Shown: positions 1 to 64,000, numbered from the stretch's first letter. The stretch: DNA of 64,000 nucleotides from Eledone cirrhosa (GCA_964016885.1 OZ024740.1:41602001-41666000); one strand, 5' to 3'. Numbers and translations are program-made. Notes: generated from the letters alone by a model not told the origin.

Positions 1-3000
1 GATATAACTCCATGTTTTCAGATATAACTCCATGTTTCAGATATAACTCCATGTTTCAGATATAACTCCATGTTTTCAGATATAACTCCATATTTCAGAT
101 ATAACTCCATCTTTCATATATAACTCCCTGTTTCAGATATAACTCCATGTTTCAGATATAACTCCATGTTTCAGACATAACTCCATGTTTCAGATATAAC
201 TCCATGTTTCAGATATAACTCCATCTTTTAGATATAACTCCCTGTTTCAGATATAACTCCATCTTTCAGATATAACTCTATCTTTCAGATATAACTCCAT
301 GTTTTCAAATATAACTCCATGTTTCAGATATAACTACATGTTTCAGATATAACTCCATGTTTTCAGATATAACTCCATATTTCAGATATAACTCCATCTT
401 TCATATATAACTACCTGTTTCAGATATAACTCCACGTTTCAGATATAACTCCATGTTTCAGACATAACTCCATGTTTCAGATATATCTCCATCTTTCAGA
501 TATAACTCCATGTTTCAGATTTAACTCCATCTTTCAGATATAACTCCATGTTTCAGATATAACTCCATGTTTCAGATATAACTCCATCTTTCAGATATAA
601 CTCCATGTTTCAGATATAACTCCATGTTTCAGATATAACTCCATCTTTCAGAAAACTCCCTGTTTTAGATATAACTCCATATTTCAGATATTACTCCATG
701 TTTCAGATATAACTCCATCTTTCAGATATAACTCCATCTTTCAGATATAACTCCATGTTTCAGATATAACTCCATCTTTCAGATATAACTCCATGTTTCA
801 GATACAACTCCATTTTTCAGATATAACTCCATCTTTCAGATATAACTCCATCTTTCAGATATAACTCAACTTTTCAGATATAACTCCATCTTTCAGATAT
901 AACTCCATCTTTCAGATATAATTCCATCTTTCAGATATAACTCCCTGTTTCAGATATAACTCCATGTTTCAGATATAACTCCCTGTTTCAGATATAACTC
1001 CATGTTTCAGATATAACTCCATCTTTCAGATATAACTCCATCTTTCAGATATAACTCCATGTTTCAGATATTAATCGATCTTTCAGATATAACTCCCTGT
1101 TTCAGATATTACTCCATGTTTCAGATATAACTCCATCTTTCAGATATAACTCCATGTTTCAGATATAACTCCATGTTTCAGATATAACTACATCTTTCAG
1201 ATATAACTCCATGTTTCAGATATAACTCCATGTTTCAGATATAACTCCATGTTTTCAGATATAACTCCATATTTCAGATATAACTCCATCTTTCATATAT
1301 AACTCCCTGTTTCAGATATAACTCCATGTTTCAGATATAACTCCATGTTTCAGACATAACTCCATGTTTCAGATATAACTCCATGTTTCAGATATAACTC
1401 CATCTTTCAGATATAACTCCCTGTTTCAGATATAACTCCATCTTTCAGATATAACTCTATCTTTCAGATTTAACTCCATGTTTTCAAATATAACTCCATG
1501 TTTCAGATATAACTCCATGTTTCAGATATAACTCCATGTTTTCAGATATAACTCCATATTTCAGATATAACTCCATCTTTCATATATAACTCCATGTTTC
1601 AGATATAACACCATGTTTCAGATATAACTCCCTGTTTCAGATATAACTCAATGTTTCAGATATAACTCCATGTTTCAGATATAACTCCATCTTTCAGATA
1701 TAACTCCCTGTTTCAGATATAACTCCATCTTTCAGATATAACTCTATCTTTCAGATATAACTCCATGTTTTCAAATATAACTCCATGTTTCAGATATAAC
1801 TCCATGTTTCAGATATAACTCCATGTTTTCAGATATAACTCCATATTTCAGATATAACTCAATCTTTCATATATAACTACCTGTTTCAGATATAACTCCA
1901 CGTTTCAGATATAACTCCATGTTTCAGACATAACTCCATGTTTCAGATATATCTCCATCTTTCAGATATAACTCCATGTTTCAGATATAACTCCATATTC
2001 TAGATATAACTCCATGTTTCAGATATAACTCCATGTTTCAGATATAACTCCATCTTTCAGATATAACTCCATGTTTTCAGATATAACTCCATGTTTCATA
2101 TACAACTCCATCTTTCAGATATAACTCAACCTTTCAGATATAACTCCATATTTCAGATATAACTCCATCTTTCAGATATAACTCAACTTTTCAGATATAA
2201 CTCCATCTTTCAGATATAACTCCATCTTTCAGATATTACTCCATCTTTCAGATATAACTCCCTGTTTCAGATATAACTCCATGTTTCAGATATAACTCCC
2301 TGTTTCAGATATAACTCCATGTTTCAGATATAACTCCATCTTTCAGATATAACTCCATCTTTCAGATATAACTCCATGTTTCAGATATAACTCCATCTTT
2401 CAGATATAACTCCCTGTTTCAGATATAACTCCATGTTTCAGATATAACTCCATGTTTCAGATATAACTCCATGTTTCAGATATAACTCCATGTTTCAGAT
2501 ATAACTCCATCTTTCAGATATAACTCCATGTTTCAGATATTATTCCATGTTTCAGATATAACTCCATCTTTCAGATATAACTCAATCTTTCAGATATAAC
2601 TCCATGTTTCAGATATAACTCCATCTTTCAGATATAACTCCATGTTTCAGATACAACTCCATGTTTCAGATATAACTCCATCTTTCAGATATAACTCCAT
2701 CTTTCAGATATAACTCCATCTTTCAGATATAACTCCATCTTTCAGATATAACTCCCTGTTTCAGATATAACTTCATGTTTCAGATATAACTCCCTGTTTC
2801 AGATATAACTCCATGTTTCAGATATAACTCCATCTTTCAGATATAACTCCATCTTTCAGATATAACTCCATCTTTCAGATATAACTCCATCTTTCAGATA
2901 TAACTCCATGTTTCAGATATAACTCCATCTTTCAGATATAACTCCCTGTTTCAGATATAACTCCATGTTTCAGATATAACTCCCTGTCTCAGATATAACT

Positions 3001-6000
3001 CCATGTTTCATATACAACTCCATGTTTCAGATATAACTCCATCTTTCAGATATAACTCTATCTTTCAGATATAACTCCATGTTTTCAGATATAACTCCAT
3101 GTTTCAGATATATCTCCATGTTTCAGATATAACTCCATGTTTTCAGATATAACTCCATATTTCAGATATAACTCCATCTTTCATATATAACTCCCTGTTT
3201 CAGATATAACTCCATGTTTCAGATACAACTCCATGTTTCAGACATAACTCCATGTTTCAGATATATCTCCATCTTTCAGATATAACTCCATGTTTCAGAT
3301 ATAACTCCATATTCTAGATATAACTCCATGTTTTCAGATATAACTCCATGTTTCAGATACAACTCCATGTTTCAGATATAACTCCATCTTTCAGATATAA
3401 CTCAACCTTTCAGATATAACTCCATATTTCAGATATAACTCCTTCTTTCATATATAACTCCATGTTTCAGATATAACTCCATGTTTCAGATATAACTCCC
3501 TGTTTCAGATATAACTCCATGTATCAGATATAACTCCATGTTTCAGATATAACTCCATGTTTCAGATATAACTCCATGTTTCAGATATAACTCCATGTTT
3601 CAGATATAACTCCATGTTTCAGTTATAACTCCATGTTTGAGATATAACTCCATGTTTCAGATATAACTCTATCTTTCAGACATAACTCCATGTTTCAGAT
3701 ATAACTCCATGTTTCAGATATAACTCCATCTTTCAGATATAACTCCCTGTTTCAGATATAACTCCATCTTTCAGATATAACTCTATCTTTCAGATATAAC
3801 TCCATGTTTTCAAATATAACTCCATGTTTCAGATATAACTCCATGTTTCAGATATAACTCCATGTTTTCAGATATAACTCCATATTTCAGATATAACTCC
3901 ATCTTTCATATATAACTACCTGTTTCAGATATAACTCCACGTTTCAGATATAACTCCATGTTTCAGACATAACTCCATGTTTCAGATATAACTCCATATT
4001 CTAGATATAACTCCATGTTTCAGATATAACTCCATGTTTCAGATATAACTCCATCTTTCAGATATAACTCAACTTTTCAGATATAACTCCATCTTTCAGA
4101 TATAACTCCCTGTTTCAGATATAACTCCATGTTTCAGATATAACTCTATGTTTCAGATATAACTCCATCTTTCAGATATAACTCCATCTCTCAGATATAA
4201 CTCCATGTTTCAGATATAACTCCATCTTTCAGATACAACTCCCTGTTTCAGATATAACTCCCTGTTTCAGATATAACTCCATCTTTCAGATATAACTCCA
4301 TGTTTCAGATATAACTCCATGTTTCAGATATAACTCCATCTTTCAGATATAACTCCATGTTTCAGATATAACTCCATCTTTCAGATATAACTCCCTGTTT
4401 CAGATATAACTCCATGTTTCAGATATAACTCCATGTTTCAGATATAACTCCATCTTTCAGATATAACTCCCTGTCTCAGATATAACTCCATGTTTCATAT
4501 ACAACTCCATGTTTCAGATATAACTCCATCTTTCAGATATAACTCTATCTTTCAGATATAACTCCATGTTTTCAGATATAACTCCATGTTTCAGATATAA
4601 CTCCATGTTTCAGATATAACTCCATGTTTTCAGATATAACTCCATATTTCAGATATAACTCCATCTTTCATATATAACTCCCTGTTTCAGATATAACTCC
4701 ATGTTTCAGATATAACTCCATGTTTCAGATATAACTCCATGTTTCAGATATATCTCCATCTTTCAGATATAACTCCATGTTTCAGATATAACTCCATATT
4801 CTAGATATAACTCCATGTTTCAGATATAACTCCATCTTTCAGATATAACTCAACCTTTCAGATATAACTCCATATTTCAGATATAACTCCATCTTTCATA
4901 TATAACTCCATGTTTCAGATATAACTCCATGTTACAGATATAACTCCCTGTTTCAGATATAACTCCATGTATCAGATATAACTCCATGTTTCAGATATAA
5001 CTCCATCTTTCAGATATAACTCCATGTTTCAGATATAACTCCATGTTTCAGATATAACTCCATGTTTCAGATATAACTCCATGTTTCAGTTATAACTCCA
5101 TGTTTGAGATATAACTCCATGTTTCAGATATAACTCTATCTTTCAGACATAACTCCATGTTTCAGATATAACACCATGTTTCAGATATAACTCCCTGTTT
5201 CAGATATAACTCCATGTTTCAGATATAACTCCATCTTTCAGATATAACTCCCTGTTTCAGATATAACTCCATCTTTCAGATATAACTCCCTGTTTCAGAT
5301 ATAACTCCATGTTTCAGATATAACTCCCTGTTTCAGATATAACTCCATGTTTCAGATATAACTCCATCTTTCAGATATAACTCCATCTTTCAGATATAAC
5401 TCCATGTTTCAGATATAACTCCATCTTTCAGATATAACTCCCTGTTTCAGATATAACTCCATGTTTCAGATATAACTCCATCTTTCAGATATAACTCCAT
5501 GTTTCAGATATAACTCCATGTTTCAGATATAACTCCATCTTTCAGATATAACTCCATGTTTCAGATATTATTCCATGTTTCAGATATAACTCCATCTTTC
5601 AGATATAACTCAATCTTTCAGATATAACTCCATGTTTCAGATATAACTCCATCTTTCAGAGACAACTCCATGTTTCAGATATAACTCCATCTTTCAGATA
5701 TAACTCCATCTTTCAGATATAACTCCATCTTTCAGATATAACTCCATCTTTCAGATATAACTCCCTGTTTCAGATATAACTCCATGTTTCAGATATAACT
5801 CCCTGTTTCAGATATAACTCCATGTTTCAGATATAACTCCATCTTTCAGATATAACTCCCTGTTTCAGATATAACTCCATCTTTCAGATATAACTCTATC
5901 TTTCAGATATAACTCCATGTTTTCAAATATAACTCCATGTTTCAGATATAACTCCATGTTTCAGATATAACTCCATGTTTTCAGATATAACTCCATATTT

Positions 6001-9000
6001 CAGATATAACTCCATCTTTCATATATAACTACCTGTTTCAGATATAACTCCACGTTTCAGATATAACTCCATGTTTCAGACATAACTCCATGTTTCAGAT
6101 ATAACTCCATATTCTAGATATAACTCCATGTTTCAGATATAACTCCATGTTTCAGATATAACTCCATCTTTCAGATATAACTCAACTTTTCAGATATAAC
6201 TCCATCTTTCAGATATAACTCCCTGTTTCAGATATAACTCCATGTTTCAGATATAACTCCATGTTTCAGATATAACTCCATCTTTCAGATATAACTCCAT
6301 CTCTCAGATATAACTCCATGTTTCAGATATAACTCCATCTTTCAGATACAACTCCCTGTTTCAGATATAACTCCCTGTTTCAGATATAACTCCATCTTTC
6401 AGATATAACTCCATGTTTCAGATATAACTCCATGTTTCAGATATAACTCCATCTTTCAGATATAACTCCATGTTTCAGATATAACTCCATCTTTCAGATA
6501 TAACTCCCTGTTTCAGATATAACTCCATGTTTCAGATATAACTCCATGTTTCAGATATAACTCCATCTTTCAGATATAACTCCCTGTCTCAGATATAACT
6601 CCATGTTTCATATACAACTCCATGTTTCAGATATAACTCCATCTTTCAGATATAACTCTATCTTTCAGATATAACTCCATGTTTTCAGATATAACTCCAT
6701 GTTTCAGATATAACTCCATGTTTCAGATATAACTCCATGTTTTCAGATATAACTCCATATTTCAGATATAACTCCATCTTTCATATATAACTCCCTGTTT
6801 CAGATATAACTCCATGTTTCAGATATAACTCCATGTTTCAGACATAACTCCATGTTTCAGATATATCTCCATCTTTCAGATATAACTCCATGTTTCAGAT
6901 ATAACTCCATATTCTAGATATAACTCCATGTTTCAGATATAACTCCATCTTTCAGATATAACTCAACCTTTCAGATATAACTCCATATTTCAGATATAAC
7001 TCCATCTTTCATATATAACTCCATGTTTCAGATATAACTCCATGTTTCAGATATAACTCCCTGTTTCAGATATAACTCCATGTATCAGATATAACTCCAT
7101 GTTTCAGATATAACTCCATCTTTCAGATATAACTCCATGTTTCAGATATAACTCCATGTTTCAGATATAACTCCATGTTTCAGATATAACTCCATGTTTC
7201 AGTTATAACTCCATGTTTGAGATATAACTCCATGTTTCAGATATAACTCTATCTTTCAGACATAACTCCATGTTTCAGATATAACACCATGTTTCAGATA
7301 TAACTCCCTGTTTCAGATATAACTCCATGTTTCAGATATAACTCCATCTTTCAGATATAACTCCCTGTTTCAGATATAACTCCATCTTTCAGATATAACT
7401 CCCTGTTTCAGATATAACTCCATGTTTCAGATATAACTCCCTGTTTCAGATATAACTCCATGTTTCAGATATAACTCCATCTTTCAGATATAACTCCATC
7501 TTTCAGATATAACTCCATGTTTCAGATATAACTCCATCTTTCAGATATAACTCCCTGTTTCAGATATAACTCCATGTTTCAGATATAACTCCATCTTTCA
7601 GATATAACTCCATGTTTCAGATATAACTCCATGTTTCAGATATAACTCCATCTTTCAGATATAACTCCATGTTTCAGATATTATTCCATGTTTCAGATAT
7701 AACTCCATCTTTCAGATATAACTCAATCTTTCAGATATAACTCCATGTTTCAGATATAACTCCATCTTTCAGATACAACTCCATGTTTCAGATATAACTC
7801 CATCTTTCAGATATAACTCCATCTTTCAGATATAACTCCATCTTTCAGATATAACTCCATCTTTCAGATATAACTCCCTGTTTCAGATATAACTCCATGT
7901 TTCAGATATAACTCCCTGTTTCAGATATAACTCCATGTTTCAGATATAACTCCATCTTTCAGATATAACTCCATCTTTCAGATATAACTCCATCTTTCAG
8001 ATATAACTCCATCTTTCAGATATAACTCCATGTTTCAGATATAACTCCATCTTTCAGATATAACTCCATGTTTCAGATATAACTCCATGTTTCAGATATA
8101 ACTCCATCTTTCAGATATAACTCCATGTTTCAGATATTATTCCATGTTTCAGATATAACTCCATCTTTCAGATATAACTCAATCTTTCAGATATAACTCC
8201 ATGTTTCAGATATAACTCCATCTTTCAGATATAACTCCATGTTTCAGATACAACTCCATGTTTCAGATATAACTCCATCTTTCAGATATAACTCCATCTT
8301 TCAGATATAACTCCATCTTTCAGATATAACTCCATCTTTCAGATATAACTCCCTGTTTCAGATATAACTCCATGTTTCAGATATAACTCCCTGTTTCAGA
8401 TATAACTCCATGTTTCAGATATAACTCCATCTTTCAGATATAACTCCATCTTTCAGATATAACTCCATCTTTCAGATATAACTCCATCTTTCAGATATAA
8501 CTCCATGTTTCAGATATAACTCCATCTTTCAGATATAACTCCCTGTTTCAGATATAACTCCATGTTTCAGATATAACTCGCTGTCTCAGATATAACTCCA
8601 TGTTTCATATACAACTCCATGTTTCAGATATAACTCCATCTTTCAGATATAACTCTATCTTTCAGATATAACTCCATGTTTTCAGATATAACTCCATGTT
8701 TCAGATATAACTCCATGTTTCAGATATAACTCCATGTTTTCAGATATAACTCCATATTTCAGATATAACTCCATCTTTCATATATAACTCCCTGTTTCAG
8801 ATATAACTCCATGTTTCAGATACAACTCCATGTTTCAGACATAACTCCATGTTTCAGATATATCTCCATCTTTCAGATATAACTCCACGTTTCAGATATA
8901 ACTCCATATTCTAGATATAACTCCATGTTTTCAGATATAACTCCATGTTTCAGATACAACTACATGTTTCAGATATAACTCCATCTTTCAGATATAACTC

Positions 9001-12000
9001 AACCTTTCAGATATAACTCCATAATTCAGATATAACTCATTCTTTCATATATAACTCCATGTTTCAGATATAACTCCATGTTTCAGATATAACTCCCTGT
9101 TTCAGATATAACTCCATGTATCAGATATAACTCCATGTTTCAGATATAACTCCATGTTTCAGATATAACTCCATGTTTCAGATATAACTCCATGTTTCAG
9201 ATATAACTCCATGTTTCAGTTATAACTCCATGTTTGAGATATAACTCCATGTTTCAGATATAACTCTATCTTTCAGACATAACTCCATGTTTCAGATATA
9301 ACTCCATGTTTCAGATATAACTCCATCTTTCAGATATAACTCCCTGTTTCAGATATAACTCCATCTTTCAGATATAACTCTATCTTTCAGATATAACTCC
9401 ATGTTTCAGATATAACTCCATGTTTCAGATATAACTCCATGTTTTCAGATATAACTCCATATTTCAGATATAACTCCATCTTTCATATATAACTACCTGT
9501 TTCAGATATAACTCCACGTTTCAGATATAACTCCATGTTTCAGACATAACTCCAGGTTTCAGATATAACTCCATATTCTAGATATAACTCCATGTTTCAG
9601 ATATAACTCCATGTTTCAGATATAACTCCATCTTTCAGATATAACTCCATGTTTTCAGATATAACTCCATGTTTCATATACAACTCCATGTTTCAGATAT
9701 AACTCCATCTTTCAGATATAACTCAACCTTTCAGATATAACTCCATATTTCAGATATAACTCCATCTTTCATATATAACTCCATGTTTCAGATTTAACTC
9801 CATCTTTCAGATATAACTCCATGTTTCAGATATAACTCCATGTTTCAGATATAACTCCATCTTTCAGATATAACTCCATGTTTCAGATATAACTCCATGT
9901 TTCAGATATAACTCCATCTTTCAGAAAACTCCCTGTTTTAGATATAACTCCATATTTCAGATATTACTCCATGTTTCAGATATAACTCCATCTTTCAGAT
10001 ATAACTCCATCTTTCAGATATAACTCCATGTTTCAGATATAACTCCATCTTTCAGATATAACTCCATGTTTCAGATACAACTCCATGTTTCAGATATAAC
10101 TCCATCTTTCAGATATAACTCCATCTTTCAGATATAACTCAACTTTTCAGATATAACTCCATCTTTCAGATATAACTCCATCTTTCAGATATAACTCCAT
10201 CTTTCAGATATAACTCCCTGTTTCAGATATAACTCCATGTTTCAGATATAACTCCATGTTTCAGATATAACTCCATCTTTCAGATATAACTCCATCTCTC
10301 AGATATAACTCCATGTTTCAGATATAACTCCATCTTTCAGATACAACTCCCTGTTTCAGATATAACTCCATGTTTCAGATATAACTCCATCTTTCAGATA
10401 TAACTCCATGTTTCAGATATAACTCCATGTTTCAGATATAACTCCATCTTTCAGATATAACTCCATGTTTCAGATATAACTCCATCTTTCAGATATAACT
10501 CCCTGTTTCAGATATAACTCCATGTTTCAGATATAACTCCATGTTTCAGATATAACTCCATCTTTCAGATATAACTCCCTGTCTCAGATATAACTCCATG
10601 TTTCATATACAACTCCATGTTTCAGATATAACTCCATCTTTCAGATATAACTCTATCTTTCAGATATAACTCCATGTTTTCAGATATAACTCCATGTTTC
10701 AGATATAACTCCATGTTTCAGATATAACTCAATGTTTTCAGATATAACTCCATATTTCAGATATAACTCCATCTTTCATATATAACTTCCTGTTTCAGAT
10801 ATAACTCCATGTTTCAGATATAACTCCATGTTTCAGACATAACTCCATGTTTCAGATATATCTCCATCTTTCAGATATAACTCCATGTTTCAGATATAAC
10901 TCCATATTCTAGATATAACTCCATGTTTCAGATATAACTCCATCTTTCAGATATAACTCAACCTTTCAGATATAACTCCATATTTCAGATATAACTCCAT
11001 CTTTCAGATATAACTCCATCTTTCAGATATAACTCAACTTTTCAGATATAACTCCATCTTTCAGATATAACTCCATCTTTCAGATATAACTCCATCTTTC
11101 AGATATAACTCCCTGTTTCAGATATAACTCCATGTTTCAGATATAACTCCATCTTTCAGATATAACTCCATCTCTCAGATATAACTCCATGTTTCAGATA
11201 TAACTCCATGTTTCAGATATAACTCCATGTTTCAGATATAACTCCATGTTTCAGATATAACTCCATCTTTCAGATATAACTCCATGTTTCAGATATAACT
11301 CCATGTTTCAGATATAACTCCATGTTTCAGATATAACTCCATGTTTCAGTTATAACTCCATGTTTGAGATATAACTCCATGTTTCAGATATAACTCTATC
11401 TTTCAGACATAACTCCATGTTTCAGATATAACACCATGTTTCAGATATAACTCCCTGTTTCAGATATAACTCCATGTTTCAGATATAACTCCATGTTTCA
11501 GATATAACTCCATCTTTCAGATATAACTCCCTGTTTCAGATATAACTCCATGTTTCAGATATAACTCCCTGTTTCAGATATAACTCCATGTTTCAGATAT
11601 AACTCCATCTTTCAGATATAACTCCATCTTTCAGATATAACTCCCTGTTTCAGATATAACTCCATGTTTCAGATATAACTCCATGTCTCAGATATAACTC
11701 CATCTTTCAGATATAACTCCCTGTTTCAGATATAACTCCATGTTTCAGATATAACTCCCTGTTTCAGATATAACTCCATGTTTCAGATATAACTCCATCT
11801 TTCAGATATAACTCCATCTTTCAGATATAACTCCATGTTTCAGATATAACTCCATCTTTCAGATATAACTCCCTGTTTCAGATATAACTCCATGTTTCAG
11901 ATATAACTCCATCTTTCAGATATAACTCCATGTTTCAGATATAACTCCATGTTTCAGATATAACTCCATCTTTCAGATATAACTCCATGTTTCAGATATT

Positions 12001-15000
12001 ATTCCATGTTTCAGATATAACTCCATCTTTCAGATATAACTCAATCTTTCAGATATAACTCCATGTTTCAGATATAACTCCATCTTTCAGATATAACTCC
12101 ATGTTTCAGATACAACTCCATGTTTCAGATATAACTCCATCTTTCAGATATAACTCCATCTTTCAGATATAACTCCATCTTTCAGATATAACTCCATCTT
12201 TCAGATATAACTCCCTGTTTCAGATATAACTCCATGTTTCAGATATAACTCCCTGTTTCAGATATAACTCCATGTTTCAGATATAACTCCATCTTTCAGA
12301 TATAACTCCATCTTTCAGATATAACTCCATCTTTCAGATATAACTCCATCTTTCAGATATAACTCCATGTTTCAGATATAACTCCATCTTTCAGATATAA
12401 CTCCCTGTTTCAGATATAACTCCATGTTTCAGATATAACTCCCTGTCTCAGATATAACTCCATGTTTCATATACAACTCCATGTTTCAGATATAACTCCA
12501 TCTTTCAGATATAACTCTATCTTTCAGATATAACTCCATGTTTTCAGATATAACTCCATGTTTCAGATATAACTCCATGTTTCAGATATAACTCCATGTC
12601 TTCAGATATAACTCCATATTTCAGATATAACTCCATCTTTCATATATAACTCCCTGTTTCAGATATAACTCCATGTTTCAGATACAACTCCATGTTTCAG
12701 ACATAACTCCATGTTTCAGATATATCTCCATCTTTCAGATATAACTCCATGTTTCAGATATAACTCCATATTCTAGATATAACTCCATGTTTTCAGATAT
12801 AACTCCATGTTTCAGATACAACTCCATGTTTCAGATATAACTCCATCTTTCAGATATAACTCAACCTTTCAGATATAACTCCATATTTCAGATATAACTC
12901 CTTCTTTCATATATAACTCCATGTTTCAGATATAACTCCATGTTTCAGATATAACTCCCTGTTTCAGATATAACTCCATGTATCAGATATAACTCCATGT
13001 TTCAGATATAACTCCATGTTTCAGATATAACTCCATGTTTCAGATATAACTCCATGTTTCAGATATAACTCCATGTTTCAGTTATAACTCCATGTTTGAG
13101 ATATAACTCCATTTTTCAGATATAACTCTATCTTTCAGACATAACTCCATGTTTCAGATATAACTCCATGTTTCAGATATAACTCCATCTTTCAGATATA
13201 ACTCCCTGTTTCAGATATAACTCCATCTTTCAGATATAACTCTATCTTTCAGATATAACTCCATGTTTTCAAATATAACTCCATGTTTCAGATATAACTC
13301 CATGTTTCAGATATAACTCCATGTTTTCAGATATAACTCCATATTTCAGATATAACTCCATCTTTCATATATAACTACCTGTTTCAGATATAACTCCACG
13401 TTTCAGATATAACTCCATGTTTCAGACATAACTCCATGTTTCAGATATAACTCCATATTCTAGATATAACTCCATGTTTCAGATATAACTCCATGTTTCA
13501 GATATAACTCCATCTTTCAGATATAACTCCATGTTTTCAGATATAACTCCATGTTTCATATACAACTCCATGTTTCAGATATAACTCCATCTTTCAGATA
13601 TAACTCAACCTTTCAGATATAACTCCATATTTCAGATATAACTCCATCTTTCATATATAACTCCATGTTTCAGATTTAACTCCATCTTTCAGATATAACT
13701 CCATGTTTCAGATATAACTCCATGTTTCAGATATAACTCCATCTTTCAGATATAACTCCATGTTTCAGATATAACTCCATGTTTCAGATATAACTCCATC
13801 TTTCAGAAAACTCCCTGTTTTAGATATAACTCCATATTACAGATATTACTCCATGTTTCAGATATAACTCCATCTTTCAGATATAACTCCATCTTTCAGA
13901 TATAACTCCATGTTTCAGATATAACTCCATCTTTCAGATATAACTCCATGTTTCAGATACAACTCCATGTTTCAGATATAACTCCATCTTTCAGATATAA
14001 CTCCATCTTTCAGATATAACTCAACTTTTCAGATATAACTCCATCTTTCAGATATAACTCCATCTTTCAGATATAACTCCATCTTTCAGATATAACTCCC
14101 TGTTTCAGATATAACTCCATGTTTCAGATATAACTCCATGTTTCAGATATAACTCCATCTTTCAGATATAACTCCATCTCTCAGATATAACTCCATGTTT
14201 CAGATATAACTCCATCTTTCAGATACAACTCCCTGTTTCAGATATAACTCCATGTTTCAGATATAACTCCATCTTTCAGATATAACTCCATGTTTCAGAT
14301 ATAACTCCATGTTTCAGATATAACTCCATCTTTCAGATATAACTCCATGTTTCAGATATAACTCCATCTTTCAGATATAACTCCCTGTTTCAGATATAAC
14401 GCCATGTTTCAGATATAACTCCATGTTTCAGATATAACTCCATCTTTCAGATATAACTCCCTGTCTCAGATATAACTCCATGTTTCATATACAACTCCAT
14501 GTTTCAGATATAACTCCATCTTTCAGATATAACTCTATCTTTCAGATATAACTCCATGTTTTCAGATATAACTCCATGTTTCAGATATAACTCCATGTTT
14601 CAGATATAACTCCATGTTTTCAGATATAACTCCATATTTCAGATATAACTCCATCTTTCATATATAACTCCCTGTTTCAGATATAACTCCATGTTTCAGA
14701 TATAACTCCATGTTTCAGACATAACTCCATGTTTCAGATATATCTCCATCTTTCAGATATAAATCCATGTTTCAGATATAACTCCATATTCTAGCTATAA
14801 CTCCATGTTTCAGATATAACTCCATCTTTCAGATATAACTCAACCTTTCAGATATAACTCCATATTTCAGATATAACTCCATCTTTTATATATAACTCCA
14901 TGTTTCAGATATAACTCCATGTTTCAGATATAACTCCCTGTTTCAGACATAACTCCATGTATCAGATATAACTCCATGTTTCAGATATAACTCCATCTTT

Positions 15001-17360
15001 CAGATATAACTCCATGTTTCAGATATAACTCCATGTTTCAGATATAACTCCATGTTTCAGATATAACTCCATGTTTCAGTTATAACTCCATGTTTGAGAT
15101 ATAACTCCATGTTTCAGATATAACTCTATCTTTCAGACATAACTCCATGTTTCAGATATAACACCATGTTTCAGATATAACTCCCTGTTTCAGATATAAC
15201 TCCATGTTTCAGATATAACTCCATGTTTCAGATATAACTCCATCTTTCAGATATAACTCCCTGTTTCAGATATAACTCCATCTTTCAGATATAACTCTAT
15301 CTTTCAGATATAACTCCATGTTTTCAGATATAACTCCATGTTTCAGATATAACTCCATGTTTCAGATATAACTCCTTGTTTTCAGATATAACTCCATATT
15401 TCAGATATAACTCCATCTTTCATATATAACTACCTGTTTCAGATATAACTCCATGTTTCAGATATAACTCCCTGTTTCAGATATAACTCCATGTTTCAGA
15501 TATAACTCCCTGTTTCAGATATAACTCCATGTTTCAGATATAACTCCATCTTTCAGATATAACTCCATCTTTCAGATATAACTCCATGTTTCAGATATAA
15601 CTCCATCTTTCAGATATAACTCCCTGTTTCAGATATAACTCAATGTTTCAGATATAACTCCCTGTTTCAGATATAACTCCATGTTTCAGATATAACTCCA
15701 TGTTTCAGATATAACTCCATCTTTCAGATATAACTCCATGTTTCAGATATAACTCCATCTTTCAGATATAACTCCCTGTTTCAGATATAACTCCATGTTT
15801 CAGATATAATTCCATGTTTCAGATATAACTCCATCTTTCAGATATAACTCCCTGTCTCAGATATAACTCCATGTTTCATATACAACTCCATGTTTCAGAT
15901 ATAACTCCATCTTTCAGATATAACTCTATCTTTCAGATATAACTCCATGTTTTCAGATATAACTCCATGTTTCAGATATAACTCCATGTTTCAGATATAA
16001 CTCCATGTTTTCAGATATAACTCCATATTTTAGATATAACTCCATCTTTCATATATAACTCCATGTTTCAGATATAACTCCATGTTTCAGATATAACTCC
16101 CTGTTTCAGATATAACTCCATGTATCAGATATAACTCCATGTTTCAGATATAACTCCATCTTTCAGATATAACTCCATGTTTCAGATATAACTCCATGTT
16201 TCAGATATAACTCCATGTTTCAGATATAACTCCATGTTTCAGTTATAACTCCATGTTTGAGATATAACTCCATGTTTCAGATATAACTCTATCTTTCAGA
16301 CATAACTCCATGTTTCAGATATAACACCATGTTTCAGATATAACTCCCTGTTTCAGATATAACTCCATGTTTCAGATATAACTCCATGTTTCAGATATAA
16401 CTCCATCTTTCAGATATAACTCCCTGTTTCAGATATAACTCCATCTTTCAGATATAACTCTATCTTTCAGATATAACTCCATGTTTTCAGATATAACTCC
16501 ATGTTTCAGATATAACTCCATGTTTCAGATATAACTCCTTGTTTTCAGATATAACTCCATATTTCAGATATAACTCCATCTTTCATATATAACTACCTGT
16601 TTCAGATATAACTCCATGTTTCAGATATAACTCCATGTTTCAGACATAACTCCATGTTTCAGATATATCTCCATCTTTCAGATATAACTCCATGTTTCAG
16701 ATATAACTCCATATTCTAGATATAACTCCATGTTTCAGATATAACTCCATGTTTCAGATATAACTCCATCTTTCAGATATAACTCCATGTTTTCAGATAT
16801 AACTCCATGTTTCAGATACAACTCCATGTTTCAGATATAACTCCATCTTTCAGATATAACTCAACCTTTCAGATATAACTCCATATTTCAGATATAACTC
16901 CATCTTTCATATATAACTCCATTTTTCAGATATAACTCCATCTTTCAGACATAACTCCCTGTTTCAGATATAACTCCATGTATCAGATATAACTCCATGT
17001 TTCAGATATAACTCCATCTTTCAGATATAACTCCATCTTTCAGATATAACTCCATGTTTCAGATATAACTCCATGTTTCAGATATAACTCCATGTTTCAG
17101 TTATAACTCCATGTTTGAGATATAACTCCATGTTTGAGATATAACTCCATGTTTCAGATATAACTCCATGTTTCAGATATAACTCCATGTTTCAGATATA
17201 ACTCCATCTTTCAGATATAACTCCATGTTTCAGATATAACTCCATGTTTCAGATATAACTCCATCTTTCAGATAACTCCCTGTTTTAGATATAACTCCAT
17301 ATTTCAGATATTACTCCATGTTTTAGATATAACTCCATCTTTCAGATATAACTCCATGTT
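1..17360. repeat. 19-bp tandem satellite array, consensus CAGATATAACTCCATGTTT, roughly 900 units, continuing off the left edge
   Basis: Directly visible periodicity. Common variants are CCATCTTT and CCCTGTTT, plus 20-bp GTTTT units. The array ends abruptly at ...ACTCCATGTT|AATAATTACG (17360). Confidence 0.99.
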
Positions 17361-17557
17361 AATAATTACGTTAATGCAAGGATCATTAACATTTTTTCAT
17401 AAGAAATAATTACACGATGAAGAAAAGCCAATATCAATCAATGACACATGATTGTAATCAAAGGAATTATCTTAAGAAACAGCAACAGTCAAAAGACGGA
17501 AATACTAACTTATTTCACACTGGAAAGAAGAAAAGGGGAATACTTTGGTCATGTTTT

Positions 17558-17588
17558 TATGTTTCGGACTCTTAGTTCTTCATCAAAG
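17558..17588 (-). ncRNA. Degenerate hammerhead-like motif in a PLE-type relic at the satellite edge
   Basis: Minus strand reads TTGATGA-AGAAC-TAAGA-GTCC-GAAACATA. The core C is mutated and stem II is imperfect. Confidence 0.35.
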
Positions 17589-17694
17589 ATAAGAAGAGAG
17601 AAGGAAAAAAGTTCCACGAGATGAGGTTCATGTTCAAATAGTATGGGCTCATCCTTTTCTCAGATTAACTTATACCGATTACAATAAATCTACG

Positions 17695-18200
17695 ATTGAC
17701 AGTATCGGTAGAGCGTCAGACACCATGCTTTGCAACATAGAGTTATGACCCTTTACGTTCTGAGTTCAAATCCCGCCAAGGTTAATTTTGCCTTTCATCC
17801 TTACGGGTCGATAAAATAAAGTACCAGTAATGCACTGGGTAATTGCTAGCCTTGTGCCAAAAGTAGAAACAATTATCATTATTATTAGGGTGGTGGAGTG
17901 CCAGTGAAGGTAGAGCGCTAGACACCATGCTTTGCCACATAGAGTTATGGCTCTTTACGTTTCGAGTTCAAATCCCACCGAGGTTAACTTTGCCTTTCAT
18001 TCTTACAGAGTCGATAAAATAAATTAACAGTAATGCACTGGGGTAGATTCAATCGACTTCCCCTAAAAAATGGTTGGCCTTGTGCCTAAATCAGAAACCA
18101 GGCAGTATCGGTAGAGGGTCGGACGCCATGCTTAACCGCAAAGAGTTACGGCTTTTATGGTCTGAGTTCAAATCCCGCCGAGGTTAACTTTGCCTTTTCT
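17695..18200 (+). mobile_element. Three head-to-tail tRNA-derived SINE copies (about 17695-17886, 17888-18100, and a truncated one at 18101-18200)
   Basis: Each has a B-box GAGTTCAAATCC followed by GGTTAACTTTGCCTTTCATCCTTACGGGGTCGATAAAATAAAGTACCAG. The same family recurs nine or more times in the window. Confidence 0.85.
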
Positions 18201-18202
18201 AC

Positions 18203-21150
18203 TACGACAACTATGTCAGGCTTTCTAGCCATGATAAAATGCTCGCACTGGATGTTAATGTCTCACACGATCTTATACCGCTCGTTTTCAGCCACCCTTT
18301 CCGGTTGGTATTCACACCATTTCTCACTTCTGCTCATGTCATACCACTGAACCACTCTGGCAATGCTGTTGTACCTTCTCTTGTACTTTTTCTGAGAAAG
18401 CTACATTCACTTATAATGTGGTTTGTTGTTTCAGTTTTCTCACCACACAGCTTATGGAGTGGGGAATTCACTGACTTGTCAATATTGAATTTCATATATT
18501 TCGTTCTCAGTGCCTGTTCCTGGGCTGCGAAAATAAGGGCTTCAGTTTCAACTTTTAAGTCGCTTTTCCTGGTCTATTTCCAGTTCTTATCTTTGTCAAC
18601 TGTCTCAGGCATTTTTTCCCTTCTATTTATTCAATGTCTCATTCTGTCTGTCTTGTTTAAATTCTCCCTTTTCCTTTGCTCTATCACTGTTTAGGACTTT
18701 TATCTTTCTTACTGCTGCCATCAACCTCTCCTTTGAATTCTTCACACACTCCGACATTACACACATTTCACAGCTAATGAGACCTCTTCCTTCACTCTTT
18801 CATGATAGATACATGTCACTTTTTGGGTGTAAAGCCCCTCGTAGTGTCAATTTCCTTAATTTAATCACATCTCCACTCTATCACACCAGCTCTGCACTTT
18901 AGAACTACAACAGCCGTGTGTTGATGGCCAGTATTTTATTCCTACCACTTAACTTCATCTTTAACACCAATTTCAGTCTCTCTTTATATTCCTTTGATAA
19001 TAGCTCTTTCATTTCCTTCTCTTTCATCTGGTCTGTTTCCAGGAAGCCTAAGAATTCATTACCCGTTGTCATCAATTTCCTTCATAACTTGTCCATCTGG
19101 TAATTCAATTCCTTCGATCTTCTCGATTCTACTTCACTTCAGTAGTATCATCCCACACTTTTTAATGCCAAATTGCAAATTCCATATTCGTACTAAATGT
19201 ATAAACTGTCCTATCTTCATAGGATTTCCTATAAAGTTTTAGGTCTTCCTTGAACAGCATGTGGTTTATCTTAAACTCACGTCCTCCGCACTCTTAACCA
19301 GCCTTTGACATTCTAAACACCAATGAAAGTGGAACCATACACAATTCAAACAGCAAAAGCGAAAATCTATTTCTCTAAAATATTCCTCTCTCGATCTTCA
19401 CAACTTCCAATGTTTGTCTACATGATGTCAGCACAGTCTTCCAACCATCCATACTGCTCACCAAAAACTGTCTAACATTAGCTACAATACCAAACATTTC
19501 CAAACATTCTACTATCCAGCTATGTGGCACAATGTCATAAGCCCTGCGGTAATCGATTCAGGTCATGGTAAGGTTTGTGTGTCCCCTTTTACAATCTTTA
19601 AGGATCACCTTATCAATCAACAATTGATCCTTAGTCCCCTGCTTCTTCTTTTACATCACTTCTGCTCGTCAGGTAATATCTCCTCCAGGTATTCATACAT
19701 TGCCTCAGCAATGACACCTGTAATACGCTTCAACATAAGAGATAGGTCTAAAGTTGTCAACTGCATTTCCTTTGCTGGGGTCCTTCAAACACGAGATCGT
19801 TCCTCCAAAGGTTAGCCAAAGGCAGCCCAAAGGCATCATCTCTTCTCCATTCAATATCTTATTCAGATGCTTAGCAATACCTCCATGAAGAGCCCTTGCA
19901 CACCGTCTCTGCCGGAAGCTTCTGATTTGGTATCTTTCTACACTGGATAGTTACCACATCAGTTATCTCCAATTCTTCCTGTTGATTAACCCCAATGCCA
20001 TCTTTGATTTCCTACACTCCAGATATCACTCCAAAACCTCTTACTTTCATCCGCGTCAGAGATTACATCATTCTTAACCATGCCATCTATCTCCTGATAG
20101 AATCTCTTCGGATTTTGTTGGAAACATACATTCTGTTTATACTGTGTGATCCGTTGTTTAATATTTGCAGCTTTGGTAAGTACATTTTGTTTCAGCTCCT
20201 TGATAACCGAAGTAATCTTTTTTCTCATGATATTGTACTTTCCTGTTATTCAATCTTTCCCTGTTTTTTTTAATTCACCTCATGTTTTCCTTTCCAGAAT
20301 ATTGAAATATTTCGGAAGCATTTTGATGTCCCCTTCAATTCTCCATTTCCACCATGATTCCTTGAGCTTTTGTGAAGTGTTTCAGACCTAACTCTTTAGC
20401 TATGATGAGTTTTCATACTCTCTCCTCTATTTGAATCTCCAACTTTCTGAGCGTCTGTACCCACCACATCCTCTTGGCTTATATTTTTCTTTATCATTTC
20501 AATCTCAGATAGCTACCAATTTTTGCGTATTGCCCCTTCCTGATCACAAATCCTCTGTTCAGTTAATTCAAAGAGCCCTATCTCCTGCCATACTCGTAAC
20601 ATCCTTTGTCTAAATACTCTAATAGGCGCACCATTTTCATTCAAAGGCCTGCTTCTAAAATAACACTCCACAACAGACTTATTTACCTCAATACTCCATT
20701 TCATTCTAGTAGTGTCATGATGACGACTGGACCTGCTTTGCTCAACCACGGGACCACTGCCGGACGAGGCCCCTTCATTAGAAGTTACATCACTATTCAC
20801 ATCTTTGCGTAAACAGATGTTTTGATTGATTTCACTAATTGAGGTTAGTGGTTGTAAGGTTTCACCACGACCGGTGTTTTTTAGACACCATCTCTAGAGG
20901 ATGATTTAAACGGCTTTAAGGGACCTAAAACCTTAAAACTGAAGTGAGCTATCCTGCACCAATCCGGTATTTTATAACCTGCAGCTGGAGATTTTAAAAT
21001 TTATAAGATGGCTGTTGACTCCGCCGAGTTACTTTTTCCTTTGACGGGTTTTGTTTTTCATCCCGCAGTGTGTCTAAAATTCATCCTCCTCACCAAGCAA
21101 GCTTGGTCGAGTTGCCAGTTTAGTCCCCCGATGACTCGAACATGCGCAAC
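18203..21150 (-). mobile_element. Decayed R4/Dong-like (RLE-type) non-LTR retrotransposon
   Basis: N-terminal block [35 protein letters not shown] (20513-20800) matches the 61876 element. Degenerate RT motifs RGIF*RNRFSLLLF (about 19350-19390) and NHMLFKEDLKLY (about 19230-19280). RLE motif ARKPDIVVV at about 18205-18235. Many stops and frameshifts. Confidence 0.85.
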
Positions 21151-21152
21151 TA

Positions 21153-21350
21153 TTTCTATCACTTTGAAATAAATGTATTTTTACCTTCTTCTCAACAACT
21201 ATACAGTCAGTTATGAAATAACGTTTGTTTATTAACTTCAATGTTTTCATTTCTTTAAAACATTTGTCTCACTTTGAGATAAATGTTTCTTTAACTTCTC
21301 AACAACAACACAGCCAGTTATGAAATAACGCTTGTTTATTAACTTCAATC
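21153..21350. repeat. Short diverged tandem duplication (about 110-bp period)
   Basis: CACTTTGA.ATAAATGT...CAGTTATGAAATAACG.TTGTTTATTAACTTCAAT occurs at about 21160 and about 21270. Confidence 0.75.
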
Positions 21351-21437
21351 CTTTCAAAGTGACAGTAAATAATGCTACAGTCCACTATCGAAATAACGTT
21401 TCTTTAAAACATTTGTATCACTTTTAAATATATTATT

Positions 21438-21822
21438 ACTAGGAGAAAACCACCCTTCAGGTGGTTTTCTGCTAGCATGTGTAGTGTGCATATTGATATT
21501 ATACGCAAATATATATGCATGTAGATATGATACATCAAATAACATCGTAATTGACAATATACACATAAATTGAAGAGAATCTGTGTTACACCCTCTTCTG
21601 TAATCAGTAAAGTAATCCATGATACATTTAAAAAAGACGATATTATATATAAACTGCATTAGGAGAAAATTAGCGACGGAAATATATGCGATGGTCTTTA
21701 TAAGTGTTATAATATAACGGGCGCTAACCGGAAGTGTTGACATTTGAACATTTTAAAGAAGTGAAGTTTTAAATAAGCAATAAAATTATTTATATTTAAT
21801 GAAGTGTTACGAAATTTAGTAC
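21438..21822 (-). mobile_element. Dispersed non-autonomous repeat, possibly Helitron-like (copy 1)
   Basis: Reverse-complement match to 37872-38278. The minus-strand end is an 11-bp hairpin AGAAAACCACC/GGTGGTTTTCT (21444-21470) followed by CTAG|T, as in Helitron 3' ends. Confidence 0.5.
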
Positions 21823-21848
21823 ATAAATTTTGTAATATTCATTCATTA

Positions 21849-22025
21849 TTATCGGTAGAGGGTCGGACGCCATGCTTTCCAGCATAGTTACGTCCCTTTA
21901 CGATCTGAGTTCAAATCCCGCCGAGGTTGACTTTGCCTTTCATCCTTACGGGGTCGATAAAATAAAGTACCAGTAATGCACTGGGTAATTGCTGGCCTTG
22001 TGCCTAAAGTAGAAACAATTATTTA
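21849..22025 (+). mobile_element. SINE, same family as 17695 (short variant)
   Basis: TATCGGTAGAGGGTCGGACGCC...GAGTTCAAATCCCGCCGAGG...GGGGTCGATAAAATAAAGTACCAG...GGCCTTGTGCC. Confidence 0.85.
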
Positions 22026-22599
22026 TTCAAAGTAATCCAATTTTCTTTACAAAGGGGACAAAAAGATATATTCTGGACGCAGTCCCGCACTCCTTTCTTT
22101 ATTATAGTTAAGATTATCGCTCTGTAACACAGTACCGATGGATAATACACCGGGGCATTTAGTCACCTGTCAAGTCGCAACAAGTCACCTGTCAAGTCTC
22201 GCAAAGGACATTTCTTTTGTTGGTTTGCCTTCCTTTATTTGTTCTGTATGGTGACACTCATATTTTCTTTATACTGAATCTAAATCTCTTAGGAATTAAC
22301 TTTATATTTCATCATTAGTGGTCGACAAAATAAGTAGCAGTCATATATTCGGGTTAAATTCATAGACTATACCTTCACCAACTCTTTCTAAATCTGGCCT
22401 CTTATCTATAAGTTAAAAATCTACATTAGTTCCGTTTGTCTTTGAACTAGTAGTTATATTATAAGGCTTATAACATCTATTGATCAGCAATCGATACGAA
22501 ATTGAAACTGGTGTGTAGAACTAATAGAAAGAAAATCACTAGATGTCTCTATTAGTCGATGTTGGAATCATAGGAGGATTGTGGTCTCCCACAGGATTA

Positions 22600-22890
22600 A
22601 AAATAACAGCGTTCGAAACGAGATCACAACAGGGGTAATCGAGACAAGATCATTAGCTGATGCTCGTTCCATAGTGTCCCAGTGGGTTAGAAATATCCGA
22701 ACACCGATCCTATATTCAAGAAGAGCAATAGATTTGAATACAAGAACTATCGAAAGATTTATCCACTTGCTGTTGTCTGGGAGATTCTCAGGAACGTATT
22801 GCTCAACAAACAGACAAAAGTTCAATCTGAAACTCAATATAAGTTCAGAAGGAGAAGACACGTCATATATATCATATGCTGCACTTGTTT
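22600..22890 (+). pseudogene. Highly decayed LINE RT fragment (RTE/CR1-like)
   Basis: A frame not in the ORF track reads PIFKKSNRFEYKNYRKIYPLAVVWEILRNVLLNK..SETQYKFRRRR. This resembles the LINE RT consensus PIFKKGDR..C.NYR.ISLL...KI...LLNRL..E.Q.GFR. Confidence 0.55.
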
Positions 22891-23403
22891 AACTTCGAAG
22901 GCATTGAAATATTAAAGATAGGTGAGGCCTGTGGTAGGTTTGGCTTCCAGGAAAAGTGAGTTGGTATGATAGAGTCACTATATATTGGCAAGGCCAGAGA
23001 CATCATTATCATAAAAAAGTCACGTTCTCTAGCATGAGTGAAATATTGGTACAGCGAAACCTTGGCAGGCTTGGGTATATCCCATCTATGATTTATATCG
23101 ATTTCGTTGATAAATAATTAGTTATGAATTTTAGTTTTGTGAAAGATGTCCCTAACATTGTTAGGATCGTGAGGTGACTTGGTCCTGTAGTTCTGCATGT
23201 TAGAGAGCGTTCTCCCGCATTGTCTAGGCATATATTATTGAGGTAGTGATGGTATACGTTACTGATATTTATGCTTATATATATCATATATATATAAATA
23301 TATATAGTTTTCCAAGAGATTTCAACATGAATGGACCTGTTATTTTTTATCTAAAGACATTTTTTCCAATTATACCCTTCAATCTATCTTATTTCTCAGT
23401 CTT

Positions 23404-23439
23404 TCTTCTGATGAAGGACTGGCATCCGAAACGTTAAGA
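23404..23439 (+). ncRNA. Minimal type-I hammerhead ribozyme in a PLE 3'-end relic (about 23305-23525)
   Basis: TCTT-CTGATGA-A-GGA-CTGGCA-TCC-GAAAC-GT-T-AAGA. Stem I TCTT/AAGA, palindromic stem III AACGTT. Followed by (CA)n/(TA)n. Confidence 0.7.
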
Positions 23440-23542
23440 CCCTCTTCCTGCTATTTCAAGCGTTAACCTAACATATTACTTCCATATACTGTACCGATTG
23501 TGTTGTTATTTCTGTTTACCTTTTACACACACACACACACAC

Positions 23543-23617
<75 letters not shown>

Positions 23618-24096
23618 TGTATACAGAGTCCCCTCCAAAATGTATACACAAATAATCTTTAAAAAATGCATTAAAATAAATTCTGTTTTATATGCATTAT
23701 TTAAATTATGTAAACATTTTTGGGTGTTTACATACAATTGAGTTATGTCTGTACATAATTTTATTTTTGGGAAAGGCTGTGCATTCTAATAAATATTACC
23801 TGTACAGGCAATCAAAAGTATATATACATCTTTTTGGGATACCTTGTATATATTCTTAGAAAAGGTAGAAATCTCAAACGCAGAAAATAACAATAACCAC
23901 AGTCGATTGCTATGAAATCATAGGTTAGAAAATTGTGTGGCTACTAGCCAATTTCCCCCGTCTGTAGGGGGTGCATCTCCCTTGCCATCCTCCAAGGAAA
24001 GGCCGGGGCTGTAGGGAGGGGGGGGGGGGGGCATCGCGTATCATTCCATATTTAAGTATGGTCAATGAAGAATATCTTGCCCGAGTTCCTAAGCTA

Positions 24097-24728
24097 TTGA
24101 GCGATCGATTGCCAGTATCAGTAGAGGGTCGGACGCCAAGCCTAGTAGCATAGAGTTACGGCCCTTTATGATCTGAGTTCAAATCCCGCCGAGGTTAACT
24201 TTGCCTCTCATGCTTACGGGGTCGATAAAATAAAGCACCAGTAATGCACTGGAGTCGATTTAATTGAGTTTCCCCTCCCCTTAAAAAAATTCCTTGCCTT
24301 GAACCTATATAAGAAACCATGGATTGGCAGTATCGGTAAGGGTCGGACGCCATGCTTTGAAGCATAGAGTTACCTCCCTTTATGATCTGAGTTCAAATCC
24401 CGCCGAGGTTAACTTTGCCTTTCATCCTTACGGGGTCGATAAAATAAAGTACCAGTAATGCACTGGAATAATTGCTGGCCTTGTGCCAAAAGTAGAAACA
24501 ATTATTTTAAAGGCGATCAATTGGCAGTATCAGTAGAGCGTCGGACAGCATGCTTTGCAGCTTAGAGTTACAGCCCTTTATGATCTGAGTTCAAATCCCA
24601 CCGAGGTTAACTTTGCCTTTCATTCTAACGGGGTCGATAAAATAAAGTACCAGTAACACACTCGATTCGATTTAATCGACTTCTCCCTCCCCCAAAATTG
24701 CTGGCCTTGTGCCTATATAATGAACCGT
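24097..24728 (+). mobile_element. Three head-to-tail SINE copies (long, short, long variants)
   Basis: Three B-boxes GAGTTCAAATCC at about 24175, 24389 and 24587, each followed by the same central domain. Confidence 0.88.
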
Positions 24729-25342
24729 TATATATAGCAATTGACTATGGTTATTGTTATATATAGCAATTGACTATGGTTATTGTTATATATAGCAATT
24801 GACTATGGTTATTGTTATATATAGCAATTGACTATGGTTATTGTTATATATAGCAATTGACTATGGTTATTGTTATATATAGCAATTGACTATGGTTATT
24901 GTTATATATAGCAATTGACTATGGTTATTGTTATATATAGCAATTGACTATGGTTATTGTTATATATAGCAATTGACTATGGTTATTGTTATTTATAGCA
25001 ATTGACTATGGTTATTGTTATTTATAGCAATTGACTATGGTTATTGTTATTTATAGCAATTGACTATGGTTATTGTTATATATAGCAATTGACTATGGTT
25101 ATTGTTATTTATAGCAATTGACTATGGTTATTGTTATATATAGCAATTGACTATGGTTATTGTTATTTATAGCAATTGACTATGGTTATTGTTATATATA
25201 GCAATTGACTATGGTTATTGTTATTTATAACAATTGACTATGGTTATTGTTATATATAGCAATTGACTATGGCTATTGTTATTTATAGCAATTGACTATG
25301 GTTATTGTTATTTATAGCAATTGACTATGGTTATTGTTATTT
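24727..25342. repeat. 29-bp minisatellite ATATATAGCAATTGACTATGGTTATTGTT, about 21 copies
   Basis: Period measured from GCAA at 24737 to 24766. An ATTTATAGC variant appears from about 24990. Confidence 0.97.
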
Positions 25343-25418
25343 CTTGCATTTCAGATTGCTACATTTTCTAAGAATTTCTATCTAATCAATGCTTCGATGT
25401 ATATTTTCGTAATGTTAT

Positions 25419-25656
<238 letters not shown>

Positions 25657-26156
25657 ACTTTATTTCACTGAATTCTATTGTATATAACATTACACAAACT
25701 TTAGTTACGCCTCATAACGTCGAAACTGAAGGCGGATATATATATGAATAAAAATAGACCAAGAGATAAAATGTCCTCATCAGTAGTCTGCTGATTATCG
25801 TTGGTATTTCGACGCATTAACGACTAGATACCTAAAATCAGTGCGAGCGATAACTCAATTAAGTTATCGGGACAATGGGAAAACAGAGGGAAGGAAACAA
25901 ACACATGGTAGTATGCAACGTCAAACCGGCTGCTCATACTGATGTTAAGGTATTGTTCTCAAAATAAATAATATCAAAATCTCATAGATTCGATATTATC
26001 TGAGATAATTTTATAAGGTGAAAATATAATAGTAAATATAGAGTAATGTAAATGATAAAGGGTTAACTCTTTCAATATATATATATATATATATATATAT
26101 CCGCCTTCAGTTTCGACGTTGAACTAAAGGCTACATATAAAATGTGAGGTTTCACC

Positions 26157-26219
<63 letters not shown>

Positions 26220-26227
<8 letters not shown>

Positions 26228-26538
26228 ATACTTGGGGAGGGTCATATTGTTGTAATACTTTTGCCAGAAATGATAATGTTGCAGATGTGCAGCGAAATAA
26301 CTTTGATAGACTATATATATATATTTATATCTGTATTTTTAACCGTTGGTCAATCAATGATAAACGTCGATTTCCAAATAAATTAACTATGGAGATATAT
26401 AAGATACAGAAGCGAAAACCAACCAAACAGTAAGTGTGTTCTGTTATTATTTCTGGCGATAGTATTACAACAATATGACCCTCCCCAAGTATAACAATAT
26501 TTGTTTCGACACACGATTTCATAACAAAAACTTTGCAA

Positions 26539-26543
<5 letters not shown>
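26220..26543 (+). mobile_element. Miniature fold-back insertion in (TA)n: inverted arms 26220-26277 / 26443-26500 plus a tail of about 43 bp
   Basis: ATTGTTATACTTGGGGAGGGTCATATTGTTGTAATACT is the reverse complement of AGTATTACAACAATATGACCCTCCCCAAGTATAACAAT. (TA)n flanks both sides. Confidence 0.7.
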
Positions 26544-26584
<41 letters not shown>

Positions 26585-28969
26585 CATACATATACATACA
26601 TACACACATGTATGTGTATATATATATACATACATATGCCTATATACACACACATATGTGTGAATAATATTTTTTCTTATCTGACAATCAACAATGGAGT
26701 TATGTTCAAGATGTCAAGGTTTTTATTGTTACAACTCAGTTCTGCATTCACGTTCTTTTTTTTGTCCACCCTATAAATCCTAGAGAAACAATCTCGCCAT
26801 TCCTACAACAATGGCGTTTAATTTTCTAGACATCCTTTGAGAAATATATTAATAATAACGATAACAATAATAGTAATAATAATAATACAACATATTTACG
26901 TATCTCATCCATTCTTCTCCGAATTTTCCTTTGACAGTCTCAGTTTAATATTTGTAGAACAACGTTGCAAACAAAATTATATTAAAAAAAAATCTTATTT
27001 TATGACAAAAGTCATAATCGAGTGCATTTTCTTAATTTAAAATATAAGATGTAGGACATCAGTCATAAGACTATGTTGCTCTATGATGTTTTCTTTTCTA
27101 AATGTCTAGATATTTATATATTGTTTAACTGTCACGCGGAACAACTTATATATAAACATTACTAACACAAAGACATCAAACATCTAAATATACGCAGGGA
27201 GATAAAAATACAAAAGCTGGGTGTGAAGTTTGAATAATTTAAGAGAAAACATTCTAACAATGATGTGTGTGGCAAGAAAAATGAAATAATAGAGAAACGC
27301 TACTCACAAGGAAAAGGAAAGATAACTCTCTGCTACAACAATTTATTGGACCTAAGCAGGAATCTAAATTTCTCCAACTCGATAACTGGATAAAGATATC
27401 CTCCTCCTCTCCCTCCTTGGAAGTTATTGGCTTAGATATGAGAATCACTAAGCGACGAGAAAGTTGATGTCCAGATGAATGTAGCTGAAAACGTAGCGTG
27501 GCAAAAGTATTTGTGCAAAGTTGTCGGTAGATGACCTTAAGTTTTAAAAAGCAACTGAGTGCAATAGGTCACTATAGGTTTATTTGTTGGATTCTCACTT
27601 GGACATTTTCTCGGAAAACATTTATAAAATTATGAACTTTCGAATCTTTTTGGTAAAAGCTTACATAAATGTCATTGTAAATAAGTAAGAAACAAAACAT
27701 TTGAGACATATTACACATTTCGTCTCATTAAAGATATATTGGAAAGAAAAAAGAATGTTCACTACAAAACTGTTAAAGTGTCGCTATATTTTATTTACGT
27801 TGGAACAAGATTAAAAAGTATAAAGTAAGGAAATTGAAATCGTAGGATGCTCATACCATCTTGAAAAGTAAATACTTGTGAAGTTATATAGTTTCAATCA
27901 AGAATCGAAACCTGTTCGCTAACTTGGTTAACTGTCTACTGTTTATTTAGATATAGGGTTAATAGTGAAAAGGGTGCAGCAGTGAATACAATTGAATATA
28001 GTCTGGATGAATAAAAGACCATGTGTTCTTAGTGAGAGGACTGAAACTAAATCCTGTATGCTTTTTGTTGTGGTTACTGTATTAACATTCTCCTTGCTGA
28101 CCTCCATTATGTCACCTAATATTTTTTTGAGGAGGTACATTTTAAAGGAAGATAAAATACAGAAGATTGTGATATTTATTATTCCTTTCCCAGGAGTGTT
28201 TGTGGTCTAAGTGAAATGAACTAGATTGTATCAGGAACTGAAACTGTTTCGCAGTTAGAATTTTCCGGCAAGTAACTGTTTTGTTACCAGAAAAGACGGC
28301 AATAGCAGAGAAGTTCCAGCAAGCTAAAACCTCAGCTTGTTTTAACTTCAGTTGAAATAATATCTGTTACGCTATTTAATTCGCTTGAAGAAAGCGTGGA
28401 TATTATAACAACCCATTTGCCTTCTCTAAGACTATGAACCTTATTGATTATTAGAGATGGAACCGATACGAAGAAATTAAAGAATTATTGATCGACTCAA
28501 GATTGAAGTTTCTTTGACTCCTCATGGTACGCAACACAAGCATAGAAGCATGAAGCTGAAGGCATCATTTGATGTTTAAAGAGGAGGAAACTGAAAAGCT
28601 ACCGATTAAAAAGGAAGACACACATTAGATATTTCAAACCTAGATACTCTGACTCAAATAAAACTACAGAGTATCCAAAAGGGTAGATCCCAGTAAAATA
28701 ATTTAAAATAAAACTTCACAAGCATTTCACCCTTGTGGTAGAACATTCGTTGTATTTTTATTTGAGATATTCTTACTCCTATCTCTCTCTTTATTTATAT
28801 ATATATATATAGTAATAATCATAAATGTGAAGACTAAAATCCGAAGAGGTCTAGATAAGGATAATATATATATAAAAATATATTAAAACCTTAACAGGTG
28901 AAAGCAGTGATTCTTTGCTTAAACTTTAATCTGTTATTTTAATATATATACATACATATATATATATAC

Positions 28970-29019
<50 letters not shown>

Positions 29020-29027
<8 letters not shown>

Positions 29028-29291
29028 GACGTAAAATAAGAAAATATTTTTTTAAAAAAAATTTAAAAAAAATTTTTTTCTTACTTAAATTTTCACTCCA
29101 GGAGTGAAAATTTAAGTAAGAAAAAAATTTTTTTTAAATTTTTTTTAAAAAAATATTTTCTTATTTTACGTCCTTTATATTATTGTTCTGCATTCTCCTG
29201 CATTGAACCACCTAGGTACTATGACATAACCTGTGTATTTGCTGGCATGGGCGTGCATCTGTGCGCTTATGTTAGTTGATATATTAAATTA

Positions 29292-29293
<2 letters not shown>
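29020..29293 (+). mobile_element. Palindrome with 80-bp arms and a 1-nt loop at 29100, plus a tail of about 113 bp, inside (TA)n
   Basis: ...AAATTTTCACTCC-A-GGAGTGAAAATTT... is symmetric out to 29020/29180. Confidence 0.8.
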
Positions 29294-29329
<36 letters not shown>

Positions 29330-29331
<2 letters not shown>

Positions 29332-29515
29332 TAAGTTATTCTGGGTTGAATCGGAGGTAACCACAGTAAGTAAGGTACTCAATACATAGCAGAGTATAAA
29401 AGTTTTAATATAGATGAGATTCTACAGGACTAGAACTGTTTCATTCTTTAGAAATCATCAGGATTCCTGATGATTTCTAAAAAATGAAACAGTTCTAGTC
29501 CTGTAGAATCTCATC

Positions 29516-29520
<5 letters not shown>
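29330..29520 (-). mobile_element. Near-perfect palindrome (29408-29520, centre 29464) with a hammerhead-like core and a tail of about 78 bp, inside (TA)n
   Basis: GAAATCATCAGGA-T-TCCTGATGATTTC. Both strands read CTGATGA-TTTCTAAA(G/A)AAT-GAAACAGTTC. Confidence 0.75.
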
Positions 29521-29561
<41 letters not shown>

Positions 29562-29568
29562 AAATATA

Positions 29569-32081
29569 TGACAAGTGAAAAACAAAAACAATAACAAAGA
29601 GTGCAGTTACGAACAGAGTTGGTATTAGGTTCACGCTTGAGAGTGTTGGGTGGGGGACGACGTTTCGGGCATAAGCCCTTCACCAGGAGACAGATGGGAA
29701 GGAAGAGTTCCGAGAGGGTGTGAGGGAGGAGTGGTGGAAAAACATTAAAATAAAGGGAAACAAATTAAAATGAAGGAAAAAGAATTAAAATGAAAACAAG
29801 TGGGGGAAGGGTGTGAGGCGTGTAGAGGTCGTGGTGGGTGGATGGAGGGTGAGGGAGAGGGGAGAAGGAAATTGGGGGTCCAAGCGGGGAGGGAAGAAGG
29901 TGATGTGTGCGAATGTGTGTAGGTGTACGTGTGTGTATGCGTGAATGTGTGTGTGAGAGTTTGGGGGAGAACGGGGTTCCATGCTCGTGTATTAGGAAAA
30001 CCAGTGTGTACATGGGGTGGGGTGTAAGTCTGTGTGTGTGTGCGTGTGGATGGAGAGGGGTTGGAAGAGGTGGGGGAGAGGGAGCGTGCGGAGTCCGGAG
30101 GCAAAGTAGGTGTATCTGAGGGTACGCACGTGTGTGGGTGTGTGTGTTCCTGAATGTTTTTCCGGTGAGTGTGCGGACAGATGGTGAACAATTCGGGTAT
30201 TAAATGGGGGATGTCCAGAGCGTAGAATTGGTGAGGAGGAAAGAGAAAGTTGTGGGGCGCGCGCAACAGGAAGTGGTCTAGAGGGTCAAGAAAGGGGGTG
30301 TAGAAGGCATGTGTGAAGGATGGGAGAGAGAGAGGAGATATCAGTCAAGAGAGCAAGGAACATTCAGGCAGTGGTAGTTGGCAGGTGTGGCCTGTATGTG
30401 TGTGTACAATGTGTGTGTCTGTGTGTGTGTGTGCGGAGGTGCGGTGGACAGAAGTGGAGGTGGTCAGTGTGAAAAGTTGAGGGAGAGGGTGATGGTGTGT
30501 GTAGGGTGTGTGTGTATATTAGTGGAAGTGTTAGTAGGATGTGTGTGTATGGGGGGGTGTTGGAAGTACGGGGGGAAGAGAGGTACTGGGTACTGTATGA
30601 TGAGTGTAATATAGTGGTGTGGAGTTGGTTGTGTATCGGTGTGTATGTTGGTATGGGTGAGAGTATATATGCTGGTGTGTGTTCGTGTGTGCGTAGTGAG
30701 GGGGAAGGTGGGTTGGGGGTGGGGGTGGGGGTGTTTAGTATTATTTGTGGTGGGGTGGTCGAATGTGGATGTGTGGGTGGAGGTTAGTGGTGGTAGTAGG
30801 GTGTGTGAATAGTGTGAGTGAGTGTATATATATATACTAGTGTGTGTGCGTGTTGAGGGTGAGAGTGCGTGTGTGGTAGGGGAGGGGTGGGGGTTAGTAT
30901 TATTAGTGGTGGGATGAACCAAGGGTTTGGGGGTGGCTGGAAGTGGAGGGGACTGTGAATCTTGGGAGTGTTTTAGTGGTGTTAGTAGGTGTGTGTAGGG
31001 GAGGATGAGGGAACGGTCGAAGGCTAAAGGGGGAGAGTGTGGAGTTCAGGCCGTGTGTGTGTGTGGGGGTGGGGGGGGGGGGGGTCTGTAGGGTGAAGAT
31101 GGTGTATTGTTCGGCCCTAAGTCGGGTTTCGGGGGTCCCATGGCATTCAATCAGGCCGCAGACGGTGAAGTTGCTGGCGGAGTGTCCAGTGGATCCAAAG
31201 TAGCGGTCGATGAGGGAAATCCCGCCCGACACGAATGTTTCAGAGGTCCCGCGTGTACCGATCCGCCAGGCGACGTCCGGTCTGTCCGACATAGGTCGTA
31301 CTGCACTCCGTGCAGCGAAGTCCATAGACGAGGTTGGAGGAGGTGCAGCGGAAGGCATGACGGACAGAGAGAGAGAGAGTAGCCGTTGGGACCCTGGAAG
31401 GTGGTGGTGTTGGTAATGTGGGGGCAGGTGTGGCAGCGGCGTATGGAGCATGGAAGGGAACCGGGGGGGGGGGGGGGGGCTGCAGACGAGGTGGTTGCGG
31501 AATTTGCGCGCGCGTTTGAAGGATGGGAGGGGTGGGGATGGGAAGATGGGGGAGGTGGAGGGGTCGGACTGGAGGCGTCGAAAGAGGCGGAGGATGGTGT
31601 GGTGGAAGGGTGGTAGGCGAAGGGGAAGGGGAGACGGTAGGTGGGGGCGCGGGGACGTGGGGTGAGGGCGGTGGAGCGGCGGACTGCGCGGGTGTGAGTG
31701 AGGGAGGCGTGGACGAGGGAGGGGGAGGCGTGGACGAGTGAAATGGCTGACCACAGACAGGATCGGGGTCTCGAAGCAGCATCTCGGTTGCAGAGGCGGT
31801 GGATCTGGAGGAGTTGGACTTAAGGAATGGAGTGTTTGATGTATGTGGGGTGGGAGGAGGTGAAGTCGAGGTAGGAGTGGGAGTCGGTGGGTTTGAAGAA
31901 GGCGGAGGTGACGAGGGAGTGGTGGGAGGGGTCGATGGCGACGGAGATGTCTAAGAAGTGGATGTGGGTGGTGGAGATAGAGGTGGGGAAGTGGAGGGAG
32001 GGGTGGAAAGAGCAGAAGAAGGAGAGAAAGGAGTTGAGCTGTTCTCGGCTGAGGGTCGTGGCGCCGATGCAGTCGTCAATG

Positions 32082-32085
<4 letters not shown>
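29569..32085 (-). mobile_element. 5'-truncated Penelope-like element, Neptune-like, frameshifted
   Basis: Minus strand starts at RT motif YIDDCIG, then FLD..., FFKPTDSHSYL...HP, a Cys linker FPCSIRRCHTCPH, and GIY-YIG NLVYGLRCTECSTTYVGQTGRRLADR. CA-rich 3' region; (TA)n on both flanks. Confidence 0.88.
29655..29692 (-). ncRNA. Hammerhead motif (core variant CTGGTGA) in the pLTR of the Neptune-like PLE
   Basis: CTGGTGA-A-GGGC-TTAT-GCCC-GAAAC-GTC. Perfect stem II, one core substitution. Confidence 0.6.
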
Positions 32086-32129
<44 letters not shown>

Positions 32130-32337
32130 ATAATAATAATTAAGGGTGAAAGCAGCGATTCTTTGCTTAAACTTTAATCTGTTATTTTAATAAATATATA
32201 TATATATATATGTTATATATATATATATATATATATATATGTTATATATATATATATATTATATATATATATATATATATGCGTCCAGAATTAGCCGTCG
32301 AAACGGCTTGAGCTCAGCTGTCGGGGTCTTACTGGTT

Positions 32338-32420
<83 letters not shown>

Positions 32421-32591
32421 ATATATATGAGAAAGCTTTTTAGCGATACTCCGGCCAAATTCCAACTCACTCAACAAACATTAGGAAATAAGTGATTATA
32501 TTCCCAATTATGCGTTCGGGGTGCTAACTAAAAGTATTGCGTGGAAAATTGGCTGTATTATTTCATATGAGACATATCTAATATATCTCTT

Positions 32592-32718
32592 CCCAGACGG
32601 ACGTCTCGTTTCATTATAGGATTCCTACAATTTGGGTGAAATTATACCAGTTTATGTAGGAGCTTGTATACCATCAATAGATATATATTCAAGTGGGCTC
32701 CTATAATTCATCAGTGGG
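32592..32718 (-). ncRNA. Type-I hammerhead ribozyme with a long stem-II insert
   Basis: CCCA-CTGATGA-ATTATAGGA...TCCTATAAT-GAAAC-GAGACGTCC-GTC|TGGG. 9-bp stem II, stem I CCCA/TGGG, GUC cleavage site. Confidence 0.8.
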
Positions 32719-33066
32719 TGCCCCAATAATACTAATATTGATAATCTAACCAACATCAGTATTTAGCGATAATCATCATCCTCTGTGCCTGAGGTATCTG
32801 TCAGGTTGCCAGTCCAGCAGTTCTAAAGAAGTGCTCAAACTGATTAAAAAAATAAGGAAGTAAATATATATATGAGAATAGGGATAAAAAGACGATTGTT
32901 AGGAAGAAAAATATATTTTTTTCCTTTTTATTTTCTCTCTTTTTTGTGGGTTAGAAAATGTTTAAAACAAAATATTTTACTTTGTGTGAAGTGTTAAGGT
33001 ATTAATTAATTTATTTATTAATTAACAATGGCATTTATTTATTTGTTTATATATTTAATAATTGTC

Positions 33067-33103
33067 TATTACCGGTTTCAGCATTTTTATGCATTATCAA
33101 ATG
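33067..33103 (-). ncRNA. Degenerate minimal hammerhead motif
   Basis: TTGATAA-T-GCAT-AAAA-ATGC-T-GAAACCGGTA. Palindromic stem III, but two core changes. Confidence 0.35.
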
Positions 33104-33206
33104 ATAATAATATGTATTGGTGTAAATTGGTGATTTTTATATATATATGTATGTATGTATATATATATATATATGTATGTGTGGATATATATATATGTAT
33201 ATGTGT

Positions 33207-33302
<96 letters not shown>

Positions 33303-33304
<2 letters not shown>

Positions 33305-33875
33305 TAAATTTCTTTAAGTCGTTTGGAAGCCTCGACAATGCAGATGGGTAAATCTCCGGGTAACAAGATCCGGTGGTGGAGAGAGAGATGTAAATGGGTG
33401 TACGTTGAGATGCGTGGCGTGTATAAGACTGTAGTGTGTAGAGGAATGAAGGAAAGAGCGTAAAGGATAAAAATAAAAATAACAACACGCGATAGAATTA
33501 CCTTGGGAGAGATTTAATTGTCCCTATATATTTCGGAATCACATCCATCAACTGGGGCTTTTTGGGGGGGGGGGAGGAGGCTGTCGGAAAGGTGCAAAAC
33601 GTGTCCTCCGCTGTTCGTTGTAGAGCGCATGCAAGGTAACTCTATCTCGTGTGGTAATTTTTATTTTTATCCTTTAGCTATTTCCTTCATTCCTCTACAC
33701 ACTACAGTCTTATACACGCCACGCATCTCAACGTACACCCACTTACATCTCTCTCTCCACCACCGGATCTTGTTACCCGGAGATTTACCCACCTGCATTG
33801 TCGAGGCTTCCAAACGATTTAAAGAAATTTACCTTATTATTCCACAATGCTTCAAGCAAACTTCAATACTCTCTT
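33303..33875 (+). mobile_element. Fold-back insertion in (TA)n: inverted arms about 33303-33505 / 33632-33833 plus a tail of about 42 bp
   Basis: GGTAAATTTCTTTAAGTCGTTTGGAAGCCTCGACAATGCAG pairs with CTGCATTGTCGAGGCTTCCAAACGATTTAAAGAAATTTACC. The tail CACAATGCTTCAAG recurs at about 45835. Confidence 0.8.
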
Positions 33876-34319
33876 ATATATATATATATATATATGAGAA
33901 GGAATAGAGAAAGGATAAATAAAGTCAAGGCGATGGGCAGAGGAAGGGGAAGAAAGCGTAATAGATCGACTAGCAAGTTTCGTTTACTTCATTAAAGGTA
34001 TTGAGTTAAACTTTTCCCTTATTCACACAAAGTTAGCACCATCTAATCCTGGTCTGGAGAACCGAGAGGCAACCTCAGCGACAGATCAGCATAACACTCT
34101 GTCTCTGGCAGTTTCATTTTCATTGAGTTGTACGTCATAACTAAGGTAACAAATATACTTCCCATAGCTTGGTTTCTATCTGGCCCTGATTCGTTGCTTA
34201 TGTTGTGAGACATACAGACAGTATTGCTGAATCAAATCTTCCTTGTTTCTAATAGAATGTTTAATGGGCGATCACTGTGCTAACTAGTGGACAGGCACTT
34301 AGATATTGATTGGTGATAA

Positions 34320-34520
34320 TGGTCAGTTCTGCTGATGATAAGTATGATTATCAGGCACTGAATTTGAAAGGTTTTAATTTTCTCCCCTTGGACAGCATTT
34401 TGGAAATTGAAAAATATTTGTAAGTAGAGTGCCAGCATCTCACTTAAAATAAATGTTATTAAAGTATCAGTCCTGTATGTTCTCCTCTATGCATCCCAGT
34501 GGCACACCCCAACAAAGACA
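34320..34520 (+). pseudogene. Decayed RTE-like RT C-terminal fragment
   Basis: Translates as TAFWKLKNICK*SASISLKINVIKVSVLYVLLYASQW, similar to RTE-type AF.KL..IW....SL..K...F...VL.VLLYG.E.W. Confidence 0.5.
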
Positions 34521-35149
34521 GCCCTATTTAGAAGATTTGGCAAAGTATGAGTTTCTAAAGGGTGACAACTTTCGATAACCTACGCAGATATAAAGTCTTT
34601 AAGAATCTCATCCTCGATCGTATGTAATACAGGATTCCTGCTGTCTTATTTGAAGAAAAACCTGGAGAAAATTTCAATACGATTTAGTGTGCAAATTTCA
34701 CTTGCAAGTAATTAGAAAATGAACAACGAAAGGCGCGATTTCATTTTCTCTCTGAGAATAGTCGTGATTATTAAATAGTTTTCCAATTAACAGCGAGATG
34801 GTTTTGAGGTATAATGATTGCATAGAGAAAGAAATGAGCAAAATGTTGACATGAATTTCAAATCTACTGTAGGCGTTTCTATCAAACGTCATCACTTTCG
34901 ATGTAACCAAGGTTACATGGTTTCTTGTTTAACTAAATTCAATCAAGACATTTTTATTTGTTTTCATCCATTGTTTTAGTTATCACAATAAATTCCTAAT
35001 AATATTTAATACATTGGACATGTTAAATCCGAATTATTTTAGTTAAGGATTAAATCTTTACTAATACAAAATGAAGTATTTTATTTAGTATCTTGACATC
35101 AGTTAATGTTAGATTTCTGTCGTTTCCGAACACGAGTGTTGCAGTTGAT

Positions 35150-35415
35150 TCAATCCACGGAACTACCTGTACCTAAAATCAATGTATAAGTGGCTCAGCA
35201 TTCCAAAGGCACGTGTACTCACAACGGGAGTTTCAGTGTGCAACAATGCTGCGCTCATGAATTGCAGACGCAATTCATTTTTGCCAGCTGAATGGACTGG
35301 AACAACGAGAAATAAAGCATCTTGCTCAAGAACACAACGTACTGCACGGTTCGGGAATCGAACTCAAGACCTTACGATCGTGAGATGAACAGCCTAACCA
35401 CTAAGCTACTCACGT
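35150..35415 (-). mobile_element. Second tRNA-derived SINE family (CORE/V-domain-like)
   Basis: Minus strand TAGCTTAGTGGTTAGG (A-box)...GAGTTCGATTCC (B-box)...GTGTTCTTGAGCAAG. Related copy at 47451. Confidence 0.7.
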
Positions 35416-35474
35416 GCCTTCACTGACATCAGTTAATGTGAAATTTAAAAGAAAATTGTGAATATGTGCTTGCA

Positions 35475-35516
35475 CACACGGAGGTACACACACACAAACA
35501 CACGCGCACAAACACA

Positions 35517-35554
<38 letters not shown>

Positions 35555-35595
35555 CATATATACACGCACACACACACACAGGCATATATACACGC

Positions 35596-35639
<44 letters not shown>

Positions 35640-35640
35640 C
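35475..35640. repeat. Imperfect (CA)n microsatellite
   Basis: Directly visible. Confidence 0.9.
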
Positions 35641-35814
35641 ATATACAAGAACTTAATATACATGTGTATAATTTTACTTAAAAATTCTTGTGATAAAAAG
35701 CAAATATTTCACGTGGACTAGATTAAGTCTAGACAAGATATCTTTTTATCATTGAGAAATCCACTTCAAATTAACGTCCATTTTATTGTAAATATTTGTT
35801 TCTACTATAATCAG

Positions 35815-36230
35815 AAGGCCAGCAATTTGAAGGGAAGGGGGAAGTCGATTAAATCGACCTTAGTGCATTATTGGTATTTTATTTTATCAACCCCGTAAGG
35901 ATGAAAGGCGATTTGAACTCAGAACATAAAAGGCCGTAACTCTATGCTGCAAAGCACGGTGTCCGAAACTCTATCGATTCTACCAATCCACCGCTATTAC
36001 AGAATAGTTCTCCTCAGTCTGGTTAGCTATCTAAACACAATAATTGTTTCTACTATTGGCACAAGGCCAGCAATTATTCCAGTGTATTACTGGTACGTTA
36101 TTTTATCGACCCCATAAGGATGAAAGGCAAAGTTAACCTCGGCGGGATTTGAACTCAGATCATAAAGGGCCGTAACTCTTTGCTGCAAAGCATGGCGTCC
36201 GACCCTCTACCGATACTGCCAATCCACCGA
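35815..36230 (-). mobile_element. Two SINE copies of the 17695 family (36041-36230 short variant, 35815-35996 long variant)
   Basis: Reverse-complement B-boxes (G)GATTTGAACTC and TTTTATCGACCCC.TAAGGATGAAAGGC. Confidence 0.85.
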
Positions 36231-36619
36231 TTGGAAAATACATTGCCACAAATAAGCAGGTTCTGTTGCATTGAGTTGATAAATAACATTTGAATTCGTA
36301 CAATTAGTTATGAGAGTTGCATAACTAAACATCAAGAATTGTGAAGTAATCGATTTGTAACAGCTGTCACAACATTTGTAGGGAAATAAAAGCCCATTAA
36401 GTTAAAGTTTAGGAGAAAATAAAATGATACACTGGCATGATGAGGGGAAATAGAACAAAAAAGAATAAAAAAAAATCATCCCAAAACTTTAAAATAAAAC
36501 AAAAAACATTAGAAAGACTAGCATGTTGACACACATTAAAGTATCAGTGACTAGAAAGTGGTTTATATAGTAATGGATTGATTGTGGAAGATTGCAATAT
36601 ATATCTTTCGAAGGGATAC

Positions 36620-36830
36620 TGTAATATACAGTAATAGTTATATGGGTCATAAGGTGTAGGAAACTCTTATACACGAAGTAATATACAGTAATATTTACAT
36701 GGGTCATAAGTTCTCAGTAGATGTTACATTTACAGTATATATACATGGGTCATATAATCTAAATAACTGGTATATATAGAGTATTATATACGCGAGTCAC
36801 AAGGTCTAGATAACTGTTACATACAGTAAT
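36620..36830. repeat. Diverged copies of the roughly 50-bp GGGTCATAAG...TAACTGTT minisatellite
   Basis: Recurrent ATACAGTAAT...ATGGGTCATAAG motif, same unit as 46235-47352. Confidence 0.7.
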
Positions 36831-36834
36831 AAAA

Positions 36835-37440
36835 AAAATAGAAGCCAAGTTTACACGACATTTAAATTAGCTCAACAAATTGACGGAGCCGAATATATCA
36901 AAGGTATATATTGAGTTAGAAACTAAAAATAGTCTCTTACAATTAAATAGCTGTGTTTATCTCTCTTTTATATTCAATTATACTATACCGCTCTGAAAAA
37001 TCTCTTTCCTAGAGCTATTTAATTGTAAGAGACTATTTTGAGTTTCTAACCTTTGATATATTCGGCTCCGTCAATATGTTGAGCTAATTTAAATGTCGAG
37101 CAAACTTGGCTGCTATTTTTAGTGGTATAAGTTTATGAGACACGCTAGGTTCTGATGCCATGTGCGTTATTTTATATACGCACACTATTCAGTTTTCTGA
37201 GATACTTAAAAGTGTAAAGTTTACTAATTTTACACCCACTGATGAGCAATAAGAATTAGTGATTCTCTTCATAATTAAATTACGAAACAGCATCGCCAAA
37301 CGTTGTCTGGGTGTTTGGTAGTTACCACAATTCCGATTTGTATTTATTTTCTTGATTTATTCTTAAATTGAGTCATGCAAACCCTATTGTCCATAGTTAG
37401 ATTCTTTTTCACCCTAGCGAATCTGTTCCCTTACGATTTC

Positions 37441-37442
<2 letters not shown>
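36835..37442 (+). mobile_element. Fold-back PLE-type insertion: inverted arms about 36835-36952 / 37013-37120, then a hammerhead, ending in (CA)n
   Basis: GACATTTAAATTAGCTCAACA..TTGACGGAGCCGAATATATCAAAGGT pairs with ACCTTTGATATATTCGGCTCCGTCAA..TGTTGAGCTAATTTAAATGTC. Confidence 0.75.
37232..37314 (+). ncRNA. Type-I hammerhead ribozyme with all three stems
   Basis: ACACCCA-CTGATGA-GCAAT...ATTAC-GAAA-CAGC...GTTG-TC|TGGGTGT. 7-bp stem I; predicted GUC cleavage after 37307. Confidence 0.82.
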
Positions 37443-37728
<286 letters not shown>

Positions 37729-37871
37729 CATGGGCCATAAATTCTCGGTAACTGTTTCTTATGTATAATGACTAGAGGACTACGAGACTGTGTCAGGAAT
37801 ATTTGTTCTCAACGTTATTAAAATAAGTTGGATTACTTTGAATAAATCATGAAAGAATATTATGTAATTAT

Positions 37872-38278
37872 CTACTAAATTTCGTAACTGTTAATTAAAC
37901 ATAAATATTCTTGTATATAATGATTGCTTATTTTAAGATTCACTTCTTTTAACATTTTCAAATGTCATTACTTCCGGTTATGATATAATGGACGCTATAT
38001 CATATCGCGTATATAAACTTCATATATTTTCATTGTTATATCATAACGTTTATATTTCCGTCGCTAATTTTCTCCTTTTTCGTTTTCATTTCATTTCGCT
38101 GTAATGCAGTTTATATATAATATCCTCTTTTTAAAATGTATCATGGATTACTTTACTTACAGAAGAAGAGTGTAACACAGTCTCTCTTCAATTTCTGTGT
38201 ATATTGTCAATTACAATTTTATTTGACGTATCATATCCACATGCATGTATATTCGCGTAGGGTGGTTTTCTGATAGTA
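37872..38278 (+). mobile_element. Dispersed repeat copy 2 (inverse of 21438-21822), possibly Helitron-like
   Basis: Shared blocks TATATTTCCGTCGCTAATTTTCTCC and AATGTATCATGGATTACTTTACT; ends GGGTGGTTTTCTGATAGT. Confidence 0.55.
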
Positions 38279-38279
38279 T

Positions 38280-38505
38280 ATATAGTAATAATTCCAAGGG
38301 TCATAAGTCATAGTTAACTGTTAGATATACAGTAATGTTTACAAGGGTCATAAGTGATAGGTAAGTGTTAGATATACAGTAATAATTACAACGGTCATAA
38401 GTCCTAGGTAACTGTTATATATACAATATATATATTTAAGGGTCATAAGTCCTAGGTAACTGTTATATATACAATATATATACAAGGGTCATAAGTTCTA
38501 GGTAA

Positions 38506-38510
<5 letters not shown>
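38280..38510. repeat. Roughly 40-50-bp minisatellite copies (GGGTCATAAGT.CTAGGTAACTGTT)
   Basis: About five units; the last runs directly into (TA)n. Confidence 0.85.
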
Positions 38511-38542
<32 letters not shown>

Positions 38543-38573
38543 ATTTAAATGGATACAGTTCAGTAAAAGGAAT

Positions 38574-38694
38574 TTATTGACACGTGTTTCAATAACAGTT
38601 ATATAACCTGAAAACAGCTGCTATCTACAAAGTATTAATTATGCAGACACTCAATATTTCAATGTTATTTTCAACTATCATTTCATCAGAATAA
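38574..38694 (-). ncRNA. Antisense copy of the 42785 hammerhead in the inverted arm
   Basis: Reverse complement of 42785-42905. Confidence 0.8.
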
Positions 38695-39265
38695 TCTCGT
38701 TGAGAACTTGTTTGGTTTTTATAGAGAATATTAAGAGGGGGGAGTGGAATTAGAAGAATAGTTAAGGGAGTGTATATGAATTTTTTGATAGCAGTGGGTA
38801 ATTAGATTCCCATCTGTTGTTTTGACATTTTTATAGAATACATTATTTGGCGTTGGTTATTTTTCTAAATCTATAGAAGGATTAGAGATAGTAAAGATAT
38901 GCATGGTTGGTTTTGTGTTTGCACTTAATTAACATACAGACTTAAATTTTTCTTTCAAGTGTGTGTATCCGTTCGCCCATACATAGATATATGTGTATAT
39001 ATACTTATTTTTTTAAAAAACATACACATTCACACACATACATATATGCACACCTCTACAAATACATACACTCACATACACATACTAACATGCTCATACT
39101 TACATACATATATACATGTACATATATATATATATGTATATATATATATACATATACATATATATATGTACCCACATACGCATTCATGTATATACACTTT
39201 CATACTCCACTTATCTTCATATACACACATATATAGACACACATATATACATACATACTCCTGTC

Positions 39266-39325
<60 letters not shown>

Positions 39326-40037
39326 CACATATACATGAATACACATACATTTAATTATAAACATCAAATATATATATATATATATATACACTCACTCACT
39401 TATTTACTTATTTATATACATTTTCACCTATATACATACATATGGTCGCTTTTAGACACATTCATTGTAGCATATTCGCACCTATTCTCACCAGCATATT
39501 TATCCATTATTAGTGTGATAATTTAAGGTTATTAATAGTACATATATATGTTGAGAAGTGATTGTTTTTATATTTTTCTAACTAGATTGAGGATTTGTAT
39601 AGTTGGGAGGATGTCCCTTGTTTATGTAATATTCAGCTTGTAGTGGGAAAAAAGGGTTTTAGTTCGGTGGCGGCAGAATAATGTTCGTTCGATTCTGTTA
39701 TTAAGCAGTTTCTTCTTGTGTGTGATTATGTAATAAATCTCAAGATTACATAATTTGCAGACATTTTGGCTCCTGGAAAAGCTTTGGGTTTTAGCTAATT
39801 TCTCCCATTTTAGGGTAAACTTTTGATCGCCAACAACAAACTGCAGAAAGATATTAAAAAACTACGGGACGACCTTAAAAACACCAAAGGAATTGTAGTA
39901 AAAGCGGACAAAACATCTAACCTGTATACTATGGACTGCACTACATATAACAACTTCATTCGAAAAGAACTACATAAAAATATAGAAAAACGAGTGAAGT
40001 AACCCTTGAGCACATCAATGATGAGGCATGCAAAATA

Positions 40038-41213
40038 GTGAAAAATCTCGGAATCGAAGATAGGACAGGACCACTCTTACCGGCGGTACCCACCTTCAAT
40101 CTTAAGGACCATAAGGTAAACTTTGATAATGACCCTAAAATTAGACTAATCTGCCCCTCTAAATCAGATATAGGTAAAATAAGCAAATATATCTTAGATA
40201 GAATCATCCCCCAAATTAAGGCTAAGGTTAACATTAAACTCTGGGGGAAGACCCAAGAAGCAATTAGATGGTTTAATAGCATTAGCAATAAGAATAAATC
40301 TAAGTTTATCCAGTTTGATATCGATGAATATTACTCATCGATATCACCTGAAACTCTAAATAGAGCCATTGAGTTTGCTAAGGATAACTCTGACCTTACA
40401 AACGAAGAAATTAAGATTATATTAGAAGCTAGGAAAACTATAGTCAAATTTGAGAACAGTTATTGGGTTCGTAAAGATAGACCCTCCAACTTTGACATAA
40501 CAATGGGCTCTAACGATTCGGCGGAAATAACTGATATTGTGGGGTTATTTATCGCCTTTAAACTCCAGGAAAAATTCAGTAATCTCCACGGTGGAATATA
40601 CCGCGACGATGTTCTCCTCCTAGTTAAAAACCTAAATAACCAAAAACTAGAAGAACTACGCAAAGATATAAGAAAACTACTACTCGAAATAGGACTAACT
40701 ATAACATATGAACACAACCTTAAAGTAGTTAACTTCCTGGATGTCACACTCAATTTAAACTCTGGTCTGATTAAACCGTTTCATAAATTGAATGAAAATC
40801 TCAAGTACGTAAATGTTGGGTCTAACCACCCCATCTCTATAATTAAATCTATCCCTAAAAATATTTCCCTTAGAATCTCGGGTCTATCGTCTAACATACA
40901 AGTATTTAAGGAACACTCCGAGTACTACGATAACGCCCTTAATAAAGCAGGCTACCTCAATAAAATAGAGTACATAGATGAAAACAATCAAAACACCCAA
41001 AATAAATCTCACATAGGTCGAAATAATAACACAACACCAAACCATACTTACTACCATAGTGTACACACCAGTAAACCAACAAACAAAACTAATAGAAAGC
41101 GATGCAAAGAGTACTTATGGTATAACTCTGAATACAATAGTTCCATTAGTACAAATTTACCAGTACTCTTCTTTAAAATAGTTAGGAAACATTTTCCTAC
41201 AGCACACAAATAG
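40038..41213 (+). pseudogene. PLE reverse transcriptase (disrupted upstream by a frameshift, downstream by TAG)
   Basis: Motifs LKDHK..RLI, FDIDEYYSSI, ITMGS, IYRDD, VNFLDVTL, YVNVGSNHP. Confidence 0.92.
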
Positions 41214-41440
41214 CACAAAATCCTAAACCCTACCACTATAAGACTGTCATACTCTACAGCGTTAAACCTTGAACAACACATAAAAAAGATCAATACTAGA
41301 AGGTTAAACGAAAACACTAAAAACTTAAGTACAAAGAGCACAAAAAAACAGTAGACAATACACTACAGAACATAAATAAACCACACCTAAGTTCGTCCGC
41401 AATACTACTCCAGAGTAAACCTAACTACAAAACCAACGTA

Positions 41441-41878
41441 CACAACTGTAACTGCACCTATCCTGACAATTGCCCCCTCGGCAATAACTGCCTGGAAAAT
41501 AATATCACCTATAAGTGTACCATTGAATCCGGAGGTAACGAGTGGTATTACGTGGGTTCAACGGCAACATCGTTTAAATCTCGATTATATAGGCATTCTT
41601 ACTCAATAAAACACCAGAGCCAAAGAAATATAACAACTTTAGCAGAAAAAGCTTGGACACTCAGGGATAGCGATCAAAAGTTTACCCTAAAATGGGAAAA
41701 ATTAGCTAAAACCCAAAGCTTTTCCAGGAGCCAAAATTTCTGCAAATTATGTAATCTTGAGATTTATTACATAATCACACACAAGAAGAAACTGCTTAAT
41801 AACAGAATCGAACGAACATTATTCTGCCGCCACCGAACTAAAACCCTTTTTTCCCACTACAAGCTGAATATTACATAA
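41441..41878 (+). pseudogene. PLE GIY-YIG endonuclease with Cys linker
   Basis: In frame with ORF 41552: HNCNCTYPDNCPLGNNCLENNITYKC...YYVGSTATSFKSRLYRH...FCKLCNLE...LLN...CRH. Confidence 0.88.
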
Positions 41879-42170
41879 ACGAGGGATATCCTCCCAACTA
41901 TACAAATCCTCAATCTAGTTAGAAAAATATAAAAACAATCACTTCTCAACATATATATGTACTATTAATAACCTTAAATTATCACACTAATAATGGATAA
42001 ATATGCTGGTGAGAATAGGTGCGAATATGCTACAATGAATGTGTCTAAAAGCGACCATATGTATGTATATAGGTGAAAATATATATAAATAAGTAAATAA
42101 GTGAGTGAGTGTATATATATATATATATTTGATGTTTATAATTAAATGTATGTGTATTCATGTATATGTG

Positions 42171-42218
<48 letters not shown>

Positions 42219-42784
42219 GACAGGAGTATGTATGTATATATGTGTGTCTATATATGTGTGTATATGAAGATAAGTAGAGTATGAAAGTGTATATACATGA
42301 ATGCGTATGTGGGTACATATATATATGTATATGTATATATATACATATATATATATATGTACATGTATATATGTATGTAAGTATGAGCATGTTAGTATGT
42401 GTATGTGAGTGTATGTATTTGTAGAGGTGTGCATATATGTATGTGTGTGAATGTGTATGTTTTAAAAAAAAAAAGTATATATACACATATATCTATGTAT
42501 GTGCGAACGGATACACACACTTGAAAGAAAAATTTAAGTCTGTATGTTAATTAAGTGCAAACACAAAACCAACCATGCATATCTTTACTATCTCTAATCC
42601 TTCTATAGATTTAGAAAAATAACCAACGTCAAATAATGTATTCTATAAAAATGTCAAAACAACAGATGGGAATCTAATTACCCACTGCTATCAAAAAATT
42701 CATATACACTCCCTTAACTATTCTTCTAATTTCACTCCCCCCTCTTAATATTCTCTATAAAAACCAAACAAGTTCTCAATGAGA

Positions 42785-42905
42785 TTATTCTGATGAAATG
42801 ATAGTTGAAAATAACATTGAAATATTGAGTGTCTGCATAATTAATACTTTGTAGATAGCAGCTGTTTTCAGGTTATATAACTGTTATTGAAACACGTGTC
42901 AATAA
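42785..42905 (+). ncRNA. Type-I hammerhead ribozyme with a stem-II loop of about 70 nt, in the PLE pLTR
   Basis: TTATT-CTGATGA-AATGATAGTTG...TAACTGTTATT-GAAAC-ACGT-GTC|AATAA. 11-bp stem II with G-U pairs; palindromic loop III. Confidence 0.82.
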
Positions 42906-43048
42906 ATTCCTTTTACTGAACTGTATCCATTTAAATCCTTCTATTTTCTCCGGATTACTTTTGAAACTACAACTGGAACCGTCGAGCAAACCCTACGTAA
43001 GCTGTCCATCTACTGTGTGTAATATTCGTATTACAACACTACGGAAAA

Positions 43049-43119
<71 letters not shown>

Positions 43120-43130
43120 ATATATATATA

Positions 43131-43694
43131 TAAAACATGTCTATAGAATCACCAGATAAAATATATACAATTTCCTCTCCCACCTAGCATAATTAACCAT
43201 ATAAAAATCGATTAGACCAAGATATAAGAATAAAGGCTTCTATGAAGAAACCTCCGACAAACAACCGAAAGCAGCCCTTCGCGCCGGCTGCGGCGGGGCA
43301 TTTATCGAGTATTTCGACAGCGTGTACAAATCGCCCAGATATACAGTCAACAAGCAGAGTTAGGTGTAAAATAAACTAGGAGAAAAGTGAACATATTTAG
43401 TTACCTCTACCATGGTTTCGTCCGCATTTTAAGATATCCGATAACATCGGGCATCCAGAGCACCGGGCTCTTCAGGAAGTTAGCTCAAACTTAAACAATA
43501 AATTTTCTAAAGTAATCGCGCCAAGAATACATTAAAAAATGGCTAAGAATCGTGACGTAGCAGCGGTCATGTTAGAAAGAATGAGATTGGTTGCTTGCGG
43601 CTGGTGGCATTTTGCTAGAAAGCGCAGGACAATACAGCCAAAATTGCATCTCAACCTAAGGGAGATTATTACATATAAAGGTTTACATATAAAG

Positions 43695-43747
<53 letters not shown>

Positions 43748-44334
43748 TTGCAACGGGTCACTTTGTGACTCAATGAAGAGTTAATAAATTAAATAATCAG
43801 AGCCATATATCATAAAACATGTCTATAGAATCACCGGATAAAATATATACCATTTCCTCTCCCAACTAGCATAATTAACCAAATAAAAAATCGATTAGAC
43901 CAAGCTATAAGAATAAAGGCTTCTATGAAGAAACCTCCGACAAATAACCGAAAGCAGCCCTTCGCGCCGGCTGCGACGGGGCATTTATCGAGTATTTCGA
44001 CAGCGTGTACAAATCGCCCAGATATACAGTGAACAAGCAGAGTTAGGTGTAAAATAAACTAGGAGAAAAGTGAACATATTTAGTTACCTCTACCATGGTT
44101 TCGTTCGCATTTTAAGATATCCGATAACATCGGGGATCCAGAGCACTAGACTCTTCAGGAAGTTAGCTCAAACTTAGACAATAAATTTTCCAAAGTGATC
44201 GCGCCAAGAATACATTCAAAAATTGCTAAGAATTGTGACGTAGCAGCGGTCAGGTTAGAAAGAATGTGATTGGTTGCTTACGGCTGGTGCCAATTTGCTA
44301 GAAAGCGCAGCACAATACAGCTAAAATTGCATCT
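43131..44334 (-). mobile_element. Two direct copies (43131-43651, 43813-44334) of a roughly 520-bp hammerhead-bearing unit (PLE pLTR- or retrozyme-like)
   Basis: Both begin TAAAACATGTCTATAGAATCACC and end AAATTGCATCT, with scattered substitutions. Separated by about 160 bp containing (TA)n. Confidence 0.85.
43403..43480 (-). ncRNA. Type-I hammerhead ribozyme (copy 1; copy 2 at 44086-44163)
   Basis: ACTTC-CTGAAGA-GCCCG...CGGAC-GAAAC-CATG-GTA|GAGGT. Confidence 0.72.
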
Positions 44335-44404
44335 TCAGTGGTGACAGTCAAGTTTGCAATTTTCGACTGTGTCGAAAATTGCAAACTTGACTGTCACCAC
44401 TGAA
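44334..44404. repeat. Perfect hairpin, 34-bp arms, TGT loop
   Basis: TTCAGTGGTGACAGTCAAGTTTGCAATTTTCGAC-TGT-GTCGAAAATTGCAAACTTGACTGTCACCACTGAA. Confidence 0.95.
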
Positions 44405-44406
44405 TA

Positions 44407-44445
44407 TGAACCTGGAGATTGCGAAAGCATGAAAGTACTTGTTCA
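44407..44445 (+). ncRNA. Minimal hammerhead, core variant CTGGAGA
   Basis: TGAAC-CTGGAGA-TTGC-GAAA-GCAT-GAAA-GTAC-TT|GTTCA. Stem I TGAAC/GTTCA, GNRA loop II, palindromic AGTACT. Confidence 0.6.
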
Positions 44446-44601
44446 ATTAACATTTAACATTTAATATTCTACCATACTATTTCATTATAATATCATTATA
44501 ATTTTAAAGGATTGTAAATAAAACGAGTTAATCAGACAAAGTTGGAATTCCTTTTATTAATATAATCTTCTATACACAATCATACACACTCGTGCATATG
44601 T

Positions 44602-45588
<987 letters not shown>

Positions 45589-45912
45589 ATATATATATAT
45601 ATATATACATATCATCCTGTCAGCATGACTTGGCAAGCTATTTAGAACACTGGTTTAACTGCTTTACTTCCCTCCGAAGAAGAGATATTATCTCGAAAAT
45701 TAAGGACATTTAAATAAATCTAAGGTAAAAGCCTAATTGTCAACAATATCTTTTGCATTTGTATTCTTTATTCTATGTCCATACCTGCATTGTTTTGGCT
45801 TTATTATACATATACAAACGTTTATACCTCATTACACAATGCTTCAAGTGAACTATAACTTCCTCCATATATATATATATATAGTTATGTAATAAACAAC
45901 ATACGACAATTA

Positions 45913-45985
45913 TTTCATTTACCAAAGGTTTCGCGAAGACAAACGAGCTTGACGCAGACGTCTGAAATCGTTCGTCAGAACGAAA
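45913..45985 (-). ncRNA. Type-I hammerhead ribozyme
   Basis: TTTCGTT-CTGACGA-ACGA...TCGC-GAAA-CC-TTT-GG-TA|AATGAAA. Confidence 0.7.
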
Positions 45986-46145
45986 ATTTATTTACAACGG
46001 ATGTGAGATATGGATTTAAAAACAAAATCTAGAAATATTGAAAGCGAGGCTGAAATAAAATAAAATAACGGGCGTAATGTAAAGGGGAAAATAATAAATG
46101 TATATATATATATAAATATATACACATACATATATAAGCATATAC

Positions 46146-46234
<89 letters not shown>

Positions 46235-46239
<5 letters not shown>

Positions 46240-47352
46240 TATATATATATACATGGGTCATAAGTTCTAAATAGCTGTTATATATACAGTATATATATAC
46301 ATGGGTCATAAGCTCTAGGTAACTGTTATATATAAAGTATATATATACATGGGTCATAAGCTCTAGGTAACTGTTATATATAAAGTATATATATATACAT
46401 GGGTCATAAGCTCTAGGTAACTGTTATATATAAAGTATATATATACATGGGTCATAAGCTCTAGGTAACTGTTATATATAAAGTATATATATATACATGG
46501 GTCATAAGCTCTAGGTAACTGTTATATATAAAGTATATATATATACATGGGTCATAAGCTCTAGGTAACTGTTATATATACAGTATATATATATACATGG
46601 GTCATAAGCTCTAGGTAACTGTTATATATAAAGTATATATATACATGGGTCATAAGCTCTAGGTAACTGTTATATATAAAGTATATATATATACATGGGT
46701 CATAAGCTCTAGGTAACTGTTATATATAAAGTATATATATATACATGGGTCATAAGCTCTAGGTAACTGTTATATATGCAGTAATGTTTACATGGGCCAT
46801 ACGTTCTAGGTAACTGTTATATATAAAGTATATATATATACATGGGTCATAAGCTCTAGGTAACTGTTATATATAAAGTATATATATACATGGGTCATAA
46901 GCTCTAGGTAACTGTTATATATAAAGTATATATATATACATGAGTCATAATCTCTAGGTAACTGTTATATATGCAGTATATATATACATGGGTCACAAGC
47001 TCTAGGTAACTGTTATATATAAAGTATATATATACATGGGTCATAAGCTCTAGGTAACTGTTATATATGCAGTAATGTTTACATGGGCCATACGTTCTAG
47101 GTAACTGTTATATATATAGTATATATATACATGGGTCATAAGCTCTAGGTAACTGTTATATATGCAGTAATGTTTACATGGGTCATACGTTCTAGGTAAC
47201 TGTTATATATAAAGTATATATATATACATGGGTCATAAGCTCTAGGTAACTGTTATATATAAAGTATATATATATACATGGGTCATAAGCTCTAGGTAAC
47301 TGTTATATATGCAGTAATGTTTACATGGGCCATACGTTCTAGGTAACTGTTA
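46235..47352. repeat. Roughly 46-52-bp minisatellite GGGTCATAAGCTCTAGGTAACTGTTATATATAAAGTATATATATATACAT, about 23 copies
   Basis: GGGTCATAAG at 46351, 46401, 46449, 46499 and onward. Unit length varies with internal TA count; variant unit GCAGTAATGTTTACATGGGCCATACGTT. Confidence 0.97.
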
Positions 47353-47450
47353 CAATGGAAAAAAGAATTGAGGCTAATACGTTTTTAAGGATAGATAAAT
47401 CGAGTATCAATGATATATTGGAGTCAATATCATTGTATTTATTATTGTAA

Positions 47451-47570
47451 AGGTGCGTAGCTGAGTGGTTAGAGAATTGGATTCGCAATTGTGAGGCTGT
47501 GAGTTCGATTCTCGGAACGGGTGATGCGTTATGTCCTTGAGCAAGACACTTTATTTCACGTTGCGCCTTC
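47451..47570 (+). mobile_element. SINE head of the second family
   Basis: TAGCTGAGTGGTTAGAG (A-box), GAGTTCGATTCTC (B-box), TGTCCTTGAGCAAGACACTT. Confidence 0.72.
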
Positions 47571-47990
47571 TGCCTGGATTTGCGACCGGTAGATAGTATT
47601 AGCAATTGGAAAGACCAATGGAAACATTGTTTTCTCGGTCCGATTTGACGAGCTCCATTCCACTCGTTAAGCGAATGAGGTCTGGGATCTTGACGATCGG
47701 CTGTTCCTTATAATAATAATAATAATGATTTCATTTATTGGCCACAAGAGCCGACATATAAGGGACAATACAAAAGACTGGGACAGTGGCGTTTTACAGA
47801 AAAAAACGAGTAAACAATATGAATAACAATAACAAAGTAACAATAAAGTAACAAGAAAATTACAAGAAAAAATTCCCCAATAGGGGGGATGACCACCTAG
47901 GGTTCGCTCAGGTACCCCACCAGTCCTGAATGACCCGACGCTTCGAGAGCACCCTGGAAGGGCACCCCTCTCCTTTTCAAATTTACCTAC

Positions 47991-50900
47991 CTACAGCCGC
48001 ATGACCAGAGTAGGCCCACTCACACGGGCCATTCTCGCCACATTCACCCACCTTTCAGCAAATGTACTGGGGGGAAGCACATCTCTCTCCACCCTCACCT
48101 TCCTTTCCAAGTGAAACTTGAAAAAGTTGATGAGGGATTGGCCGAAGAGAAAAGTGTCTGTCTTCAGTCCTTTCAACCTCGTCCACTATACAACCTCTTT
48201 CGCTACTGCCACCAGACAGAGGAAAATTGCCTGCCCTTCCTGGCCAAAAGAAGGCGGCGGGTCGATCTTCACTATGGACTCGGCCGATAGCCGGATCCGT
48301 TCTACACGCGACAACAGCTGTTCAACATAACTCCACAAGTCAGTAATGCACGGACACTGGACGAGTGCGTGCAGAACGGTTTCGTCGCTCTGCGCACATC
48401 TCAGGCAGGTCCATCTGACAGCACTTCAGTGCCTGTAGAGTTTATCTCGAACCGGCAGTGCCCCCCGGTAGCACTGCCAAGCGAGGGATCTTTGGAAATT
48501 ATCTATCGTCCCCGGCTCGAAAGTCCTCCGGTACAGACTGGTTAGTTCGACTTTGTTGACTCCCAGATCCTCTCCGAGTTCGTCGTCGCACTTGCCCACC
48601 ACTAATCCTCTATAGAACTCGAGAGGGAAGTTCCACTGACCGCATTGCCCGCCTGGTAGAGGGCTGTGAGTGGCTGGCAACATTCCAGATGCCAGTCACC
48701 CAGTTTCGGTCTCTTCTTGACCCAGGACTGCAACTCAGTCAAAGAAACGAGCTGCGGAAAGGCCCGTCTGACAAACAGCGACCAAACCTGTTCACCGTTT
48801 AGGCAGAATATCTGGAGATGCCGCAGCCTCAGCGCGTTCCTGCGCATCATTAGCCACGGCATGCCCAGCCCTCCACGTAGAGGGTGCTGGCAGCAGATGG
48901 ACCGCCTCACCAGCGGAACCTGACCCCTCCACAAGAATTTGAAGAGCAGCCGCTCCAAGATGGCGAGGCGCGAACGGGGCCAAGGGACGACAGTCAGACG
49001 GTAGTAGATGACGGACGCGATGTACGCGTTCGGCACCTCCGCCCGACCTTTCAGTGATAGCTTCATCCCAGCCCATTTCTGAGTGAGACTGACTACCCTG
49101 CCCGTCACCTCGTCCCAATTCTTATCCACCTGGAGGTCTGGCCCGAACCAAACCCCTAGCAACTTTACCGGTCCGTCCGTCCAGCGCCTAACGACGCTGT
49201 GGACGGCATGGACTTGCCTCTCCAGGTGCCGAGTTGCAAGCCCACTGACTTTTCCGGGTTAAGTTTTGCTCCCGTCAACCTTTCATATTCCTCCAATAAT
49301 TTGCCGACCACCTCGATTTCTGAGGTGTCCGACACCATCACGGTGATGTCGTCCGCATAAGCCGACACAGCCTTTCCGCGTCCCGGTTCGAGCGGGATGC
49401 CCTGCAACAGCTCCAGCTTCCGCAGTAAAGGCTCGAGAGTCAATACGTACAGAAGGGAGGAGAGAGGGCACCCTTGAAGGACCGATCGGGAGACCTGAAA
49501 CGGTTCCGAGAGGTGGCCATTAATTTTGACCATCGAGCAGGTGCCGCTGTGCATTGCAGCGATCCAGCTTCTGAAGACGGGGCCGAAGCCAGCCGCCTTG
49601 AGGACAGCCTCCAGGTACCGATGGTCGACCCTATCGAATGCTTTCGATTGATCTAAATTGATCAGAGCCCCACCGAAGCCAGGTTTACACCCTACCCCCT
49701 TTATGATGTATCGCATTAGGTGGAGGTTGTCGTGTATGGACCTGGTTGGGATTGCGCAAGTTTACGCCTCCCCAACCAAATCCCCGACGACAAGCGCCAA
49801 CCTCTTCGCTAACATCCTGGCCAAAATCTTAAACTCTGTGTTGAGCAGAGTTATGGGCCTGAAATTGTCTAATGTATCCCTCCTGTTCTCGTCTTTCCTT
49901 ATCAGCGTCACTACGCCCCGGCTCACAGAACTGGGAATACTCCCGTTTTGCTGCCAGTTGCTGTACAGGGCTTCGAGGAGATTGGAGAACAAGTCTGGCA
50001 TATTTACGTAAAGCTCGTAGGGCAGACCATCCAAACCGGGTGACTTGCGCCTCATGCAGCCGACAAGGGCATCCTGAATCTCGGCTGGAGTAATTGGCCT
50101 TTCGCAGCGCCCAGCGTCAGCCGTCGAGAGTTGCGGCAAGCCATCGAGGTAGGGACTGAAGTCCGCCACCATCTCTGACCCGCCACTTTCCCCGAACAAC
50201 CGAGAAAAATGTTGGCGAAAGACCTCACACATCCTCTTGAAATCGCTCAGCTCGTGCCCGTCTCGGTCCGTGAAAGACCGAATCGTGGTTTTATTACCAC
50301 GATGCGCCTCTGCCACGCGGGCCCATCGAACAGCTTTGGTTCCCTCGTTTCTCAGAGCACGCGCCTTAGCTCTGACAATGCAACCTTCGTGTTTCGCATT
50401 GAAGAAATGGTCTAATGCCATTCTCGCCACTAGCACATCAGTTGCAATGCCACTACCAATAGCCTCGTCTAACTTATCTACCAACTCCCCCTCCTTTCTA
50501 TTTTTCTCTAACGCTACTTCTTTGCTAAACTCTATCGACATTACTCTAATCTCTCTTTTGAGAGCCCCCCACCATCTGTTGTTGACGATTCCCCCTGTCA
50601 ACTTTTTCTTAACTAAATTGTTGACCTGGTCCCTGTAAGCCTTACGTGCCGGAAATGACATGTTTAGCTTCCAGTAACCAGGTCCTAACCTACGCGTTTC
50701 TAGGTCGACCATACAGATCACAAAGTTGTGATCTGAATAGGCGACCGTTTCAAAACGTGAACAGCTTACACTATTTCTGTCTATTTTCCTAATGAATATC
50801 CTGTCTATATACGATCTCGATAACCCTATGCGGTTAGCCCAGGTCCACACTGGCGCATTAGGGAAATCTAGTCGGTACCTGTAAGACAGTTGGAACTGGC

Positions 50901-51411
50901 TGATCAAGTTCTTGAGGCTTTTGCACACCCCGCTCCTATCGGATACTCCTCCCACACAGTCCCAGCGTGCGTCTAAGATGCCGTTCCAGTCCCCCGCTAA
51001 CAGTAAAGGGCGAGACGTGCCCAGAAAGGCTTCCAGGCGTCTAAAGAAGTCCGGCCGTCCTGCCCCAGTAGGAGCATAGACGGCCACCAGTCTAAAGGCA
51101 CCACCATCATTATTGTTCACGTCCAGGACCACCAACTTCCCGTTCGGGTCCCGGAAGATCGACCTTACCTCGAGATCCAGGCCTTTCCTAAACAGCACTG
51201 CCACACCGCCTCCCATTCCCGGCCGGCTAACATATGCAAAGATCTGATAGTCGTCGAAAATGGGGGCTAGTACGCGCGTGTCGGAAATCCTGGTCTCGCT
51301 AACTGCAATTACATCCATTTCTATAGACCTGAGGTCGTTGAGCAGGTGACCCTGCTTCCAGGACGATCCCAGGCCTCGAACATTTAAACATTCTACTCTT
51401 AATACGGTCAT
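47991..51411 (-). pseudogene. E1 ORF2: AP endonuclease, reverse transcriptase, C-terminal Cys motif; broken by stops/frameshifts
   Basis: LNVRGL, SET, YAP, GDWN, SYIDRIF, SDH; KSPGLDG, FRPITLLN, DQSKAFDRV, QGCPLS, YADD; CLRCAQSDETVLHALVQC. Confidence 0.93.
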
Positions 51412-51442
51412 GTTGGCAAGTTAAACAGAGAGAGAGGAAGGT

Positions 51443-53179
51443 TTACTTACCTTCCGGGCTCTTGTGAAGGTCGGGTTGTTCGACCTCCATAGTTAGTGGG
51501 ATTTCTTTTGGGAACCCCTTTAAAAGTCTTGAAGTGGGTTTTACGTTCGGGGTTCCCACGTCCCGAGGAAAGCTGTCTCGTATTTCTTTGAATATGTCGA
51601 GCGACATTCGCACCAGAACCAAATCTTCCGGCACGGGAAATGTGCTCGATTAAAAAATTTCTCCCTCATTTTGTATATTTTCACTTCGTGCTACGAGGGC
51701 CATCAGTTCCTTGTTGGCCCTCCTGACGAGCACGAAGTTTTGTATGTTTTATGGGTGTGATTTTAATGTTTGCGTGGCTGTGGTGGTGGTGGTTTTGGTG
51801 GTGTTGTTTTGGTTGTATCTATGTTTGTCGTGAGTGCGGTGTCTGTGGTTTCAGATGTTTGTGTGTATATTTGTTCTAGCGTCTGTTTCGGTTGTTTGCG
51901 CCTGGGGGATTCTGGTGATGGTGATGGTGATGGTGGTGTTGATGTTGGTGTTATTGGAGAGATGTTTGCGTGGGTGCTGTCTGCGTTTTTTATTGTGGGT
52001 GCTTTTGTGCTTTGTTGTGTTTTTTTTTCCTTTTTGTGTTTCCCTTTTTTGTATTTTGGAGGATTTTGGATTTCCCTCATTTTCACTACTGGTAGATGAG
52101 GGGTCTGTGTCTGTAAGTGTGTCTGTATGTATGTTTATGGTTTTATTGGTGTGTGTATTTTTGGGGGGAGGGGGAATTTGACAGCTTTCCTCGTTTCTCC
52201 CCTGGGTGGTCAATGTTGGTGGTGGTCTTTCTATTGGTGTTGTTGTTGGTGGTTTTGCCGGTGCTGGTGTTAGTTGTGGTCCTCGCCCCGGCGTCGGCAG
52301 CAGTGGAGCCTTTCGACCCCTTGCCTCTTTCAGCAGTTGAGGGCAGAAGGGTCGCAAATGGGTTTTTTCCCCACAAACAAAACACTGCGGCCTTTTGCCT
52401 TCGGTCATAATGTGAATGACCGTCCCATTCTGAAGGCGGATGTAGTCTGGGATTGTCTTCACATTCTCGAGCCTGATCTGGAGAAGGATCTCCAGGTCAA
52501 CTCCGGACCAGTCCTCTCTGGCCGTTCTGGTTACTTCTATAGGGACTGTATCAGTCCCTTCCACAATCACACATCCCAGAAGCCACCACATGTCAAGTCC
52601 TGGTGGGATTCTGGGAATGCGGAGACGGGCCGTTCTTTTTCCCATGTGGGAGGGGTACATTATGACCTTGCTGGTTTTGCAAGGAGTCATAGCGTGTTTC
52701 ATAGCGAGGGCTTCTGACTTGAACAACACCGAAATGGTGCCGTACTGTCTGCCCCTCTCTATGTACTGGGTGTCTTCTCTGATGCACCTCAGCGCGACTT
52801 CGACATCTTCTTGTTGGATTAAAGCTGCCCTTTTGGTTTGTGCTGAGATGCATCTATAATGCACCGTTCTGCCCTCCACAGCCTCAATAGCTTCTACCGG
52901 GACAGTTAAGTTGGCCCAGGTTTGCTCTTGCTTGATGAGCTTCCATGCCTGGGCCAACTTTTCATCTTTGTTTGAGAGGTCCATGTTGAAGCATGGCCTC
53001 TTTTTTGTTGCTGCCGCAGCGAAAGTGTTCTTCTTGTTTTCGTTGGGGGTTTTGTTGTCGTTGTTCTTGTTGGTGTTGTTGTTAGCACTGTCGCTGTTAT
53101 CATTGTTGTCTTTGTTGCCACCGTTGTTCTCGGTGCAGTTGGTATTGTTGCTGTTGGTGTTGTCGCTATTTGTTTTCAT
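51443..53179 (-). pseudogene. E1 ORF1 (gag-like nucleic-acid-binding protein), frameshifted
   Basis: CFVCGEKTHLRPFC (CX2CX4HX4C) with Asn/Thr/Pro-rich low-complexity flanks; continues in ORF pieces 51763-52086 and 51443-51634. Confidence 0.85.
51445..51453 (-). promoter_or_regulatory. Consensus 5' splice site AAG|GTAAGT at the E1 ORF1 stop
   Basis: Minus strand CCGGAAG|GTAAGTAAAC; first intron base 51450, 39 nt before the ORF2 ATG. Use is not demonstrated. Confidence 0.55.
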
Positions 53180-53659
53180 GTTAGTGGTGTTGATATTGTT
53201 GTTGTATTTGTTATTTTTTTTTTGTTATCTGTATTTTCGTTGTTGCTGTTACTGTCATTTTTTTCAAAATTAGTGTTCTTATTGGTATCATTGGTGTCTT
53301 TGTTTACCTTGTTTGTGGTGGTGTTTGTGTTATCAATGTGTGTTAATTTCGCTGTAGCGCTCCTCTCAACTTCTACGTCGTTGTCGCACGACAGCCGACA
53401 TATCGCTGGGGGCGTGGCTCAGCCATGTTTTTTTTTCTTCGTAAATCTTTTAACATGTAAAAAAAAATTTCAAATATTTGGGCCAAAAGGCCCAAATATG
53501 ATACTTTCCCCTTCACGGGGCAAAGTCTAAGGGCTTATATCCCTTACACAACAAGAAATATTTCACATCAAATAATTTTAATAGGCAAATAAAGCGACTT
53601 ACTGTGAGCGAGCAAAATACGTCCGCTTAGACCAATAATAATAATAATAATAATAATAA

Positions 53660-54534
53660 ATGGAAAATGCCCAGAAAGAGCTAACAATCCTGATGTTGAC
53701 AAAACTTTAACCCATCAGTGGTTGGCATCCTCTGGACTGAAATCGGAGACTGAAGGACTGATTATATCGGCACAAGATCAGTGTCTGCCAACAAAATATT
53801 ACCAAGCCAACATAATAAACAATGGCGGCAACCCATTATGCCGTATGTAAAAAACAACCAGAGACCATTGATCATATAATTTCATTGTGCAGTCCTATAG
53901 GTCCAACCGAATACCTAAACAGGTACCACAGAGTTTCACATTACATACATTGGATAATGTGTAAGCATTTTGACCTGCCCCATCAAAAGAATTGGTGGGA
54001 GCATCAACCACCTCCCATACTTGAAAAAGATCGCATCTCAATCTTGTGGAACTTTAGCATCCAAACAGACCGAAAAATAGATGCAAATAGACCTGATATA
54101 CTGAAAGACTTTAAAAAGAGGGTATGCCTGCTAATTGATATGTCCGTTCCAATAGACAAGAATGTATCTATAAAAACATTTGAAAAATTGAGCAAGTATA
54201 AGGACCTGGAGATAGAAATTAGAAAAATGTGGAAAGTGAGAACTAAAACAATACCAGTGGTTGTAGGCGCTCTAGGAATGATACCTAAGGGGTCTAATGA
54301 TTACTTATCGCAAATCCCAGGAAACCCCCGTATAGGAGAAATACAAAAGATAGTACTAATGGGAACTACCCATATACTAATGAAGATTCTGTCAATAAAA
54401 GTACATCACAAGTCTAAACACCTAAAGATGCATGAGTGTGTATGTATCTTCTTTCTTGAACATGTTGTCTCTTGAGGTCAGTGGTTGTGACTTGGTGATA
54501 ACTCGTATGAACATAAAGCAAGATAAATGCAACT

Positions 54535-54535
<1 letters not shown>
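53660..54535 (+). mobile_element. 5'-truncated R4/Dong-like element: CCHC knuckle, RLE endonuclease and 3' UTR, flanked by (TAA)n
   Basis: LKSETEGLIISAQDQ, C..C...ETIDHIISLC, NRPDI...IDMSVP...EKLSKYKDL, PVVVGALG. Ends directly in (TAA)n at 54536-54569. Confidence 0.9.
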
Positions 54536-54570
<35 letters not shown>

Positions 54571-54809
54571 CTTTCTTTATTAACCACAAGGGTTTACATA
54601 AAGTAGACATTAAGGACAGTACAGGACAATACATGACGGTACAAATGGGCATTTCTGCGTGTAAAAACAAAAAACAGAGGATGTAACAAAAAAATAACAA
54701 TGAAAAATTCCCCAATGGGGGGGGGGGGGAGAGACTTCCGAGGGAGATTTGTGGAGAAAGCCCATTAAAAGGCCACAGTGACCCTGACCACCAGGGCAAG
54801 TGCCGTGTC

Positions 54810-57800
54810 CTAGTTTTCCACCTTTAATTTACTGACACATACTCGGGCCATACTTGTTTCTCTCGACCATCTTTCAACAAAATGCTGGGAAGAGAGCACT
54901 TCCCTCTCTACCCTGATTTTCCTTTTCAAATGAAATTTGAAAAAGTTAATCAGGGCATCACCGAAGAGATAAGTGCTCGTCTTCAGCCCTTTCAAACGTG
55001 TCCACCATACTATCTCTTTCGCCATGGCCACCAGACAGATAAAAACTGCCTGCCCTTCCCGGCTAAAGGAAGAGGGCAGGGAAATCCTCACGATGGACTC
55101 AGCTGATAACTGGATCCGTCCTACACGTGACAGCAGGTGTTAGACATAAACCCACAAGTCAGCAATGCTCGGACACTGGACGAGTGCGTGCAGGACGGTT
55201 TCGTCGCCCTGTGCGCATCTCGGACATGCCCGGCTGACGGCACCTCCATGCCTGTAGAGTTTATCCCTAACTGGAAAAGCTCCTCGGTAGCACTGCCAGG
55301 CCAGGGATTTCTGGAAGTTGTCCATAGGCCCCGGCTCGAAAGTTCTTTTGTAGAGATTGGCTAGTTGATTTTCGTCGACGTCTAGAGTTTCCCCAAGTAC
55401 GTCGTCGCTCTTCCCCTCCACTAATCCTCTATAGAACGCCAATGTGGAGTTTCCACCGATCACATTGCCCGATTGGTCGAGGGCTGTGAGCGCCTGAAGA
55501 CATTCCAGTCTCCAAGCGCTCCCTCTCGGTCTTCGCTTGACCCAGGACTGCAGCTCCGTCAAGGAGACGAGCTGGGGAAAAACGTGTCTTGCAAACGGCG
55601 ACCACACCTGATCACCGTCGAGGAAGAGGTGGAGATGTCGTAGCCTGAGCGCGTGTCTGCGCATCATCAGCCACGGCATGCCCAGCCCTCCACGTAGCGG
55701 GTGTTGACAGCAGATGGACCGCCTGACCATCGGAGCGCGTCCCTTCCACAAGAAGCGAAAGAGCAAACGCTCCCGCGCACTCAGGCGGGGCTTAGGACAA
55801 GGTACGACGGTCAGGCGGTAGTAGATGACGGATGCGATGTACGCATTCGCCACCTCCGCTCGACCTTTCAGGGATAGCTTCCTCTCGGCCCATTTCTGGG
55901 TGAGAGAAGCCACCCTGCTCGTCACCTCGTCCCAGTTTTTGTCCGTCTGGAGGTCTGGACCGAACCAGACCCCTAGCAATTTAACCGGTCCGTCCGTCCA
56001 GCGCCCGACGACGCTGTTGGACGGCATGGACCTGCCTCTCCAGGTGCCGAGCTGCAGGCCCACTGACTTTTCCTGGTTGATCATTGCTCCTGTCACCGCT
56101 TCGTATTCTTTTAGTGTAGTGCCGATCGCCTCGATGTGTTTGGCGTTCGACACCACTACGGTGACATCGTCGGCATATGCTGACACGGATCTTCCGCATC
56201 CTAGTTCGCGCGGGACCCCCCTCAACGTCTCCAGTTTGTGCAGTAATGGGTCGAGAGTCAATACGTAGAAGAGGGACGAGAGGGGACATCCTTGGCGGAC
56301 CAAGCGCATGATGTAGAACGGTTCCGAAAGGTGACCTTTCACTCTCACCACAGAGCAGATGTCGCTGTGCATGGCAGCGATCCAGCCTCTGAAGACAGGC
56401 CCAAAGCCAGCCGCCCTCAGGACTGCTGCTAGGTAACGATGGTCGACCCTATCGAAAGCTTTCGACTGATCTAAATTGATCAAGGATCCACCCGTGCCAG
56501 GTTCCCTAGCTACCCTCTCTACGATGTATCGCATGGGTTGGAGGTTGTCGTGGATGGATCTGTCGGGAATGGCGCATGTCTGCGCCTCTCTCATCAGACC
56601 ACCAACGACAAGCGCCAACCTCTTTGCTAGCACCTTGGCCAAAATCTTGAACTCTGCGTTTAGCAGAGTTATGGGCCTGAAATTATCTATGTTATCCCCC
56701 TTGTTCGGATCCTTTCTCAGCAGCGCCACAGCTTCTCGGCTCACAGAGTTGGGAATTCTCCCGTTCTGTTGCCAGTTGCAGTAGACGTCCGCCAAGAGGC
56801 CTCCGAACAAGTCTGGCATCTGTACATAAAGTTCATAGGGCAGACCATCCAAACCAGGCGATTTACCCCTTGTGCAGCCAGCCACTGCCTCCGGTACTTC
56901 AGCGGCTGTTATCGGCTTTTCGCAACACTCCGCCTCAGTAACCGAGAGCCGCGGCAGTCCGTCGAGGTAGACACTAAAGTCCATCCCTCGATCCGGCCCG
57001 CCACTGCCCCCGAATAGCTGGGCGAAGTGTCGCTGGAAAGCTTCACACATTTGCCCGGGATCGAGTAGCATATGCCCGTTGTGGTCCACCAAAGACCGGA
57101 TCGTGGCTTTGTTGCCACTCGGGCCCATTGAACGGCTTTCTTCCCCTCGTGTCTGAGAGCACGCACCCTAGCTCTGACAACGCAGCTTTTGTGCTTTGCA
57201 TTGAAGAATTGGTTAAGGGCCAATTTCGCCGCAAGTACGTCGGTCGCGATGCCTTTGCTAAGCGCCTCGTCTAATTTTCTAACTAGTTCTCCCTCCGCTC
57301 TATTTTTCTCTATTGCTAAAGTCTTACTAAGCCTAATGGACTCTATTCTAATCGCTCTTTTCAGAGCAAACCACCACTTGTTGTTGTCGATGGCCCCCGT
57401 CAACGCCCGCTTAACTAGTTCGCTAATCCGGTCTCTGTAGGCCTTGCGCACTGGTAAGGACGCGTTTAGCTGCCAGTAGCCGGGTCCTCGTCTATGAAGT
57501 CTATCTAAGTCAAGCACACAGATCACGAATTTGTGGTCCGTGTAGCTGATTATCTTGAATTGTGGACAGCCTATGCTAGACCTATCTATTTCCCTACAAA
57601 ATACTCTATCTAGATATGATCTGGATGACCCTATGCGATTTGTCCAAGTCCACATTGGCACATTCGGGAAATACAATCGGTACCTGTCGGACAGTTCAAA
57701 CGCCTGAGCAGGTTGGTGAGGCTCTTGCACCCTCCTCCCCTATCCGCTAATCCCACACAGTCCCAGCGTGCATCTAAGATCCCGTTCCAGTCGCCCACTA

Positions 57801-58197
57801 ACACTAAAGAGCGGGACGTTCCAAGAAAGGTCTCCAGACGCCAGAAGAAATCAGGCCGCCCTGCTCCTGTCGGGGCACCGACGGCCACTAGCCTGAAAGC
57901 TTGCCCGTCTCCGCTGGTCACGTCCAGCACCACCAACTTACCTTCTGGGTCCAGGAAGATGGCCCGTATGGCAAGATTCAAACCTCTCCGAAAAAGCACA
58001 GCAACTCTACCCCCCGATTCAGGACGGCTGGGAGATGCGTACACATCGTAGCCGTCGACGATCGGTGTGAAGGCCTGTGCTTCGCTGATGGCCACTACAT
58101 CTATGTTTAGTGACCTGAGGTCGTTGAGCAGGTGGCGCTGCTTCCATGACGACCCCAAGCCACGCGCATTTATGCTGCCTATTCTGAGTGAGGTCAT
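54810..58197 (-). pseudogene. E2 ORF2: APE, RT and CCHC, frameshifted
   Basis: INARGL, GDWN, SYLDRVF, TDH, KSPGLDG, DQSKAFDRV, RQGCPLS, YADD, CPRCAQGDETVLHALVQC across ORFs 57631-58197, 56909-57730, 55140-57128 and 54810-55091. Confidence 0.93.
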
Positions 58198-58229
58198 GTT
58201 GAAATGGAGTGGAAAAGATGGGAAAGACC

Positions 58230-58238
58230 ACTTACCTT
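58230..58238 (-). promoter_or_regulatory. Consensus 5' splice site AAG|GTAAGT at the E2 ORF1 stop
   Basis: Minus strand GAAGTAAG|GTAAGTGG; first intron base 58235, 38 nt before the ORF2 ATG. Use is not demonstrated. Confidence 0.55.
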
Positions 58239-60162
58239 ACTTCTCGTAGATGAAGGATGGTTTCTCCATCCTTTTCACCGCTTGTGGCCTCCTCCGGAAG
58301 GATGTCCTTATAAATCCTCCTGGAGAGTGCTTGTCGGAAGTCTCCGATGTCTTTGGGGAATTTTTGTTTTAGTGTCGTGTACGTTTTCTGTGTGATGCGA
58401 GTGATTTGTATGTGTGCAGGTGGTGTGAACTTTTGGGTTGTTGTGTAGTCTTTTTCTGTGATGCTGGTGTTGTGTTGGATGTAGAGTAATAATTGCTTGT
58501 TGTTCAAATTTAATGCTGCGTAGTGTGTATCGTTTTGGTTGTTTTGTTTCGTTTGCGTTTGTTGTGGGTTTGTTTTTGTTTCGCTTTCTGGTGACTTTTG
58601 TGGTGTTGGTAATGGTGGTGTTGGGGTTAACGATGGTGATGGTGTTGGTGTTTGTGGTGATGGGGTTGGTGATGCTGGTGTGGATGGTGGCATATCTGTC
58701 CTAACTTTTTTGTTTGATAGTTTATTTGTTTCCCTCTGTATTTTGTTTTTGGAGTGGGAAGGAAGAGGATTTTTTATTTTTTGGTTTCTTTTTGTTTTTT
58801 TCTTTTTTCCTGATACCGTTTCCCCACTCCTTGTCGTCACAATCTGTCTCCAGTTGCGATATGTCGGGGACTGAAAAATCCTCCACAGGCGTTGATTTTG
58901 GTTGTGGCGTAGTGGATAGTGTAGGCGCTGGTGCTAGTTCTGGCGCGTTGGGTGGTGGTGGTGTTGGTTTTGCTACTGTTGCTGGGGTTGTTGCTGTTAC
59001 AGTTGCTTCTGTTGTTGCTGCTACAGTTGTTGCTGCTATTTCTGCTGCTGGTGGTGTTGATGGTTGAGTCACTGGAGTGGGTAAGAGAGGTGGCCTCAAC
59101 CTTTTAGCCTGAGGGCAGAAAGCCCTAAGGTGGGTTCCTTCACCACAAACGACACACCTAGGCCTTCTGCCCACGACGATTACTGTGAGGTGGCTGCCGT
59201 CAGTGAGGTCTATTACCTCTGGGATTTCCTCAATGCTTTTTTGGTCCGCTTGGTTCAGGAGCTCCATCCCAGATCCGGACCAGTTCTTCTGCTTTTCTTT
59301 CGCTATTTCGATTATCTTGGTGTTGGCCTCGATGCCGGCGAGGACGGCAGCCATTAGCCAGGGAATTTCGATGGCCGGTAGAAAGTGGGTCACTCTGATC
59401 TTCACGAGTCTCTGGCCACAATAGCTTGGGACGAGTGTGAAGTGGTCACTTCTTAATGGGGCCATGGAGTGTTCTCTGGCCTCCTGTGGTGTTTCAAAGA
59501 ACACGTCCACGGTTCCATATTTCTGCCCACGTCTGATGTGGGTTTTTTTTGCCCACACATGTCCCAAAGCTTTTTGGATTTGGGACTCGGATGCCCGTTC
59601 CACTCGGCGCAATTTTATGTTAATCGTCCGATAAGACACGGTGCATAGGCGCCGATGGTCCATTTTATTAGGGGGGGGGGCTGACCCTGTACCCATCTTT
59701 CTTTACCATTCTCTTAGCTTCATCTAATTCCTCCTGAGTTACCTGGATTGCTTCGCACTTTTTTGCTACTCTGGCAAAAGACAGGGTGGTTTTCTTATTC
59801 TCATTATTGTTGCTGTTGTTGTTATCGTTATTTTCAGTTATTGTTATTTGAAGTTTCAGTTGTAGTGGTGGTGGCGTCAGTGGTGTTCGGTGTGGAAGAT
59901 TCCATTCTGGGTGAAACCATTTCGATGTCATGAGATAATTTATTTTTTTCTTTTGTTTCTGTTGTCGCTGTTGTGGTGGTGGGGTGGCGGCTTCAACACC
60001 TGCAGTCATTGGTAATGGCGGGAAATGAATGTCTGCATGATACAAATTTAAATTATTGCTACTGCTTATATTTTTAGTGTTGGCAAACGTAGTCATATTT
60101 ACAATGGTGGTGTCGGTGTGAGGTGTTAGTTTGTGAGGAAGGTGTGACTGTGAGTCGTCCAT
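58232..60162 (-). pseudogene. E2 ORF1, frameshifted
   Basis: CVVCGEGTHLRAFC knuckle; RGQKYGTV aligns with E1 RGRQYGTI; FPKDIG aligns with E1 FPRDVG. Confidence 0.85.
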
Positions 60163-60375
60163 GATTTTTTCAAAGAAAATTTTCTTTGATAATTATAAAA
60201 ATTTAAATTTTGGGCTCAAGGCCCCAAACTCTTTGAGTTTCCTTTTCAGAAAACAATGTATGTGCACTTATATACAGTTAACAATAAACATTTTCCATAA
60301 ATGGCAATTTTAAACAACTGAAAACAACAAACATTTGCGGAGCTCACGATAATACGATTTTCTACGTAGGTCGCC

Positions 60376-60432
<57 letters not shown>

Positions 60433-60979
60433 AGGGAAGAAGACGCACACGATGGAAAGAAGGTCATGAAATCGCTCCCGTAAGTTTTTGATTTTAAACA
60501 TATTTAAATCAATTGTGAAATAACAATTCTTAGTACAAATGATGCATAAAACAACAGACTCAAGTTTCAGGAAAATTCGGATCCATAATATATTGTTATA
60601 TCGCTCAAATATTCAATTTTGTAATATACATTTTACATTCAAAAAAGAAAATGGTTATAAATGGAAGAAAACCCCCTCTGTCTACACTATATAGAACAGC
60701 CAAATAACAGCAATTTCACCAACCCCACAAACTAGATACACCACCTACCCCATCACTCCTCTGTGTACACTAAATACAACAGCCATATAACGGCAATTTC
60801 ACCACCACCACCACCAATCCCAGCATAATAATTATAATTACTATTATTATTGTCTCAAGTTTTCACAAAATGTTTATTTCCAATATTAAGAAAATATGTC
60901 AACATATATACGCGACTAACCGCATAGATTCACCGATCAAACAAAAATACAGTCAATTCAACAAAACTCAGTAACGACA

Positions 60980-61500
60980 ACGCCATCACTACAGTCACCG
61001 CCGCCACCACCCATCCATCATTACTACCACTATCCCATCACCGCCGCCACCACTCCTTCATTGCTACCACCGCTATTCCTTCATTACCTTCTGTTAACTT
61101 ACGAAAGGGGAAGGTGGCGGTATCACTAGACAATATTAATAAACAATATTAATATTTAATTTCGGATCAGGAATGTTAGAGTCGAAAAGGAGAAAAATGG
61201 CAAAATGACTAAATAGCTAAATAGCTAAAGATAATTTTACCACCAACACCACCACCACTACCACGCTAAAAATCTGGTCAAGTTGCCTCAACCGCTATTT
61301 CTACTCCAACTTCAACACCATTACTACAGTACTACGATCACATCACCACCACCACTGCCTCATTATCGCTACCGCCGCTATTCTCTCCCACTACCTCCTG
61401 CTAGGTACTACTAGCACAGCACCACCACCACCACCACCACCACCACCACCACCACTGTCTCATTATCACTACCGCCGCTATTCTCTCCCACTAGCCCCTG
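60980..61500. repeat. CAC-rich low-complexity region with diverged repeats (CACCACCACTG.CTCATTATC.CTACCGCCGCTATTCTCTCCCACTA)
   Basis: Unit at about 61345-61393 and 61445-61493, related copies at about 61000-61090; (CAC)n at 61420-61453. Confidence 0.75.
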
Positions 61501-61774
61501 CTACATCGTAGTGTCCCCACTAAAAGAGGAAGGCATCAAAATATATAAATAGACTGAATTGATGACCCGGTCAAAATCAAAAAACCAAAAATCAAAATCA
61601 AAGCAGCACAGCAGCAACGAAAAACGTAATGAAAAGAAAAATGAAGAGAAAAACAAACAGACGGACAGAGAAGGGAAGGGAAAAACTAAGTCAGACATTC
61701 AAACATTACATTACAATGAAACTTATGCTTATTCATTTTTTTTTTTTTTTTGGCTGTTTGTTTGTTTGTTTGTT

Positions 61775-64000
61775 CGTCTACAGCGTGATAATACCACACA
61801 AAAATCACCGGGAGTGACGAAATCACCGGTGGTTATGTAACCATACATTCGCCAATCCTCGATAAGAGTGTTTAAATGTCGAACCTAGACAGTTCGAATA
61901 ACGGTGAAATGGAGACTAGAATGTCATGTAACAGACTCTCACCCAACAGGTGCTCCATGGCTCAGCAGCAGGGACCTGGCTGTCAACCAAATACTGCTGG
62001 TGTCGGAGGAAGAAGAAGAAGGAAAGGGACCAGAACCAACTGGACGAAAGAATTGAATAGAACTGTTATGCAATGTTACCTGAACAGTAACCCCAAGGAG
62101 AAAGGCTATAGGAAAAAGGATGCATAACATCTGGAACGAGATTGGTTTATTTAAATTAGATGAACAAAAATTGGCCGGGCAGGCTCGGGTAATAAGAACT
62201 AATGGGTGGATAAGCGAGCTGGAACTGGAGGAACTGAGCAGAGAGATTAGGTTGGAAATGGAGAGTGGAGTATGCCAGGCAAACGAGCCAGTGGGAAATG
62301 AAGGTGAAGAGGTCGAGAGAACGGAGGAACCACCCGAAGCAGACAATGATCTGAATGCTGAAATAAATAATACCTGGAACAGAGATACGGCCACTGATGA
62401 GATGAATGCTGACGGGCTAGGACAGATTTAGTTGATATCCTAAACTTAGTGGTAGATGAATTGAACAATGATAGTGGGAAACCTATGAACCTAAGATTTG
62501 TAGACAGGAAAAAGTTAAAAGAAACAACAGTTAAGGTAAACAAAGTCATCCCATACCTTGAGGCGAGGAGCCTTCACCAGTGCAACAATATCCTCAAAGC
62601 AACAGCAAATACGGCGAGGAAACTACTTGGTATAAAAGCGAGAGGAAACAACAAACAAGAAAGATCAGAGCCTTGGTGGAAGAAACGACTGAGTGGTCAA
62701 ATCAGGGAAATGAGAAATGACATTGGAAAGCTTGAGTCCCTACTGAATGGGACACTAAAAATCATAGACACTAAAAATAGACTGGAAATAAAGTACAAAA
62801 CTAGGAGGAAAAAGCTAAATATTATCATAAAGGAACTGAAGCAACGCATTGTAGCAAAGAGTGCAAAAATCAGGCGATACGAGAAGAGAGTCAGTCAGTA
62901 TAGACAGAACCGCATGTTCGACAACAACCAGAAGATGCTGTTTGGACAGCTTGAAGGAAAAGAAAGAGGCGGAACAAACTAAAACATTCTGGAGAGGAAT
63001 ATGGGAGCAGGATGTTAAACATAATGACCAGGCAGTGTGGATTGAGACAGTACAGAAGGAGATTAGTGAACAGGCACACCAAAAAAACTGATTTAAGTAT
63101 CGCAGTTGAAACTCTTAAGGGGCAGGCCAAAAACTAACCAACTGGAAATCACCAGGCCCAGATGGTGTGCAGGGGTATTGGATTAAAAATATAACATCCC
63201 TCCACCCGAAACTGACAACCATGTTCAATGACTGCTTGATGTCAGGTGAGGTACCAGAGTGGTACCACAGTTCTGATAATGAAAGACCGAATCAAGGGTA
63301 ATGATGTTACCAACTATAGACCTATCACATGTCTGTCCGTAATGTGGAAACTGTTGACAAGCATTATGTCTGAGGAAATCTACCATCACCTCCACACAAA
63401 CAACTTGTTACCGGACGAACAGAAAGAATGCCGAAAGAAGTCACGTGGTACAAAGGACCAGTTACTTATTGATAAGATGGTAATGAGGAATTGCAAGAGG
63501 AGACACACTGGTCTTGCCATGGGATGGATAGACTACAAAAAGGCATTTTACATGGTGCCTCATTCTTGGATCACCAAAAGCCTGGAGATCTTCAAGGTGG
63601 CAGATAACATCAGACAGTTGTTGGGCAAAAGTATGAAGTCCTGGGAAACAGAGTTAACATCAACTGGAGAATCCTTGGGAAGCGTGAAGATCAAGAGAGG
63701 TATCTTCCAGGGAGATAGTCTGTCCCCTCTGTTGTTTGTCCTTGCCCTGATGCTCCTGACCAGTGTACTGCGAAAAGTGAGAGCAGGATACAGGTTGGGA
63801 AAGGGAAGGCTTACCATCAATTACCTCCTCTTCATGGACGATCTTAAGCTCTTCGGGAAGAGTGAGAGGAGTTGGATGTGCTTGTTGACACTGTCCGTAT
63901 TTTCAGCAATGATATATGTATGCAATTTGGTATTAGTAAGTGTGGAGTCCTTGTGATGAAGAGGGGTAAATTGAGCAGAAACAACGGAATCCAGGTACCA
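61775..64000 (+). mobile_element. R4/Dong-like non-LTR retrotransposon, 5' part, frameshifted, continuing off the window
   Basis: N-terminal NWTKELNRTVMQCY..S.P..GYRK..W.EIG.F...[66 protein letters not shown]. Confidence 0.9.

Follow-up and report, generated by a model that had tools for sequence, protein, structure and literature searches.

Sequence comparison shows that a clade of LINE retrotransposons, represented by two elements in a 64-kb stretch of the Eledone cirrhosa genome (the window, which is the whole stretch of DNA analysed; GCA_964016885.1 OZ024740.1:41602001-41666000), has a 5' splice-site motif where ORF1 ends, and that this motif appears to be under selection at the nucleotide level throughout the clade. 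The donor has been kept through frame shifts, changes of stop codon, exchanges of ORF1, and about 60% divergence of ORF2, which points to an unreported use of U1 by non-LTR elements. (LINEs are generally assumed to avoid splice signals, since only unspliced RNA is copied.) We propose, with a probability of roughly 45%, that the motif is a selected docking site for U1 snRNP that acts mainly without splicing and protects the full-length RNA.

Two decayed LINEs in the window

Two decayed LINEs, E2 and E1, lie in tandem between (TTA)n runs on the minus strand of the window; all features described below are on this strand. E2 (54570..60375) is full-length and of the L1/Tx1 type. E1 (47727..53633), also full-length, belongs to a sister family, and the two ORF2s are 75% identical at the DNA level. 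Stops and frameshifts break both ORFs of both copies: ORF1 (58232..60162 in E2, with its stop at 58234-58232; 51443..53426 in E1, with its stop at 51445-51443) and ORF2 (54829..58197 in E2, encoding AP endonuclease, RT, and zf-RVT; 47991..51411 in E1). Both families are large, with 2,177 first-look candidates for the E2 junction and 2,786 for that of E1.

These are L1/Tx1-type non-LTR retrotransposons, as seen from the domains of ORF2 and from an upstream ORF1 with a CCHC knuckle. The ORF2 of an intact sister family, E3 (locus L188), contains PF03372, PF00078, and PF13966; the ORF2 fragments in the window match AP endonuclease, RT, and zf-RVT in Pfam; and the closest relatives of ORF2 in the PDB are human L1 ORF2p. 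ORF1 (695 amino acids) carries the knuckle C-x2-C-x4-H-x4-C, which was seen in its translation, but it matched no Pfam family above the cut-off, and a homologue search found none. The narrower label of Tx1-like is provisional: it comes from the naming in an earlier sequence-only reading and from the anatomy, and our RT tree contained no named Tx1 element. The copies seem to prefer simple repeats as targets, in that (by eye) they end in and nest within (TTA)n or (TCTA)n. Three of the families (E3, F6, and F8) are young and intact, with many near-identical copies. An Rfam search gave no match at the gathering level, and no relative was found in the viral contigs that were searched.

The sequence-only reading had placed a perfect AAG|GTAAGT over the ORF1 stop of both elements, followed by a pyrimidine-rich spacer, and we confirmed both the motifs and the spacers. 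In E2, the motif (58230..58238, GT at 58235) lies 38 nt before the ORF2 ATG at 58197, and the spacer (58198..58229) is free of AG up to that ATG. In E1, the motif (51445..51453, GT at 51450) lies 39 nt before the ATG at 51411. The motif does overlap the ORF1 stop in both elements, but not in the same way: it is in phase 2 in E2, where ORF1 ends with R-stop, and in phase 1 in E1, where ORF1 ends with G-K-stop. Because the phases (as given by the lengths of the open frames) differ, the donor is not one conserved codon pair.

Among the best 30 junction matches per family, which were picked by likeness spanning the donor site itself, the donor is intact in 30 for E2 and in 28 for E1. With a query that was blind to the sequence 3' of ORF1, GTAAGT was kept in 26/30 E2 copies, and the spacer continued in all 30. 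A single perfect 9-mer would not be proof of function, because the E2 ORF2 holds an equally perfect donor-like 9-mer (57936..57944, GT at 57941). We used this second site as a negative control, and it is perfect only in E2, in F4, and in one of two F7 copies.

Conservation across ten families

The claim that the donor is conserved was borne out far beyond the two elements, as a donor-type 9-mer lies 28-54 nt before the start of ORF2 in all ten of the related families that we sampled. The eight further families (E3 and F4-F10) were found via a related protein, 3' end fragments, and ORF2-start patterns, using probes that contained no donor sequence. We clustered 284 junction windows, among which loci overlap and some copies are counted twice, and the family count excludes nine singleton windows that are mostly old or truncated. 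(Some of these singletons have a degraded motif.)

The donor reads GTAAGT in E1, E2, E3, F4, F5, F8, and F9; GTAGGT in F6 (31/31) and in a few F8 copies; GTGAGT in F10 (2/2); and GTAATT preceded by CAG in F7 (4/5). GTAAGT, GTAGGT, and GTGAGT are all usual forms of the donor consensus. ORF1 reads through the site in phase 2 in E2, E3, F5, and F6 (and also in F9 and F10, by translation), in phase 1 in E1 and F4, and in phase 0 in F8, where ORF1 continues for 36 nt beyond the donor. The stop codon within the motif can be TAA, TAG (F6), or TGA (F10).

Donor positions −1, +1, +2, and +6 are invariant across the ten families. Across seven deep lineages, positions −1, +1, +2, +3, +5, and +6 are invariant, as are 50 of 231 fourfold-degenerate sites in ORF2 and none of 41 flanking positions; this count is not a formal P value, as it was anchored on the donor and the families are related and recombine. 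In an unanchored alignment, the donor falls in one column in 9/10 families. Silent (fourfold-degenerate) sites in ORF2 are near saturation, with an identity of about 0.47 between E1 and E2 and of 0.43-0.68 in most pairs of deep lineages (up to 0.77). Recombination is apparent from E2, E3, and F7, which have ORF2 in common (0.95) and different ORF1s.

An outgroup with the motif outside any codon

Animal-type LINE arrays that lie within a bacterial bin (G001; L502-L543 and L551), and that were obtained from a scan of genome contigs, provide an outgroup. Their ORF2 is 41% identical to that of the ten families, and an RT tree from a quick search, from which E2, F9, and L443 were dropped for their short segments, places them in the same clade as sister to the ten-family set (SH-aLRT 100). 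In eight of the nine outgroup subfamilies, a perfect motif lies 1 nt after the ORF1 stop, and hence outside any codon, and 13 nt before the ORF2 ATG. L502, the ninth subfamily, is 48% identical to the others; it has no donor at the end of ORF1, and its stop and start codons overlap. Each of the nine also carries a donor-type site close to the ORF2 stop, which lies 14 nt past the stop in six subfamilies, across the stop in two, and 45 nt past it in L502. The outgroup also has a U-rich, acceptor-like TAG site in the 3' UTR, about 245 nt beyond this second donor, and L502 combines the second donor with an acceptor-like site of its own.

Distant relatives (25-35% identity) mostly lack a site at the end of ORF1, so the donor is confined to one clade rather than being found in Tx1/L1 elements at large. 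Among 42 distinct junctions from 138 loci, four score at least 8/9, of which two belong to the outgroup and two to distant relatives. Scores of at least 8/9 are reached by 2/40 distant LINE junctions and by 23/1,322 background windows.

Candidate acceptors

The sequence-only reading had paired the donor with an acceptor in the 3' UTR of E2. This site (54655..54680, a U tract with CAG at 54657-54655) is present and lies 74 nt before the AATAAA at 54581 (the terminal AATAAA, 54576..54581). The CAG is found in 29/30 E2-family copies and in E3 and F7, which have a common 3' end. It is not shared more widely, as the pairing would have it: the aligned site is AC in F4 and TGTAAA in F5, F6, F8, F9, and F10. 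Of about eight 3' UTR lineages, only one has the AG at 54655, namely the ORF2/3' UTR lineage of E2, E3, and F7. The AG is thus derived, and it follows a U-rich tract that is present in every family. A function shared by the whole set of families cannot depend on this AG. In E1, the aligned site (47798-47793) had been read as a possible decay of AG to AA, but all 30 of the E1-family copies that we fetched have AA, so there was no decay. The next CAG in E1 is present at 47780-47778, as had been noted (the two sites together span 47778..47798). F6, F8, F9, and F10 have no AG at all between the hairpin in the 3' UTR and the poly(A) signal, and we found no acceptor common to all ten families.

The ORF2 stop is a better candidate than 54655 for a shared acceptor. 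ORF2 ends with TAG|GT and a purine-rich run in 6/10 families; the ORF2 stop of E1 is of this kind and is a candidate alternative acceptor for that element. In E2, E3, and F7, the ORF2 stop is TAA, and the pyrimidine tract at this candidate site is partly coding. ORF2 also holds seven shared YAG sites, all of which have weak pyrimidine tracts and most of which are forced by codons. We considered a micro-intron inside the spacer and rejected it, since an AG precedes the ATG only in F7, F8, F10, and some E1 subfamilies. We also discarded as a signal the in-frame stops that would soon follow a splice to the ORF2 stop: they occur in some families, and a hand count was at or below the random-phase expectation.

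A search for spliced genomic copies

If ORF2 were spliced out as had been suggested, retrocopies that precisely lack it might be present in the genome, but exact probes of the named junctions found no spliced copy. For E2, joining either of two adjacent donors to 54654 gave no match, as compared to 1,266 exact matches to the unspliced donors. Of the two matches to the E3 probe, one was a 1-nt deletion and the other a deletion of 435 nt that has no AG, and the four matches to a probe that joined the E1 donor to 47777 were all deletions of 1-5 nt; none of these is a spliced copy. The F8 spliced-junction probe had no matches, nor did any of the ORF2-stop junction probes (E1, F5/F8, and E2/E3). 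A generic E2/E3 probe had 15 matches (small deletions, substitutions, an inversion, a fragment, and chance matches), none of them spliced. In the outgroup, there were 0 spliced and 73 unspliced matches (from overlapping loci). These probes were exact and partial, with each generic probe covering about one third to one half of the possible exon starts, and they covered E1, E2, E3, F5/F8, and the outgroup, with F4, F6, F7, F9, and F10 left out.

LINE proteins prefer their own RNA. The absence of spliced copies weighs against a spliced RNA that is abundant and competent as a template, and less so against a sterile one. Separately, a search of four contig sets (none recorded as RNA) with E2 was uninformative: no joint at the donor was among the 15 best out of 1,713.

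Other signals in the elements

A donor-like motif is also found in the 5' UTR, near +30 in E1, E2, E3, F5, and F9, at +64 in F8, and at +85 in F6; it is absent from F4. In the window, this cap-proximal motif lies at 60342..60350 in E2 (GT at 60347, at about +29) and at 53597..53605 in E1 (GT at 53602, at about +32). It is identical in 15 of the 16 E2 leaders that we fetched, and GTAAGT is retained in 13/13 E1 leaders. In the loci examined, the +30 motif was never joined to a downstream site.

Upstream of the donor, the ORF1 of most families contains clusters of AATAAA or ATTAAA hexamers (190-700 nt away in 8/10 families), and such hexamers are rare in ORF2. Indeed, the intact E3 ORF2 has no canonical poly(A) hexamer. 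The F4 and F7 copies that we scanned have no such hexamer near the donor. By eye, the ORF1 hexamers have no downstream U/GU-rich element, and we regard them as candidate poly(A) signals, whose abundance may reflect nothing but A-richness. Finally, all families have a hairpin in the 3' UTR, with changes in its stem (also by eye). In E2, it consists of a C-run and a G-run (54710..54721) and lies inside the proposed intron.

What the motif might do

We infer that U1 reads the motif at the end of ORF1. In our model, U1 snRNP would dock there on full-length RNA, which would remain mostly unspliced, and the docked U1 would suppress cleavage and polyadenylation in the A-rich ORF1, after which transcription could reach ORF2 and the 3' end. 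The model supposes that U1 binds, that the ORF1 hexamers can be used as poly(A) sites, and that U1 suppresses them; such suppression would parallel that by the downstream donor in retroviral 5' LTRs and in EVD (discussed below). If U1 binds without splicing, then the lack of both a common acceptor and spliced copies is expected. A U1 site that guards against premature polyadenylation, which the sequence-only reading had mentioned as its alternative, would fit the shared anatomy better than a conserved pairing with 54655. Several observations go against this model: the F4 and F7 copies lack a hexamer near the donor, L502 lacks the donor at the end of ORF1, the 3' UTR acceptor and the second donor of the outgroup resemble real splicing and would be needless for telescripting, and folding predictions place part of the donor in base pairs in every family.

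Alternatively, the donor might be spliced to a downstream acceptor that is specific to the lineage (the CAG at 54655 in E2/E3/F7, the TAG|GT at the ORF2 stop in others, and the 3' UTR site in the outgroup), giving an ORF1-only mRNA while the unspliced RNA serves as the template. We consider this doubtful, even though all of the ORF1-end and ORF2-end donors are within about 45 nt of a stop, and an intron that is so near the stop would escape nonsense-mediated decay. The outgroup (which combines both donors with a U-rich TAG acceptor, or in L502 the second donor with an acceptor of its own) and the six families in which ORF2 ends with TAG|GT and a purine-rich run do have an anatomy of this kind. 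Also, splicing of E2 to 54654 would remove the conserved hairpin (54721-54710), and its loss could make the spliced RNA a poor template and so hide it from the genome. One form of this idea is that the spliceosome maintains separate RNA pools, by joining the ORF1-stop donor (and in the outgroup also the ORF2-stop donor) to a 3' acceptor, so that only the intron-retaining RNA is copied; we would put this at perhaps one chance in four. In this form, the spliced ORF1-only or translation-only messages would lose the 3' template signal and be sterile, and hence invisible in the genome. If separate pools do exist, a non-LTR element would be regulating its splicing in the manner of a retrovirus. (The great excess of ORF1p over ORF2p in LINEs is mostly ascribed to poor reinitiation at ORF2.) However, the AG at 54655 is not common to the families, four of them lack any AG from the hairpin to the poly(A) signal, and none of the AGs that are shared within ORF2 has a strong pyrimidine tract. 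Furthermore, there were no spliced copies for the E2, E3, E1, ORF2-stop, or outgroup junctions, as compared to about 2% of full-length copies in human L1 (accessible text of PMC5860796).

The motif might also not be read by U1 at all. It might instead belong to a small hairpin in the RNA, or to an element bound by protein, that links termination of ORF1 to initiation of ORF2 or that binds ORF1p. This seems unlikely to us. It would account for the short and fixed gap to the start of ORF2 (13-54 nt) and for L502, which has overlapping stop and start codons instead of the motif; the ORF2 of F8, which has no ATG, fits as well. A stem between the donor and the spacer is predicted in every family, with z < −2.5 in E1, E3, F4, and F9, but its pairing register varies among the families, and the remaining 7 of the 11 folds have weak or near-zero z. 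Moreover, the conserved footprint and the variants that are tolerated agree with the donor consensus, and the motif appears again near +30 and past the ORF2 stop, two places that offer nothing to reinitiate. Less probable again is that chance and common descent suffice, with a Lys/Arg-rich end of ORF1 and its stop happening to spell a donor that relatives inherited. Codons inside ORF2 do yield a perfect 9-mer in E2 and F4, a few of the distant junctions and background windows reach 8/9 (as counted above), and the families recombine and so are not fully independent. Nevertheless, the motif has been kept in three phases and with three stop codons, and in the outgroup it lies entirely downstream of the stop. 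Silent sites are close to saturation, the flanks lack conservation, and the match inside ORF2 has not been kept. We also rejected the idea that a lone donor allows evasion of HUSH, because protection by introns is reported to be independent of the 5' splice site (accessible text of PMC8770142).

Comparison with known systems

The nearest case to the U1 docking that we propose is EVD, an Arabidopsis Ty1/copia element whose structural gene ends in a conserved 5' splice site. According to the accessible part of that study (Oberlin et al., 2017, PMC5580714), U1 suppresses premature termination of the full-length EVD RNA, a mutant in the U1 site terminates early, and splicing yields a GAG-only mRNA. 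As an LTR element, EVD has a single ORF, and its intron is short, with a defined acceptor that a poly(A) site closely follows. In contrast, the element described here is a two-ORF LINE that is known from DNA, and in its ORF2 we found neither a nearby acceptor nor a canonical poly(A) signal that is shared.

In retroviruses, the major splice donor suppresses the poly(A) site of the 5' LTR, and the RNA is copied full-length and unspliced. The suppressed site is in a cap-near duplicate of the LTR, whereas the candidate hexamers here are inside ORF1. In both cases the donor is near poly(A) signals (for HIV-1 and foamy virus, see the accessible text of PMC3694450).

Human L1 is likewise a LINE that retains a donor in an RNA that must stay unspliced (Larson et al., 2018, PMC5860796). 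In the accessible part of that paper, the L1 donor is in the 5' UTR and is explained by an overlapping RUNX3 site, spliced copies (SpIREs) are left at the frequency given above, and no donor at the end of ORF1 is named. In the families studied here, the donor sits where ORF1 ends, and our probes detected no spliced copy.

A literature search whose coverage, partly of partial texts, did not extend to subscription journals or Repbase reports found no conserved donor at the end of ORF1 in LINEs or in Tx1 elements. A paper on octopus repeats (PMC13282606) lists L1-Tx1 families, and the string "splic" is absent from its accessible text. Kibi and Koshi, of the Tx1 clade, are also animal AP-endonuclease LINEs that insert in simple repeats, but they target other repeats than the (TTA)n and (TCTA)n seen here, and the accessible text mentions no splice signal (Kojima, 2015, PMC4494074). 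With thousands of strong donors genome-wide, the elements could also influence the splicing of host genes.

Modular structure and target repeats of the LINE families

Judged from their sequences, the LINE families in this genome are modular. A single ORF2/3' UTR module is joined to three distinct ORF1/5' UTR modules in E2 (window 54570-58197), E3 (L188, an intact copy) and F7 (locus L295), and one E1 copy (L403) carries a different 3' UTR. By target repeat, the families fall into a (TTA)n group (E1, E2, E3, F4, and F7) and a (TCTA)n group (F5, F6, F8, F9, and F10). E3 is a young family (ORF1 of 695 aa, ORF2 of 1139 aa, and about 99% similarity between copies), and its copies are arranged as head-to-tail arrays with a period of ~6,050 bp (L181-L185 and L187; G000:C28:122866000-122895999 and others).

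F8 is also young and has an intact ORF2, which lies in the -1 frame and overlaps the stop codon of ORF1. At the position of the ORF2 start codon, all 13 of 13 distinct windows have ATA instead of ATG (for example, L285, with the ORF2 start at ~2988 on the + strand, L260, L286-L294, and L300-L301). ORF2 of F8 could be expressed from a natural non-AUG start or by a -1 frameshift at a Lys codon that precedes the ORF1 stop.

Conserved segments in ORF2 and the 3' UTR

Silent sites are over-conserved in the RT region at ORF2 nt 1681-1749 (window ~56450-56520, - strand), where 9 of 12 codons are invariant across seven lineages (P = 6e-4, uncorrected; marginal once corrected). This segment terminates close to a shared TAG/AG.

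By eye, the 3' UTR contains a hairpin with C-run/G-run stems (window 54710-54721 in E2 and 47875-47886 in E1). Both sides of the stem vary from family to family, and the hairpin is a candidate RT-recognition element. Upstream of the AATAAA are TGTA motifs and one conserved stretch. The E2 copy in the window has a 19-nt deletion at the end of ORF2 (54850-54856) that also occurs in 10 of the 29 other E2-type 3' ends we fetched; by their sequence, the copies that share it are a defective subfamily that was amplified.

Outgroup LINEs and other elements

In G001, a species-representative bacterial bin, at least 16 contigs are tandem arrays of animal-type LINEs (L502-L543, L551, and L560-L563), which are evidently co-assembled host DNA. 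Animal-type LINEs are also present in other bins (L544-L559). The outgroup 3' UTRs contain a complete intron-like unit, with a donor soon after the ORF2 stop and a U-rich acceptor 150-250 nt further on (L505:7471-7740; L502:7462-7660). All of the genomic copies seen retain this unit unspliced.

Within the window, ORFs at 39978-41878 (+) and 31240-31950 (-) resemble, by eye, a Penelope-type RT with a GIY-YIG endonuclease downstream of it; a Pfam search of 39978-41210, part of these candidate ORFs, gave zero matches. A second type of LINE, presumably RTE-like, is present as fragments at 53819-54475 (+) and 62413-63956 (+). One of the two sits between E1 and E2, and the latter fragment includes a match to PF00078 (RT) at 63240-63953.
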